A stretch of DNA of 54,407 nt from Thermoplasmatota archaeon (GCA_035687045.1 DASRYU010000177.1:1-54407), one strand, 5' to 3'; positions 1 to 54,407 are shown, counted from the first letter of the stretch. Program-made: numbers and translations. Notes: generated by a model from the letters alone, not told the origin.

Positions 1-2
1 CG

Positions 3-950
3 CCGGAGCCCCACCCCATCCCGGCGGGCGGGGCGGCGTGCGGCGCGACCATCAGCGAGTGGATCGAGGAGCGCGGCGTGGAGCGCCATGGCGTCCGCTA
101 TCACCGCGGCCGCGTCGAGAGCATCGACTTCGACGGCAAGAGCGCGACCGTCTCGGGCGAGCGCCTCCCCTACGACCACCTCGTGCTCGCGCTGGGCGCG
201 CGCCTCGGCCCGGTTCCCGAAGGTGCGCTGAGCCTCTACAGCCTCGAAGGCGTCGAGGCGCTGCACCGCGAGCTCGCGCGGCGCGAGGAGGGCAGGCTTC
301 TTGTCGCCGTCTCCTCGCTCCCGTTCAAGTGCCCGCCCGCGCCCTACGAGGCCGCGATGCTCGCGAAGGCGTTCCGCCCGCGCATGCACGTCACCGTCGC
401 CTCGCCGGAGCCCCACCCCATCCCGGCGGGCGGGGCGGCGTGCGGCGCGACCATCAGCGAGTGGATCGAGGAGCGCGGCGTGGAGCGCCGCAACGGCACG
501 CCTCTCGAGCAGGCGCTCGAGCTGCCGCGCGACGTCCTCGCCGTCGTCCCGCCCCACCTGCCGCCCGCGCTGCTCGGCGCCTGGGTCGAGGCGGACGCGG
601 CGACGCTCGCGACGAAGTGGCGCGACGTGTGGGCCGTGGGGGATTGCAACGTCGTGAAGCTCGCGAACGGCAAGCCGCTCGTGAAGGCCGGCGTGATGGC
701 CGAGGGAGAGGCCAAGGTCGTCGCCGCGAACCTCGCGGCGCGCGTGCGCGGCGAGCCGGAGACGGCGCGCTTCGACGGCAAGGGGGGCTGCTTCCTCGAG
801 CTGGGCCGCGGCGAGGCGGTCGAGGTGCGCGGCGACTTCTACCACCAGCCTGACCCCGTCGTGGCGGCGGCGGGGCTCCCTTCGCGCGAGACGCTCGCGG
901 CGAAGTGGCGGTGGGAGGAGGAGCGCCTGCTCCGCTGGTTCGGCGCGTAG
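3..950 (+). CDS. FAD-dependent pyridine nucleotide-disulfide oxidoreductase, sulfide:quinone oxidoreductase-like (5' end runs off the window)
   Basis: The reading frame is open from nt 3 (ORF track 78..950). Motifs YDHLVLALGA, FKCPPAPYE and WAVGDC are typical of SQR/NDH-2-like flavoproteins. The GxGxxG N-terminus is not in the window, so the CDS is partial. Confidence 0.7.
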   Translation, partial: PEPHPIPAGGAACGATISEWIEERGVERHGVRYHRGRVESIDFDGKSATVSGERLPYDHLVLALGARLGPVPEGALSLYSLEGVEALHRELARREEGRLLVAVSSLPFKCPPAPYEAAMLAKAFRPRMHVTVASPEPHPIPAGGAACGATISEWIEERGVERRNGTPLEQALELPRDVLAVVPPHLPPALLGAWVEADAATLATKWRDVWAVGDCNVVKLANGKPLVKAGVMAEGEAKVVAANLAARVRGEPETARFDGKGGCFLELGRGEAVEVRGDFYHQPDPVVAAAGLPSRETLAAKWRWEEERLLRWFGA

Positions 951-953
951 AGG

Positions 954-985
954 AAAAAAAGAGTGGGCGGAGCGAGGCTCCGCCC
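954..985 (-). terminator. Hairpin plus oligo-T terminator downstream of the S8 protease gene
   Basis: GGGCGGAGC-GAG-GCTCCGCCC (965-985) forms a perfect 9-bp stem. Read on the minus strand it is followed by T7 (954-960). It lies between convergent stop codons at 950 and 1001. Confidence 0.5.
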
Positions 986-1000
986 GGGGCGGGTGCGGGT

Positions 1001-2593
1001 TCAGCTCACGCTGATGGTCTTGCACGTCGCGACGTTCGCGGCCTCGTCGTAGGTGAAGCCGGCGCCGCTCAGGCTTGTCACGCACGATTGCCACGTGCCG
1101 TGTCCGCCGCCCTTCTGCTGCACGTCGAGCGTCACTTGGCCGTTGCCCGAGGTGCTGCCGCTCGCGGTGTAGCTCGTGCCTTCGGGGCTCGTCACGCGGA
1201 TGGAGACCGTGACGCCGCCCGCGGGGCTGCCGTCCGCCTTGGCGACGCTCACCAGGGTGGAGACCTTGTGCGCGCGGCCGCCCTGCGTGTGCGTGTACGA
1301 GAGGTCGATGCCCGAGACGTGAACGGGCACCGGCTCCGCGCCACCGCCGCCGCTCGAGCATCCGGAGAGCGAGAGGAGCGCGCACGTGTTGACGAAGCCG
1401 TAGCCGTAGTTGTTGTTGGGCCTGCCGCCGCCGTCGGCGGGGAGCTGGATGCCGGTCTTCATGATGCTGTCGCGCACCTGCGCGGGCGAGAGCGACGGGT
1501 TCTGCTCGAGCATCAGCGCGACGACGCCGCTCACGTGCGGCGTGGCCATCGAGGTGCCGGAGAGCGCCACGTAGGTGCCGCCCAGGAAGGCGCTGCGGAT
1601 GGCGACGCCCGGGGCGACGATCTCGGGCTTCACGCGGCCGTCCTTCGTGGGCCCGCGGCTCGAGAAGCCGGCGATGACGTCGTCGTTGATGTCGGTGGTG
1701 GAGCGGTCGTCGACGGCGCCGACGGTGATGACGGTCTTGGCGTCGCCGGGCGTGCCGACGGTGCACTTGTCGGGACCTTCGTTGCCGGCGGCGATGACGG
1801 CGACGACGCCGTTCGCCATCACGCGGTCCGCGGCGCGGCTGTCGTCGCTCGTCCCGTCCCCGCAGCCTGCGGCGCCGAGGCTCGCGCTCATGACGCGGAT
1901 GCCGTAGACGTTCTTGTTCTGGACGATCCAGTCCATGCCGGCGATGATGTCGCTCACGAGGCCGACGCCGGCGCTGTTGAGCACCTTGACGGCGCTGAAG
2001 GTCACGCCCGTCGCGACGCCGGGGTCGCCAAGCGTCGTGCGCGAGCCGCCGACGATGCCCGCGACGTGCGTCCCGTGGCCGTTGTCGTCCTCGCAGAGGG
2101 CGGTCCTGAGGCCGCCGCTGAACTGCACGCAGCCGGTGATGCGGCCGGAGAGCGCCGGGTGGACCGACTCGATGCCCGTGTCCAGGATGGCGACGTTGAC
2201 GCCCGCGCCGGTGTAGCCCGCCGCCTCCGCCTTGTCCGCGCCCACTTCGACGCGGCTCACCGCGAGCGACGCGTGCGCGAGGCGGTCGTAGCTCACGCGC
2301 GTCGACCAAGGCTGCGCGTCGAGGAGCGGGAGAAGGTCGCGCTCGGCGTATCCCGCGAAGGCGTCGATGATCTCGTAGCGGTACGTCACCGTCATGCCCA
2401 GCGCCTCCGCCATCGGCGCGTACGTGGCGCTGGGGCCGTCCGTCCCGACGATGATGCGGACGCGGTCCCCGGCGAGCTCGACGGCGATGGTCGTGTCGAG
2501 CGGGGCGGCGCCGGGCGTGAGGGCGACCGCCTGCACCGAAGCGGCGGCCACCAGGATCGACAGCGTAAGGATCGTCAACATTCGGGATCGCAT
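1001..2593 (-). CDS. Secreted subtilisin-like serine protease (peptidase S8) with a C-terminal beta-sandwich domain
   Basis: ORF 1001..2647, trimmed to ATG 2593, which gives the signal peptide MRSRMLTILTLSILVAAASVQA. Catalytic motifs are DTGI, HGTHVAG and GTSMATPHVSG. Confidence 0.9.
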   Translation of the reverse strand: MRSRMLTILTLSILVAAASVQAVALTPGAAPLDTTIAVELAGDRVRIIVGTDGPSATYAPMAEALGMTVTYRYEIIDAFAGYAERDLLPLLDAQPWSTRVSYDRLAHASLAVSRVEVGADKAEAAGYTGAGVNVAILDTGIESVHPALSGRITGCVQFSGGLRTALCEDDNGHGTHVAGIVGGSRTTLGDPGVATGVTFSAVKVLNSAGVGLVSDIIAGMDWIVQNKNVYGIRVMSASLGAAGCGDGTSDDSRAADRVMANGVVAVIAAGNEGPDKCTVGTPGDAKTVITVGAVDDRSTTDINDDVIAGFSSRGPTKDGRVKPEIVAPGVAIRSAFLGGTYVALSGTSMATPHVSGVVALMLEQNPSLSPAQVRDSIMKTGIQLPADGGGRPNNNYGYGFVNTCALLSLSGCSSGGGGAEPVPVHVSGIDLSYTHTQGGRAHKVSTLVSVAKADGSPAGGVTVSIRVTSPEGTSYTASGSTSGNGQVTLDVQQKGGGHGTWQSCVTSLSGAGFTYDEAANVATCKTISVS

Positions 2594-2764
2594 GAAAGAG
2601 CCTCTGGGCCTCCGTAGCCCAGGCGGAGGACGAGCGGGGGGAACCATCTACGCATGCGGCCGGTCTTCGATCCGTCCGCACGAGATTACCCCCCGGAACG
2701 GGACATGTCCCGCGCCCGCTCTGCGAGAGGCGAGGAGGCGAGGCTTGAAGTGGCGGCGCTCCCG

Positions 2765-4087
2765 ATGAAGAGCATGGACCCCGTGCGCGAGAAGGCGGAG
2801 CGGGCGCGCGCCGCCGCGCTGCGCCTGCAGGCCGCGTCGAACAGCGAGCGCGTGCGCGGCGTCCTCGCGATGGCCGACGCGCTCGAGCGGGCGGCTCCGC
2901 GCATCCTCGCCGCGAACGAGGAGGACCTCGCGGAGGCGAGGGCCACCGGCCTCGCCGCGCCGCTCCTCTCGCGCCTGAAGCTCACGCCGGAGAAGCTGCG
3001 CCTCACGCTCGACGGCGTGCGCAGCCTCGCGCGCATGGAGGACCCGCTCGGGCGTACGCTCCGCTCGACGCTCCTCGACGACGGCCTTCGGCTCTACCAG
3101 GTGACGGTGCCGCTGGGTGTCGTCGCCTGCGTGTTCGAGTCGCGCCCGGACGCCTCGATCCAGATCCCCGCGCTCACGTACCGCAGCGGGAACGCGGCGC
3201 TCCTCAAGGGGGGCCGCGAGGCGGACCGCACGAACCGCGCCATCGTCGAGGCGCTGCGCGCCGCGGTGCCTGAGCCCGACGCCGTCCAGCTTCTCGAGGG
3301 GCGCGCGGAGGTAGAGGCGGTGCTGGCGCTCGATGCGCTCGTCGACCTCGTCATCCCGCGCGGCTCGTCCGAGTTCGTGCGCCACGTCATGTCGCGCACG
3401 CGCATCCCTGTTCTCGGCCACGCGGCGGGCGTCTGCCACGTCTACGTGCACGCGAGCGCGGACCCGGCGAAGGTCGTCCCGCTCGTGCTCGACGCCAAGA
3501 CGGACAACCCGAGCGCGTGCAACGCCGCGGAGACGCTTCTCGTGGACCGCGCGGCCGCGCATCTCGTGCGCCCCATCGTCGAGGCGCTCGCGAAGGCGGG
3601 CGTCGAGGTGCGCGCGAGCGAACGGGCGCGCGGGCACGCGGCGGAGCTCGCGAAGCCGGCGGCGCCCGAGGATTTCGGCGCCGAGTTCGGCGACCTCACG
3701 CTCGCGCTCGACGTCGTGGACGGCCTCGAGGAGGCGGTCGCGTTCGTCAACCGGCACGGGTCGCGCCACACCGACGTCATCGTGGCGGAAGACCGCGAGG
3801 CCGCGCGCCGGTTCGTCGCGGCGGTCGACAGCGCCGGCGTGTTCGTGAATGCCAGCCCGCGCTTCGCCGACGGCTACCGCTACGGCCTCGGCGCCGAGGT
3901 CGGCGTGTCGACGTCCAAGCTGCACGCGCGCGGGCCCGTCGGCATGGACGGGCTCACGACGACGAAGTGGGTGCTTGTCGGCGAGGGGCACGTGGCGGGC
4001 CGCTACCAGGGCGCCGCCGCGAAGCCGTTCAAGCACGAGCCGCGGCCGGGCGCCGCCTGGAGCGACGAGTTCCCCGACGGGCGCTGA
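2765..4087 (+). CDS. proA: Gamma-glutamyl phosphate reductase
   Basis: ORF 2654..4087. The product aligns by eye with ProA end to end (ILAANEEDL, PLGVV..FESRP, CNAAETLLV, GAEVGVSTSKLHARGP). ATG 2765 was chosen as the start; in-frame alternatives are 2705 and 2774. Confidence 0.9.
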   Translation: MKSMDPVREKAERARAAALRLQAASNSERVRGVLAMADALERAAPRILAANEEDLAEARATGLAAPLLSRLKLTPEKLRLTLDGVRSLARMEDPLGRTLRSTLLDDGLRLYQVTVPLGVVACVFESRPDASIQIPALTYRSGNAALLKGGREADRTNRAIVEALRAAVPEPDAVQLLEGRAEVEAVLALDALVDLVIPRGSSEFVRHVMSRTRIPVLGHAAGVCHVYVHASADPAKVVPLVLDAKTDNPSACNAAETLLVDRAAAHLVRPIVEALAKAGVEVRASERARGHAAELAKPAAPEDFGAEFGDLTLALDVVDGLEEAVAFVNRHGSRHTDVIVAEDREAARRFVAAVDSAGVFVNASPRFADGYRYGLGAEVGVSTSKLHARGPVGMDGLTTTKWVLVGEGHVAGRYQGAAAKPFKHEPRPGAAWSDEFPDGR

Positions 4088-4149
4088 GGAGCGCGCGGCC
4101 GACGAGCGTGGAGCGCAGGCTTCTTCCCCCGCCGCGCGCGTGGACGTGC

Positions 4150-5262
4150 GTGGCCGCGCCGAAGAAGCGCCGCATCGTCGTGAAGATCGGCACGAACACC
4201 ATCTGCGGGAGCCTCGGCCGCCCCGACCCGTGGTACATGGCCGCCATCGCGGACGAGATGGTGGATCTCATCGACGCGGGCCACCAGGTCATCCTCGTCA
4301 CCTCCGGCGCCATCGGCACCGGGCGCCACATCCTCGGGATGAAGGAGAAGCCGCGCGACGTGCGCGTGCGGCAGGCGGCGGCCGCCGTCGGCCAGCCGCG
4401 CCTCATGCACGACTGGGCGAGCGCGTTCGGGCGCCGCGGAACCAACGTCGCGCAGGTCCTTCTCACCTACCACACCTTCGCGCGGCGCGAAAGCTATCTC
4501 CACATGCGCGAAGCGATGCTCAAGCTCCTCGAGATGGGCGTGGTGCCCATCGTCAACGAGAACGACACGGTGAGCATCAGCGAGATCGACGCGGGCTTCG
4601 GCGACAACGATCGGCTCAGCGCGCTCGTCGCGACGAAGCTCGAGGCGGACAGGCTCGTCATCCTCTCGGACGTCGCGGGGCTCTACACGAAGCCGCCGGG
4701 CGAGCCCGGCGCCGAGCTCGTGCGCCGCGTCGAGAGGGTCGACGAGCGCATCCGCGCCATGGCGGGCGCGAAAGCGTCGAGCGGAGGGCGCGGCGGCATG
4801 GGCTCGAAGCTCGAGGCGGCGGCCCTCGCGATGGAAAGCGGCTGCGAGGTCGTCATCGCGCCGGGCCGCGAGCCGCACGTGCTGCGCCGCATCGCCGCCG
4901 GCGAGGAGCTTGGCACGCGCTTCGTCCCGAGCTCGCGCGCGAGCGGCGCGCGCCGCTGGCTCCTCCTCGCCCAGCCGGAAGGGGAGGTGCACGTGGACGC
5001 GGGCGCCGCGCGCGCCCTCGCCGCCGGAAAGCACCTCCTGCCCGCGGGGGTGGTCGACGTGCGCGGCACGTTCAGCGTCGAGAGCGTCGTCCGCATCGTG
5101 AGCGACGGCCGCATCCTCGGGCGCGCGGTGAGCGAGCTCTCCTCCGAGGACCTTGCGCGCGTGAAGGGCCTCAAGAGCGCCGACGCGCAGCGCGTGCTCG
5201 GCATCGACGGCACCGTGAACGTCACCACGAAAGGCAAGCTCCTCCTCACGGACGAAAAGTAG
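4150..5262 (+). CDS. proB: Glutamate 5-kinase with a C-terminal PUA domain
   Basis: This is the 3' part of ORF 3517..5262. GTG 4150 gives M-AAPKKRRIVVKIGTN. Motifs VTSGAI, NENDTV and GDNDRLSA are present, and a PUA-like C-terminus (VDAGAARAL..GKHLLPAGV). It sits directly downstream of proA. Confidence 0.88.
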   Translation: MAAPKKRRIVVKIGTNTICGSLGRPDPWYMAAIADEMVDLIDAGHQVILVTSGAIGTGRHILGMKEKPRDVRVRQAAAAVGQPRLMHDWASAFGRRGTNVAQVLLTYHTFARRESYLHMREAMLKLLEMGVVPIVNENDTVSISEIDAGFGDNDRLSALVATKLEADRLVILSDVAGLYTKPPGEPGAELVRRVERVDERIRAMAGAKASSGGRGGMGSKLEAAALAMESGCEVVIAPGREPHVLRRIAAGEELGTRFVPSSRASGARRWLLLAQPEGEVHVDAGAARALAAGKHLLPAGVVDVRGTFSVESVVRIVSDGRILGRAVSELSSEDLARVKGLKSADAQRVLGIDGTVNVTTKGKLLLTDEK

Positions 5263-5363
5263 CCGCGTCGTCGGTGAGAATCGGCTCGCGCGGGCGACGC
5301 CTCAAGGCCTCCGACGCCCGAGCCCCTCCGATGCGTCGCCAGAGGACGCGGCCCGCCTGGAGC

Positions 5364-5489
5364 ATGGTCCAATGCCCCACCTGCCACGCGCAGCCGGGCG
5401 AGCCGTGCCGCACCATCCACGGCCTCGCCACCGACCCGCACAACCCGCGGCGGCGCGAAGCGCAGGGCGAGGGGGGCGCGCGGGCGTAG
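5364..5489 (+). CDS. Small CxxC zinc-ribbon-like protein (hypothetical)
   Basis: MVQCPTCHAQPGEPCRTIHGLATDPHNPRRREAQ..; an in-frame alternative start is ATG 5331. The only support is the C-x2-C-x6-C-x4-H pattern and the position in a gap after proB. Confidence 0.3.
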   Translation: MVQCPTCHAQPGEPCRTIHGLATDPHNPRRREAQGEGGARA

Positions 5490-5528
5490 CGCGCCGGGCG
5501 GTCGGTCGCCCGCGACGCGGCGCGGCCG

Positions 5529-5653
5529 CGGGCGGTAGACCACCCGGAGGTGGACCCGGTGCGAGCTCCTTCAGTCCCGCGGCGCCGCCCGCCGGGCGCC
5601 CGGGCGGTAGACCACCCGGAAGCGTCCGCCGTTCCGGGCGGTAGACCACCCGG
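5529..5653. repeat. Three direct copies of an 18-20 nt motif CGGGCGGTAGACCACCCGG(A)
   Basis: Exact copies lie at 5529-5548, 5601-5620 and 5635-5653. A degenerate partial copy (GGTGGACCCGGTGCG) lies at 5549-5563. The motif is an imperfect inverted repeat (CCGGG.GGT..ACC.CCCGG). It sits in the convergent intergenic spacer. Confidence 0.8.
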
Positions 5654-5674
5654 TGCGGTCAGCGCGAAAAAAGC

Positions 5675-6838
5675 TCACTCCGGCGGCCGCGGCGTGCGCA
5701 CGGTCACCGTCGCCGAGCGCGGCCCTTCGTTCCCCATTTCGTTGACCGCGCTCACGCTGTAGGTGTAGGCGGTGTCGGGGGCGACGGTCGTGTCCTCGTA
5801 GGAGGTGGCGGTGGTGCTGCCGATGCGGATGTCGCCGCGGTAGATGCGGTAGTTGTGGACGGCGCTGCCTTGCGAGTGGGACCAGGCGAGGCGGACGCTG
5901 GCGTGCGAGGTGTCCTGCGCGGAGAGGGCGGCGGGCGCGGCGGGGAGGGCCTTGGAGAGCTGGCGGTTCTGGTAGGCCTTGTAGCCGTCGTAGATGAGCG
6001 GGACGCCGACGAGGAGGAAGAGCGTGATGCCGAGCATCACCCAGAGGTCCTTGGGGGCGTAGGCGTTGCCGATCTTGGGCCAGAGGATCTTCCCCGTCTG
6101 GTCGCGAGGGGGGTTCGGGTCGTTGGGCTCCTTCGCGAGGGCGAGCTTGATGAGGCCGAGCCACGGGAGCTCGCCGCGGCCTTTGCCTTCGATCCATTCC
6201 ATCTGGACGGGCATGCTCCGTCCGCGCGCGTCGTGCGAGAGGCCGGAGACCTGGTCCGTCTGCGTGTTGGTGATCGGGTTGTCGCCCTTGGTGAGGAAGC
6301 CGCTCACGTCGGGCCGGTACGGCTCGGGGTCGCTGGGGCGGGAGAGGCGTTCGGCGATGGGGACGCTCGGGATGTAGATGCCTTCCTCGCCGAAGCGGCA
6401 CCAGGTGCGGCCGTTGCGCTCGACCTTCTCGCTGCCGCCTTCGCAGGGGGCGTTGGGGTCCCAGCGCACGTAGTACGTCGGGCCGGGCTCGACCTCGACG
6501 TAGGCGACGGCGCGGTGGATGATGGGCGTGCGCGCGCGGTTGTTGGCGGGGTAGAAGACGATGACGTCGCCCGGCAGGCCGTAGCGCTCGCGCCCTCCTT
6601 CGAGGAGCGTCGTGATATCATCGACGTCGTCGACGTCCTTGACGAGGACGAGGTCGCCCGGGTCGATGGTGCCGAAGCGGCCGTAGGTGACCTCCGTGTC
6701 GGGGTGCATCATGCTGCCCGACTCGACGATGACGGCCGGGGGCCAGGAGCCGGTGTAGGCGAAGAGGCCGCCAAGGAGGAGGGCGAACACGGCGATGAGG
6801 ACGAGCGCGTCCCGCACCGCCGCGGAGCGTATGGCCAC
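5675..6838 (-). CDS. Signal peptidase I, archaeal/ER Sec11-SipW type (S26B), with a second TM helix and a C-terminal fibronectin type III domain
   Basis: GTG start at 6838. An N-terminal TM helix is followed by VESGSMMHP (catalytic Ser), PIIHRAV (His) and TKGDNP boxes. A second TM (LGITLFLLVGVPLIY) precedes an FN3-like tail (VRLAWSHS..YRIYR..YTYSVSAVN). An oligo-T run (5667-5672 on the minus strand) follows the stop codon directly. Confidence 0.85.
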   Translation of the reverse strand: MAIRSAAVRDALVLIAVFALLLGGLFAYTGSWPPAVIVESGSMMHPDTEVTYGRFGTIDPGDLVLVKDVDDVDDITTLLEGGRERYGLPGDVIVFYPANNRARTPIIHRAVAYVEVEPGPTYYVRWDPNAPCEGGSEKVERNGRTWCRFGEEGIYIPSVPIAERLSRPSDPEPYRPDVSGFLTKGDNPITNTQTDQVSGLSHDARGRSMPVQMEWIEGKGRGELPWLGLIKLALAKEPNDPNPPRDQTGKILWPKIGNAYAPKDLWVMLGITLFLLVGVPLIYDGYKAYQNRQLSKALPAAPAALSAQDTSHASVRLAWSHSQGSAVHNYRIYRGDIRIGSTTATSYEDTTVAPDTAYTYSVSAVNEMGNEGPRSATVTVRTPRPPE

Positions 6839-6860
6839 GCGCCTCGCACGGGAGGTCGCC

Positions 6861-6866
6861 TTATAA
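6861..6866 (-). promoter_or_regulatory. TATA-like box (TTATAA) for the SPase-FN3 gene
   Basis: This is the only AT-rich hexamer in the 33-nt gap between the two peptidase genes. It lies about 25 nt upstream of the GTG start at 6838, which fits a leaderless archaeal transcript. Confidence 0.4.
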
Positions 6867-6871
6867 CGGTT

Positions 6872-7732
6872 TCAGCGTCGGCCGCGCTCTTCCCGCCGCG
6901 CGCGCAGCGCCTTCCACGCGTCGTAGAGGAGCGGCGCGCCCACGAGAAGGAACAGGGAGACGCCGAGCATGACCCAGAGGTCCTTGGGCGCGTACGCGCT
7001 GCCGATCTTGACCCAGGCCTCGGGCGGGTTGTCCTGGTTGGGTTTGGCGGCGAGCGCGAGCTTGAGGAGGCCCAGCCACGGGAGCTCGCCGCGCGCCTTG
7101 CCTTCGAGCCATTCGAGCGGCACGGGCTGGCGCACGTCGGGCATCGTGATCTGGTCGATGGCCTGGTTCGTGACGGGGTTGTCCCCCTTCGTGATGAAGC
7201 CGTTGCGCGTGGGCTTGTAGCCGATGTCCTCGTTGCCCGCGCCGAGGCCGCCGCGCACGCCCATCGACGGGATGAGGATGCCGTCGCGCCCGTAGTGGCA
7301 CCACGAGCGCCCCCCGCGCTGGATCTTCGTCGCGCCCCCTTCGCAGGGCGCGTCGTCGCTCCAGCGCACGTCGTACTCGCCCGCGTTGACCTCGACGTAG
7401 GCGACGGCGCGGTGGATGATGGGCGTGCGCGTGCGGTCGTTCATCCGATAGTAGACGATGACGTCGCCGGGGTAGCCGTAGCGATCCCGCCCGCCCTCGG
7501 CGCGCGTCGTCACGTCGTCGAGGGAGTCGACGCTCTTCACGAGCACGAGGTCGCCCGGGTCGATGGTGCCGAAGCGGCCGTAGGTGACCTCACGGTCGGC
7601 GTGCATCATGCTCCCCGACTCGACGATGACCGCCGGGGGCCAGTTCTGCGTGTAGAGGGCGAGCGCGCCGAGGAACGCGACGAACACGCCGACGAGGACG
7701 AGCGCCTCGCGCACGCGCGGCGAGAGCGCCAT
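6872..7732 (-). CDS. Signal peptidase I, archaeal/ER Sec11-SipW type (S26B), paralogue of 5675..6838
   Basis: ORF 6872..8140, trimmed to ATG 7732 (MALSPRVREALVLVGVF..). It has the same VESGSMMH, PIIHRAV and TKGDNP boxes and a shared Cys-pair insert (APCEGG..WC). It ends just after TM2 with a basic tail. Confidence 0.88.
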   Translation of the reverse strand: MALSPRVREALVLVGVFVAFLGALALYTQNWPPAVIVESGSMMHADREVTYGRFGTIDPGDLVLVKSVDSLDDVTTRAEGGRDRYGYPGDVIVYYRMNDRTRTPIIHRAVAYVEVNAGEYDVRWSDDAPCEGGATKIQRGGRSWCHYGRDGILIPSMGVRGGLGAGNEDIGYKPTRNGFITKGDNPVTNQAIDQITMPDVRQPVPLEWLEGKARGELPWLGLLKLALAAKPNQDNPPEAWVKIGSAYAPKDLWVMLGVSLFLLVGAPLLYDAWKALRARREERGRR

Positions 7733-8775
7733 CAGGCCACCGCCCCGCTCGCGCGAAGGCGCGCGACGTCCGCGTCGGAGTATCCCGCCGCACGCAGCAC
7801 GAGGTCGGTGTGCTCGCCACGCTCCGGTGCGGGGCGGGGCGCGGCGCGGACGAGCGGCGTCGCGGGTCCGACCTCGGCGCGCACCTCGTCGGCCGCCAGC
7901 ACGTGCGTGATGGGGACGCCGGCCTTGCGCAGCGTCGAGACCCACTCCTTGGCGGGGCGGGAGGCGAAGAGGCGCTCCAGCACGGCGTGCCCTTCGGGGT
8001 CGTACTGGAGCATCGCGTTGACGCCTGTCGCCTCGGCGAAGCGCTCGAAGAAGCGCGCCTCGAGCGCCGCGAACGCGACGTGGCGTCCGTCGGCGCAACG
8101 GTAGACGCGATAGCACGGGATGCTTCCCGTGAGCTCCCACGCGCCGCGCGCGTCCTCGCCCGCGCGTGCGCGCGCGAGCGGCAGCGTGTTGAGCGCCATC
8201 GCCGACTCCATGAGCGAGACCTCGACGCGCGCCCCCTTCCCGCTCCGCTCGCGCTGCCAGAGCGCGGCGAGGACGGCGCTGGCGCCATAGAGCGCGCCCC
8301 CCATGTCGGCGACCTGCGTCGGCGGCGGGCGCGGCTCGGCGCCGCCCAGGGTCAGGATGCCCGCGAGCGCCTGGTAGTTGAGGTCGTGCCCCACCTCGTC
8401 GCGGTGCTCGCCGGGAGGATATCCGACGAGCGAGAGGCGCACGAGGCGCGGGTTGACGCGCGCGAGCGTCGCGTCGTCGAGCCCGAGGCGGTCCATGACA
8501 CCGGGGCGGAAGCTCTCGACAAGCACGTCGCTTCGCTCCGCGAGCCGCAGCGCGACCTCGCGTCCGGCCTCCGTCTTGAGGTCGACGACGATGCTGCGCT
8601 TGCCGCCGTTCAACGCCTCGAAGGCGTAGGGCATCAGGCGCGCCTCGTCGCCGACGCCGGGCGCCTCCAGCTTCACGACCTCCGCGCCAAGCTCGGCGAG
8701 AAGCTGTGTCAGGAAGGGGCCGGGCAGGAGGCGCGAGAGGTCGAGGACTTGGAGCCCCGCGAGCGTGCCGTGCAC
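7732..8775 (-). CDS. Family III CoA-transferase (CaiB/BaiF, alpha-methylacyl-CoA racemase-like)
   Basis: ORF 7732..8775. The N-terminus LAGLQVLDLSRLLPGPFLTQLLAELGAEVVKLE and the motifs GKRS..DLK and HDLNY are typical of the family. Its TGA stop overlaps the ATG of the downstream peptidase (TGATG). Confidence 0.9.
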   Translation of the reverse strand: MHGTLAGLQVLDLSRLLPGPFLTQLLAELGAEVVKLEAPGVGDEARLMPYAFEALNGGKRSIVVDLKTEAGREVALRLAERSDVLVESFRPGVMDRLGLDDATLARVNPRLVRLSLVGYPPGEHRDEVGHDLNYQALAGILTLGGAEPRPPPTQVADMGGALYGASAVLAALWQRERSGKGARVEVSLMESAMALNTLPLARARAGEDARGAWELTGSIPCYRVYRCADGRHVAFAALEARFFERFAEATGVNAMLQYDPEGHAVLERLFASRPAKEWVSTLRKAGVPITHVLAADEVRAEVGPATPLVRAAPRPAPERGEHTDLVLRAAGYSDADVARLRASGAVA

Positions 8776-8819
8776 GCGCGGCGTACGCGCCGACGCGCCA
8801 TCAACCCGTCGTCGCGCGA

Positions 8820-10043
8820 CTACCGGCGTCGGCGCAGCGCGAACGCGGCGCCTCCCGCGGCGAGGACGCCGAGGGCGACGCCGCCGGCCGCGATCGGATG
8901 CCAGGCCGCGCCCGCCTCGCCCGCGGCGCCGCCGACGACGAGGATGCCCTCGTTCGGCGGCGTGCGGAAGCCGTCGTAGACGACGTGCGCGACGAGCCTC
9001 AGCGGCCCGGCGACGGGGCTTGTGAAGTAGGCGACGAGCTCAATGCTCTCGCCCGCCGCGACGGAGAGCTCCTCGCTCGAGAACACGCCGACGAGCCGGT
9101 CCCCCTGCCAGGCTTCGCCGACGAGGCGCGCCCGTGCGATGGCGGAGGCGCCCGTGTTCTCGAAGTGCCCGCCCACGCGGATCGGGTAGCCGGCGAAGGT
9201 GCTGGGCTCGTGCTGCAGGAAGCGCAGCGTGCCTTCCTTGCCCAGCGTGCCCGGCGGGACGACCTTGAAGCTCGTCTCCGCGAGCGGCGGCGCGTCGTCC
9301 GGCCGCACGAGGACCCGATAGGTGCCTTCGGGGAGTGGCGCGGGAAGCGGGATGCGCAGCTCGCCGCGCTCGCCCGGCCTCAGGCGCGTCGCGTTCGAGG
9401 CGCTCGCGATCTCCGCGCCCGCGGCGTCGAGCACGTGCGCGGTGGCGCGCGCCTGCGTGCGCACGTTCCCTTCGTTCGTCACGCCGACGGCGACGACGGG
9501 CGGCGTGCCCGCCTCGACGTCGCGCGCGTCGGCCGCGAGGAAGCGCAGCTGGACGAGCTGGTCGCCGCCGACGTCCACGTGGAGCGGCACGGCGACCGCG
9601 TACCGGAGCGCGAAGCCGCTTCCGCCGGGCTGCTCCTTCGGCGCGCCCACGAAGCGCAGCATCCCCTCATGCGGCCCGTTCGGCGTCTCCGGCGGCACGA
9701 CGAGGACGACGCGCAGCCTCTCGTTCGTGCGCGGCGGGAGCAGGACGTCCTCCGCGGGCTCCACGCGCGCCCACTCGCCCACCTCCCCCTCGCGCTCGAG
9801 GACGAAGCGCGAGGGCGTGTCGAACTGGTTCTGGAGCGTCACCTCGCGGACGTACGTCTCGCCGCGCTGAGCGGACGAGACGACAACCTCCGTGGGGGTG
9901 ACGCCGAGGCTCTCCCCCTCCGCGGCGCCGCCCGTGGGGAGCGCGAACGAAAGAAGGAGCGCCGCGAGCGCGAGGGCGCGAGCTGCGGGAGCCATCGGCC
10001 GCGGGTGGCGCCTTCGCCGGGAAGAAGGTATCCCGAGCGTCAT
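8820..10043 (-). CDS. Exported protein with three Ig/CARDB-like beta-sandwich modules and a C-terminal TM anchor ending in RRRR
   Basis: ORF 8820..10448, trimmed to ATG 10043 (MTLGIPSSRRRRHPRPMAPAARALALAALLL, possibly Tat-type; an alternative start is M17 at 9995). Repeated modules look like VGVTNEGNV..PGE..L.IPLP..EGTY. The C-terminus is IAAGGVALGVLAAGGAAFALRRRR. An ATGA overlap joins it to the upstream gene. Confidence 0.75.
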   Translation of the reverse strand: MTLGIPSSRRRRHPRPMAPAARALALAALLLSFALPTGGAAEGESLGVTPTEVVVSSAQRGETYVREVTLQNQFDTPSRFVLEREGEVGEWARVEPAEDVLLPPRTNERLRVVLVVPPETPNGPHEGMLRFVGAPKEQPGGSGFALRYAVAVPLHVDVGGDQLVQLRFLAADARDVEAGTPPVVAVGVTNEGNVRTQARATAHVLDAAGAEIASASNATRLRPGERGELRIPLPAPLPEGTYRVLVRPDDAPPLAETSFKVVPPGTLGKEGTLRFLQHEPSTFAGYPIRVGGHFENTGASAIARARLVGEAWQGDRLVGVFSSEELSVAAGESIELVAYFTSPVAGPLRLVAHVVYDGFRTPPNEGILVVGGAAGEAGAAWHPIAAGGVALGVLAAGGAAFALRRRR

Positions 10044-10891
10044 GGGGCCGCGACGGCGGAGACGGTGAGCTCGCCGACGTAGACGCCGGGGCGCAGGCCG
10101 GCAGGCACCTGCATGCTGAAGTAGAGCGGCGCGGTCGCGTTCGCCGCGATCGAGAGCCCCGGCACGGTCTGCGCGCTTGTCGAGAGCGCGACGGGGGAGC
10201 TCATGTTCTGCCAGCGCGCGGCGCGGAGGCTCGAGGGGGGCACGCTGCTCTCGTGCGTCGCGTTGGAGAGCGCCGTCGCGGCGAGCGTCACGTTCACCGG
10301 GACGTTCCCGCCGTTGGTGACGTTGACCGCGACGGGCGTGGTCTCGGCGGCGCCGGGCGCGAACCCCGCGGAGCCGGTGGGGACGAGCGAGACGTTCTCC
10401 TGCGCGAGCGCGAGCGCCGCGAGGGGCTCGTACGTGAAGTTCGTCCACGCGAGGGACACGGCGGAGTCGCGGTCGATGGCTTCCGCTCGAAGGATGTACG
10501 TTCCGGGCGTGTCGTTGCTCGCCATGGTGACGGTGGCGCGCCAGGTGGCGCGCGTGCCGCTCGCGCTGAGCTTCGCCGCGTCCACGGCCTGCCGATGGAT
10601 GGTCACGTTGTCCGCCTTGAGGACGGTCACCGTGACGCGGCGCACGTCGTTGTGCCCGTTCTCGTCGTCGAGGATGATGTCCGTCGGGAACTGCCGGGGG
10701 CCGCCCGCGCGCGGGTTCACCTGCGTGCCCGGGCGGGAAGGGTCGTCGTCGCCGCTGGAGGCGTCGGGTCGCTGCGCCTGCGGGGCGCGGGCGACGACCT
10801 CGACGCGCGAGGGCGCGCTCTGCGCGAGCCCCGCGAGGAGGATGGCGGCGACGACAAGGAAGGCGAAGGCGCGGGCGCGCAGGAGTCTCAC
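10040..10891 (-). CDS. Secreted two-domain beta-sandwich protein (paralogue A2), sequon-rich
   Basis: GTG 10891 lies in a GTGA overlap with the upstream stop codon. The signal peptide is RLLRARAFAFLVVAAILLAGLAQS. It carries LDDENGHND, VNVTNGGNVPVNVTLAATAL and a C-terminal GVYVGELTVSAV strand, plus 8 N-x-S/T sequons. Confidence 0.75.
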   Translation of the reverse strand: MRLLRARAFAFLVVAAILLAGLAQSAPSRVEVVARAPQAQRPDASSGDDDPSRPGTQVNPRAGGPRQFPTDIILDDENGHNDVRRVTVTVLKADNVTIHRQAVDAAKLSASGTRATWRATVTMASNDTPGTYILRAEAIDRDSAVSLAWTNFTYEPLAALALAQENVSLVPTGSAGFAPGAAETTPVAVNVTNGGNVPVNVTLAATALSNATHESSVPPSSLRAARWQNMSSPVALSTSAQTVPGLSIAANATAPLYFSMQVPAGLRPGVYVGELTVSAVAAP

Positions 10892-11745
10892 CCCTTCACG
10901 GCGCTGACGGTGACCGTGCCGGTGTACGTGCCGCTGGGGACCCACTGCGCGTCGCCGCTCGGAACGGCCAGGCGCCAGTAGAGGCTGCGGGAGCTCGCCG
11001 CGCCGGCGCCGAGGTCGAAGCTCGAGAGCGTCGTGGAGGAGCTTCCCATCGCGGTCGCGTCGGACATGTTGCTCGCGAGCGAGTAGCGCAGGGCGGAGAC
11101 GGGGATGGAGGCGTCCTCGCTCGCGTGGGCGAGGGCCGTCGCGGCAAGCTGCGTGTCCACCTGGACGTTGCCCGCGTTCTGCACGGCGAGCGCGAGGATG
11201 TCGCTCTGCGCGGCGGGGGCGACGCTCGCGCCGAAGTTGAACGTGCTGCGGTCGAGCTGGATGGCGGCAAGCTCCGCGTACGCGAAGACGAGCGGCGAGA
11301 CGAGGTTCGTCCCGGTGGCGCCCTGCTTGTCGGTGGCGGTCACGCGCAGCTGGTATCCCGTCTCCAGCGCGGCGGGCGCGTCGTGGAAGCGCATGGGGAA
11401 GACGTAGCGGTAGGTCGCGGCCGTCCCGGCGGAGCACGAGACGTAGCTCGCCGCCGAGCTTGCGGTGTGGACGGCTCCGCCTGGGGTGCGCACTTCGGCG
11501 ACGACGCTCGCGAGGTCGTTGCAGCCGTTGAGGTCCGTGATGACGAGCGTCGCCGTGACGTTCGTGACGCCGCCGGCGGTGGGGGAGACGCTCGTGGAGG
11601 GGAGCGCCGCGCTCGTGACGGTGGGGGCGGCGTTCGTGATGGTGATGCTCGTCGTGGCGCCCAGCACGGTCGCGGGCACGAGCAGGAGCGCGGCGAGCGC
11701 GAGGCCGACCCGGCGGAGCGCGCGGGACGCGGAGGAGCGAGACAT
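10888..11745 (-). CDS. Secreted two-domain beta-sandwich protein (paralogue A1)
   Basis: ORF 10888..12312, trimmed to ATG 11745 (MSRSSASRALRRVGLALAALLLVPATVLG). It carries ITDLNGCND, VQNAGNVQVDTQLAATAL and a C-terminal SGTYTGTVTVSAV strand. It is clearly paralogous to 10040..10891. Confidence 0.75.
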   Translation of the reverse strand: MSRSSASRALRRVGLALAALLLVPATVLGATTSITITNAAPTVTSAALPSTSVSPTAGGVTNVTATLVITDLNGCNDLASVVAEVRTPGGAVHTASSAASYVSCSAGTAATYRYVFPMRFHDAPAALETGYQLRVTATDKQGATGTNLVSPLVFAYAELAAIQLDRSTFNFGASVAPAAQSDILALAVQNAGNVQVDTQLAATALAHASEDASIPVSALRYSLASNMSDATAMGSSSTTLSSFDLGAGAASSRSLYWRLAVPSGDAQWVPSGTYTGTVTVSAVKG

Positions 11746-11864
11746 GTCAGGCTCCTCTCGCTCGCTCCCCCTACTCATCCGGTCTGCCCGTGCCCCATTG
11801 ACGCAGCGGTGCAGTGGCGCAGGCGCGGCCGCTCGCCCGGCTGGCGGCCCGGCTGGCGCCCGCG

Positions 11865-12302
11865 CTACGGGATGAGCGTCACGCGCACGTTCGCCCGCTC
11901 CGAGATGGCGGCCGCGTTCGGGCCCACTTCGACGTGCCCCGGCTGGTACGATTTGTGGCCGATCACGATCTCCGTGGCGCCCAGCTCTGCCGCGGCGCGC
12001 ACGAACTCGTCGACCGTCTCGCCCGCCCGCACCTCCGCGAGCACCTTCACGCCGGACGCGGCGAGCGCCCCCGCCTGCTCCTCCAGCCGCTTGCGCGCGG
12101 CCTCCTCGAACGTGCGCGAGAGCTCGGGGGGCAGCGCGAGGCCGGCGGGCAGCAGGTCGGTGAGCGTCGAGCGCGCCACCTGCGCGGGGACGATGGTGAG
12201 GAGGACAAGCTCGTGCTTCTCGGCGCGCGCGCGTTCCGCCGCGTGGGCGAGCGCGCGCTGGGAGACCGGGGAGCCATCGATGCCGACGAGGATGCGGCCC
12301 AT
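11865..12302 (-). CDS. Universal stress protein (UspA family)
   Basis: ORF 11865..12302. MGRILVGIDGSPVSQRALAHA.., ..GATEIVIGHK.. and the 145-aa length are typical of the family. Confidence 0.85.
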   Translation of the reverse strand: MGRILVGIDGSPVSQRALAHAAERARAEKHELVLLTIVPAQVARSTLTDLLPAGLALPPELSRTFEEAARKRLEEQAGALAASGVKVLAEVRAGETVDEFVRAAAELGATEIVIGHKSYQPGHVEVGPNAAAISERANVRVTLIP

Positions 12303-12323
12303 GCGCCCGCATACGCCGAAGGG

Positions 12324-12330
12324 CTTATCA
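12324..12330. promoter_or_regulatory. Shared TATA-like element of a divergent leaderless promoter pair (usp / mcm)
   Basis: CTTATCA is the only AT-rich patch in the 52-nt divergent spacer. Its centre is 25 nt from the usp ATG (12302) and 28 nt from the mcm ATG (12355). Confidence 0.4.
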
Positions 12331-12354
12331 CCGCCACCCCCTCATGCGAAAACG

Positions 12355-14022
12355 ATGTCGGACGACCTCGCGGCGCAGAAGAAGCGGTGGGAGGAGAAGA
12401 CGCTCAAGCCCGCCCTGGCGAAGGCCCCCGAGCGCCGCGCGTCGTTCGTCACCGCCTCGTCCAAGCCCGTCGAGCGCCTCTACGGGCCCTGGGACATCCC
12501 GGGCTTCGACCACGACCGCGACCTCGGCTATCCGGGCGAGTTCCCCTTCACGCGCGGCGTCCAGGCGACCATGTACCGCGGCCGCCTCTGGACCATGCGC
12601 CAGTTCGCCGGCTACGGAACCGCCGAGGAGACCAACGAGCGCTTCAAGTTCCTCCTCTCGCAGGGGCAGACCGGCCTCTCCACCGCGTTCGACTTCTGCA
12701 CGCTCCAAGGCTTCGACTCCGACCACCCCTGGTCGCAGGGCGAGGTCGGGAAGGTCGGCGTCGCCATCGACACCGTGGAGGACATGGAGACGCTCTTCGC
12801 GGACATCCCGCTCGACAAGGTCAGCGTCTCGATGACCATCAACGGCCCCGCGCCCATCCTCTGGGCGATGTACCTCGCGGCGGCCGAGAAGCGCGGCTTC
12901 GCCCTCGACAAGCTCGCGGGCACGACGCAGAACGACATCCTGAAGGAATACCAGGCGCAGAAGATGTTCATCTTCCCGCCCGGGCCCTCGCTCCGGCTCG
13001 TCCTCGACACGTTCGAGTTCGGCTCCAAGCGCGTCCCGCTGTGGAACACCATCAGCATCTCGGGCTACCACATCCGCGAGGCGGGCTCGACGGCGCAGCA
13101 GGAGCTCGCCTTCACGCTCGCCAACGGCATGACCTACGTCCGCATGGCGAAGGAGCGCGGCCTCGACCCCGACGAGTTCGGCCCGCGCCTCTCCTTCTTC
13201 TTCAACAGCCACAACGACTTCTTCGAGGAGATCGCGAAGTTCCGCGCCGCGCGCCGCATCTGGGCGAAGTTCATGCGCGACGAGATCGGCTGCAAGAACC
13301 CGCGCGCGTGGCTCCTCCGCTTCCACACGCAGACCGCCGGCGTGAGCTGCACGGCGCAGCAGCCGGAGAACAACATCGTCCGCACGACGATCCAGGCGCT
13401 CGCGGCGGTGCTGGGCGGGACCCAGTCGCTCCACACGAACTCCTTCGACGAGGCGCTCGCGCTCCCCACCGAGAAGGCCGTGCGCATCGCGCTTCGCACG
13501 CAGCAGATCCTCGCGCACGAGTCGGGCGTGGCGAACACGATCGACCCGCTGGGCGGCAGCTACTTCGTCGAGACGCTCACGAACGAGATGGAAGAGGCCG
13601 CGAACAAGTACTTCGACCAGATCGAGAAGATCGGCGGCGTCGTCGCGGGCATCGAGAAGGGCTGGTTCCAGCAGCAGATCGCCGAGTCCTCCTACCGCTA
13701 CGTGAAGGAGATCGAGCGCAAGGAGCGCATCATCGTCGGCGTCAACGAGTACACGATCGAGGAGGAGCCGATGAGCGAGATCCTCAAGATCTCCGAGGAC
13801 TCCGAGAAGCGCCAGCTCGAGCGCCTCGCCCGCGTGAAGCGCACGCGCGACCAGAAGAAGGTCGACGACGCGCTCCACAGGCTCCAGGTCGCCTGCGAGA
13901 AGGAGGCCGAGAACCTCATGCCCTACCTCATCGAGGCCGCGCACGCGTACGCGACGCTCGGCGAGATCCGCGAGGCGATGGTCAAGATCTACGGAGAGTA
14001 CCGCGAGCCGGCCATCTTCTGA
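12355..14022 (+). CDS. Methylmalonyl-CoA mutase, large catalytic subunit (no B12-binding domain)
   Basis: This is the 3' part of ORF 11125..14022, starting at ATG 12355 (MSDDLAAQKKRWEEK). Motifs are FPFTRGV, TMRQFAGYGTAEETNERFKFLL, GQTGLSTAFD and NDILKEY. At 555 aa it matches the split archaeal-type large subunit. Confidence 0.92.
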   Translation: MSDDLAAQKKRWEEKTLKPALAKAPERRASFVTASSKPVERLYGPWDIPGFDHDRDLGYPGEFPFTRGVQATMYRGRLWTMRQFAGYGTAEETNERFKFLLSQGQTGLSTAFDFCTLQGFDSDHPWSQGEVGKVGVAIDTVEDMETLFADIPLDKVSVSMTINGPAPILWAMYLAAAEKRGFALDKLAGTTQNDILKEYQAQKMFIFPPGPSLRLVLDTFEFGSKRVPLWNTISISGYHIREAGSTAQQELAFTLANGMTYVRMAKERGLDPDEFGPRLSFFFNSHNDFFEEIAKFRAARRIWAKFMRDEIGCKNPRAWLLRFHTQTAGVSCTAQQPENNIVRTTIQALAAVLGGTQSLHTNSFDEALALPTEKAVRIALRTQQILAHESGVANTIDPLGGSYFVETLTNEMEEAANKYFDQIEKIGGVVAGIEKGWFQQQIAESSYRYVKEIERKERIIVGVNEYTIEEEPMSEILKISEDSEKRQLERLARVKRTRDQKKVDDALHRLQVACEKEAENLMPYLIEAAHAYATLGEIREAMVKIYGEYREPAIF

Positions 14023-14157
14023 TGGCGGCGCGAGCCGCGCCAGCGACGAGGCGGCCAGACCGCTCTTGGCCCTCGCCGGCGGACGCCTACCCGTGACCTA
14101 CGACCTGCCCATCCCCAAGTCCAAGGCGCTCCCGACGAACCAGTCGCGCGAGAAGCG

Positions 14158-15084
14158 TCACCGGCGCTTTCCGCGCGGCGGCCGCTGAAGCGCGAGCGCC
14201 AGCACGAGCGCGAGCGTCGCGAGGAACGGCGTGGCTGGCACCGCCTGCTTGAGACGCTCGCCCGGGCCCAGTATGTGCGACCATTCGCGGCTCGCCACGT
14301 CGCAGGCCCACGACTCGTCCGTCCCCCAGCGGCGGTTCTCGCAGCCGGTCTGGACGACGGCGGTGGGCGCGAGCGTCGCGCCGTCGGCCGTGCGGTAGCG
14401 CGCGACGACCTCGTCCCAGAGCGTGTACGCGTCCCCCTCGCGGAGCGGCAGCGTCGCGACGGCGACGATGGGCTCGCGCCCCGGCCCGCTCGCGACGTGC
14501 GCGGGGTCCGGGCCGGCGACGGCGCAGCTCTCGCAGAGGTAGGTCGAGCCCATCGTGATCCACACGCGAAGCTCCGCGTGGCCCAGCCACGACGCGAGCG
14601 GCAGGACGGCGCGCTCCACGCGCGCGGTGCCATCCTCCTGCGGCGCGACGGTGAGCGTGCGGTCGAGAAGCGGCACCGGCAGCGCGCCCTCCGGCGTCGT
14701 GCCCACGGTCGACTCCGGCGCGCCGCCGGCGAAGCCCATGATGCACGCGCACTCGGCGCCGAAGCCGGGCGGCTCGCCCTGCACGATGGCGGCCCAGAAC
14801 CCTTCCTGCGTGGGGGTGAGGCGCCACTCGCGCTCGATGACCTCGCCCGCCGAGCCGCGCGCGTCCCATGCGTCCCCCTCGACGATGACCCACTCGGGCG
14901 TGCGGAGGACGAGGCGCGCGTCGAGCTCCGAGTTCACGCGCACGCGCACGATGGCCTCCACGGCGTCGCCGACGGCGCCGGAGCCCGAGACGGTGGCGCC
15001 CTCGAAGACCCACGGCGGCGTGGGCTGCGACGCCAGCGCCGCGGGCGCGAGCGCGAGAAGCAGCAGGACGGGGAGCGCGCGCAT
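14158..15084 (-). CDS. Exported hypothetical protein with a C-terminal membrane anchor
   Basis: ORF 14158..15084. The signal peptide is MRALPVLLLLALAPAALASQ. Several Cys pairs are present. The C-terminus is PFLATLALVLALALQRPPRGKRR. Confidence 0.65.
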   Translation of the reverse strand: MRALPVLLLLALAPAALASQPTPPWVFEGATVSGSGAVGDAVEAIVRVRVNSELDARLVLRTPEWVIVEGDAWDARGSAGEVIEREWRLTPTQEGFWAAIVQGEPPGFGAECACIMGFAGGAPESTVGTTPEGALPVPLLDRTLTVAPQEDGTARVERAVLPLASWLGHAELRVWITMGSTYLCESCAVAGPDPAHVASGPGREPIVAVATLPLREGDAYTLWDEVVARYRTADGATLAPTAVVQTGCENRRWGTDESWACDVASREWSHILGPGERLKQAVPATPFLATLALVLALALQRPPRGKRR

Positions 15085-15176
15085 GCCCCCGACGACGCGG
15101 GGCGGACTTTCAATCCTCCGGCAAGCCTCCGCGACCCGCCGGAAGCCACAAGCGCGCCCGCGCGCGTGGCGCCGAC

Positions 15177-15542
15177 GTGGCGAACATCGAGCTTCTCGAG
15201 GAGGCGTGCGCCGCGCTCCCGCACACGACGCGCGCGATGTTCGGCGGGCACGGCCTCTTCGCGCCCAACGGCGGCATCTTCGCGGCCGTCGTCGACGACG
15301 ACCGCATCATCCTCAAGTTCGCCGACGACGCGGCGCGCGCGGAGCTCGAGGCGCTCGGCGGCGAGCCGTGGACGTACGCCGGCCGCATGACGATGCGCGA
15401 GTGGATCGTCATCCCCGACAGGCTCTACGACGAGCCGCACGAGCTTGCTTCGTGGGCGAAGCGCGCGCACGCCCTCGCGCCGCCGAAGAAGGCCGCCGGG
15501 AAGAAGGCCGCGGGGAAGAAAGCGGCCGGCGGGAAGCGGTAG
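15177..15542 (+). CDS. TfoX N-terminal domain family protein with a KKAAG-repeat tail
   Basis: ORF 15177..15542. The pattern ..RAMFGGHGLFAPNGGIFAAVVDDDRIILKF.. matches TfoX_N. The C-terminus is PPKKAAGKKAAGKKAAGGKR. Confidence 0.7.
   Translation: MANIELLEEACAALPHTTRAMFGGHGLFAPNGGIFAAVVDDDRIILKFADDAARAELEALGGEPWTYAGRMTMREWIVIPDRLYDEPHELASWAKRAHALAPPKKAAGKKAAGKKAAGGKR
15486..15530 (+). repeat. 15-bp tandem repeat x3 encoding (KKAAG)3
   Basis: The units are aagaaggccgccggg, aagaaggccgcgggg and aagaaagcggccggc, in frame within the TfoX-like CDS. Confidence 0.8.
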
Positions 15543-15840
15543 CCGCCGCTCGGGAGGAAAGGAAGGCCGGGCCCCGGAAAATGTTGGGGAGGTTGGGGAG
15601 GCTGCTGGAGGAGGCGTGTACGGAGCCCGGCATTCGCGAAGGCGATGGCGTCGGCGCGAGGCGCCGGCGCGGACGCGCCCGCAGGCACGTCGAGCGTCGG
15701 CGCGGGTGTCCGCGCGATGGCCTTCGACGGCGCTGAAGGTGGCGCGGCATGTCTTGGCGATGACGCGGCCACTCGTGGGGGTGGTCGCCGAGCGCCGCGT
15801 GGAAGCGCGTGTCACGGACGTTCTGCGCAACGTTCGGATG

Positions 15841-16476
15841 CTATCGCTGCGTCGCGTGCCACTCGGCGAAGAACTGGTCGAGGTACGCGCGCAGGAACGC
15901 CGTGCGCTCCTCGCCCAGCTTGCGGCCGCTCGCGGTGTTGAAGTCGGCCTGCAGGCGCAGCAGCTTGTCGTAGAAGTGCTGGATGGTCGTGCCCATGCGG
16001 CCGGAGACGTAGACGTCCGCGGCCGTCGTGTCGGCGCCGTCCCAGAGGGCGCGCCCCTTGAGGCCGCCGAAGCTGAAGGCGCGCGCGATCCCGATGGCTC
16101 CGATGGCTTCGAGCTTGTCGGCGTCGCCGACGACCTGCGCCTCGAGGCTCATCGGCCGCTTGCCGCCGGGCGCGAACGACTTGTCCTTGTGCCGCTCCAC
16201 CGCCTCCAGCACGCGCGCGGCGTACGCCTCGGGCGCGCCGACGGCCGCGAGGTGCTCGCGCGCGTCGCGCAGCGTGTCCGTGGAGCCGGCGCGGTCGAGG
16301 TCGTGGAGGTACGCCGCCGCCGCGCAGACGTCCTCGTCGGCTCCTTCCAGCTTCGCGAGCATCCGCGCGTTGCGCGCGACGCGGTCGACGTGGAAGAGGT
16401 CGTGGCACGGGTCGTACGGGCTCATGCCTTCGTAGACGGGAGCGATGCGCGCGCGGACGCGTTCGGCGAACTGCAC
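15841..16476 (-). CDS. HD-domain metal-dependent phosphohydrolase
   Basis: ORF 15841..16476 with a GTG start. It carries HDLFHVDRV, AAAYLHDLDR and GDADKLEAIGAIGIARAF. The start abuts the stop codon of the upstream kinase gene. Confidence 0.8.
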   Translation of the reverse strand: MQFAERVRARIAPVYEGMSPYDPCHDLFHVDRVARNARMLAKLEGADEDVCAAAAYLHDLDRAGSTDTLRDAREHLAAVGAPEAYAARVLEAVERHKDKSFAPGGKRPMSLEAQVVGDADKLEAIGAIGIARAFSFGGLKGRALWDGADTTAADVYVSGRMGTTIQHFYDKLLRLQADFNTASGRKLGEERTAFLRAYLDQFFAEWHATQR

Positions 16477-18138
16477 CTACGGCGCAGCGGGGAACGACAC
16501 GATGAAGGTGCTGCCGCGGCCGGCCTCGCTCTCGCAGACGATGCGCCCGCGGTGCGCTTCCACGATGCGCCGGACGATGGAGAGGCCAAGCCCGGTCCCC
16601 TCTGCCTTCGTGGTGAAGAACGGCTCGAACATGAGCGCCTGCACCTCGGGCGGGATGCCGGCGCCCTCGTCGCGCACGCGAAGCTCGGCGCTGCCGTCCG
16701 GGAGCGCGCGCGTCTGGAGGCGGACGAGCCCGCCTCGCGCGCTCGCCTCGGCCGCGTTCTCGAGGAGGTTGAGGATGACCTGCTGCACGCGGTTCACGTC
16801 CAGTGGCACCGGCGGCGTCTCGCCAAGCTCCGTCACGAGCCGCACGCCGCCGCGGTGCGTCGCCTCGTAGAAACGGGCGGCCGCGGCGGCGAGCTCGTCG
16901 AGCCGGGCGGGGGCGCGGGGCCCGCTCGCCTCGCGCGTGAAGCGTCGCAGGTCGCTCACGAGCGCGTTGACCCGGTCCACGCCTTCGAGGATGGCCTCGA
17001 GCTGCGGGTGCGCGTCGGGCGGGACGTGGCGGCGCAGGAGGGTCGCGTTGTTCGCGATGTAGGCGAGCGGCGTGCGGATCTCGTGGGCCACCCCCGAGAC
17101 GAGGGAGCCCATGGCGGCGAGGCGCTCGCCGCGCGCGAGGTCGCGCCGCGCCTCCTCGAGCGCGCGCTGCGCCTCGACGCGGTCGGTGATGTCGAACTCG
17201 GCGCCGATGTAGCCGAGGAAGCGTCCGTCCGACGCGAAGCGCGGGTTGGCCACGTTGAGCATGTGCCGCCACGTGCCGTCGCGCGCCCGCAGGCGGTGCT
17301 GCGTGCGGAACGGGCGGCGCGCGAGGATGTCGGGCCAGACGCGGGCGAACTCGTGCGCGTCGTCCTCCGGGTGCACGAAGGCGCGCCAGCGGTCGCCCAG
17401 GAGCTCGGCGTTCGGGATGCCCAGGAGCTCGCAGCGCCAGCGGTTGTTGAACGTGTTCTTGAGGTCCGGGTCCGTGAGCCAGATGCCGATGGGCGCTTCG
17501 TCCGCAAGGCGGGTGAACCGCTCCTCGCTCTCCTGGAGCATCCCCTGCTCGCGCCCCCGCCGCTCCGTCTCCAGCACGAGGCTCATGAGGCCCGCGAGGG
17601 CGCCCGCGAAGATCTCCTCCTCCGGGAGCCAGCGGCGCGGGCGTCCCACGTGCTCGTGGCAGAGGACGCCGACGACGCGCCCGCCGACCCGCAGCGGCGC
17701 GTCGAGCATGGAGCAGATGCCCAGCGGCTCCAGGTAGGCGGCGGCGAAGTCGCGCGTGCGCGGGTCCGTCCGCGCATCCTCCGCGGCGATCGTGCGCTCC
17801 TCCGCGAGCGCCCGGAAGTACGCCGGGTTGTCCCGCTGCGTGATCTCGATGCCCGCGCTGTGCCGGTGCGGCGCGCGCTCGAAAAGGTCCAGGCAGCGGA
17901 TGGAGGTGCGCTCGGCGTCGTAGACCCAGACGCTCACGCGCTCGACGTCGAGCGCGCGGGCGCTCTCCTCGACGATGGCGCGCGCGGCGTGGACGAGGTC
18001 GCCGCGCTCGTGGATGGTGAGGCGCGCGAGGCGCACGAGCGCGTCATTGTACCGCCGCAGCCGCTCCTCACGGTCGCGCAGCTCCGCGATGAGCCGCGCG
18101 TTCTCAAGCGCCGCGTGCTCCTGCTCCACCGCCGCCAT
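16477..18138 (-). CDS. Cytoplasmic sensor histidine kinase (GAF-PAS-HisKA-HATPase)
   Basis: ORF 16477..18138. It has a GAF-like N-terminal half and a PAS region. The H-box is VAHEIRTPL, the N-box LLENAAEA, and the G-boxes DEGAGI and GTGLGLSI. No TM segment is present. Confidence 0.9.
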   Translation of the reverse strand: MAAVEQEHAALENARLIAELRDREERLRRYNDALVRLARLTIHERGDLVHAARAIVEESARALDVERVSVWVYDAERTSIRCLDLFERAPHRHSAGIEITQRDNPAYFRALAEERTIAAEDARTDPRTRDFAAAYLEPLGICSMLDAPLRVGGRVVGVLCHEHVGRPRRWLPEEEIFAGALAGLMSLVLETERRGREQGMLQESEERFTRLADEAPIGIWLTDPDLKNTFNNRWRCELLGIPNAELLGDRWRAFVHPEDDAHEFARVWPDILARRPFRTQHRLRARDGTWRHMLNVANPRFASDGRFLGYIGAEFDITDRVEAQRALEEARRDLARGERLAAMGSLVSGVAHEIRTPLAYIANNATLLRRHVPPDAHPQLEAILEGVDRVNALVSDLRRFTREASGPRAPARLDELAAAAARFYEATHRGGVRLVTELGETPPVPLDVNRVQQVILNLLENAAEASARGGLVRLQTRALPDGSAELRVRDEGAGIPPEVQALMFEPFFTTKAEGTGLGLSIVRRIVEAHRGRIVCESEAGRGSTFIVSFPAAP

Positions 18139-18162
18139 CCGGACGAACGAGGCCGGGCGAGG

Positions 18163-18168
18163 TTATAA
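18163..18168. promoter_or_regulatory. Palindromic TATA-like box (TTATAA) in the divergent spacer between the HK and M20 peptidase genes
   Basis: It lies 27 nt upstream of the kinase ATG (18138), which fits a leaderless transcript. It lies 56 nt upstream of the peptidase ATG (18224). Confidence 0.4.
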
Positions 18169-18223
18169 GGTGCACCGGCAACCCGGCGGAGCCTTCTTCC
18201 GGGCCTCGCAGAGTGATGTCCCG

Positions 18224-19615
18224 ATGCCCGAAGACCCCGTCATGGCGTACGCGAAGGCGCACGAGGAGCGGCACCTCGCCGAGCTGTTCGACCTGCTGCG
18301 CATCCCGAGCGTCTCGGCGCAGCCGGCGAAGCACGGGAAGGACATCGAGCGCGCGGCGGAGTTCCTCGCGGACGCGATGCGCGACGCGGGGCTCGAGAAC
18401 GTGCGGCTCGTCCCGACGGGCGGGAACCCCATCGTCTACGGCGACTGGCTCCACGCGCCCGGCGCGCCGACGATCCTCTGCTACGGGCACTACGACGTGC
18501 AGCCTCCGGAGCCCCTCGAGCTGTGGGACTCGCCCCCCTTCGAGCCCACGATCCGCGACGGGAAGATCTACGCGCGCGGCGCGACGGACGACAAGGGGCA
18601 GATGTACACGCACGTCAAGGCGGTGGAGGCGCACCTGAAGGGTGTCGGCAAGCTCCCCGTGAACGTGAAGTTCCTCATCGAGGGCGAGGAGGAGGTGGGC
18701 TCGAAGAACCTGGACGCGGCCATCCAGGGCATGAAGCGGGAGCTCGCGTGCGACGTCGTCCTCGTGTCGGACACGTCGATGAAGTCGGAGACGCAGCCGG
18801 CGATCACGTACTCGCTGCGCGGGCTCGTCTACTTCCAGGTCGACGTCACGGGCGCGAAGAGCGACCTCCACTCGGGGACCTACGGGGGCGCCGCGGCCAA
18901 CCCCGCCGAGGCCGTCGCGCAGATGCTCGCGGCGATGAAGGACCCGCGCACGGGCAAGGTCCGCATCCCCGGATTCTACAAGGGCGTCAAGCTCTCGCGC
19001 GCGGAGCGCGCGGCGCTCGCCAAGAGCGGCTTCAAGGACGCCGAGTACAAGAAGGCGCTCGGAGTCAAGGCGCTCTGGGGCGAGAAGGGGTACACCGCGG
19101 CGGAGCGCACGAGCGTCCGCCCCACGTTCGAGGTCAACGGCATCTACGGCGGCTATCAGGGGGACGGCGCGAAGACGGTCATCCCGAGCCACGCGCACGC
19201 CAAGGTTTCCATGCGCCTCGTCGAGGGGCAGGACCCCAAGCGCGTCGCGAAGAGCTTCGAGGCGTACCTCAAGAAGCACGCGCTCCCGGGCGTCGAGGTG
19301 AAGGTCACGCAGCTTTCGGGCGGCATGGGCGCGAAGGTGCCCCTCGACCACCCGGCGATGCAGGCCGCGACGCGCGCCATCCACGGCGTGACCGGAAAGA
19401 AGCCGCTCTTCCTGGCCGAGGGCGGGAGCATCCCGGTGGTCGCGACGTTCCAGCGCGTGCTCGGCGTGAGCACCGTCCTCATGGGCTTCGGCCTCCACGA
19501 CGAGAACCTGCACGCCCCCAACGAGCACTTCCGCGTCGCGAACTTCTACCGCGGCATCCAGACGACGGCCCGCTTCTTCACCGAGATGGCGGCGCAGAAG
19601 CCAACGGCGAAATAG
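18224..19615 (+). CDS. M20 family metallopeptidase (dipeptidase / ArgE-DapE-like)
   Basis: This is the 3' part of ORF 17975..19615, starting at ATG 18224. Motifs are ILCYGHYDVQP, ARGATDDKGQ and FLIEGEEEVGS. Confidence 0.88.
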   Translation: MPEDPVMAYAKAHEERHLAELFDLLRIPSVSAQPAKHGKDIERAAEFLADAMRDAGLENVRLVPTGGNPIVYGDWLHAPGAPTILCYGHYDVQPPEPLELWDSPPFEPTIRDGKIYARGATDDKGQMYTHVKAVEAHLKGVGKLPVNVKFLIEGEEEVGSKNLDAAIQGMKRELACDVVLVSDTSMKSETQPAITYSLRGLVYFQVDVTGAKSDLHSGTYGGAAANPAEAVAQMLAAMKDPRTGKVRIPGFYKGVKLSRAERAALAKSGFKDAEYKKALGVKALWGEKGYTAAERTSVRPTFEVNGIYGGYQGDGAKTVIPSHAHAKVSMRLVEGQDPKRVAKSFEAYLKKHALPGVEVKVTQLSGGMGAKVPLDHPAMQAATRAIHGVTGKKPLFLAEGGSIPVVATFQRVLGVSTVLMGFGLHDENLHAPNEHFRVANFYRGIQTTARFFTEMAAQKPTAK

Positions 19616-19637
19616 CCGCGCGCCTCTGAGGGCGCGA

Positions 19638-20780
19638 GTGGAGACGCTCCGCATCGCGCAGGTCGCGCCCTACCTGGCCCCCCACGTGGGCGGGGTCGAG
19701 AGCCACGTCGAGGCCATCTCGGCGGAGCTCGCGCGGCGCGGCCACGAGGTGGAGGTCGTCACGTCGCGGCTGGAGGGGACGCCGCCGCACGAGATCCGCG
19801 ACGGCTACCTCGTCACGCGCGTGCGCACGCGCCGCATCCTCTTCTCGACCCCCATCACGCCCGACATCGGGGGCGCGCTCGCCGCGTCGCGGCGCGACCT
19901 CGTCCACGCGCACAGCCCGCCGCCGCTCTCGTCGTGGTACGCGGCGCGCTGGTGCCGCGCGACGGGGACGCCCTTCGCGCTCACGTACCACTGCGACCTC
20001 GAGATCCCGCTCCCGGGAGGCGCGCTTGTCGTCGAGACGTACCGGCGGACGCTGGGGCGCAGCGCCGTGCGCGCCGCGAAGGTCATCATCGCGACGACGC
20101 GCACGTACGCCGAGACGAGCCGCAGCCTGTGGCACAGGAGCGACGTGCAGGTCGTCCCCAACATGGTCGACACGGAGCGCTTCGCGCCGGACGCGCCGCT
20201 GACGCTCGACGTGCGCCGGCGGCACCGCCTGGGCGACGCGCCCATCGCGCTCTTCGTCGGGCGCCTCACGCACCACAAGGGCGTCGAGGAGTTCATCCGC
20301 GCCGCGCAGCACACCGCGCCCGTCGTCCACCTCATCGTCGGCGACGGCCCGCGCCGCGAGGCGCTCGAGGCGCTCGCGCGCTCGGTGAACGGCGTGCGCG
20401 GCGGGCGCGTCGTGTTCGCGGGCCAGGTCGACGCGCGCCACCTCCCCTCCTACTACCGCGCGGCCTCCGTGGGCGTGCTCCCGAGCACGTCGCGGCTCGA
20501 GGCGTTCGGCATCGCGGCGCTCGAGTGCATGGCGAGCGGCCGCCCGGTGGTCGTGAGCGACATCCCCGGCGTGAGCGAGGTCCTCGAGCCGGAGGTCACG
20601 GGGCTCGTGGCGGAGCCGCTCGACGCGCAGGACCTCGCGGCAAAGATCCGCCGCGTCGCGCTCGACCCTGAGCTCGCGGCCGCGATGGGGAAGGCGGCGC
20701 GCGAGCGTGTGCTCGCGCGCTTCACGCTGCCGCGCGTCGTGGACCGCCTGCTCGAGGTCTACGGCAGCGCGATCCGGTAG
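19638..20780 (+). CDS. Glycosyltransferase family 4 (GT-B fold)
   Basis: ORF 19638..20780. It begins LRIAQVAPYLAPHVGGVESHV and carries FVGRL..HKG and the EAFGIAALECMASGRPVV (E-x7-E) motif. Confidence 0.88.
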   Translation: METLRIAQVAPYLAPHVGGVESHVEAISAELARRGHEVEVVTSRLEGTPPHEIRDGYLVTRVRTRRILFSTPITPDIGGALAASRRDLVHAHSPPPLSSWYAARWCRATGTPFALTYHCDLEIPLPGGALVVETYRRTLGRSAVRAAKVIIATTRTYAETSRSLWHRSDVQVVPNMVDTERFAPDAPLTLDVRRRHRLGDAPIALFVGRLTHHKGVEEFIRAAQHTAPVVHLIVGDGPRREALEALARSVNGVRGGRVVFAGQVDARHLPSYYRAASVGVLPSTSRLEAFGIAALECMASGRPVVVSDIPGVSEVLEPEVTGLVAEPLDAQDLAAKIRRVALDPELAAAMGKAARERVLARFTLPRVVDRLLEVYGSAIR

Positions 20781-21436
20781 TAGCGCCCGAAGCTGGGGCA
20801 CTCGACGCCGGGGAGCGCGCCGGAGGGGGAGCGCACGAAGCAGCTCTCGGGCGCGTGGTCGAGAAGGATGAGCGCGACGACGACGTCCTCGCCGAAGCCG
20901 GGACCGCCGTGGTGGCCGGCGGCGACGCCGACCTCGGTCCACGTGTGGTGCGGGCTCGGCTGGAAGCGCGCGAAGGGGCCGCCGCGCGGGCCTTCGGTCT
21001 GGATGTCGCTCCGGTAGACGACCGCGTACACGTAGCCGAGGTCGGCGCCCGCGACGGAGGCGTGCCCCTCGGCGCCCGGCGTCAGCCACGCGTTGTGGAG
21101 CTCCTGCGCGTCCACGGAGCCGTTGGTGACGTGCACGTAGGCGCCGGCGCGCGTCGGGGAGCCGCGGCCGACCTCGCCGCCGACGTGGACGGCGCACGTG
21201 CGCCCGTCGATGGCCTCGTTGAAGCCGCACTCCGCGCCGTCGGGGCCAAGCTCGCTCGAGCAGGAGGCGACGACGCAGCCGCGCGGCAGGCACGCGGCGG
21301 GCGTGCACGTCCCGGCGCCGGCGCACATGCCCTCCTGGACGCAGAGCTGCTCATGGAGCGGATCGACCGCGGCCGCCGACGGAACGGCGAGCAGCGCGAC
21401 GATGACAAGGATGAAGCTGCCGCGGCCCACGACCAT
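20759..21436 (-). CDS. Cys-rich secreted hypothetical protein
   Basis: ORF 20759..21661, trimmed to ATG 21436 (MVVGRGSFILVIVALLAVPSAAA). A cysteine cluster CVQEGMCAGAGTCTPAACLPRGCVVASC is present. Its 3' end overlaps the convergent GT4 gene by 22 nt. Confidence 0.55.
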   Translation of the reverse strand: MVVGRGSFILVIVALLAVPSAAAVDPLHEQLCVQEGMCAGAGTCTPAACLPRGCVVASCSSELGPDGAECGFNEAIDGRTCAVHVGGEVGRGSPTRAGAYVHVTNGSVDAQELHNAWLTPGAEGHASVAGADLGYVYAVVYRSDIQTEGPRGGPFARFQPSPHHTWTEVGVAAGHHGGPGFGEDVVVALILLDHAPESCFVRSPSGALPGVECPSFGRYYRIALP

Positions 21437-21575
21437 ACCCGCCGGCTCGAACGGCCGCGGGAATCCTCCTCCTTCGTGCGTCACCGCGCGGGGAGACAGC
21501 CGCGCGGAGGCTGCCTTCGCGGTCCGCAGGGGCGCGCGAAAACGCTTTCCCCGGCCCGCGCGTCCCCGCCTTCCG

Positions 21576-22514
21576 ATGGCTCGCATCCTCGTCACCGACC
21601 CCCTGGACCCCGCCGCGGCGGAAGCCCTCCGCAAGGCCGGGCACGAGGTGGAGGCGCGCAAGCTCTCGCCCGACGAGCTTCTCCGCGAGATCCCCCACTA
21701 CGAGGCGCTCCTCGTGCGCAGCGAGACGAAGGTCACGAAGGCGGTCCTCGGCGTCGCGGACAAGCTCAAGGTCGTCGGCCGCGCGGGCGTCGGCGTCGAC
21801 AACATCGACATCGCCGCCGCCAAGGAGCGCGGCGTCGCCGTCGTCAACGCGCCGCTCGCCGCCTCGAACGCGGTGGCCGAGCTGACGCTCGCGCACATGC
21901 TCGCGCTCGCGCGCCAGATCCCGCGCGCCGACGCGTCCACGAAGGAGGGCAAGTGGGAGAAGAAGAGCCTCATGGGCATCGAGCTCCAGGGGCGCACGCT
22001 GGGCCTTCTCGGCGTCGGGCGCATCGGCGGCCGCGTCGCGGAGCTGTGCAAGGCGTTCGGCATGCGCGTCGTCGTCTACGACCCGTACGTGGACGCCGCG
22101 CGCGCGAAGGAGCTGGGCGTCGAGAAGGTCGAGACGCCCGGCGACGTCGTCGAGGTCGCGGACTTCGTGAGCGTCCACGTCCCCCTCACGCCCGAGACGA
22201 AGCACCTCGTGAACGCCGACCTCCTCAAGCGCGCGAAGAAGGGGAGCTACTTCCTCAACGTCGCGCGCGGCGGCGTCATCGACGAGAAGGCGCTCCACGA
22301 CGCCATCAAGAGCGGGCACGTGGGCGGCGCGGGGCTCGACACCTTCGAGGTGGAGCCGCTCAAGGAGTCGCCGCTCGCGTCGCTCCCGAACGTCGTCTTC
22401 ACGCCGCACCTGGGCGCGAGCACGCACGAGGCGCAGAGCAAGGCGGGCCTCATGGTCGCCGAGCAGGTGCGCAAGGTGCTCGCGGGCGAGAAGGCGGAGT
22501 TCCGCGTCGTCTGA
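21576..22514 (+). CDS. D-isomer-specific 2-hydroxyacid dehydrogenase, SerA-like (no ACT domain)
   Basis: This is the 3' part of ORF 21198..22514, starting at ATG 21576 (MARILVTDPL). Motifs are GLLGVGRIGGRVA (the NAD-binding site), NVARGGVIDE and TPHLGAST. Confidence 0.88.
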   Translation: MARILVTDPLDPAAAEALRKAGHEVEARKLSPDELLREIPHYEALLVRSETKVTKAVLGVADKLKVVGRAGVGVDNIDIAAAKERGVAVVNAPLAASNAVAELTLAHMLALARQIPRADASTKEGKWEKKSLMGIELQGRTLGLLGVGRIGGRVAELCKAFGMRVVVYDPYVDAARAKELGVEKVETPGDVVEVADFVSVHVPLTPETKHLVNADLLKRAKKGSYFLNVARGGVIDEKALHDAIKSGHVGGAGLDTFEVEPLKESPLASLPNVVFTPHLGASTHEAQSKAGLMVAEQVRKVLAGEKAEFRVV

Positions 22515-22606
22515 CGGACGTTCCGCGCATCGTCCCACGAGAAGCGGGCAGCGTTCGCGCGTCCGACCGGGAAGGTACAAGCTGTCCTCCGCGTCGAGGG
22601 CGCCCG

Positions 22607-24412
22607 ATGAGGCCACTCACGCTGCTCGTCCTCGCCAGTCTCTTGGTCGCCGCCACGGGCGCCGCCGCCGCGCCGCAGGGCGCGACGCAGGCGCAGCGCC
22701 ATTGGGCCCTCGCCTGGGGCCACCACGCCGCCGAGCCCTCGCTCGACATGGCGCACGGCGCCGTGGCGTGCATGCTCGGCGACGTGAACGCCGACGGCGC
22801 GCAGGACATGCTTGTGCGCATGAAGGACCAGGGCAAGGCGAAGCTTGTCGCCCTCAGCGGCGCCGACGCCAAGACGCTCTGGGAGAACGAGGTCGCCGAG
22901 AACGCGCTCCTCCAGTGCGCGCCCGACGTCGCCGGCGACGGCGTCGCCGACCCGCTCCTCGTCGTCCAGGAGGCCGCGAGCTCCGCGACCCCCGGCGGCG
23001 CGCCCGTGTCCTCCCAGCAGGTGCTCGCGCGCCTCCAGGGCCTGAGCGGCGCGACCGGCGAGGCCGTCGTCGCCGTCGAGGCCACGCAGCGCGCGACCGC
23101 CGGCGGCGCCGCGAGCGTCTCGGGCGGCACGCGCAGCGACGTCTCCCTCTCCACCGCCGGCGCGGGGCTCTACCTCGTCGTCGTGCGCGAGCGCACGTCC
23201 GCCGTCACGTCGCTTCTCGAGGAGGTCGCCTTCTCCAGCCGCGACACCGACGTCACCATGGAGGTGCTCGACGCTGCCGGCGAGCGGCTGGGCGTCATCG
23301 AGACGCCGCCGCAGGCCGACGTGCTCGCGCACGCCATCGTCGCCGCGAAGGGCGAGGCGAGCGTGCTTCTCCTCACCGCCGCCGACGCCTCGCCGCTCGA
23401 CCAGGCGCCCGCGCGCGTGCCCACCATCGCCTCGTACGCGGTGGACGGAACGCTGCGCTGGAGCGTCGAGTTCGCCGCCACCACGCAGGACCTCATGCTC
23501 GTGCCGCGCGCGGGCGACATCGACGCGGACGGCGTGCAGGACCTCATCGTCGAGACCCTGCCGGCGGGCTTCGGCCTCCCCGGCGGCGCGATGCTCGCGG
23601 TCCTCTCGGGCGCGAGCGGCAAGCTGATCCTCGAGCGCGCGAGCGACAACGGCTTCCTCGCCGCGCTCCCCTTCGGCGACGTCACGCCCGAGCTCCCCGG
23701 CGACGGCGACGCGCTCCTCGTGCTGACGCAGACGGCGCAGGACGCGCCGCTCACGCTCGAGTGCGTCAAGGCGAAGGCGACGTGCTGGACGTCGAAGCTC
23801 CCGGCGAACGCGATGCCCGTCAACGGGGCGCTCGACCCCTTCACCGGCGACATCCAGGGCTTCCACGACCTCACGGGCGACGGCGTCCCCGACGTCGCCA
23901 CGCTTGTCGAGCAGAAGGAGGGGGCCGTCCTCTCCGTGCTCGACGGCATCGACGGCGCGGAGGCGTGGTCGACCCAGCTTCCGGCCGGCGCGCAGGTCGT
24001 CCCGGTGCCCACGCCCGAGGGGGTCGACCTCGCCGTCCTCGAGCCCATGCGCGAGGAGACGCGCACGCTCGTGCTGTCGCTCCTCGACGGGGCCGACGGG
24101 CAGGTCCGCTGGGCCGCGCGCGCGAACGTCGCCGCGGAGCTCTCCGACACGCACGCGCACGTCGCGTCGAGCTACGACGGCGAGGCCGTCCTCCTCACCA
24201 TCGGCGAGGAGCACGTCCACGTCCTCGACTCGCTGACGGGGCGCGCGCTCTGGTCGGGCGCGACGACCATCGGCGGCGCCGCTCCGGGCGCGCTGGAGGT
24301 CACGGGCGCCGCGCGCGAGCCGCGCGGGCTGGCCGCCATGCCCGCCCCGGGCGCGCTCCTCGTCGTCGCCGCCGTGGGCGCGCTCGCGCTCGCGCTGCGC
24401 CGCCGCGAGTGA
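22607..24412 (+). CDS. Exported FG-GAP/VCBS-repeat beta-propeller protein with a C-terminal anchor
   Basis: This is the 3' part of ORF 20855..24412, starting at ATG 22607 with signal peptide MRPLTLLVLASLLVAATGAAAA. Repeats include GDVNADGAQDMLV, DVAGDGVADPLLV, GDIDADGVQDLIV and DLTGDGVPDVATL. The C-terminus is PAPGALLVVAAVGALALALRRRE. Confidence 0.8.
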   Translation: MRPLTLLVLASLLVAATGAAAAPQGATQAQRHWALAWGHHAAEPSLDMAHGAVACMLGDVNADGAQDMLVRMKDQGKAKLVALSGADAKTLWENEVAENALLQCAPDVAGDGVADPLLVVQEAASSATPGGAPVSSQQVLARLQGLSGATGEAVVAVEATQRATAGGAASVSGGTRSDVSLSTAGAGLYLVVVRERTSAVTSLLEEVAFSSRDTDVTMEVLDAAGERLGVIETPPQADVLAHAIVAAKGEASVLLLTAADASPLDQAPARVPTIASYAVDGTLRWSVEFAATTQDLMLVPRAGDIDADGVQDLIVETLPAGFGLPGGAMLAVLSGASGKLILERASDNGFLAALPFGDVTPELPGDGDALLVLTQTAQDAPLTLECVKAKATCWTSKLPANAMPVNGALDPFTGDIQGFHDLTGDGVPDVATLVEQKEGAVLSVLDGIDGAEAWSTQLPAGAQVVPVPTPEGVDLAVLEPMREETRTLVLSLLDGADGQVRWAARANVAAELSDTHAHVASSYDGEAVLLTIGEEHVHVLDSLTGRALWSGATTIGGAAPGALEVTGAAREPRGLAAMPAPGALLVVAAVGALALALRRRE

Positions 24413-24513
24413 GCGCCCTCCGGCGCCCGCACGAGCCGCCCCTTCGGCGCGCTCGGCGGGCGCCGACGCCGCCGTGGGATAGGGTTATCCTCGGCGGCGC
24501 GGCTTGCCTGCTC

Positions 24514-25998
24514 GTGCGCTCCTCCGTCGCCGCGCTCGCCCTCGCCGCCCTCTTCGTCGTCGCGGCGACCGGCTTCATGACCGGCGCCCAGCGCGGGGGA
24601 GGGCAGCAGACGCTTCTCGAGCTCGACGCCACGAGCTTCGACGCCACCGTCGAGAGCTTCGACGGCACGCCCATCGAGCTCACCGTCTACCGCCCCGCCG
24701 GCGCGAGCGCGCAGGCGCCCGTGCCGGTCGTTCTCCACTCGCACGGGTGGGCCGGCACGCGCACGACCGACGGGAGCGGCATCGTCGGGCGCCTCTGGAA
24801 CGCGCAGTTCGGTGTGGTGAGCATCGACGCGCGCGGGCACGGAGCGAGCGGCGGCTTCGCGAACGTCCACCACAAGGACGTCGAGGTGCGCGACCTGCGG
24901 GTCGTCCTCGACTGGATCCACGACAACCTCGACTGGGTGCAGCGCGAGGACACCGGCATCGCGAAGGACATCGTCGCGGGCGGCGCGGGCTACTCCTACG
25001 CCGGCGGCATGCAGCTCATGACCGCGAGCTACGACGCGCGCCTCGACGCCATCGCGCCCGAGATCACCTGGAGCGACCTGCCCGACGCGCTCGCGCCCGC
25101 CGGCGTCCCGAAGAGCCTGTGGCTCGACTTCCTCGTGGGCACCGCGCACGCGAGCGGCACGCGCGTCGAGCCGCGCATCCTGGAATGGTACGAGCAGGCG
25201 CTCGTGGAGAACAAGCTCCCGCCCGCGGCGCTCGAGCACCTCGAAGGCTCCAGCCCGGTGCTTCGCACCATCCGCGCCGACGTCCTCCTCATCCAGGGGG
25301 TGCCCGACACGCTCTTCCCGCTCAACCACGCGCTTCGCACGTACGAGGCGCTCGACGGCTGGGTCGACGTCCGCCTGTTCACGCACCTCACCGGCCACGT
25401 GGCGCCCTACCTGCAGCCGTTCGGCACGACGCCGCACCGCCACGGCATCTTCCTCGACGAGGGACCCTGCGGCAAGGTCAGCGACACCGTCGTCGCGTGG
25501 CTCGACGAGAAGCTTCGCGGCGGGCCGGCGAGCGGCATCCCGAAGGTCAGCCTCGCGATGGAGGACCGCTCGTGCGTGCGCCTCGACGCGCTCCCGGGGG
25601 GCATCGCGCTCGCGCGGCACGACCTCGTCCCCGCCCCCAGCGCCGCCGGCGCGCTCCTTCTCCCGCTCGCGGAGGGCCCGCTCGCCATCGCGGGCGCGCC
25701 CCGCCTCGCCGCGAGCGTCGACGCCGCCTCGCCGGGCGGCACCGCCTTCGCGAGCCTCGTCGTCGTCGGCGCCGACGGCTTCACGCGCGTCGTGAACGAC
25801 CAGTCGATGCCGCTCCCGCTCACGCCGGGCGCGACGCTCGACGCCGAGCTCGCCGCGGTCGCCACGACGCTGAAGGAGGGGGACCGCCTGCTCCTGCGCC
25901 TCGAAGGGTTGAACGAGTGGTACCCGCACAACGGCGCGCGCCTCCCCGGCGGCGCGCTCCTGCGCAACGTCGTCGTGACGCTCCCCACCGTCGTGTGA
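24514..25998 (+). CDS. Alpha/beta hydrolase, CocE/NonD (X-Pro dipeptidyl-peptidase S15)-like, membrane-anchored
   Basis: Same frame as ORF 22702..25998. GTG 24514 gives MRSSVAALALAALFVVAATGF. A TATA-like GTTATCC lies 27 nt upstream. Motifs are HSHGWAG, DARGHGASGG and the GYSYAGG nucleophile elbow. Confidence 0.75.
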   Translation: MRSSVAALALAALFVVAATGFMTGAQRGGGQQTLLELDATSFDATVESFDGTPIELTVYRPAGASAQAPVPVVLHSHGWAGTRTTDGSGIVGRLWNAQFGVVSIDARGHGASGGFANVHHKDVEVRDLRVVLDWIHDNLDWVQREDTGIAKDIVAGGAGYSYAGGMQLMTASYDARLDAIAPEITWSDLPDALAPAGVPKSLWLDFLVGTAHASGTRVEPRILEWYEQALVENKLPPAALEHLEGSSPVLRTIRADVLLIQGVPDTLFPLNHALRTYEALDGWVDVRLFTHLTGHVAPYLQPFGTTPHRHGIFLDEGPCGKVSDTVVAWLDEKLRGGPASGIPKVSLAMEDRSCVRLDALPGGIALARHDLVPAPSAAGALLLPLAEGPLAIAGAPRLAASVDAASPGGTAFASLVVVGADGFTRVVNDQSMPLPLTPGATLDAELAAVATTLKEGDRLLLRLEGLNEWYPHNGARLPGGALLRNVVVTLPTVV

Positions 25999-26058
25999 CG
26001 GCTTCGCGCAAGACAAGTTCATGTACCTCACCCGGATTGGCCGCCTTCGGAGACCCTC

Positions 26059-26496
26059 ATGGGCCTGTTCGACAAAGTCCTCGGCGGCAGCACGGACAAG
26101 CTGAGCGAAGCGGAGGGCATGGCGGGCATCGCGCTCGCGGCCATCGCCTCCGACGGCATGATCACGGAAGAGGAGGCGGCGGGCCTCGGCACGACGCTCT
26201 CGCGGATGAAGCTCTACAGCGGCATGAGCAACCGCGACATCAACAAGGTCTTCGAGAAGCTCATCAAGCTCGCGCGCAGCGAGGGCGTCGACAAGCTTCT
26301 CGACCTCTCCTCCGTCGCCATCCGCGCCGAGCTCAAGCAGACGGCCTTCGCCGTGGCGGCCGACCTCCTCATGGCGGACGGCCACGTCGCCCCCGAGGAG
26401 AAGAAGTTCCTCGAGAAGATCCAGCGCAGCCTCGCCGTCGACGACGAGGTCGCGCTCAAGATCGTCGAGGTCGTCGCGATCAAGAACCGCGGCTGA
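26059..26496 (+). CDS. TerB-like (tellurite resistance TerB family) protein
   Basis: ORF 26059..26496. It has two ADG-x-(I/V)-x2-EE repeats (ASDGMITEEEAAGL and MADGHVAPEEKKFL), which are typical of TerB. Confidence 0.75.
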   Translation: MGLFDKVLGGSTDKLSEAEGMAGIALAAIASDGMITEEEAAGLGTTLSRMKLYSGMSNRDINKVFEKLIKLARSEGVDKLLDLSSVAIRAELKQTAFAVAADLLMADGHVAPEEKKFLEKIQRSLAVDDEVALKIVEVVAIKNRG

Positions 26497-26556
26497 GCGT
26501 GCCCGAGCAGGCGCCGCCGGTGGAACGTACGCGGCCGCCGGCGCGCGCCGGAGCGC

Positions 26557-27255
26557 GTGGGACCCAGCACGCTTCATGAGGAAGCACGCCTTCGCACGCA
26601 CCGGAGTGGTCCCCTGTCCTTCCTCGACGGCCTCACGCAGTACCTCCTCGACACGGTGGGCGCGTGGGGGCTCGTCGGCATCTTCGTGCTGATGGCCATC
26701 GAGAGCAGCTTCATCCCCTTCCCGAGCGAGGTCGTGATGATCCCCGCCGGCTACCTCGCCTACCAGGGGGAGCTCAACCTCTTCGCGGCCATCCTCATGG
26801 GCACGCTTGGCAGCGTCGTGGGCGCCTGGATCAACTACTTCCTCGCCCTGCACCTGGGCCGCCCCGCCATGCACCGCATCGGCAAGAAGTTCCTCGTGAG
26901 CGAGAAGACGATGACCATGGTGGAGGTCTACTTCGCCAAGCACGGCTCGTTCACCACCTTCGTCGGGCGCCTCCTTCCCGCGGTGCGGCAGCTCATCAGC
27001 ATCCCCGCCGGGCTCGCGCGCATGCCTTTCGGCCGCTTCACGCTCCTCACCGCCGCCGGCGCCGGCCTCTGGGTGACGGTCCTCGCGCTCCTGGGCTACT
27101 TCATCGGCGACCAGGCGTCCGAGTCGAGCGACGTGCTGCGCACGACGACCATCGCCGTCCTCGCGGTCGTCGCCGCGCTCATCCTGATGTACGTGCTCGG
27201 GAAGCGCTACTTCATCCGGCATGTGAAGGAGCACGACCTGCCCAAGCAAGCGTAG
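26557..27255 (+). CDS. DedA family (SNARE-associated) membrane protein
   Basis: ORF 26557..27255 with a GTG start that is uncertain. Motifs are MAIESSFIPFPSEVVMIPAGY, KHGSFTTFVGRLLPAVRQLISIPAG and the TM pattern. Confidence 0.85.
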   Translation: MGPSTLHEEARLRTHRSGPLSFLDGLTQYLLDTVGAWGLVGIFVLMAIESSFIPFPSEVVMIPAGYLAYQGELNLFAAILMGTLGSVVGAWINYFLALHLGRPAMHRIGKKFLVSEKTMTMVEVYFAKHGSFTTFVGRLLPAVRQLISIPAGLARMPFGRFTLLTAAGAGLWVTVLALLGYFIGDQASESSDVLRTTTIAVLAVVAALILMYVLGKRYFIRHVKEHDLPKQA

Positions 27256-27292
27256 GCGCGCCTTTTTCCGGCGCGGCGCCGCTCGCGCCGCC

Positions 27293-27658
27293 GTGCCCAA
27301 GGCGCTCTCGAAGGAGATGGGGGACGGCGTCGCCATGCCTGCCGGCGGCGAGGCCGACGCGCGACGCTTCTACGGCCAGCTCCTGGGCCTACGCGAGACG
27401 ATGAAGCCGCCCGGCGAGCGCGGCGTCTGGTTCCAGTGCGACACGGGGCTCTTCAAGATCGTGCCCAAGGCCGACTTCAAGCCCGCGCAGGACAAGCCGC
27501 AGGCGCGCTTCCGCGTCGACAAGGCGGAGGCCATGCGCATGGCGGTCGACAAGGCCCGCTTCCGCCACTACGACGCGCCCCCCGAGGCGGGCACGCGCGG
27601 CTTCTACGCGCTCGACCCGTGGGGCAACAAGATCGAGCTCCGCGAGCGGGCGGGGTAG
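27293..27658 (+). CDS. VOC (glyoxalase/bleomycin-resistance) family protein
   Basis: ORF 27293..27658. RRFYGQLLGL and the C-terminal FYALDPWGNKIEL are typical VOC-fold motifs. Confidence 0.7.
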   Translation: MPKALSKEMGDGVAMPAGGEADARRFYGQLLGLRETMKPPGERGVWFQCDTGLFKIVPKADFKPAQDKPQARFRVDKAEAMRMAVDKARFRHYDAPPEAGTRGFYALDPWGNKIELRERAG

Positions 27659-27693
27659 AAAGCCTTTATCCGGCATCCCCGAATGGCGCCGCC

Positions 27694-28632
27694 ATGCGGA
27701 GCGCGGCGCCGCGGCACCTCTGCCACATTGGCGATCTCACCGTCGAGGACATGGACAGGCTGCTCGACACGGCGGAGCGCATGCTGCCCGCGAGCCGCGG
27801 CGAGCGCGTCGTGAGCGCGGCCGACGGGCGCATCCTCGCGACGCTCTTCTACGAGCCCTCCACCCGCACGCGCCTCTCGTTCGAGAGCGCGATGCTGCGC
27901 CTGGGCGGCGACGTCATCTCCACCGCCGAATCCGGCTCCACCTCGACCGCGAAGGGCGAGACGCTCTCGGACACGATCAAGATGGTCGCAAGCTACAGCG
28001 ACGTCATCGTTCTGCGCCACCCGCGCGAGGGCGCCGCGCGCCTCGCCGCGCGCGCGAGCCGCGTGCCCGTCATCAACGCGGGCGACGGCGCGGGGCAGCA
28101 CCCCACGCAGACGCTCACCGACCTCTTCACCATCCGCAAGGCGAAGGGCGCCATCGCGCCCAACACCGTCGCCATCGCGGGCGACCTCAAGTACGGCCGC
28201 ACGGTCCACAGCCTCGCGCAGGCGCTCGCGCTCTACGGCGTCGACATGATCTTCGTGGCGCCCGAGTCGCTCCAGGTGCCCCAGGACATGCGCGAGAACC
28301 TCGAGCGCATGGGCGCGAAGATCCGCACCGCGACGACGCTCGAGGAGGTCATCGCCGAGACGGACGTCCTCTACATGACGCGCATCCAGAAGGAGCGCTT
28401 CCCCGACCTCGACGAGTACCGCAAGGTGCAGAACGTCTTCCACGTCAACAACCGCCTCGTCGCCGACGGCAAGAAGGGCATCATCGTCATGCACCCGCTG
28501 CCGCGCGTGGGCGAGATCGACCCGAGCGTCGACGAGACGCCCGCGGCGAAGTACTTCGAGCAGGCCGCGCACGGCGTGCCGGTGCGCATGGCGCTTCTGG
28601 CCGACCTCCTCGGGCTGGAGGTGCGCGGATGA
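27694..28632 (+). CDS. pyrB: Aspartate carbamoyltransferase catalytic subunit
   Basis: This is the 3' part of ORF 27436..28632, starting at ATG 27694. Motifs are FYEPSTRTR, HPTQ, HPLPR and VRMALL. A TATA-like CTTTATC lies 27 nt upstream. Confidence 0.93.
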   Translation: MRSAAPRHLCHIGDLTVEDMDRLLDTAERMLPASRGERVVSAADGRILATLFYEPSTRTRLSFESAMLRLGGDVISTAESGSTSTAKGETLSDTIKMVASYSDVIVLRHPREGAARLAARASRVPVINAGDGAGQHPTQTLTDLFTIRKAKGAIAPNTVAIAGDLKYGRTVHSLAQALALYGVDMIFVAPESLQVPQDMRENLERMGAKIRTATTLEEVIAETDVLYMTRIQKERFPDLDEYRKVQNVFHVNNRLVADGKKGIIVMHPLPRVGEIDPSVDETPAAKYFEQAAHGVPVRMALLADLLGLEVRG

Positions 28633-29081
28633 AGGAGCTCAAGGTCCAGCCGATCCGCAACGGCACGGTCATCGACCACATCACGCCCGGGCGCGCGATC
28701 AAGGTGCTCAAGATCCTCCAGATGCCGCGCACCGGGTGGACGAGCGTCATCACGGCGGCGATGAACGTCCCGTCGAGCAAGGGGCGTAAGGACATCCTCA
28801 AGATCGAGGACCGCGAGCTCGACACGGCCGAAGTGAACAAGATCTCGCTCATCGCGCCCAACGCGACGATCAACATCGTGCGCGAGTACGAGGTCATCCG
28901 CAAGGACGTCGTGCAGCTCCCCGAGAAGGTGAGCGGGCTCGTCAAGTGCCCCAACCAGAACTGCGTCACGAACTCGGAGCCGGTCACCTCGCAGTTCCTC
29001 GTGACCGCGCGCGAGCCGCTGCGCCTGCGCTGCGGCTACTGCGACCGCGAGGTCGCGGACGTGGCGGACCACATCGTCTGA
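28629..29081 (+). CDS. pyrI: Aspartate carbamoyltransferase regulatory subunit
   Basis: ORF 28629..29081, joined to pyrB by an ATGA overlap. Motifs are IRNGTVIDHI and the zinc site CPNQNC..CGYC. Confidence 0.93.
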   Translation: MKELKVQPIRNGTVIDHITPGRAIKVLKILQMPRTGWTSVITAAMNVPSSKGRKDILKIEDRELDTAEVNKISLIAPNATINIVREYEVIRKDVVQLPEKVSGLVKCPNQNCVTNSEPVTSQFLVTAREPLRLRCGYCDREVADVADHIV

Positions 29082-29101
29082 GGCCGCGCGCGGGCGTGCT
29101 C

Positions 29102-29533
29102 TCACCCGGCAACGCTCCACGAGGCGGACGTTCTCTCACCCGTGAGCTCCACCGACCAGCGCACGCTCGCCGTCGCAGCGGGGGCTTCGGGCACAGGCGC
29201 GACCGCCGGCGCCCGCTGGGGGGCGCGCCTCGCCACGCTCGATGTCACCGAGCGCGCCTTGCGGCGCCCCTTCGTCGTGATCTCGTAGGCGCGGCCGCGC
29301 GCGAGCGTGTCCTTGCGCCGCGCGAGCCCGAGCGGCACGAGCGCCAGATCGACCGAGTAGCCCTGGTCCGGATCGCCCTCGAGAAGCGCCACGACGCGCC
29401 CGTGCGGGATGCGCAGCATCCGCGCGAGCTGGCCGACGTAGGCCTCGCCGAGGGAGGAGAGCAGGAGAAGGAGGCGGGAGCGGTAGTAGCTCCGCATGAA
29501 CGACCGCCACGTCTCGTTCGCGATGGGTTCCAT
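29102..29533 (-). CDS. Winged-helix DNA-binding protein (putative transcriptional regulator)
   Basis: ORF 29102..29533. RLLLLLSSLGEAYVGQLARMLRIPHGRVVALLEG resembles an HTH recognition segment. The C-terminal tail is basic and Ala/Pro-rich. Confidence 0.55.
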   Translation of the reverse strand: MEPIANETWRSFMRSYYRSRLLLLLSSLGEAYVGQLARMLRIPHGRVVALLEGDPDQGYSVDLALVPLGLARRKDTLARGRAYEITTKGRRKARSVTSSVARRAPQRAPAVAPVPEAPAATASVRWSVELTGERTSASWSVAG

Positions 29534-29640
29534 CGAAGCCCGACGAGGCGGCTGGGGGACGTAGGCTTTGCCCGGGCTTCACGTCATGCGGGGGCGGCCG
29601 AAGGTACGGGTGATGGTACGCCCGCGTCGCCGCGCGCCGA

Positions 29641-29658
29641 CGGGCGTGCGCACGCCCG
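29641..29658. promoter_or_regulatory. Perfect 18-bp palindrome CGGGCGTGCGCACGCCCG
   Basis: It lies 3 nt downstream of the stop codon of the small lipoprotein gene (29661) and about 110 nt upstream of the wHTH gene start (29533). It could be a terminator stem or an operator. Confidence 0.3.
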
Positions 29659-29660
29659 CG

Positions 29661-29921
29661 TTACGGCAGGACGCCCGGCATCGTCGTCTGCGTCTCGTTG
29701 CCGTCCGCCGGGAGCTGGCTCGTGTCCTCGCCGCCCGGCTGGCCGCCGCACGTCTCGTTGGCCCACGGGTCGGGCGACTGGCCGTCCGGGATGCCGTTGC
29801 GGTCGCCGTCGCAGTGGAGGTCGCCGGGACGGTTCTCGTCGGGGGGCGTCGCGCAGCCTGCGACGACGGCGGCGACGATGAGGAGGAGCGCGGTGCGGCG
29901 CAGGGTCGCGAGGACGTTCAT
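29661..29921 (-). CDS. Small lipobox lipoprotein with a DxDxNG calcium-binding-like motif
   Basis: ORF 29661..30137, trimmed to ATG 29921: MNVLATLRRTALLLIVAAVVAGC (lipobox VAGC), followed by CDGDRNGIPDG. Confidence 0.5.
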   Translation of the reverse strand: MNVLATLRRTALLLIVAAVVAGCATPPDENRPGDLHCDGDRNGIPDGQSPDPWANETCGGQPGGEDTSQLPADGNETQTTMPGVLP

Positions 29922-30015
29922 CGGCGGCTTGTGGGTCGTCGGTTCCAAGAAGCGGTGTGGGACGCGGGTCGAAGCGTCCGCTCGCTTGCATGCGCGCCGA
30001 GGAGGCGTAAACCAC

Positions 30016-30594
30016 ATGCAGGAGACGTCCAACAACGGTGTGGAGCGGATCGCACACTTGACGATGATGGACAAGATCCAGGGCACGATCGAGAAGCTGA
30101 CGAACGACGACACGCGCCTCAACACGGCGGAGATCACGGCGCTGCAGCAGTCCTTCTACAACCTGCAGCTGGGGCTCGTCAAGTGCGAGTTCTTCCTGAC
30201 GCAGTGCCAGAACCCGGACGTGCGGCACGTCCTCACGGAGCTTCGCGACGAGTTCGTGAAGCCCAACCTCGAGAAGCCGACGCGCATCCTCGGCAAGGCG
30301 CAGATCCCCTTCTACAACGTGGACGTGAACACGCGCATGGCGAACTATCCGAAGAACTCCACGCAGAAGTTCTTCACGGACGAGGAGATCATGCTCGACA
30401 CGGTCTACAGCATGCAGGCGGTCATCACCGGCATGCAGGCGGGCGCGCTCCTTGCCATCCGCGGCGACGTCCGCGACTACTTCCTGAACGCGCGCGACGC
30501 GGCCTTCGACCAGTGGCGCAAGATCGGCCTCGTGGCGTACCGCGTCGTCCCGCAGGCGCTCCCGCCGACGATCAGCGGCGTCAACCCGAAGTAG
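30016..30594 (+). CDS. DUF3231-like four-helix protein (family best known from Firmicutes)
   Basis: ORF 29698..30594, trimmed to ATG 30016, which has GGAGG 12 nt upstream. LNTAEITALQQSFYN, C..FL.QC.NPDVRHVL and IRGDVRDYF resemble DUF3231. GC is about 57% against about 70% in the background. Confidence 0.6.
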   Translation: MQETSNNGVERIAHLTMMDKIQGTIEKLTNDDTRLNTAEITALQQSFYNLQLGLVKCEFFLTQCQNPDVRHVLTELRDEFVKPNLEKPTRILGKAQIPFYNVDVNTRMANYPKNSTQKFFTDEEIMLDTVYSMQAVITGMQAGALLAIRGDVRDYFLNARDAAFDQWRKIGLVAYRVVPQALPPTISGVNPK

Positions 30595-30762
30595 ATCCTC
30601 GACGGTCGCCCGGGGGCGGCCCACGCCGCCGCCCCTTCCTCCTTTTCCTTTCTTTTCGCCTCAGCGTCGGCGCTCGCGCGGACGTGGCCCCGTCGTTGCG
30701 TTCGCGTCGCACATCGGCGGCCTTAAGAGCGGAGCCGCAAGGTAGGACGCAGGGATGCACAG

Positions 30763-31446
30763 ATGCCGTTCCTAGTGGACAATGCCCCGCCCGTCGACGC
30801 GGCGACGCTGGCGGCGGCGCGCAACGAGCTTCCGCGCGAGTATGGCGTGCGCGTCGTGACGCAGCTGGGCCGCAAGAGCGTGCTCGCCCGCGTCCCGCGC
30901 GCGAAGCCGGACTACAACTACGAGCTCGCCATCGTCGGGCTCTACGCGACGCTCGACGACGTGAAGGACGCGAAGGACGTCCTTCTCATCGGCGACGAGA
31001 AGACCGTCCGCATGGAGCCGCTGCGCCTGCGCGACCACATCCGCGAGCAGCTGCGCGAGGACAAGGAGGCCGCTCCGGCCCTGCGCGCGAAGCTGCCCCG
31101 CGAGTACGGCTGGACCCTCTGGACGTCCCCGACGAACAACAACCACAAGGCGGTCGCGATGCGCTTGCCCGTGGGTAGCATGGCGGAGGCGACCGAGGCC
31201 ATCCTCCTGCGCGCCCGCGCCGCGGTCGGAGGCGAGCTCCTGAACGTCCTCAACACCGTCCAGTACGTGTACTTCATCACGGACACGGACTACTCGCGCG
31301 TCGGCCGCCGCGTCTACGTCGAGCACGTGGCGAGCGACCTGGCGGAGCAGCTGGCCATCCGGGACGGCAAGACGGCGAACCCGCTGCACCTGTCGTACCA
31401 GACGCCCGGCGCGTTCATCGGCGTGAAGGACCTCCCGCGCGGCTGA
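30763..31446 (+). CDS. Hypothetical protein with an internal duplication (two LPREYG-led halves)
   Basis: ORF 30763..31446. LPREYG occurs at aa 23-28 and 111-116, and each half ends with D(H/L)(I/A)(R/E)EQL. I recognise no family. A T-rich tract (ccttcctccttttcctttcttttc, about 30638-30662) precedes it. Confidence 0.6.
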   Translation: MPFLVDNAPPVDAATLAAARNELPREYGVRVVTQLGRKSVLARVPRAKPDYNYELAIVGLYATLDDVKDAKDVLLIGDEKTVRMEPLRLRDHIREQLREDKEAAPALRAKLPREYGWTLWTSPTNNNHKAVAMRLPVGSMAEATEAILLRARAAVGGELLNVLNTVQYVYFITDTDYSRVGRRVYVEHVASDLAEQLAIRDGKTANPLHLSYQTPGAFIGVKDLPRG

Positions 31447-31548
31447 TCATGGGGGCGAGGCCGAGGAGCGGCGACGGGTGGCGGACGAAGCCCGAAAGCG
31501 CCAAACCGGATCGTTCCTTCGGCCATCGCACCTGAAGTTGTTTTATCC

Positions 31549-33627
31549 ATGTCTCCCAGCGCGGAGCACTTGCTCCGACCCGTCCTCGCCTTCCTGACGC
31601 TCTGCCTCGCGGCGTTCCTCCTCGCCCCGACGGTCGCGAGCGTGCACGAGAAGGTGGAGGATCTCAACTTCCAGCGCGAGACCCCCTTCCACCTCTGGCG
31701 CTGGTCGCACGACGATCCCCCCACGCTCCCCTTCCCCAACTGCGGCGGAAGCCCCAAGCACCTCTACAGCGAGATCACGCACTGGCCCACCCGCATCCGG
31801 AAGGACGAGCCCTTCGAGCTCCGCGGCGTCGTGCAGAGCGAGGAGGACGGCCGCCTCGGCGTCGGGACGATCCGCGTCGACGTCTTCCTCAACGAGACGA
31901 AGTCGAAGCCCGGCGTCTTCCTCGGCGAGGCCGAGAGCGACCCGTCCGGCACCTTCCGCCTCACGACGAGCATCCCGTTCGATCTCCAGGCGCAGCACTA
32001 CCACATCGTCGCGCACGCGAAGCAGAAGCGCATCAACTGCGTCGACTACCTCGAGCACTGGAGCGACCCGGAGGTCGACGTGCTCGCCAAGTCCATCGTC
32101 GTCCTCGACCCCCCGCAGCGCCCCGTCGTGGGCCGCGAGGTGGAGCTCAACGGCCGCCTCATCGACAGCGTCGGCGGGCCGGTGCGCAACGCCACGGTCA
32201 ACGTGACGCTCGACAACGAGCGCCTGTCGTTCACGACCGACGACCAGGGCGCCTTCAGGCACCGGTACGTCCCCGAGCGCTCGGGCAACGTCACGTGGGC
32301 GGCGGAGTACAAGGGGAGCCGCTTCTACGACCCGTCGAAGAACGAGACGAAGTTCTTTGTCGCGGACGAGGACCTCGTCGTCCCCCAGCCCATCGCGCTC
32401 CTGCGCTCCGCGCCCAACACGCTCACGGGGCAGGTCTACGTCGCCGACGCCGCGCGGCAGGACAGCGTCACGCTGCGCCTTGTCGGGTTCAACGCGACGG
32501 CTTGCGAAGGCTGCCCGGCGAACGGCACGTTCACGCTCCCGCTCGACGCGAACGGCGCCTTCAGCGTCACGTTCACCGTGCCGCCCACGGTCCCCGCCGG
32601 CGGCTATGCGATCGCCGTCTCGGGCGGCGGGCTCAAGAAGACCTACGAGTACGACGTCACGCTCGATGCGCCGAGCGTCCTCGCCGTCGAAGGCGACGGC
32701 ACCGGCCTCTTCAGCCGCGGCTGGGACGTCCGCGTCGTCCTCACCGACGAGACGGGCGCGCCGCTCGCGGGCCGCGAGGTCGTCGTCACGACGCCCACCG
32801 GCACCGTCACCAACGTCACGGGCCCCGACGGCAGCGTCGCCCTCTCGGGCACCTCGGAGTGCGGCGCCCGCACGGCCCACGCGAGCTTCGCCGGCGCGGA
32901 CGGCGTCCGCGGCTCGCGCGCCCAGGACGACCTCTACGTCTGCGGCGCCCTCGCGTTCATCCCGCCCTGGCTCCTCGCCGTCCCCTGGTGGGTCTGGCCC
33001 CTCGTCGCGCTCGGCGCGTTCGTCGCGTGGCAGGTGCTTCGCGGCTGGCGCCAGCGCTACGCTCCCCTCATCACGGGCGGCCCCACGCTCACGCTCGTCT
33101 TCACCGAGCCCTCCGACGAAGCGGCGGGCTACGCCGGCGTGGGCGAGGCCGTCGTCGCGAGCGCCTTCCTCGAGGAGCCTCTGCCCGACGGGCACCGCCT
33201 GCGCATGGGCGCGCACCGCCAGACCGCGGAGGTCCCGCTCGACGCCGAGCTTCGCGCGCACTGGCGCGTCGTGCCCGACAAGCTCGGCGACGTGCACATC
33301 CGCGCCGAGATCGTCGACCCGAAGGGGCGCGTCGTCTCGCGCCGGACGCTCACCCTCCATGTCGTCCGCTACGCGGAGGAGATCGAGAGGCGCTACCTCG
33401 CGCTCCGCCACAAGCACGGGCAGAGCGAGTCCGTCACCCCGCGCGAGTTCGAGCGCTGGCTCCACGAGCAGGCGCCCGGGCTCGACCCGGACGTCGTGCG
33501 CCGCCTGGTGCGCGTCTTCGAGGAGGCCGACTACAGCCCCCGTGTGGCCGGCCGCGCGGAGTTCGCCGCGTATCTTGCCGCCGAGGGCGGCGTCAAGGAG
33601 GTGACCGCCGATGCGAGGCTGGCTTAG
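31549..33627 (+). CDS. Membrane protein: signal anchor, extracellular Ig/carboxypeptidase-regulatory-like repeats, a TM helix and a cytoplasmic DUF4129 domain
   Basis: ORF 31549..33627. The TM region is PPWLLAVPWWVWPLVALGAFVAW. The C-terminal SVTPREFERWL..VRVFEEADYSP motif is typical of DUF4129. TTTTATCC at 31541-31548 suggests a possible leaderless TTG start at 31570. Confidence 0.75.
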   Translation: MSPSAEHLLRPVLAFLTLCLAAFLLAPTVASVHEKVEDLNFQRETPFHLWRWSHDDPPTLPFPNCGGSPKHLYSEITHWPTRIRKDEPFELRGVVQSEEDGRLGVGTIRVDVFLNETKSKPGVFLGEAESDPSGTFRLTTSIPFDLQAQHYHIVAHAKQKRINCVDYLEHWSDPEVDVLAKSIVVLDPPQRPVVGREVELNGRLIDSVGGPVRNATVNVTLDNERLSFTTDDQGAFRHRYVPERSGNVTWAAEYKGSRFYDPSKNETKFFVADEDLVVPQPIALLRSAPNTLTGQVYVADAARQDSVTLRLVGFNATACEGCPANGTFTLPLDANGAFSVTFTVPPTVPAGGYAIAVSGGGLKKTYEYDVTLDAPSVLAVEGDGTGLFSRGWDVRVVLTDETGAPLAGREVVVTTPTGTVTNVTGPDGSVALSGTSECGARTAHASFAGADGVRGSRAQDDLYVCGALAFIPPWLLAVPWWVWPLVALGAFVAWQVLRGWRQRYAPLITGGPTLTLVFTEPSDEAAGYAGVGEAVVASAFLEEPLPDGHRLRMGAHRQTAEVPLDAELRAHWRVVPDKLGDVHIRAEIVDPKGRVVSRRTLTLHVVRYAEEIERRYLALRHKHGQSESVTPREFERWLHEQAPGLDPDVVRRLVRVFEEADYSPRVAGRAEFAAYLAAEGGVKEVTADARLA

Positions 33628-34057
33628 GCTGATCCCCGTCTTCCTCATGGGCGCGCTCGCCATCGGCTACGTGCTCGTCCGCCCGGGCCTCCTCGGCCGC
33701 GTGCCCTACCTCGACATCCTCGAGTTCCCGGTCGGGACGCTCGTCGTCGCTATCCTGCTGTGGGCCGCGCTCGCGCGCCGCCGGCCGAAGGCGCCGCCCG
33801 TCGCGTGGCGCCGGCACGCGCAGGTCGTGCGCGACCTTCCTGACCCGGCGCTCCGGCCCGACGTCGCGGCGCTCGAGCGCTGGGTGCATTCGGGCGAGGA
33901 CCCCTCCGCCGCCGCGGACGTCATCGCGCGCGCGCGCACGCACGACGCCGTCGAGCGGGAGCGCCTGCGCGCGCAGCTCGCCAGCGAGCTCACTGTCAAG
34001 GCTTCCCGTCGGAAGCGCGAATCTCTGCTGAAGAAGCATCTCGAACAAGGAGTCTGA
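33611..34057 (+). CDS. Small membrane protein (2 TM) of the MoxR operon
   Basis: ORF 33611..34057, overlapping the upstream CDS by 17 nt. It has two hydrophobic helices followed by a charged helical tail. Confidence 0.55.
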   Translation: MRGWLRLIPVFLMGALAIGYVLVRPGLLGRVPYLDILEFPVGTLVVAILLWAALARRRPKAPPVAWRRHAQVVRDLPDPALRPDVAALERWVHSGEDPSAAADVIARARTHDAVERERLRAQLASELTVKASRRKRESLLKKHLEQGV

Positions 34058-34062
34058 GAACC

Positions 34063-35043
<981 letters not shown>

Positions 35044-35078
35044 GGTGAGACATCCTGCTGACACCGACCGGACGCGCA

Positions 35079-36353
35079 TTGAGGACAGGAGGCGTCGCCT
35101 TCGCCATCGGAGGCCTCCTCTTCGGGAACTGGCCCTTCTTCGGGGCCGGCGCCCTGCTCCTGCTCCTCGTCGCCTCGAGCAGCATCTCCGCTCCCCCTGC
35201 CGTGCGCCGCACGCTCTCCGCGACGCGCATCGAGCGCGGCGGACGCGTGGCGATCACGCTCGAGGTCGATCTCCCGCGCGGCCCCGGTGTCGTCGAGGTC
35301 CACCAGCAGCTCCCCGAGGAGTTCGAGCTCCTCTCGGGGAACAACTTCCACGTCCTCTCCACCGGCCTCTTCCGCAAGCGCAAGGAGGTCCTGCGCTTCG
35401 AGGTCGGCTGCCCCAAGCGCGGCGAGTGGGTCCTCCCGCCCGTGGGCGTGAAGCTTCTCCACCCGATGGGCCTTGCCGAGACGCTCCCCGTGTCGCAGGA
35501 CGAGCCCGTCACGCTCCACGTCGAGCCGCGCCCGCGCCGCGCGAAGCTCCCGCGCGACATCCGCGCGCGCGCCAAGCGGCCCTTCCCCGACGGCGACCTC
35601 GCGCGCCTGGGTGTGGCGACGAACGACTTCCGCGAGCTGCGCGAGTACGTGCCGGGCGACCCGCCGCGCCGCATCAACTGGAAGGCCACCGCGCGCCGCA
35701 CCGGCACCGGCGAGTCGGAGGTCCCGCTCGTCAACGAGACGGAGTGGGAAGGCAAGAAGAGCGTCTACATCCTCGTCGACGGCGCGCCGAAGCTGTCCGT
35801 CGGCACGAACGTCGAGGACGCGCGCGAGCACGCCGCCGACGCTGCGCTCTCGATGATGGAGCTCTACCTCAAGCGCGGCTACCAGGTCGCGCTCGCGCTC
35901 GCGCGCTCGGGCGACATCCCGCCGCTGCGCTTCGGCACGGGCGAGAGCCACATCCTGCACGCCCGCGAGCGCCTCGCGCGCCTCGCGCCCGCCGAGGGTC
36001 CGAGCCTCGTCGACGTGCTCAACCGCGACGCCGCGCTCCTCATGCGCTTCAAGCCGCTCATCCTCATCGTCTCCCGCGTCGCGGGCGAGGACGACGACCT
36101 GCGCGCGGCCATCCGGCGCCTGGGCGCCTTCGGTCACGCCTGGGGCCGCAGCATCGTCCCGGGCCTCGTGCTCGACATCGAGCCGCCGGCCGTCGAGCGC
36201 AGCGATGCGCCGTTCCTCCTCGCGCGCCGCGCGCTGGAGAAGTCGCGCGTCGCGACCATCGCGGCCGCGCGCGCCGTCAACGTCCGCGTCGTCACGTGGC
36301 GCGCGGGCGCCGATCCTCTCGAAAGCGTCGTCATCCGTGGGAAGGTGGTGTGA
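35079..36353 (+). CDS. DUF58 (vWA-like) protein, the usual MoxR partner
   Basis: ORF 35079..36353 with a TTG start. It has N-terminal TM helices and the signature FRELREYVPGDPPRRINWKATAR. Confidence 0.88.
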   Translation: MRTGGVAFAIGGLLFGNWPFFGAGALLLLLVASSSISAPPAVRRTLSATRIERGGRVAITLEVDLPRGPGVVEVHQQLPEEFELLSGNNFHVLSTGLFRKRKEVLRFEVGCPKRGEWVLPPVGVKLLHPMGLAETLPVSQDEPVTLHVEPRPRRAKLPRDIRARAKRPFPDGDLARLGVATNDFRELREYVPGDPPRRINWKATARRTGTGESEVPLVNETEWEGKKSVYILVDGAPKLSVGTNVEDAREHAADAALSMMELYLKRGYQVALALARSGDIPPLRFGTGESHILHARERLARLAPAEGPSLVDVLNRDAALLMRFKPLILIVSRVAGEDDDLRAAIRRLGAFGHAWGRSIVPGLVLDIEPPAVERSDAPFLLARRALEKSRVATIAAARAVNVRVVTWRAGADPLESVVIRGKVV

Positions 36354-37118
36354 GTGAAGGCCCGACCGTGGTCCGCGTACGCGCTGCGCCTCCTGTGCAG
36401 CGTGCTCATGTTCCTGAGCGGGTACGCCCTCCTCGCGGGCAGCACCTTCGCGCTCCGCCTGCGCGGCGACGTGCCCGTCCAGCTCATCGTCCTCGCGATG
36501 GCGGGCGTGTTCTCGTTCCTGCCGCTCCTCTTCGGGCGACGCTACCTCGGCATGCTCCTCGTCTCGGGGTTCATCCTCTCGGGCATCGGCGCGTACTGGT
36601 GGTCGACGATCCCCTGGGACGAGTTCATCAAGGAGTCGAACTTCACGACCGAGCAGAAGCCTGGCCTTCTCGACTACGCGCTCGTCGCGAGCCCCGCCAT
36701 CATCGCCGCCTTCTACGCGGCGGTGTCCCGCGCGAGCATCCTCCGCGCCGACCTGAAGAACCGCGGCGCCGACGCGGACGAGATCTCCCGCGCCGCCTCC
36801 GTGAGCTTCCTCTCCGGCGCGGCGCTCCTCGTCTTCTGCGGCGGCCTCGCGGTGGCGCTGTGGGCGCTCATGGCGACGGGCATCGTGTTCCAGGCGGTGG
36901 CGCCCATCCCGACCGGCGTGCCCGCGCTCATCCTCGTCGCGGCCCTCGTCGCCGTCTCGTGGGCGATCTTCACGCGCCGGCTCCCCCGATTTCCCGGCCG
37001 CAAAGCGCGCGAACGGGTCGCCTCGCCCGCCGCGGCGCCCGCTCCTGGCGCGCCGGCGCGACGGGGGCTGATGGCGAAGGTGCGCGCGCTCACCGTGCGC
37101 GGCAGCGTCCTGCGCTAG
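36354..37118 (+). CDS. Polytopic membrane protein (hypothetical), last gene of the MoxR operon
   Basis: ORF 36354..37118. The GTG start follows the DUF58 stop codon directly. About 6 TM helices are predicted. Confidence 0.6.
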   Translation: MKARPWSAYALRLLCSVLMFLSGYALLAGSTFALRLRGDVPVQLIVLAMAGVFSFLPLLFGRRYLGMLLVSGFILSGIGAYWWSTIPWDEFIKESNFTTEQKPGLLDYALVASPAIIAAFYAAVSRASILRADLKNRGADADEISRAASVSFLSGAALLVFCGGLAVALWALMATGIVFQAVAPIPTGVPALILVAALVAVSWAIFTRRLPRFPGRKARERVASPAAAPAPGAPARRGLMAKVRALTVRGSVLR

Positions 37119-37666
37119 CGCGACGGCGCCGCGTGCGCGTCCTGCCAGCGGCTGCGGCTCTCGCACGGAGCGGAGCCCACGCAGGCGTGGAGCGCGCCGC
37201 AGTGCTGCGGGAACGCCAGGAGCGAGCCGTCGGGCGCGATGGCGCTCACCTGCCACGCCGGCTCGCCGACGCTCCAGCCGCTCGCGGCGGCGAACCCGTC
37301 GATGCGCTCGCGCACGAGGGGCGTGAGGCGCGCGAGAAGCGCGTCCACCCACTCGTCGTACGTCCGCGCCGCGCAGACGTCGGCGCCGTCGAAGCGGAAG
37401 CCGACGCTCAGGCTCGTCGCCTCGCCCGCGTCGTTCGTCGCGCCCACGAAGACGGTGTGCCCGTCGCGCGGCTCGCTGAGGAGGCCGCTCGGGCCCGAGT
37501 GGGCGATGTCGTAGCCAAGCGTCGAGAGCGCGGCGAGCGCGTGCGCCCGCTCCCAGGGCGCGTGCACGTCGACGAGGGCCGTCGCGAAGACGATGGCCTC
37601 CGGCCGCTCCGGGGGCGAGGCGCAGCCTGCGAGGGCGAGCGCGAGCGCGACGGCGAGGAGGCGCAC
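37115..37666 (-). CDS. Lipobox lipoprotein (hypothetical)
   Basis: ORF 37115..37666. The N-terminus is MRLLAVALALALAGC. Four further Cys residues are present. Confidence 0.6.
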   Translation of the reverse strand: MRLLAVALALALAGCASPPERPEAIVFATALVDVHAPWERAHALAALSTLGYDIAHSGPSGLLSEPRDGHTVFVGATNDAGEATSLSVGFRFDGADVCAARTYDEWVDALLARLTPLVRERIDGFAAASGWSVGEPAWQVSAIAPDGSLLAFPQHCGALHACVGSAPCESRSRWQDAHAAPSR

Positions 37667-37703
37667 GCTCTCGGTCGCGTCGCCGCGGCTTCTTGAACCT
37701 GCC

Positions 37704-39380
37704 TCAAACGCCCATGGTGAGGCGGAGCACGTCGCGCAGGCCCGGCGCGAAGCCGAGCACGAAGATGGCCATCTTGACGAGGCCCACCATGTTGCGCGAG
37801 TCCAGCGTGTCGACGTCGCTCGCGCGCGTCTCGCGGTCCAGCATCCACGCGACGACGATGACCATGATGAGCTTGATGAACGGGAACATGAAGCCGTTCC
37901 AGTAGCGCAGGAGGAACTCGCTGAACGGATGCTTCTCGCTGTATTGCGGGATGCCGAACCCGACCGGGTCGTTGAGCGCGACCCACGTCGCGAGGCCGTC
38001 GATCATGTGCGCGAACACGAGCGCGACGTTGATGCCCAGCGTGAACACGAGGAAGGCCTGCGGGAACTTGCCAAGCTCGCGGCCCACGTGCGCGAACACG
38101 TAGGCGAGGAGGAGCGCGAGCCCTCCCAGCGTGAGCGCGGGGATGAGGAGCTCGCGGTTGGGCACGTCCTGCACGACGGGCGCCAGCGCGGGGAGGATGC
38201 CGGCGAGCACGAGCCCGAGCGCGAACGCGATGAGGCCGTACTTCCCGAGCGCCTTCTGCGTCCGCTCGCCGATGCGGCCGCCCGCGCGCGCCCACGCGCC
38301 AGGAAGGGCGCTCCGGTCAAGGATGCGCCCGAGCGCGTACACGGCGGCGGCCACGAGGGCGGCCATCGTGATGATGAAGACGCCGGCGAGGTAGAACATG
38401 CGGCCGTTCCAGGCGGCCGGCGACCAGACGTCGCCTGCGAGCCACTTGCCGATGAGGTAGATGCAGCCAAGCGCGTACGGGAGGCCGAGCGTGAACGTGG
38501 TGAGGTTGACGCTCGCGAGCCCCTGCCGCGCGCGCCAGTGGAAGAGCGCCGCGGCGCCGACGGCCGAGAGCGCCACGAACCAGAGCGGAGGGAGCGCCGA
38601 GAACCCGCGCGCGTAGGTGAAGCCGACGATGGCGTAGGCGGCGACGCCCATGCCCAGGAGGCTCGCGATGATGCCGGTGAGGATGCGCGGGTCCTTGTGC
38701 CGGTTCTCGCGGATGTGGACGCCCAGAAGAAGCGCCGGGATGACGTAGAGCGCGATGTGGATGTAGATGACCGGGCTGATGAACAGGTACGCGAAGACGC
38801 CGGGGTCGCAGTCCGTTCCTGGCTTGCAGAAGACGTTCGCGTCCTCGAGGGCGCGCGCGAGCGGGCCGAGGAGGATCCACGGCAGGAGGCCGAGGACGAA
38901 CCAGCCGTCCGCGACGATGCGGAAGCGGCGGAAGAGGCCGACGTAGATGCCGTAGAGAAGGGTGGCGAGGACGAGCCCGTAGGTGAGCTCGCTTGTGACG
39001 GTGTACCCGTCCTTCACCACCACGTTCGACGGCCCTTCGAGGCCGGGGCAGGTGGCGGCCGTGCGGCATTGTCGGGCGTCCACGACGAGCGGGCCGTAGA
39101 TGTCCTCCCACCAGAAGCGGTCGTAGAACGTCTCGGGCGCGACCTGGATGCCCACGGCGACGACCGCGCCGGCGAGGGCGAGGGCGCCCAGCGCGTACCA
39201 GAGGGCGTGGTGCTCCACGTGCGCGCGCCACGCGGGGACGGGCGCGGCGGCGGAAGGAGGCGGCGACGCCGGGTCCGCGGCGGCCGGGGGCGCGGCGTCC
39301 GTCGTTCCGCCTTCGCGTGCGCCCTCGTCGGCCGGGTTCATGAGCAACGCCGGCAGGTCGGGATGCCGCCTAAAGGTCAC
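37704..39380 (-). CDS. Large polytopic membrane protein with a DUF63-like C-terminal half
   Basis: ORF 37704..39380 (GTG start; an alternative ATG lies at 39341). More than 10 TM helices are predicted. The C-terminal AHMIDGLATWVAL..QYSEKHPFSEFLL resembles archaeal DUF63. Confidence 0.7.
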   Translation of the reverse strand: MTFRRHPDLPALLMNPADEGAREGGTTDAAPPAAADPASPPPSAAAPVPAWRAHVEHHALWYALGALALAGAVVAVGIQVAPETFYDRFWWEDIYGPLVVDARQCRTAATCPGLEGPSNVVVKDGYTVTSELTYGLVLATLLYGIYVGLFRRFRIVADGWFVLGLLPWILLGPLARALEDANVFCKPGTDCDPGVFAYLFISPVIYIHIALYVIPALLLGVHIRENRHKDPRILTGIIASLLGMGVAAYAIVGFTYARGFSALPPLWFVALSAVGAAALFHWRARQGLASVNLTTFTLGLPYALGCIYLIGKWLAGDVWSPAAWNGRMFYLAGVFIITMAALVAAAVYALGRILDRSALPGAWARAGGRIGERTQKALGKYGLIAFALGLVLAGILPALAPVVQDVPNRELLIPALTLGGLALLLAYVFAHVGRELGKFPQAFLVFTLGINVALVFAHMIDGLATWVALNDPVGFGIPQYSEKHPFSEFLLRYWNGFMFPFIKLIMVIVVAWMLDRETRASDVDTLDSRNMVGLVKMAIFVLGFAPGLRDVLRLTMGV

Positions 39381-39428
39381 GGTCCCAGCCGCTTAAGTAC
39401 CGGGGCGCGGGATACTCGCACGTCAGGT

Positions 39429-40490
39429 ATGGAGGACTTCACGAAGTCCAAGACCATGGTCTTCCCGCGCGACGTGCGCGTGGGCCACGGCGTCCTCGAG
39501 GAGCTCGGGGACGTGCTCGATCAGCTCGACGTGGGGGAGCGCGTGCTGCTCGTCACCGGCGGGCACACCCGCAAGCTCGCCGGCGAGCGCGCAGCCGAGG
39601 TCGTGCGCAAGGCCGGCTACGAGCCCACGCTCGTCGAGATCGGCGGCGCGACGCTGCACGACGTCGCCATCGTCGAGCTCGAGGGCCGCCGCGTGAAGCC
39701 GTCCGCGCTCATGGGTGTGGGCGGCGGAAGCATCATCGACGTCGCGAAGCTCGCGGCGTACCGCCTCAAGGTCCCCTTCGTGAGCGTCCCGACGAACGCC
39801 GCGCACGACGGCATCACGAGCCCGCGCGCCTCGATCAAGGAGGACAAGGGGAACGCCTCGAAGGAGGCGAACACGCCGTGGGCCATCGTCGCCGACACCG
39901 GCGTCATCGCGCAGGCGCCGTACCGCATGCTCGCGGCGGGCTGCGCCGACGCCATCTCCAACTCCACCGCCGTCCTCGACTGGCGGCTCGCGCACCGCCT
40001 GCGCGGCGAGGAGTACAGCAGCTTCGCCGCGACGCTCGCCGAGAGCGCCGCGGACCTCGTCATGAAGAGCGCCGGCCTCATCCGCCCCGGCCTCGAGGAG
40101 AGCTCGTGGATCGTCGTGAAGTCGCTCATCGTCTCCGGCGTCTCCATGTCCGTCGCCGGCTCGTCGCGCCCGGCCTCCGGCAGCGAGCACATGTTCTCGC
40201 ACACGCTCGACCAGCTGGCACCTGGCGTCGCCTACCACGGCGAGCAGGTCGGCATCGGCTCCATCATGATGATGTACCTCCACGGGGGGGACTGGCGCGG
40301 CATCCGCGACGCGCTCTCGCAGGTCGGCGCGCCCACCACCGCCAAGGCCGTCGGCCTCTCGCGCGAGCTTGTCGTGGAGGCGCTCGTGCGCGCGCACCTC
40401 AACAAGCCCGACCGCTACACCATCCTCGGCGACAAGGGGCTCAGCCGCGAGGCCGCCGAGGAGCTCGTCCGCGTGACCGGGGTGGCGTGA
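39429..40490 (+). CDS. egsA: sn-Glycerol-1-phosphate dehydrogenase (archaeal lipid backbone enzyme)
   Basis: This is the 3' part of ORF 37593..40490, starting at ATG 39429. Motifs are GVGGGSIIDVAK, VPTNAAHDGITSP, GSEHMFSH and HGEQVGIG. Confidence 0.9.
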   Translation: MEDFTKSKTMVFPRDVRVGHGVLEELGDVLDQLDVGERVLLVTGGHTRKLAGERAAEVVRKAGYEPTLVEIGGATLHDVAIVELEGRRVKPSALMGVGGGSIIDVAKLAAYRLKVPFVSVPTNAAHDGITSPRASIKEDKGNASKEANTPWAIVADTGVIAQAPYRMLAAGCADAISNSTAVLDWRLAHRLRGEEYSSFAATLAESAADLVMKSAGLIRPGLEESSWIVVKSLIVSGVSMSVAGSSRPASGSEHMFSHTLDQLAPGVAYHGEQVGIGSIMMMYLHGGDWRGIRDALSQVGAPTTAKAVGLSRELVVEALVRAHLNKPDRYTILGDKGLSREAAEELVRVTGVA

Positions 40491-40493
40491 GCG

Positions 40494-40934
40494 ATGACGC
40501 TCACGGTGGTCGGCGAGAAGCTCGCGAAGCCGGGCACCGTCTTCACCTACAAGGGGGAGACCGACCCCGGCTGCGCCTCGTGCAAGCTCCACAAGGTGTG
40601 CCACCCGCCGGCGCTCAAGAAGGAGCGCGACTACCTCATCACGAACGTGCGCCCCGTCCAGCACGACGTCTGCCACGTGCACGAGGGGAAGGTGCAGGTC
40701 GTCGAGGTGGAGCCGCGCCCGCTCCCGGTGCGCGTCGCCATCCCCGCGAGCGCCGTCCGCGGCACCGGCGTCTCGCGCCACTTCGTCGAGTGCGGCGCGA
40801 GCTGCCTTCTCAAGCGCCACTGCGACCCCGCCGCGCTGCCTGAGGGCGTCACGGCGCCCATCGAGAAGGTCGAGGGGGACGTGCCCTGCCTCGTGGGGCG
40901 CAAGCTCAAGTTCGCGCTCGTGCGCCCGCCGTGA
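40494..40934 (+). CDS. UPF0179 family protein (archaeal, Cys-rich)
   Basis: ORF 40494..40934, starting 3 nt after egsA. MTLTVVGEKLAKPG.F.Y.G, C..C..(x)C, a second Cys cluster and the ~146-aa length match UPF0179. Confidence 0.75.
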   Translation: MTLTVVGEKLAKPGTVFTYKGETDPGCASCKLHKVCHPPALKKERDYLITNVRPVQHDVCHVHEGKVQVVEVEPRPLPVRVAIPASAVRGTGVSRHFVECGASCLLKRHCDPAALPEGVTAPIEKVEGDVPCLVGRKLKFALVRPP

Positions 40935-40977
40935 GCCGCGAGGCAGGGTTCAAGGCGTCCCGCGCCGCTGGCCGCGC

Positions 40978-41943
40978 GTGCACCGCCTGTCGGCGCTCGC
41001 GCTCGCGCTCGCGCTCCCGATGCTCGCAGGCTGCCTCTCCCTCGGCGCCGACGACCCCCGCGCGGAGGCGGCCTTCGCGGAGGGGGAGCGCGTCTCCTAC
41101 TTCCACAGCGCGATGACGCTCGCCGCGCGCCCGGAGGAGAACGCCTCCGCCGTCCGCACGGGCGCCTTCTTCCAGCGGTGGGCCGCCGGGGACGACTACC
41201 CCACGTTCGTCGCCGACCCGCTCGGGAGCGACGCGCTCGTCACCGCCGCCACCGTCACGCTCTTTCTCGAGGCGACCGGTCCCGTCGTCGAGAGCGGCCG
41301 CTTCCCCGACATCATGGTCTACGGCGGGAGCGGCGACGCGTGGATGGGCTTCGGCGACCGACGCGACGTCACCGCGCTCCGCCCCGGCCAGGTCGTCGAG
41401 CTCGAGGTGGAGCTCGAGTTCCCCGCCGGAGGGCTCTGGGTGCCGGCCGCCGAAGGCTTCGGGCTCAAGGTCGTCCCCGTGATGATGCAGCAGGACGAGA
41501 GCGCCGACATCCGCATCCTTCTTGGAGGCGAGCGCGCGAGCCAGGTCCGCTGGACGGTGCAGGCGCTCCGGCTTCCTTCGTCCACCCCCGTCGTGGGCTC
41601 AGGGCAGGGCGAGGTCGTCGGCACCATCTACGCCGGCCCCGCCGCGCCGCCCACGACCAGCGCGCGCGTCGCGCTCGACGTCCCGGAGGGGAGCGCCTAC
41701 GTCGTCGCCTGGATGAACACCAGCGAGAGCGTGGGCATCCCCGACCTCGACCTCGCCATCGTCGGCCCCGACGGCGAGACGATCGCGACCTCCGGCACGC
41801 CCACCCCGCGCGAGGCCGTGCGCATCGCCGCGCCCAACCTCCGCGGCGGCGGCGAGTACTCGCTCGTCGTCACGACCGCCGGCGCGCCCCGCGCCTCCTT
41901 CCGCGTCGAGTGGGTCGTCGGCGCGCCGCCGCTCGGGACCTAA
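40978..41943 (+). CDS. Lipobox lipoprotein (hypothetical beta-rich exported protein)
   Basis: ORF 40978..41943 with a GTG start. The N-terminus is HRLSALALALALPMLAGC. Confidence 0.65.
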   Translation: MHRLSALALALALPMLAGCLSLGADDPRAEAAFAEGERVSYFHSAMTLAARPEENASAVRTGAFFQRWAAGDDYPTFVADPLGSDALVTAATVTLFLEATGPVVESGRFPDIMVYGGSGDAWMGFGDRRDVTALRPGQVVELEVELEFPAGGLWVPAAEGFGLKVVPVMMQQDESADIRILLGGERASQVRWTVQALRLPSSTPVVGSGQGEVVGTIYAGPAAPPTTSARVALDVPEGSAYVVAWMNTSESVGIPDLDLAIVGPDGETIATSGTPTPREAVRIAAPNLRGGGEYSLVVTTAGAPRASFRVEWVVGAPPLGT

Positions 41944-42368
41944 CGGCGCAGCCGGAGCGCGCAGAGCGAGATCGCCAGCAGCGCCGCCGCCGCCCAGCCG
42001 GAAGCGCCCGCGAGGGCCGCGCCCAGCACGGAGGGGTCAAGGAACGCCAGCCGCGCCTGCGCGAGCGCCTTCGCCGACGCGAGCGCCGCGGCGACAAGAA
42101 GCGCCCACGCGAAGGCGCGCCGCACGCCCAACGCGGCGAGCGCCACGAGCGCGCCCGCGAGCGAGAGGTCGAACAGCAGCATCCGCGCCTGCGCGGTGAA
42201 GACCGCCACGAGCAGGAGAACGAGCGCGCCCGCGAGCGCCGCCAGCGCCAGCGCCCGCGCCGTCCGGAGCGACACGCGCCGCGACGCCAGGAGCGACGGC
42301 CCCAGCACCCCTGCGAACGCGAGCGCCCCCGGCGCCCACAGCTCCCACGCCGCCCACGTCGAGACCAT
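41940..42368 (-). CDS. Hydrophobic membrane protein (hypothetical)
   Basis: ORF 41940..42437, trimmed to ATG 42368 (MVSTWAAWELW..). It has 4-5 Ala/Leu-rich TM segments. It is low-complexity, so the call is tentative. Confidence 0.45.
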   Translation of the reverse strand: MVSTWAAWELWAPGALAFAGVLGPSLLASRRVSLRTARALALAALAGALVLLLVAVFTAQARMLLFDLSLAGALVALAALGVRRAFAWALLVAAALASAKALAQARLAFLDPSVLGAALAGASGWAAAALLAISLCALRLRR

Positions 42369-42451
42369 CGGCCACCGCGAGCGCGCGGCGCGGGATGTAG
42401 CTTCGCCCGGCCGCAAGAAGGCTTGATGAGCCGCCACGCCTCCCGCACCAG

Positions 42452-42862
42452 GTGGCCGTCCCCGCCCTCGAGTCGGAGCTCGCGGAGCCCGTCGGGCGCT
42501 ACTTCGCCGCCCAAGGCTACGACCCCCACTATGAGGTCCACTTCAACGGCCGCATCGCCGACGTCATCGCCCTCAAGGACGACGAGGTCGTCGCCGTCGA
42601 GCTGAAGCTCCGCGACTACCGGACCGCGCACCGCCAAGCCATGGCCTACCAGGTCGGCTGCCAACGCAGCTACATCGGCGTCCCCCTCGAGACCGCCCTC
42701 CTCGCGCTGCGCCGCGACCGCCACGCCTTCGGCGAGAGCGGCACCGGCATCCTCGCCATCGACGGCGCGAGCGTCCGCGAGCTCCTCCCCGCGCGGCTGC
42801 ACGCGAACCGGCACCTGCCGTTCCTCGCGGATGCGCTGCGCGCGCTGCGGGGCGAACGATAG
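42452..42862 (+). CDS. PD-(D/E)XK nuclease-fold protein (Hjc-like size), hypothetical
   Basis: ORF 42452..42862 with a GTG start. IADVIALKDDEVVAVELKL fits the D..(n)..E-x-K core motif, and an upstream acidic residue lies in ALESELAEPVGRYF. Confidence 0.5.
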   Translation: MAVPALESELAEPVGRYFAAQGYDPHYEVHFNGRIADVIALKDDEVVAVELKLRDYRTAHRQAMAYQVGCQRSYIGVPLETALLALRRDRHAFGESGTGILAIDGASVRELLPARLHANRHLPFLADALRALRGER

Positions 42863-42952
42863 GGCGCAGGTTCGAGATTTCGAACATGCGAAAGCTCGTT
42901 CGTTCGCGCGTTCGAGCGAGCGTACGTTCGAGCGTGCGCGCGTCCGAGCGTC
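42863..42952. repeat. Lower-GC element with a TTTCG-N6-CGAAA inverted repeat and tandem GTTCGAGCG units (copy A)
   Basis: The sequence is ggttcgagATTTCGaacatgCGAAAgctcgttcgttcgcgcGTTCGAGCGagcgtacGTTCGAGCGtgcgcgcgTCCGAGCG. A related element lies at 53750-53848. Confidence 0.5.
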
Positions 42953-43549
42953 TCACTGGCTCGCGCGCTTCTCGAGCACGCGCATCACGTCCGCCCACGC
43001 GACGTCCTCCGCCCGCAGGATGACGAGCAGGTGGTAGAGGACGTCCGCGGCCTCTTCGGCGAGCTTCTCGCGGTCGTGGTCCTTCGCCGCCATGAGGACC
43101 TCGCCGGCCTCCTCGGGGAGCTTCTTGAGGCGGTGGTTCTCGCTGCGGAAGAGCTTCGCGGTGTAGCTTCCTTCGGGCGCGTCGGCGCGTCGCGCGTCGA
43201 TGATGCGCAGGAGGTCCTCGAGGACGACGCCGCGCTCGCCGTGGAGGGGCTCGTGGAAGCAGGTCGCGGCGCCCGTGTGGCAGGCGGGGCCGGCGCGGCG
43301 GACCTTCGCGAGGATGGCGTCGCCGTCGCAGTCGAGGGTGAGGGAGACGAGCTCCTGCACGTGGCCGCTCTCCTCGCCCTTCTTCCAGAGCTTGCCGCGG
43401 GAGCGCGACCAGTAGTGCATGAAGCCGGTCTCGCGCGTCTTGGCGAGCGCCTCGGCGTTCATGTAGGCGAGGGTGAGCACCTCGCCCGTGCGCGCGTCCT
43501 GCGTGACGCAGGGGAGGAGGCCGTCGCCTTTGGAGAAGTCGGGCATCAT
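42953..43549 (-). CDS. hisIE: Bifunctional phosphoribosyl-AMP cyclohydrolase / phosphoribosyl-ATP pyrophosphatase
   Basis: ORF 42953..44314, trimmed to the ATGATG at 43549/43546. The HisI part has [14 protein letters not shown] and C..D..C. The HisE part has SYTAKLF and [15 protein letters not shown]. Confidence 0.9.
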
Positions 43550-44337
43550 AGGCCCGCCTCGCGGAGCTTGCGCGCGGTGTCGCCTGGCCGGACGGGGATG
43601 GCGCGCTCGAGGAGGTAGCGGCGGACCTGCTCGACGGTGAGCGTGCGCTCGTGGAAGAGCGTGGCGGCGAGCGCGGCGTCGGCGCCGCCGGTCGTCAGTG
43701 CCTCGGCGAAGTGCTCCAGCGAGCCGGCGCCTCCGGACGCGATGACCGGGATGCCGGCGGCCTCGGCGACGGCGCGCGTGAGCTCGAGGTCGTAGCCGTC
43801 GCGCGTGCCGTCGCGGTCCATGCTCGTGAGAAGGATCTCGCCGGCGCCCAGCTGCCCGACGTGGCGCGCCCACGCGAGCGCGTCGCGGCCGGTTCCGCGC
43901 GTGCCGCCGTGCGTGCGCACCTCCCAGCCGTCGCCGCTGCGCTTCGCGTCGATGGCGACGACGACGCATTGGGCGCCGAAGCGCTCGCGCGCCTCGGTGA
44001 TGAGGTCGTCGCGCTGGACGGCGGCGGTGTTCATGCTGACCTTGTCGGCGCCCGCGCTCAGCGCGGCCTGCACGTCCTCGACGGTGCGGATGCCGCCGCC
44101 CACGGTGAGCGGGATGAAGAGCTGCTCCGCCGTCCGCCGCACGACCTCGAGCGTCGTGCGCCGCTCTTCGCTCGTGGCGCTGATGTCGAGGAAGACGATC
44201 TCGTCCGCGCCCTCGTCGTAGTAGCGCGCCGCGAGCTCGGCGGGGTCGCCCATGTCGCGGAGGTTCTCGAACTTCACGCCCTTCACGACGCGCCCGCCCT
44301 TCACGTCGAGGCACGGGATGATGCGCTTCTTGAGCAT
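43546..44337 (-). CDS. hisF: Imidazole glycerol phosphate synthase cyclase subunit
   Basis: ATG 44337 gives [20 protein letters not shown]. The motifs PLTVGGGIR and SGGAG are also present. Its stop codon overlaps the hisIE start. Confidence 0.92.
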
Positions 44338-44339
44338 GC

Positions 44340-44915
44340 TCAGCGCACCTCGACGGCGCCCTTCGTGCTGAGGCGCTCGGCGCGCGGCGCGGTGGCCCGC
44401 GCGAGGCACAGGGCGAGGCCCTTGAAGGCGGCCTCGACGATGTGGTGCGGGTCGCGGCCGCGCAGCGTGTGGACGTGGAGCGTGAAGCGCCCTTCCGTCG
44501 CGAGGCTGCGCAGGACGTGGTCCATCATCGGGTCCGGGAGGGGCCCCTCGTAGTACGGGCGCTCCACGAGGTCGAGTGCGACGAGGACGAGCGCGTCGTC
44601 CATCGGGAGCGTGACGCTCGCGGTGCGCTCGATGGAGCCGGTGTCGATGGCGGCGCGGAAGGCGGCGCCGAGCGCGATGGCGGCGTCCTCGACGGCGTGG
44701 TGCTCGAGGTGGTCCTTCGAGTCGACGTGGAGCGTGATGTCGTAGCCGCTCCACTTCGCGAGCGTCTCGTACATGTGCTTCGCGAAGGCGAGGCGGCCGG
44801 AGGGCGCGCCTCCCGGCTCGCTGCCTGGAGCGACGCCGGCGAAGCGCACGTCGGCCTTGCCGGCGCCGCGCGCGACGGCGCAGAGAACGCGCGTCTCCTT
44901 CGTCTCGCGCTCCAT
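44340..44915 (-). CDS. hisB: Imidazoleglycerol-phosphate dehydratase
   Basis: ORF 44340..44915. Motifs are [18 protein letters not shown] and [12 protein letters not shown]. Confidence 0.88.
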
Positions 44916-44916
44916 A

Positions 44917-45642
44917 TCACCGGCTGCCCTTGCGCTCGAAGTGCTGGATCGCCGCGCGCAGGTCGAGCGCGCCGGTGTAGACGGCCATGCCGACGACGAC
45001 GCCCCACGCGCCCGCTTCCCAGAGGGCCTGGAGGTCGTCCATGTTCCGCACGCCGCCCGAGGCGACGATCGGGATCTTGATCTTGCGCGTGAGCTGCGAG
45101 ACGCCTTCCGCGTTGACGCCGCCCATGCGGCCCTCGCGGCTCACGTCGGTGTAGAGGAGGCCGCCGATGCCCATCTCCGCGGCGCGCGCGCTCCACTCGT
45201 GGAGCTTCTTGCCGCTCGACTCCTGCCAGCCCTTGATGAGGATGTCGTCGCCGCGCGCGTCGACCGCCGCCACCACGCGGTCGCCGTAGCGCTCGCAGAC
45301 GTGGGAGAACCACTTGTCGTCCGTGACGGCGCGGGTGCCGACGACGACGCGCGCCGCGTTGCATTCGAGGAGCGCGTCGATGTCCTCGGTGAAGCGGATG
45401 CCGCCGCCGACCTGGAAGCGCGCGCCGGGGACCTCGAGGATCTTCTTGATGACCTGCAGGTTGTTGCCGATGCCGAGCGCGCGATCGAGGTCCACGATGT
45501 GGATCCAGCGCGCGCCCATGCCGATGAAGCGCCGCGCCTGCTCGACCGGGTCGTCGATGCGCAGCTTCTCGTGGCGCGGGTCCCCTCCGACGAGCTGGAC
45601 GCAGGCGCCTTCCTTGAGGTCGATGGCCGGGATGATCTCCAT
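44917..45642 (-). CDS. hisA: ProFAR isomerase
   Basis: ATG 45642 gives MEIIPAIDLKEGACVQLV. The motifs VDLDRA, QVGGGIR and ASGGV are also present. Confidence 0.9.
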   Translation of the reverse strand: MEIIPAIDLKEGACVQLVGGDPRHEKLRIDDPVEQARRFIGMGARWIHIVDLDRALGIGNNLQVIKKILEVPGARFQVGGGIRFTEDIDALLECNAARVVVGTRAVTDDKWFSHVCERYGDRVVAAVDARGDDILIKGWQESSGKKLHEWSARAAEMGIGGLLYTDVSREGRMGGVNAEGVSQLTRKIKIPIVASGGVRNMDDLQALWEAGAWGVVVGMAVYTGALDLRAAIQHFERKGSR

Positions 45643-45644
45643 GT

Positions 45645-46253
45645 TCACGCGTTCTCCTCGACGACGCGGGTAAAGTTCCGGATCATGGCGAGTCCCGCCG
45701 GACCGGACTTCTCCGGGTGGAACTGGACCCCCCACGCAAAGCGCTTCCGCACCGCAGCGGTGAACGTTTCACCGTACGTGGTCGTGCCCACCGTCACGGG
45801 CTCCTCCGGCTTGGGGGCGTAGCTGTTGACGTAGTAGACGTGCGGCCCCTCGGGGAGCCTCTCGAAAAGCTCGTCCCCGTCCACGGCCGCGAGGGTGTTC
45901 CACCCGATCTGGGGGAGCTTCGGGTGGGGGAGCCGGCGGACGTGGCCGCGGATGTAGCCGAGGCCCTGGGCGCCGGGGCTCTCGTCGCTGGACTCGAAGA
46001 GGAGCTGCATGCCCAGGCAGATGCCCAGGAGGGGCTTGCCGCTGTCGAGCTGCGCGAAGAGGGCGTCCTTGTAGGGCGCGAGCTTCTGCGCGGCCTCGCC
46101 GAAGGCGCCGACGCCGGGAAGGACGAGCCCGTCCGCATCCCCGAGGAGGCGCGGGTCGCTCACGACGCGGACCTGCGCGCCCGCCCTCTCGAGGGCCTTG
46201 CGGACGCTGTGGAGGTTCCCGACGCCGTAGTCGAGGATCGCGATGTCAGCCAC
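45645..46253 (-). CDS. hisH: Imidazole glycerol phosphate synthase glutamine amidotransferase subunit
   Basis: ORF 45645..46253. Motifs are ILDYGVGNLHSV, LGICLGMQLL and QFHPEKS. Confidence 0.92.
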   Translation of the reverse strand: MADIAILDYGVGNLHSVRKALERAGAQVRVVSDPRLLGDADGLVLPGVGAFGEAAQKLAPYKDALFAQLDSGKPLLGICLGMQLLFESSDESPGAQGLGYIRGHVRRLPHPKLPQIGWNTLAAVDGDELFERLPEGPHVYYVNSYAPKPEEPVTVGTTTYGETFTAAVRKRFAWGVQFHPEKSGPAGLAMIRNFTRVVEENA

Positions 46254-47289
46254 CCTTCATCACCTCGATGACCTCGTCGAGGACGACGCGCAGGCGCGCC
46301 GTCGCGGCAGGCGGGCCCACGGTGATGCGCACGTACGGGGCGAGGTCGCCCGCGAACGAGCGGACGAACACGCCGCGCTTGGAGAGGCCGAGCGCGAGGA
46401 TGTCGGCGTCGACGGGCGGCTGCGCGAGAAGGAAGTTCGCGTCGCTGCGGAAGACGTTGAACCCGCGGTCCTCGAGCATGCGCTTGAGGTTGGGCCGTTC
46501 GAGCCGCACGCCGGTGAGGGTCTCCTGGAGGAAGCGGTCGTCCTGCAGCGCCATCGTCGCCGCCGTCTCGGCGAGGCCGTCGAGCCGGTAGGGCCCGCGC
46601 ACCTTGTTGAGCTCCTGCGCGAGCGGGAGCGGCGCCACGGCGTAGCCGACGCGGAGGCCGGCCATGCCGTACGCCTTGCTGAAGGTGCGAAGGACGATGA
46701 CGTTGTCGCGCGCCTCGCGCACCTCCTTCACGAAGCTCTCGCCGCCGAGGAACTCGACGTACGCCTCGTCGAGGACGACGATGCCCTGCGCGCGGTCGAG
46801 GATGCGCTCGACGTCGCGGCGCGGGAACGCGTTCCCGGTCGGGTTGTTCGGGCGCACGACGAACGTGAGCTTCGCCTCGGCCGCGAGGAGCGCGTCGGGG
46901 TCGAGCGACCAGTCCTCCTTCGCGAGCGGGACGGGGAGCGGCACGCCGTGGTTCATCCGGACGAAGAGCGGCACCATGCCGAAGGTCGGCGGGTGGTACG
47001 CCACGCGCTCGCCCGGCTGGAGGAACGTGCGGCAGATGACGTCGATGAGGTCGTTCGAGCCGTTGCCCGTGACCACCTGGTCCGGCAGCACGTTCAGCTT
47101 CTGCGCGATGGCGTTCCGCAGCGCGTTCGACGTGAGCGGCGGGTACTCCGTGAGGTCCTGCGGGCGCATCCGCGCGAGCGCGCGCTCGAGGGCGGGGTTC
47201 ACGCCGAAGAGGTTCGTGTTGGCGGCGAGGTTGAGGCCGTTCCCCTGCTCCTCGTCGTACGCCTTGATCTGCCGGATGTCGGGCCGCAC
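46246..47289 (-). CDS. hisC: Histidinol-phosphate aminotransferase
   Basis: ORF 46246..48369, trimmed to GTG 47289 (M-RPDIRQIKAY). Motifs are NPNNPTG-like RPNNPTGN, DEAYVEF and the PLP lysine motif RTFSKAYGMAGLRVGY. Confidence 0.88.
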   Translation of the reverse strand: MRPDIRQIKAYDEEQGNGLNLAANTNLFGVNPALERALARMRPQDLTEYPPLTSNALRNAIAQKLNVLPDQVVTGNGSNDLIDVICRTFLQPGERVAYHPPTFGMVPLFVRMNHGVPLPVPLAKEDWSLDPDALLAAEAKLTFVVRPNNPTGNAFPRRDVERILDRAQGIVVLDEAYVEFLGGESFVKEVREARDNVIVLRTFSKAYGMAGLRVGYAVAPLPLAQELNKVRGPYRLDGLAETAATMALQDDRFLQETLTGVRLERPNLKRMLEDRGFNVFRSDANFLLAQPPVDADILALGLSKRGVFVRSFAGDLAPYVRITVGPPAATARLRVVLDEVIEVMKGG

Positions 47290-47303
47290 GTGGTCGACGC
47301 CTC

Positions 47304-48566
47304 TCAGAGCCGTTCCCTCCTGATGCGGAGCGCAGCGGCGTGGTGCGGCAGGCCCTCGAGCTCCGCGAGCGCCTCCGCGACCGGGGCGAGGGCTTGTAAC
47401 GCTTCCGAAGTGGCCTCCTGGTGCGTGGGGCGCCGCAGGAAGTCGTCGACGGAGAGCCCCGAGTAGCTGCGCGCGAGGCCGGCGGTCGGGAGGACGTGGT
47501 TCGTGCCGGCGTTGTAGTCGCCCAGCGCGACCGACGACCAGGGTCCGAGGAAGGCGCTCCCGTAGTGCGAGAGCCTCGCGAGCGTCGCGCGCGGGTCGGG
47601 GGCGAGCACGACGAGGTGCTCGGGCGCGTAGGCGTCGGCGAACGCGAGCGCCTCCTCCTCGTTCGCGGCGACGACGATGGCGCCGCGCTTCGCGAGCGCC
47701 GCCTCCACCACCTCGGCGCGCGCCTTCGGGGCGAGGTGCTCGCGGACGCTGCGCGCGAACGCGGCGCTCGTCGTGACGAGGCAGACGGCGGCCTCCGGGT
47801 CGTGCTCCGCCTGCGCGAGAAGCTCGGCCGCCGCGAACTCGGGAGGCGCGTCGCCGCCCGTGTGCAGCACGAGCACCTCGCTGGGACCCGCCGGCGAATC
47901 GATGGAGACCTCTCCGGCCACGAGCGATTTCGCGGCCGCGACGTAGGCGTTGCCGGGGCCGACGACCTTGTCGCAGCGCGGCACGCTCGCGGTGCCGTAC
48001 GCCATCGCGAAGACGGCCTGCGCGCCGCCGAGGGCGAAGACGCGGTCCGCGCCGGCCACCGCGCACGCGGCGAGCGTGGCGTCCGGCACGCGCCCGTCGT
48101 GGGCGGGCGTGCAGACGACGACCTCGCGCACGCCGGCGACCTTCGCGGGGGTGACGGTCATGAGGACGGTGCTCGGGTAGCTCGCGCGCCCGCCGGGCAC
48201 GTACGCGCCGACGCGCGCGAACGGCACGTGCCGGCGCCCCGCGCGCAGCCCCGGCGACACCTCGAGCTCGACCGGCTCGCGCAGGAGCGCGCGGTGGAAG
48301 CGCTCGATGTTCGCGTGCGCCTTGCGCAGCGCCTCGGCCTGGGGCACGCGCGCGAGCGCCGCGTCCCACGCCGCGCGCGGGACCTCGAGCGCCTCCGGCT
48401 TCCAGCCGTCGAAGCGCGCGGTGAGCTCGCGGAGCGCGTCGTCGCCGCGCGAGCGCACGGCGTCGCGGATGGGGCGGACGGCGTCCACGAAAGGCTCGAA
48501 CGACGCGCGGCGCTCGAGCAGGCTCGCCGGCGCGCGCGCGAGGGGGCCCTCGTAGGCGAGCTTCAC
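47304..48566 (-). CDS. hisD: Histidinol dehydrogenase
   Basis: ORF 47304..48566 with a GTG start inside a GTGA overlap with hisG. Motifs are GPGNAYVAAAK, AGPSEVLV, QAEHD and GDYNAGTNHVLPT. Confidence 0.92.
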   Translation of the reverse strand: MKLAYEGPLARAPASLLERRASFEPFVDAVRPIRDAVRSRGDDALRELTARFDGWKPEALEVPRAAWDAALARVPQAEALRKAHANIERFHRALLREPVELEVSPGLRAGRRHVPFARVGAYVPGGRASYPSTVLMTVTPAKVAGVREVVVCTPAHDGRVPDATLAACAVAGADRVFALGGAQAVFAMAYGTASVPRCDKVVGPGNAYVAAAKSLVAGEVSIDSPAGPSEVLVLHTGGDAPPEFAAAELLAQAEHDPEAAVCLVTTSAAFARSVREHLAPKARAEVVEAALAKRGAIVVAANEEEALAFADAYAPEHLVVLAPDPRATLARLSHYGSAFLGPWSSVALGDYNAGTNHVLPTAGLARSYSGLSVDDFLRRPTHQEATSEALQALAPVAEALAELEGLPHHAAALRIRRERL

Positions 48567-49429
48567 GGCACGAGCCTCTCGATGGGGAGGACGAGGATGC
48601 CCGCCGCGCCCAGCGCCTTGAGCCGCTGGACGATGTCGAAGAGCGCGCCTTCGTCGACGACCGCGTGGGCGGCCACGACGTCGGGATGGCTCATGACGTC
48701 CATGATGGTGGGTCCCGTGATGCCAGGAAGGATGGCGCGCACCTCGTCCAGCTTCGCGCGAGGGACGTTCGCCATGAGGTAGCGCTTGCCGCGCGCGGCG
48801 ACGACGCTCTCGAGCCCCGCGAGGATGGGCGAGATGCGCGCGTGGAGCGCGGGGTCTGCGAGCGCGCGCTTGTTGGCGATGACGCGCGCGGTGCTGTGGA
48901 GGATGGTCGCGACCTCGCGCAGGTTGTTCATCGCGAGCGTCGAGCCGGACGAGGTGAGGTCGACGATGCAGTCCGCCACGCCGATGTGCGGCGTGATCTC
49001 CGTCGCTCCGGAGACCTCCACCACGGAGACGGTCTTGCCGAGCCCCTCGAAGAAGCGCCGCGTGACCGACGGGAAGCTCGTGGCGACGCGGGAGCCGGCG
49101 CGCACGTCCTTCGCGTCGCGGACGGAGCTCGCCTCCGGCACGGCGACGACGAGGCGGCAGTAGCCCAGGCGCAGGTCAAGCATCTCCTCGACGTCCTTTC
49201 GCGTCTCCTGCACGATGTCCTCGCCCGTGACCCCCAGATGGGCGACGCCGTCCTGCACGAACTCGGGGATGTCCTGCGCGCGCACGAACAGGATCTGCAC
49301 GGTCCCGTCCAGCGCCGTCGCATAGAGTTGGCGCTCGGGCGAGCTTTCCACCTTGAGCCCCGCCTTGCGGAAAAGCTCGAGGGTAGCTTCGCTGAGGCGC
49401 CCCTTGTTGGGGACGGCGATCTTCAGCAT
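48563..49429 (-). CDS. hisG: ATP phosphoribosyltransferase (long form)
   Basis: ORF 48563..49429. It begins MLKIAVPNKGRL and carries DIPEFVQDG, DLTSSGSTL and a C-terminal regulatory domain. Confidence 0.92.
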   Translation of the reverse strand: MLKIAVPNKGRLSEATLELFRKAGLKVESSPERQLYATALDGTVQILFVRAQDIPEFVQDGVAHLGVTGEDIVQETRKDVEEMLDLRLGYCRLVVAVPEASSVRDAKDVRAGSRVATSFPSVTRRFFEGLGKTVSVVEVSGATEITPHIGVADCIVDLTSSGSTLAMNNLREVATILHSTARVIANKRALADPALHARISPILAGLESVVAARGKRYLMANVPRAKLDEVRAILPGITGPTIMDVMSHPDVVAAHAVVDEGALFDIVQRLKALGAAGILVLPIERLVP

Positions 49430-49631
49430 GCGGAAAACCTCTGCGCGCTCGCCGCTGCCCGGATGCTATCAGAAGCGGGCGTGATGACGATCCCACCGGG
49501 GAGGGAGCGGCGCGTGGCGCACGGCTCCGCCTACGTGGCGCCCACTCATAAGACGTGCGGCCGCGGGCATCGATTCCGTTCATGGTCACCGAAACGATAA
49601 AGGCGTGCTCGCGCCTGCCGGCGCGGGAACC

Positions 49632-50885
49632 ATGCCGAACCACCGCAGCCTCCTTGCTATCGTCCTTGTCGGCGCCGCGCTCGCCGGCTGCGCGAACAAC
49701 GGCGGGGACACGCAGCCGACGCCCACCTCGACGCCTGCGGGCGCCACGCCGACGACATCGACGCCGACCTCGACGCCCGCCACCACGCCCGCGGCGAGCC
49801 CGACAGCCGCGACGCCGACGACGACGTCGCCCGCCGTTACGCCGCCCTCGCCGACGCCCGGCGGCGGAGCGGGCGGCGACGCCACCGTCACGCGCGTGTA
49901 CGTCACGAGCGCGCCCGAGAAGGCCGCGAACGGCACGAGCGCGGACGTCTGCTGGCGCGTCGAAGGCACGGGGACCATCCCGCACACGGCGCTCCACTGG
50001 GACACCTCGCCCAAGGGCGACGCCGGCTTCGCCGCCTACGCGAACGCCGTCTACCCCGACAACGGACCCGCGGCGGGGACGCACCGGCTTCCGGGGACGT
50101 TCTGCGCGACGCTCGGGCCCGTGAGCGGCACCATCTACTACAAGGCGCACGCGATGGTCGACCCGACCCGAAGCGTGCTCGGCCCCGAGGAGGTCATCAT
50201 CGCGGGGAGCGGCAACAACACCGTCGACCTCGTCGGAGCGCCCGACGTCTTCACCGCCGGCCAGTCGTGGACCTTCTGCTGGGAGCTGCCCGGCTCCTCG
50301 GGCACCTCGACGCACACGGCGCTCCACTACGACACGACGAGCCACCCGAACGCCACGGGCATCGCCGACTACCCGGAGGCCGTGTACCCCGACAACGGCC
50401 CCGCCACGATGGAGGGGAGCTTCGCCCTCCCCGGCCCCTTCTGCGCGAACATCACGATGCCGGCGAGCGGCACGCTCTTCCTCCGCGCCCACGCCATCAC
50501 GCCCAACGGGTCGTTCCTCGGCCCCGAGCGCAGCGTCGCCGTCGGGCCTCGCATCGCCGTCTCCGGCGGCCTGCCCGCGACGGCGGCGGCGGGCAGCGCG
50601 GTCGAGGTGTGCTGGCGCGCCGAAGGCTCCGGCGTCTCGACGCACACCGCGCTCCACTGGGACACGACGAGCCATCCCAACGCCATCTCGTTCCAGGACT
50701 ACCCGAACGCGGTCTATCCCGACAACGGGCCCGCGACCACCACGGGCAGCTTCACGCTCCCAGGGCCCTTCTGCGCGGAGCTCACGATGCCCCAGAGCGG
50801 CACGCTCTACTTCCGCCCGCACGCCATCTACCCCGCGCCGGGCGGCCAGGTCCTCGGCGACGAGTACGCGATCCGGGTCGCGTAA
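49632..50885 (+). CDS. Lipobox lipoprotein: Pro/Thr-rich linker plus three tandem ~110-aa His/Cys-rich domains
   Basis: ORF 49605..50885; ATG 49632 gives MPNHRSLLAIVLVGAALAGC. The PT linker spans aa 27-77. Each of the three repeats contains CW.(x)EG.G..HTALH(W/Y)DT..(x)..YP.AVYPDNGPA..LPG(P/T)FCA..G(T)(I/L)(Y/F)..(A/P)HA. Confidence 0.75.
   Translation: MPNHRSLLAIVLVGAALAGCANNGGDTQPTPTSTPAGATPTTSTPTSTPATTPAASPTAATPTTTSPAVTPPSPTPGGGAGGDATVTRVYVTSAPEKAANGTSADVCWRVEGTGTIPHTALHWDTSPKGDAGFAAYANAVYPDNGPAAGTHRLPGTFCATLGPVSGTIYYKAHAMVDPTRSVLGPEEVIIAGSGNNTVDLVGAPDVFTAGQSWTFCWELPGSSGTSTHTALHYDTTSHPNATGIADYPEAVYPDNGPATMEGSFALPGPFCANITMPASGTLFLRAHAITPNGSFLGPERSVAVGPRIAVSGGLPATAAAGSAVEVCWRAEGSGVSTHTALHWDTTSHPNAISFQDYPNAVYPDNGPATTTGSFTLPGPFCAELTMPQSGTLYFRPHAIYPAPGGQVLGDEYAIRVA
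49881..50882 (+). repeat. Three tandem coding repeats (about 320-340 bp each) within the lipoprotein gene
   Basis: The units span about 49881-50201, 50211-50540 and 50544-50882. Conserved cores such as acgcacac(g/c)gcgctccact(gg/ac)gacac recur at 49983, 50320 and 50641. Confidence 0.7.
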
Positions 50886-50916
50886 GGTACAAAACGGGAC
50901 GCGCGCGTCGCCGCGC

Positions 50917-51450
50917 ATGCGGGTCCCGGCCCTTCTTCTTCTCGCGCTCGCTGCTATCACGGCAGCGTCCACCCCCGGCCTTGCGCAGGAGGGGGAGGGC
51001 GATTACGTGATGCTCCACATCATCGACTACCGCTACCTGCCCGACCCGCTCGAGGTGACGCCCGGGCAGCTCGTCGTCATCATGAGCTTCCCCGACACGG
51101 GCAAGACGGAGGACGAGACGGAGCCGCACACGGTGACGGACGTCGCGGAGCCGCCGCGCTTCGACATCCGCAACATCCCGCCCGACGCGTCGCCGCACCC
51201 GTTCAACGCGCCGCTCGAGCCGGGGGAGCACCCGTACTTCTGCCGCTATCACGGAGACCGGCAGGGGAGCGGGATGGTGGGAACGCTCGTCGTGCGCGAG
51301 GGCTCCCCCGCGCCGACGCCGTCGCCGACGCCCACGGCCAGCGCGGCGCCCGCCCCGTCCGCCGAGGCGGGCGGCCAGGAGACGCCCTGGCCGGCGTGGA
51401 TGCTCATCCTCGGCGGCGCCGCAGGAGCAGCGCTGCGCCGACGGCGCTGA
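50917..51450 (+). CDS. Type-1 (blue) copper protein, plastocyanin/halocyanin-like, with a C-terminal membrane anchor
   Basis: ORF 50917..51450 with a signal peptide. The Cu ligand pattern is HTV ... YFCRYH ... GM (His, Cys, His, Met). A PT-rich linker precedes the C-terminus WMLILGGAAGAALRRRR. Confidence 0.85.
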   Translation: MRVPALLLLALAAITAASTPGLAQEGEGDYVMLHIIDYRYLPDPLEVTPGQLVVIMSFPDTGKTEDETEPHTVTDVAEPPRFDIRNIPPDASPHPFNAPLEPGEHPYFCRYHGDRQGSGMVGTLVVREGSPAPTPSPTPTASAAPAPSAEAGGQETPWPAWMLILGGAAGAALRRRR

Positions 51451-53680
51451 GCGCGAGGAGCGCCCCGGGCGCAGGGACGCGCGCCCCCGCGCCGATGGCC
51501 GCGCTCGTCTCCGCCCGCGGGGCCGCGAGCGCCTCCAGCATGTCGATCGCGGGCGGCGTGCTGTAGACGTACTCGTAGCCCAGGATGTTGAGGAGCGCGA
51601 GGTTGCCGTTCGCGGCCACCGCGTGCCCGTCCAGCCCGTACGGGTGGTTCGACGCCTCCGTCGGGTCGGGAAGGATGGCGCCGAAGACGACGAGGCGGCC
51701 CGAGCCAAGCGCCATCTCGCCGAGGACGACGGCGTCCAGGTCCTCGCAGTCCACGCCCTTCTCCCACGCGCTCGCGACGTTCGCGACGACCATCGGCGGC
51801 TTGAGGAGGCCGAGCTCGAGCCCCTCGCCCGCGTGGTCGTGGCCCGGGCGCGTGAGGCGCAGCGGGATGAGCGGGATGCCCTGCGCGCACTCGGCCGGGC
51901 TCTCCACGACCGCCTCGCCCGTGCCCTTCTTCCCGACGGCGCCGACGGTCACGCCGCCGGCGTCCTCCCACGCCTGGCGGTCGAGGTACCAGACGGGGCT
52001 CGTGCCGGGCGCGAACCCGAGCGGGTTCGGGTCGTACGTCTGCCGCGGGAAGCCCGCGAGGTTCGACGTGAACGGGTGCTTCCGGTCAAGGATGTCCATG
52101 TAGCCCGAGTACGCGGACTTGTTCCCCGCCTGCGCCGCGACGCCGAGCGCTGGCGCGAGCTGGAGCGCGGAATCCGTGAGAAGGAGGTTGCCCCCGCGCT
52201 GCACCCACGCCTTGAGCGCGGCGAGCGCGGCCGCGTCGTTCGCGAGGCGCGTGTGCGCCGTGCCGGGGACGACGACGTTCTGGTACTGGTCGAGCCGGCG
52301 GACGAGCTCCGGCGCGGAGTCGTAGCTGTCGACGACGCCGGCGGCGTCGCCGTTGCGCACGTACTGCGCGAGGTCGGTCCAGAAGCTGTGCGGGGACGCG
52401 TGGAACGTGTTGTGCTGGATGTCGAAGGCGTCGTCGAGGTCCGTCTCCGCGAACCAGCCCGAGTACGCGCTGCGGTCGTCGTCCGCGTTCGTCGCGACGT
52501 ACGGGTTCGCGAGGACGGCCGTTTTCTTCCCGTGCGTCTCGACGGAGAGCATCACGACCTGCGCGGCGTAGCGCATGAAGACGCTCACGATGTCGCGCGT
52601 CGCCTCGACGTGGTAGTCGTTGAGCTGCGCGCCGGCGCCAGGATAGTAGTTGTCCGTGACGAGGTGGTTGTACGCGAACTCGACGGTGTAGCCCGGCGCG
52701 TCGAGCCCCTGGCGCTGGACGATCCACGCGCCTGCGGTGCCGCTCGCCGAGTAGCCGATGGCGTCGAACGTCGCCGCCCACTCCGCCACCTGGCCGCAGC
52801 ACACGCCGGAGACGTCGGGCGCGCTCGCCCACGCGTCGTAGTGCGGGTTGCCGTTGAGGCGCTCCTTGTAGAGCTCCGCCAGGCGCTGGTTCTCGAAGAG
52901 GCGCTGCTGCGACTTCTGTCCGTCCTTGAGCAGCAGGCGCACGAGGTTCGAGTTCTGGATCATGCCGTGCATGTCCGCGCCCGCGACGACGTTCGTGAGC
53001 GACTTCGTGTACGCCGCCATCGCTCGCGGCTCCGGCTCCGACAGGGGCGTGTACTGCTCGTAGAGGTAGCCCACCGTCGGGAACTGCCGGTTGAGGTCCG
53101 TCCGGTTCGCGTTCTCGCGCGTGAAATGGTCCGGGCGCACGCCGCCCGAGGCGCGGTATTCCGCCTCCTCGTGCGTCCAGCCGTCGGCGTTGGCGAAGAT
53201 GAACGAGAGCTTCTGGTAGTCGAGCATGTCGAGAAGGTCGGGCTCCTCCGCGGCAAGTCCGATGCCGCGCGCGAGGTCCTCGATGACGCGCAGGCCCCCT
53301 TCGCGCGCGCCCTTCTCGTTGCCGTGGATGGAGAGGATGAACACGAGCGTCCGCTTCTGCTCCACGGGCACCGCGCTCTTCTCGTTCGTCACCTCGACAA
53401 CGAAGATGTCGTGCGGCTCGCGCTCGCCCGTGAGCGGGTTCTGCCAGCCGAGGCTGGGGCCGAGGAGCAGGAGCTCCAGCCGGTCCGGGTTCTCCGCGAC
53501 GAGGATGTCGAGCCCCGCGCGCGCCTCCGCGTAGGAGATGTAGTCGTTCGTCTGCAGCGCCTCCGGGAAGACGCGGCCGAGGACGGCGTCGCTCGCCGCG
53601 CCGTTGAATCCGGGCGTGGGGAGCGCGACGGCCGACGGAGCGACGAGCGCGAGCGCGACGAGCGCGAGAAGGAGCCTCAC
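51404..53680 (-). CDS. Exported M14 family zinc carboxypeptidase with a large C-terminal extension and membrane anchor
   Basis: ORF 51404..53680 with a GTG start and signal peptide RLLLALVALALVAPSAVA. The HGNE zinc motif lies in LSIHGNEKGAREG, and ANADGW is also present. The C-terminus is PAPGALLALSAVGAALLLRRRRG. Confidence 0.88.
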   Translation of the reverse strand: MRLLLALVALALVAPSAVALPTPGFNGAASDAVLGRVFPEALQTNDYISYAEARAGLDILVAENPDRLELLLLGPSLGWQNPLTGEREPHDIFVVEVTNEKSAVPVEQKRTLVFILSIHGNEKGAREGGLRVIEDLARGIGLAAEEPDLLDMLDYQKLSFIFANADGWTHEEAEYRASGGVRPDHFTRENANRTDLNRQFPTVGYLYEQYTPLSEPEPRAMAAYTKSLTNVVAGADMHGMIQNSNLVRLLLKDGQKSQQRLFENQRLAELYKERLNGNPHYDAWASAPDVSGVCCGQVAEWAATFDAIGYSASGTAGAWIVQRQGLDAPGYTVEFAYNHLVTDNYYPGAGAQLNDYHVEATRDIVSVFMRYAAQVVMLSVETHGKKTAVLANPYVATNADDDRSAYSGWFAETDLDDAFDIQHNTFHASPHSFWTDLAQYVRNGDAAGVVDSYDSAPELVRRLDQYQNVVVPGTAHTRLANDAAALAALKAWVQRGGNLLLTDSALQLAPALGVAAQAGNKSAYSGYMDILDRKHPFTSNLAGFPRQTYDPNPLGFAPGTSPVWYLDRQAWEDAGGVTVGAVGKKGTGEAVVESPAECAQGIPLIPLRLTRPGHDHAGEGLELGLLKPPMVVANVASAWEKGVDCEDLDAVVLGEMALGSGRLVVFGAILPDPTEASNHPYGLDGHAVAANGNLALLNILGYEYVYSTPPAIDMLEALAAPRAETSAAIGAGARVPAPGALLALSAVGAALLLRRRRG

Positions 53681-53713
53681 CTGGACCAGCCTCGTCGTTC
53701 CGCACGGGCAGTG

Positions 53714-53721
53714 TATATATA
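53714..53721 (-). promoter_or_regulatory. TATA box (TATATATA) upstream of the M14 carboxypeptidase gene
   Basis: This is the most AT-rich octamer in the window. It lies about 37 nt upstream of the GTG start at 53680, within a 170-nt divergent spacer. Confidence 0.45.
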
Positions 53722-53749
53722 GGATTTGTTGCGGCCGGCGCGTGCGGGC

Positions 53750-53848
53750 GCGCGTTCAGACGCATTTTCGAAACTGCGAACGAACGAACGCGCGCGCGTT
53801 CGAGCGGGTGAGCGAAAGCCCATACGCGCGCTCGGGCGTGCGCGCCCT
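53750..53848. repeat. Lower-GC element with a TTTTCGAAA palindrome and GTTCGAGCG units (copy B)
   Basis: The sequence is gcgcGTTCAGACgcATTTTCGAAActgCGAACGAACGaacgcgcgcgcGTTCGAGCGggtgagcg...gcGCTCGGGCGtgcgcgc. It resembles 42863-42952 in motif content and order. Confidence 0.5.
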
Positions 53849-53850
53849 CG

Positions 53851-54192
53851 ATGGCGGACGTCGTCCTCGCCCTCGGGTTCGACCTCTTCTTCAAGCCCAA
53901 GCTCTCCGCCGCCGCCGCGCAGGCGGGCGTGGAGCTGCGGTACGCGCCGCCGGCGGAGGCGTCGCGCGCGGCGGCGGGCGCGGCGCGGGTCGTGGCGGAC
54001 GTGAGCGCGCCGGGGGTGGAGGAGGCGCTCGCGGCGCTGCGGAAGGAGCGGCCCGACGTGCCGATCCTGGCGTGCTATCCGCACGTGGAGGTGCGGCGGG
54101 CGGAGGCCGTGCGGGCGCTGGGCGGCGTGGCGGTCACGCGCGGGCACTTCGCGCAGCATCTGGTGGAGGCGCTCGCGGGGACGCTCGCGTGA
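53851..54192 (+). CDS. Receiver-like (CheY-fold) protein with a degenerate acidic pocket, hypothetical
   Basis: ORF 53851..54192. VVLALGFD.., ..RVVADVSAPGVEEALAALRK..VPILACYPH follows the beta-alpha pattern of REC domains. The DD pair and the conserved Lys are not evident. Confidence 0.45.
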   Translation: MADVVLALGFDLFFKPKLSAAAAQAGVELRYAPPAEASRAAAGAARVVADVSAPGVEEALAALRKERPDVPILACYPHVEVRRAEAVRALGGVAVTRGHFAQHLVEALAGTLA

Positions 54193-54407
54193 ACCCGGCG
54201 GATTCGCTTCTCGCCGTGGCGCTCGTGGCGCTGTGCGCGCACGTCGGCATCCTGTTCGTGGCGCTCGCGCGCGGCCTGATGCCGCAGCGGCGCCACCCGG
54301 ACAGGCTCGTCGCGCTCCTCGCGGGCGCGGCGGCGCTCGCGGGGGAGCTTCTGGCGCTGGGCGCGCTTCTCGGGCGCCCGTCGCCGCTCGCGTGGGTGGT
54401 GGGGCTA
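54189..54407 (+). CDS. Membrane protein, 3'-truncated by the window end
   Basis: GTG 54189 lies in a GTGA overlap with the upstream stop codon. The frame stays open to the window end and encodes hydrophobic segments (LLAVALVALCAHVGILFVALA, LVALLAGAAALAGELLALGALL). It is not in the ORF track because no stop codon is reached. Confidence 0.4.
   Translation, partial: MNPADSLLAVALVALCAHVGILFVALARGLMPQRRHPDRLVALLAGAAALAGELLALGALLGRPSPLAWVVGL

Follow-up and report, generated by a model that had tools for sequence, protein, structure and literature searches.

A conserved pairing of a two-domain Ig module with a membrane-anchored Ig protein in Thermoplasmatota and other archaea: a possible surface-anchoring system

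Analysis of a 54,407-nucleotide stretch of DNA from a Thermoplasmatota archaeon (GCA_035687045.1, DASRYU010000177.1:1-54407; 73% GC), hereafter the window, showed three chained minus-strand genes, A1, A2 and A3, with the coordinates and the overlaps described in the first-pass annotation. After a gap of 44 nt the same strand carries a CoA-transferase gene and then two S26B-type signal peptidase genes (SP1 and SP2), all as reported there, and scanning the window for tRNAs and Rfam families yielded nothing. The features are as follows.

11865..12302, minus strand: universal stress protein (Usp), upstream of A1, a neighbour only
10888..11745, minus strand: A1, 285 aa, ATG start, GGAG-type ribosome-binding site; secreted module-only protein
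11659-11745, minus strand: A1 signal peptide, about residues 1-29
11278-11658, minus strand: A1 domain 1, Ig sandwich with D-x-N-G-x-x-D motif, about residues 30-156
10891-11277, minus strand: A1 domain 2, ASH-like Ig domain that reaches the C-terminus, about residues 157-285
10040..10891, minus strand: A2, 283 aa, GTG start, A1 paralogue with nine N-x-S/T sequons
Within A2, minus strand: signal peptide, about residues 1-25
8820..10043, minus strand: A3, 407 aa (391 aa if the ATG at 9995 is the start); membrane-anchored partner
About 9561-9920, minus strand: A3 domain D1, PapD/ASH-like
About 9255-9560, minus strand: A3 domain D2
About 8925-9254, minus strand: A3 domain D3
8826-8903, minus strand: A3 C-terminal transmembrane (TM) helix, then RRRR
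7732..8775, minus strand: CoA-transferase family III, Pfam CoA_transf_3 match above the cut-off (E 9.7e-83, 279 bits)
6872..7732, minus strand: SP1, S26B-type peptidase, 286 aa, N- and C-terminal TM segments
5675..6838, minus strand: SP2, S26B-type peptidase, 387 aa, C-terminal fn3 domain (residues 301-380)

The A2 start overlaps the A1 stop in GTGA, and the start of the 407-aa version of A3 overlaps the A2 stop in ATGA. The second overlap hinges on the A3 start chosen, since the database gene call begins at M17 (window 9995) and gives 391 aa; in relatives, gaps of about 40 nt were found at the A2/A3 junction. The claimed start/stop chaining therefore holds at A1/A2, and at A2/A3 only with the longer A3 start. 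The three modules, TM helix and RRRR end claimed for A3 were confirmed, and its length was corrected from 408 to 407 aa. The mature N-terminus of A3 after the signal peptide is ESLGVTP. Tat export of A3 by way of an RRRR in the long N-terminal variant was considered and rejected, since a consensus Tat motif is lacking and the database places the start further downstream.

A1 and A2 were shown to be paralogues as proposed (34% identity, E 1e-26), and the motifs quoted for them are present. Across 23 sequences of the A1/A2 family there is no variation at D71, N73, G74, N190, G192, N193, G272 and Y274, while conservation of D77 is 90% or more; the D-x-N-G-x-x-D motif of the module Ig domain probably binds Ca2+. 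A recount of the A2 sequons gave nine and not eight, against 2.1 ± 1.3 expected from shuffling, and the excess is retained in close orthologues only.

The AF2 model of A1 (pLDDT 85) consists of two tandem Ig sandwiches, both complete and with no evident missing strand. The top 50 Foldseek matches in the PDB were generic tandem-Ig matches only, RbmA being the best (1e-6), with CsuC-CsuE and SPD-2/ASH also found. The A3 model (pLDDT 88) contains three beta-sandwich domains and a C-terminal helix. It matched ASH arrays at 1e-13 and the WxLIP structures 9i25_C and 9i1y_A at E 1e-8 (TM 0.34-0.36), the latter ranked below generic ASH arrays. Pfam and NCBIfam searches of A1, A2 and A3 gave sub-threshold Ig-family matches only, and neither family has a model. 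For A3 D1, these included Cep192_D6 (3e-7, 31 bits vs a cut-off of 35), MSP (3e-3), PapD-like (0.012), ASH and HYDIN Ig families, and A3 fell below the cut-off for Pfam WxLIP_PGBD (E 0.036-0.18). Profiles of both families searched against PDB sequences found nothing meaningful, the best match being FAP74 at E 0.044. A comparison of module and A3 profiles by hhalign showed no relationship, so that A3 is not a tethered copy of the module.

The distribution of the module was determined with a profile built from A1 and A2 and searched against representative proteins, which matched 2558 representatives at E<=1e-3, a number that falls to 1077 when the threshold is tightened to E<=1e-10. Among the 124 top matches with a full module, 92 were module-only proteins, 29 were large secreted proteins whose module lies no more than 8 residues from the C-terminus, and 3 carried it N-terminally. 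Among the large proteins are Peptidase_C25, CARDB array, NosD/beta-helix, LTD and CBM96 types, and Pfam has no model over their module region. A word-based search gave 16 close homologues or clusters for A1. Genes were identified by HMM searches of six-frame ORFs, because GC3-based gene calling was too crude in DNA of 73% GC.

The claim that the trio is a real functional unit was borne out, as 8 further independent loci of Thermoplasmatota type keep it; those named are L001 (the closest relative, about 70% identical), L003, L004, L005 and L006 (the last two Thermoplasmatota MAGs), L019 and L020. At the level of loci, with about 14 sampled, 13 of the 14 independent ones have an A3 homologue with 3, 2 or 1 Ig domains plus TM next to module genes. 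In an archaeon of 39% GC (L007/L008), only 1 nt separates a gene for LTD plus module from the 378-aa A3 homologue downstream of it (E about 2e-32). Further homologues were found in Ca. Argoarchaeum (L009, 4e-61), L012 (7e-59) and L013 (4e-57), with a 2-domain version in L015 and a 1-domain version plus TM in L017, while the 15.6-kb contig L011 carries a large module gene but lacks an A3 homologue. The module homologue P0114 (E 1e-35) is encoded at a locus of low GC alongside an A3-like TM protein of two domains. The sole yield of a metagenome scan with the A3 alignment was a 2.6-kb contig that shares 99.8% identity with the window. The conserved unit is the A1/A2 two-domain module paired with an anchored A3.

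The genes downstream of A3 did not share this conservation. The start of SP1 and the stop of the CoA-transferase gene share 1 nt, and SP1 and SP2 are tandem copies (62% identical). Both resemble archaeal Sec11/SipW-type S26B peptidases in their SGSM, IIHR and GDN boxes and in having N- and C-terminal TM segments, and differ in a long insert between His and GDN and in strong divergence (22-23 bits against TIGR02228, E 6e-5 to 1e-4, vs a cut-off of 52); SP2 differs further in the fn3 domain behind its second TM segment. Matches to SEC11A/C in the PDB had E 0.09-0.65. The peptidase HMM matched only in the window and L001 and found nothing in L003-L017, L019 and L020; in L005, L006, L019 and L020 there was no peptidase within about 10 kb (flank on at least one side). 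The Usp gene lies between A3 and the CoA-transferase in L001. The proposed link between trio and peptidases was thus not supported, related loci showing no conserved synteny, an outcome that the first-pass annotation had named as refuting it, and the CoA-transferase, SP1 and SP2 are neighbours through local synteny only, outside the conserved system. To our knowledge, S26B is the sole signal peptidase I type in archaea. Since the linkage is limited to the window and L001, and a Sec11-type enzyme is normal in an archaeal host, SP1 and SP2 are probably ordinary housekeeping enzymes. A Sec11-type peptidase beside genes for secreted archaeal proteins should not be read as SipW-like by default; a synteny check is needed.

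The trio is quite possibly an instance of a conserved, unannotated two-component surface system of archaea. The first component would be a module made up of the D-x-N-G-x-x-D Ig domain and, after it, an ASH-like Ig domain with its last beta-strand at the C-terminus, the module occurring alone, as in A1 and A2, or at the end of large secreted enzymes and adhesins. The second, A3, would comprise a Sec signal peptide, a PapD/ASH-like D1 starting with G-[VI]-[ST]-P, zero to two more Ig domains, a C-terminal TM helix and a basic tail. All three proteins would be exported by Sec and cleaved by the general signal peptidase, A3 remaining in the membrane. By analogy with the WxLIP partner of WxL proteins, A3 may then tether module-bearing proteins to the membrane, a reading that we hold tentatively. 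We infer that its first domain would bind the C-terminal Ig domain of the module non-covalently, probably by beta-strand augmentation, and so keep module proteins on the cell surface, with A1 and A2 as module-only occupants of the anchor or adaptors on it.

The precedent for this logic is the WxL/WxLIP system of Firmicutes (DUF916-DUF3324-TM, Csc clusters; PDB 9i25 and 9i1y; PMC10599100), in which WxLIP serves small and large WxL proteins, here without the peptidoglycan. The gene-cluster logic matches: small proteins are the attachment domain alone, large ones carry it C-terminally behind functional domains, and the partner, encoded beside the ligand genes, has tandem Ig-like domains and a C-terminal TM helix. 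The WxL-like logic suggested earlier is upheld by the match of A3 to WxLIP structures and by the module capping large secreted proteins as well. However, the module here is two Ig sandwiches and the hosts are archaea without peptidoglycan. The A1/A2 family has no match to Pfam WxL and no family-wide dual W-x-L motif, a Y-W-x-L strand occurring in one copy and in the A1 subfamily only. A3 usually has three domains, and its likeness to WxLIP is at the level of fold, with sequence similarity sub-threshold.

The conserved A1/A2 paralogue pair fits a polymer at least as well, which counts against the anchor reading, as do the large module gene of L011 that lacks an A3 partner on its contig and the limitation of the A3-WxLIP likeness to fold. 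A rather unlikely alternative is an usher-less, chaperone-assisted donor-strand pilus of a monoderm cell, Pam-like or chaperone-usher-like. A1 and A2 would then, somewhat doubtfully, be major and minor two-domain pilins with the large module proteins as tip subunits, and A3 might, with similar reserve, be a membrane-anchored PapD-like chaperone and/or terminal anchor. The Pam system, reported from CPR bacteria only, comprises PamA/PamB pilins, PamC/PamD chaperones and a PamR anchor; its pilins are a paralogous two-domain pair (N-terminal sandwich, donated linker strand, truncated Ig CTD), its chaperones are PapD-like with a C-terminal TM helix, and its TM anchor is RbmA-like (bioRxiv 10.64898/2026.03.03.709456). 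The likeness, by description and not by sequence, extends to a monoderm cell, two paralogous two-domain secreted proteins of Ig type with Sec signal peptides, the lack of an usher, an Ig-type partner bearing a TM helix at its C-terminus, and RbmA-like matches; A1 and A2 are smaller, at about 26 kDa mature vs 39 and 55 kDa. In keeping with a pilus, the best PDB matches of A1 are to RbmA, with CsuC-CsuE among them, A3 D1 gives the PapD-like and MSP-type sub-threshold matches, and its conserved, low-confidence loop before the last strand recalls the F1-G1 loop of PapD. The module also stands at the C-terminal end of large proteins, in the manner of the pilin domains of FimH and PapG, an inter-domain F-x-Y-x-E-L-A-A-L is among the best-conserved A1/A2 stretches, and the P0114 locus repeats the pairing of module homologue and A3-like TM protein. 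Against it, the Ig domains of A1 are complete in the AF2 monomer model, and the N-terminal T-x-V-T-V-x-N-x-A-P segment is also found inside large proteins, so that it belongs to the module and is not a free donor extension. Proteases of 900-2500 aa and CARDB arrays would be unusual tip cargo, and the profile search of PDB sequences returned no pilin.

It is improbable that A3 forms a SlaB-like stalk and A1/A2 the outer sheet of a two-component, S-layer-like coat, or that the three are unrelated, co-transcribed and secreted binding or enzymatic Ig proteins. Many archaeal S-layer proteins are Ig-rich, as are A1, A2 and A3; A3 has the SlaB-like plan of signal peptide, beta-sandwich domains and C-terminal TM helix, and A2 is rich in N-glycosylation sequons. 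But the module is also the terminal part of large proteins of great diversity, which suits docking more than service as a lattice subunit, and even in Thermoplasmatota the A1 family is uncommon, as its 16 clusters indicate.

A TasA/TapA-like fibre with subunits matured by the two linked peptidases as dedicated SipW-type enzymes is very improbable and was rejected on grounds of synteny and fold: the linkage is missing in L005, L006, L019, L020 and all distant loci, the CoA-transferase (plus Usp in L001) sits between trio and peptidases, S26B is established as the only archaeal signal peptidase I type, and A1 is not a jelly roll. The relationship to TasA/camelysin was not supported, since Peptidase_M73 had no match even at E<=10 in A1, A2 or the 23 family members and A1 is two tandem Ig sandwiches; TasA, AbpA and CanA were absent from the top 50 Foldseek PDB matches of A1. 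In its favour, the peptidases lie on the strand of the trio about 1.1 kb downstream, TafD of the tafi system shows that archaea can have a dedicated S26 peptidase extended by an Ig-like domain (SP2 carries fn3), AbpB/TapA-like anchors have three beta-rich domains in about 410 aa, AbpB resembling A3 in this, and the Argoarchaeum A3 homologue has a very weak TapA match (TIGR04087, E 0.004). The tapA-sipW-tasA (Bacillus), AbpA/AbpB (Pyrobaculum) and tafi (TafA-G, haloarchaea) systems likewise combine secreted beta-rich subunits with an anchor; however, the tafi and Bacillus systems have a dedicated S26 peptidase, whereas the trio's linkage is not conserved, and A1/A2 are not TasA/camelysin-like jelly rolls. 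A dedicated peptidase of tafi type was rejected, as there is neither a DUF1102 signal or neighbour nor a DUF5305 (TafG) partner.

Few routes of surface retention are known in archaea, namely TM anchors, PGF-CTERM/archaeosortase lipidation and S-layer association. The pairing of module and A3 across distant archaea looks like an undescribed way to hold surface proteins. With some hesitation, module and A3 could be seen as an unrecognised, widespread archaeal system that attaches or assembles extracellular proteins, the module being read by the PapD-like A3, for general surface display or as an archaeal counterpart of the CPR Pam pilus. Its range might then take in Thermoplasmatota, the Methanosarcinales-related Ca. 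Argoarchaeum, low-GC LTD archaea and possibly CPR-like bacteria. If this is true, a module with at least about 1000 representative clusters and a dedicated anchored Ig protein would make up a new route of anchoring or assembly and help to annotate many archaeal surface proteins now called 'hypothetical'. Should it be a donor-strand system, usher-less chaperone-type pilus assembly would extend from CPR bacteria to archaea.

The minus strand of the window between 5675 and 11745 contained six serial genes, as follows.

10888-11745, minus strand: A1, a secreted paralogue of two Ig domains, 285 aa
10040-10891, minus strand: A2, its paralogue, 283 aa, with a GTG start that overlaps the A1 stop (GTGA)
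8820-10043, minus strand: A3, the membrane-anchored Ig partner, 407 aa, whose start overlaps the A2 stop (ATGA)
7732-8775, minus strand: CoA-transferase III gene (Pfam 1e-82), separated from A3 by a 44-nt gap
6872-7732, minus strand: SP1, an S26B-type signal peptidase, starting 1 nt inside the CoA-transferase stop
5675-6838, minus strand: SP2, a second peptidase with S26B boxes and an additional C-terminal fn3 domain

The chaining of the A1-A2-A3 trio by GTGA and ATGA overlaps, reported in the first-pass annotation, was present, as were the 44-nt gap, the CoA-transferase and the two S26B-type peptidases on the same strand. The A2/A3 overlap is uncertain and varies with the A3 start chosen, since the public gene call places it at M17 (391 aa), and the A2-A3 gap is ~40 nt in relatives. 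The three Ig domains and C-terminal TM helix of A3 were upheld, with a length of 407 aa and not 408. At TGATG (7730-7734), the SP1 start shares 1 nt with the stop of the CoA-transferase gene, which suggests co-translation of the two; the related contig L001 has the same adjacency. The GC content of the window was 73%, and as an artefact of this, very long spurious ORFs of up to 1100 codons, antisense or out of frame, overlap real genes (5855-8104(+), 10678-14022(+) and others), so that ORF lists alone are misleading here. A JGI metagenome contig (Ga0247718_1011216; L018 1-2587) was 99.8% identical to 9362-11948, hence the same population was sampled elsewhere.

SP1 and SP2 are tandem paralogues (5675-7732; 62% identical) with the S26B boxes SGSM, IIHR and GDN and a TIGR02228 match below cut-off (E ~1e-4). 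The fn3 domain of SP2 is placed after the second TM segment, and the usual Sec11 topology would make it cytoplasmic. Signal peptidases of archaea are ordinarily of the Sec11/S26B type, whose mere presence therefore tells nothing of substrate dedication. The trio was kept in every relative examined (L001/L002, at ~69% identity; L003, L004, L005, L006, L019 and L020), and A1 relatives in named genomes were Thermoplasmatota MAGs. In one of these (L005, MAG SMAG_U4521, 2480-4029), two CheY-like receiver-domain genes separate the A2 orthologue from that of A3. A peptidase HMM derived from SP1 and SP2 matched only the window and L001, the latter with a single fn3-bearing copy after Usp and CoA-transferase genes; it found no peptidase within ~10 kb in L005, L006, L019 or L020, or in any distant locus. 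The proposed dedicated link of the peptidases to the trio thus did not hold, and because the peptidase was seen in these two contigs only, the block of trio, CoA-transferase, peptidase and proB-proA is local synteny of close relatives. The haloarchaeal tafi system has a dedicated archaeal S26 peptidase, TafD, with TafG/DUF5305; no DUF5305 or DUF1102 gene was present at the window locus.

By sequence comparison, A1 and A2 are true paralogues, as first annotated (34% identity, E 1e-26), and all the motifs named for them were located and conserved. A2 is indeed rich in N-x-S/T sequons, with 9 (8 had been counted) vs 2.1±1.3 expected, an excess common to close orthologues and missing in distant ones. 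In domain 1 of A1, D71, N73, G74 and D139 were invariant and D77 near-invariant, and these residues likely form a metal-binding site. Domain 2 has N-x-G-N and closes with G-x-Y-x-G-x-[VL]-T-[VL]-x-A at the C-terminus of the protein. The AF2 model of A1 (pLDDT 85) showed two Ig-type sandwiches in tandem, with only generic two-Ig Foldseek matches (RbmA at 1e-6, integrin, CsuC-CsuE, CEP192 SPD-2/ASH and transglutaminase barrels). The suggested kinship with TasA/camelysin was not borne out: there was no TasA-like jelly roll among the 50 Foldseek matches listed, and Peptidase_M73 matched none of 23 family members at a cut-off as loose as E≤10.

A word-indexed search gave only 16 A1, 7 A2 and 14 A3 clusters. 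A combined A1+A2 profile run against 1.84 billion representatives matched 2558 proteins at E≤1e-3, of which 1077 also passed E≤1e-10. Among 124 top matches with a complete two-domain module, 92 were module-only proteins (335 aa or less), 29 were larger proteins with the module ending ≤8 residues from the C-terminus, and 3 had an N-terminal module. The large proteins, one of them from Ca. Argoarchaeum ethanivorans, carried Peptidase_C25, CARDB arrays, NosD/beta-helix, LTD or CBM96 domains. Domain 1 (the D-x-N-G-x-x-D Ig domain) is also found by itself, repeated 4-10 times in tandem, in giant secreted proteins (P0117, P0129, P0160, P0179) of up to 4692 aa.

The AF2 model of A3 (pLDDT 88) showed a C-terminal TM helix preceded by three Ig sandwiches. 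Foldseek placed ASH-domain arrays from central-pair proteins of cilia first (1e-13), followed by macroglobulin domains and the WxLIP structure of Enterococcus faecium, the anchor partner of Firmicute WxL proteins (9i25_C, 9i1y_A; 1e-8, TM 0.34-0.36). All Pfam matches of A3 were sub-threshold and to Ig-like families; those of domain 1 from diverse homologues cluster on PapD-like/MSP/ASH/Cep192 and WxLIP_PGBD. No Pfam or NCBIfam model exists for the module or A3, and their profiles were unrelated in hhalign.

An A3 homologue adjoined the module gene in 13 of 14 independent loci, the exception being the 15.6-kb contig L011, with none beside its module gene. L007/L008 (39% GC, archaeal) had an LTD+module gene followed after 1 nt by a full-length 378-aa A3 homologue (A3-family HMM E ~2e-32) with a G-V-S-P start, three domains, TM helix and basic tail. 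L009 (Ca. Argoarchaeum) and L012 shared the order small module-like protein, A3 homologue (4e-61 and 7e-59), AF_1625_C protein, large module protein. The AF_1625_C proteins (L009 1995-3443; L012 2069-3493) have a copy of module domain 1 at their N-terminus (E ~1e-11), and given their position between A3 homologue and large module protein, they may represent an extra component of Methanosarcinales-type loci. The L009 A3 homologue (781-1989) ends in ...IPGFSGSILIIAIMLICFMYKKR, where a PGF-like motif ahead of the TM helix hints at archaeosortase processing; PGF-CTERM had no NCBIfam match at E≤0.1, and a TapA match (TIGR04087) was very weak (E 0.004). In L013 the A3 homologue paired with a module-only gene had 418 aa (4e-57); L015 had two module proteins and then a two-domain A3-like TM protein (1e-17), and L017 an LTD+module gene and then a one-domain A3-like TM protein (1e-5; Cep192_D6 3e-7). 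At its smallest, the conserved partner consists of A3 domain 1 and a TM anchor. Dockerin- and cohesin-type genes adjoin module/A3 genes in several low-GC loci (L009 8507-9061; L011 9302-13863; L015 8138-10051), so that two different surface-assembly systems are clustered there.

To be explained are an anchorless secreted module at the extreme C-terminus of very diverse cargo, its module-only paralogues, and a membrane-anchored PapD/ASH-like Ig partner whose gene is a consistent neighbour, often with translational coupling. We tentatively favour A3 as a membrane tether that would bind module proteins by their C-terminal Ig domain, probably via beta-strand augmentation, and thereby present them at the cell surface. 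The same tether logic holds for WxLIP and its small and large WxL partners (PMC10599100; PDB 9i25), whereas the hosts of A3 have no peptidoglycan. The main rival, which we consider rather unlikely, is a donor-strand-exchange fibre resembling the recently described Pam pilus of CPR bacteria, in which the pilins are two paralogues of two domains each, the PapD-like chaperones have a C-terminal TM helix and the anchor is RbmA-like (bioRxiv 10.64898/2026.03.03.709456). The A1/A2 pair, the strictly C-terminal module, placed like the pilin domains of FimH and PapG, the conservation of a strand between the two domains and a conserved, low-confidence loop ahead of the last strand of A3 domain 1 would suit such a fibre; however, both A1 domains are complete in the AF2 model, the N-terminal T-x-V-T-V-x-N-x-A-P segment is found inside large proteins too, and the cargo is atypical of pilus tips. 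An S-layer-like or unrelated role for these proteins appears improbable, and the SipW/TasA reading hardly credible.

The system falls outside the TasA and WxL families and probably outside the classical chaperone-usher family, because their defining features, when tested, were absent or matched only below threshold. Its proposed mode of action most resembles that of WxL/WxLIP or that described for Pam. A limited literature search found no description of the module/A3 system, and we regard the two as a new pair of families with a putative role in surface anchoring or assembly, a known type of task. The system is of moderate-to-high interest, as archaeal secreted proteins carry the module widely and its pairing with A3 yields a directly testable hypothesis.
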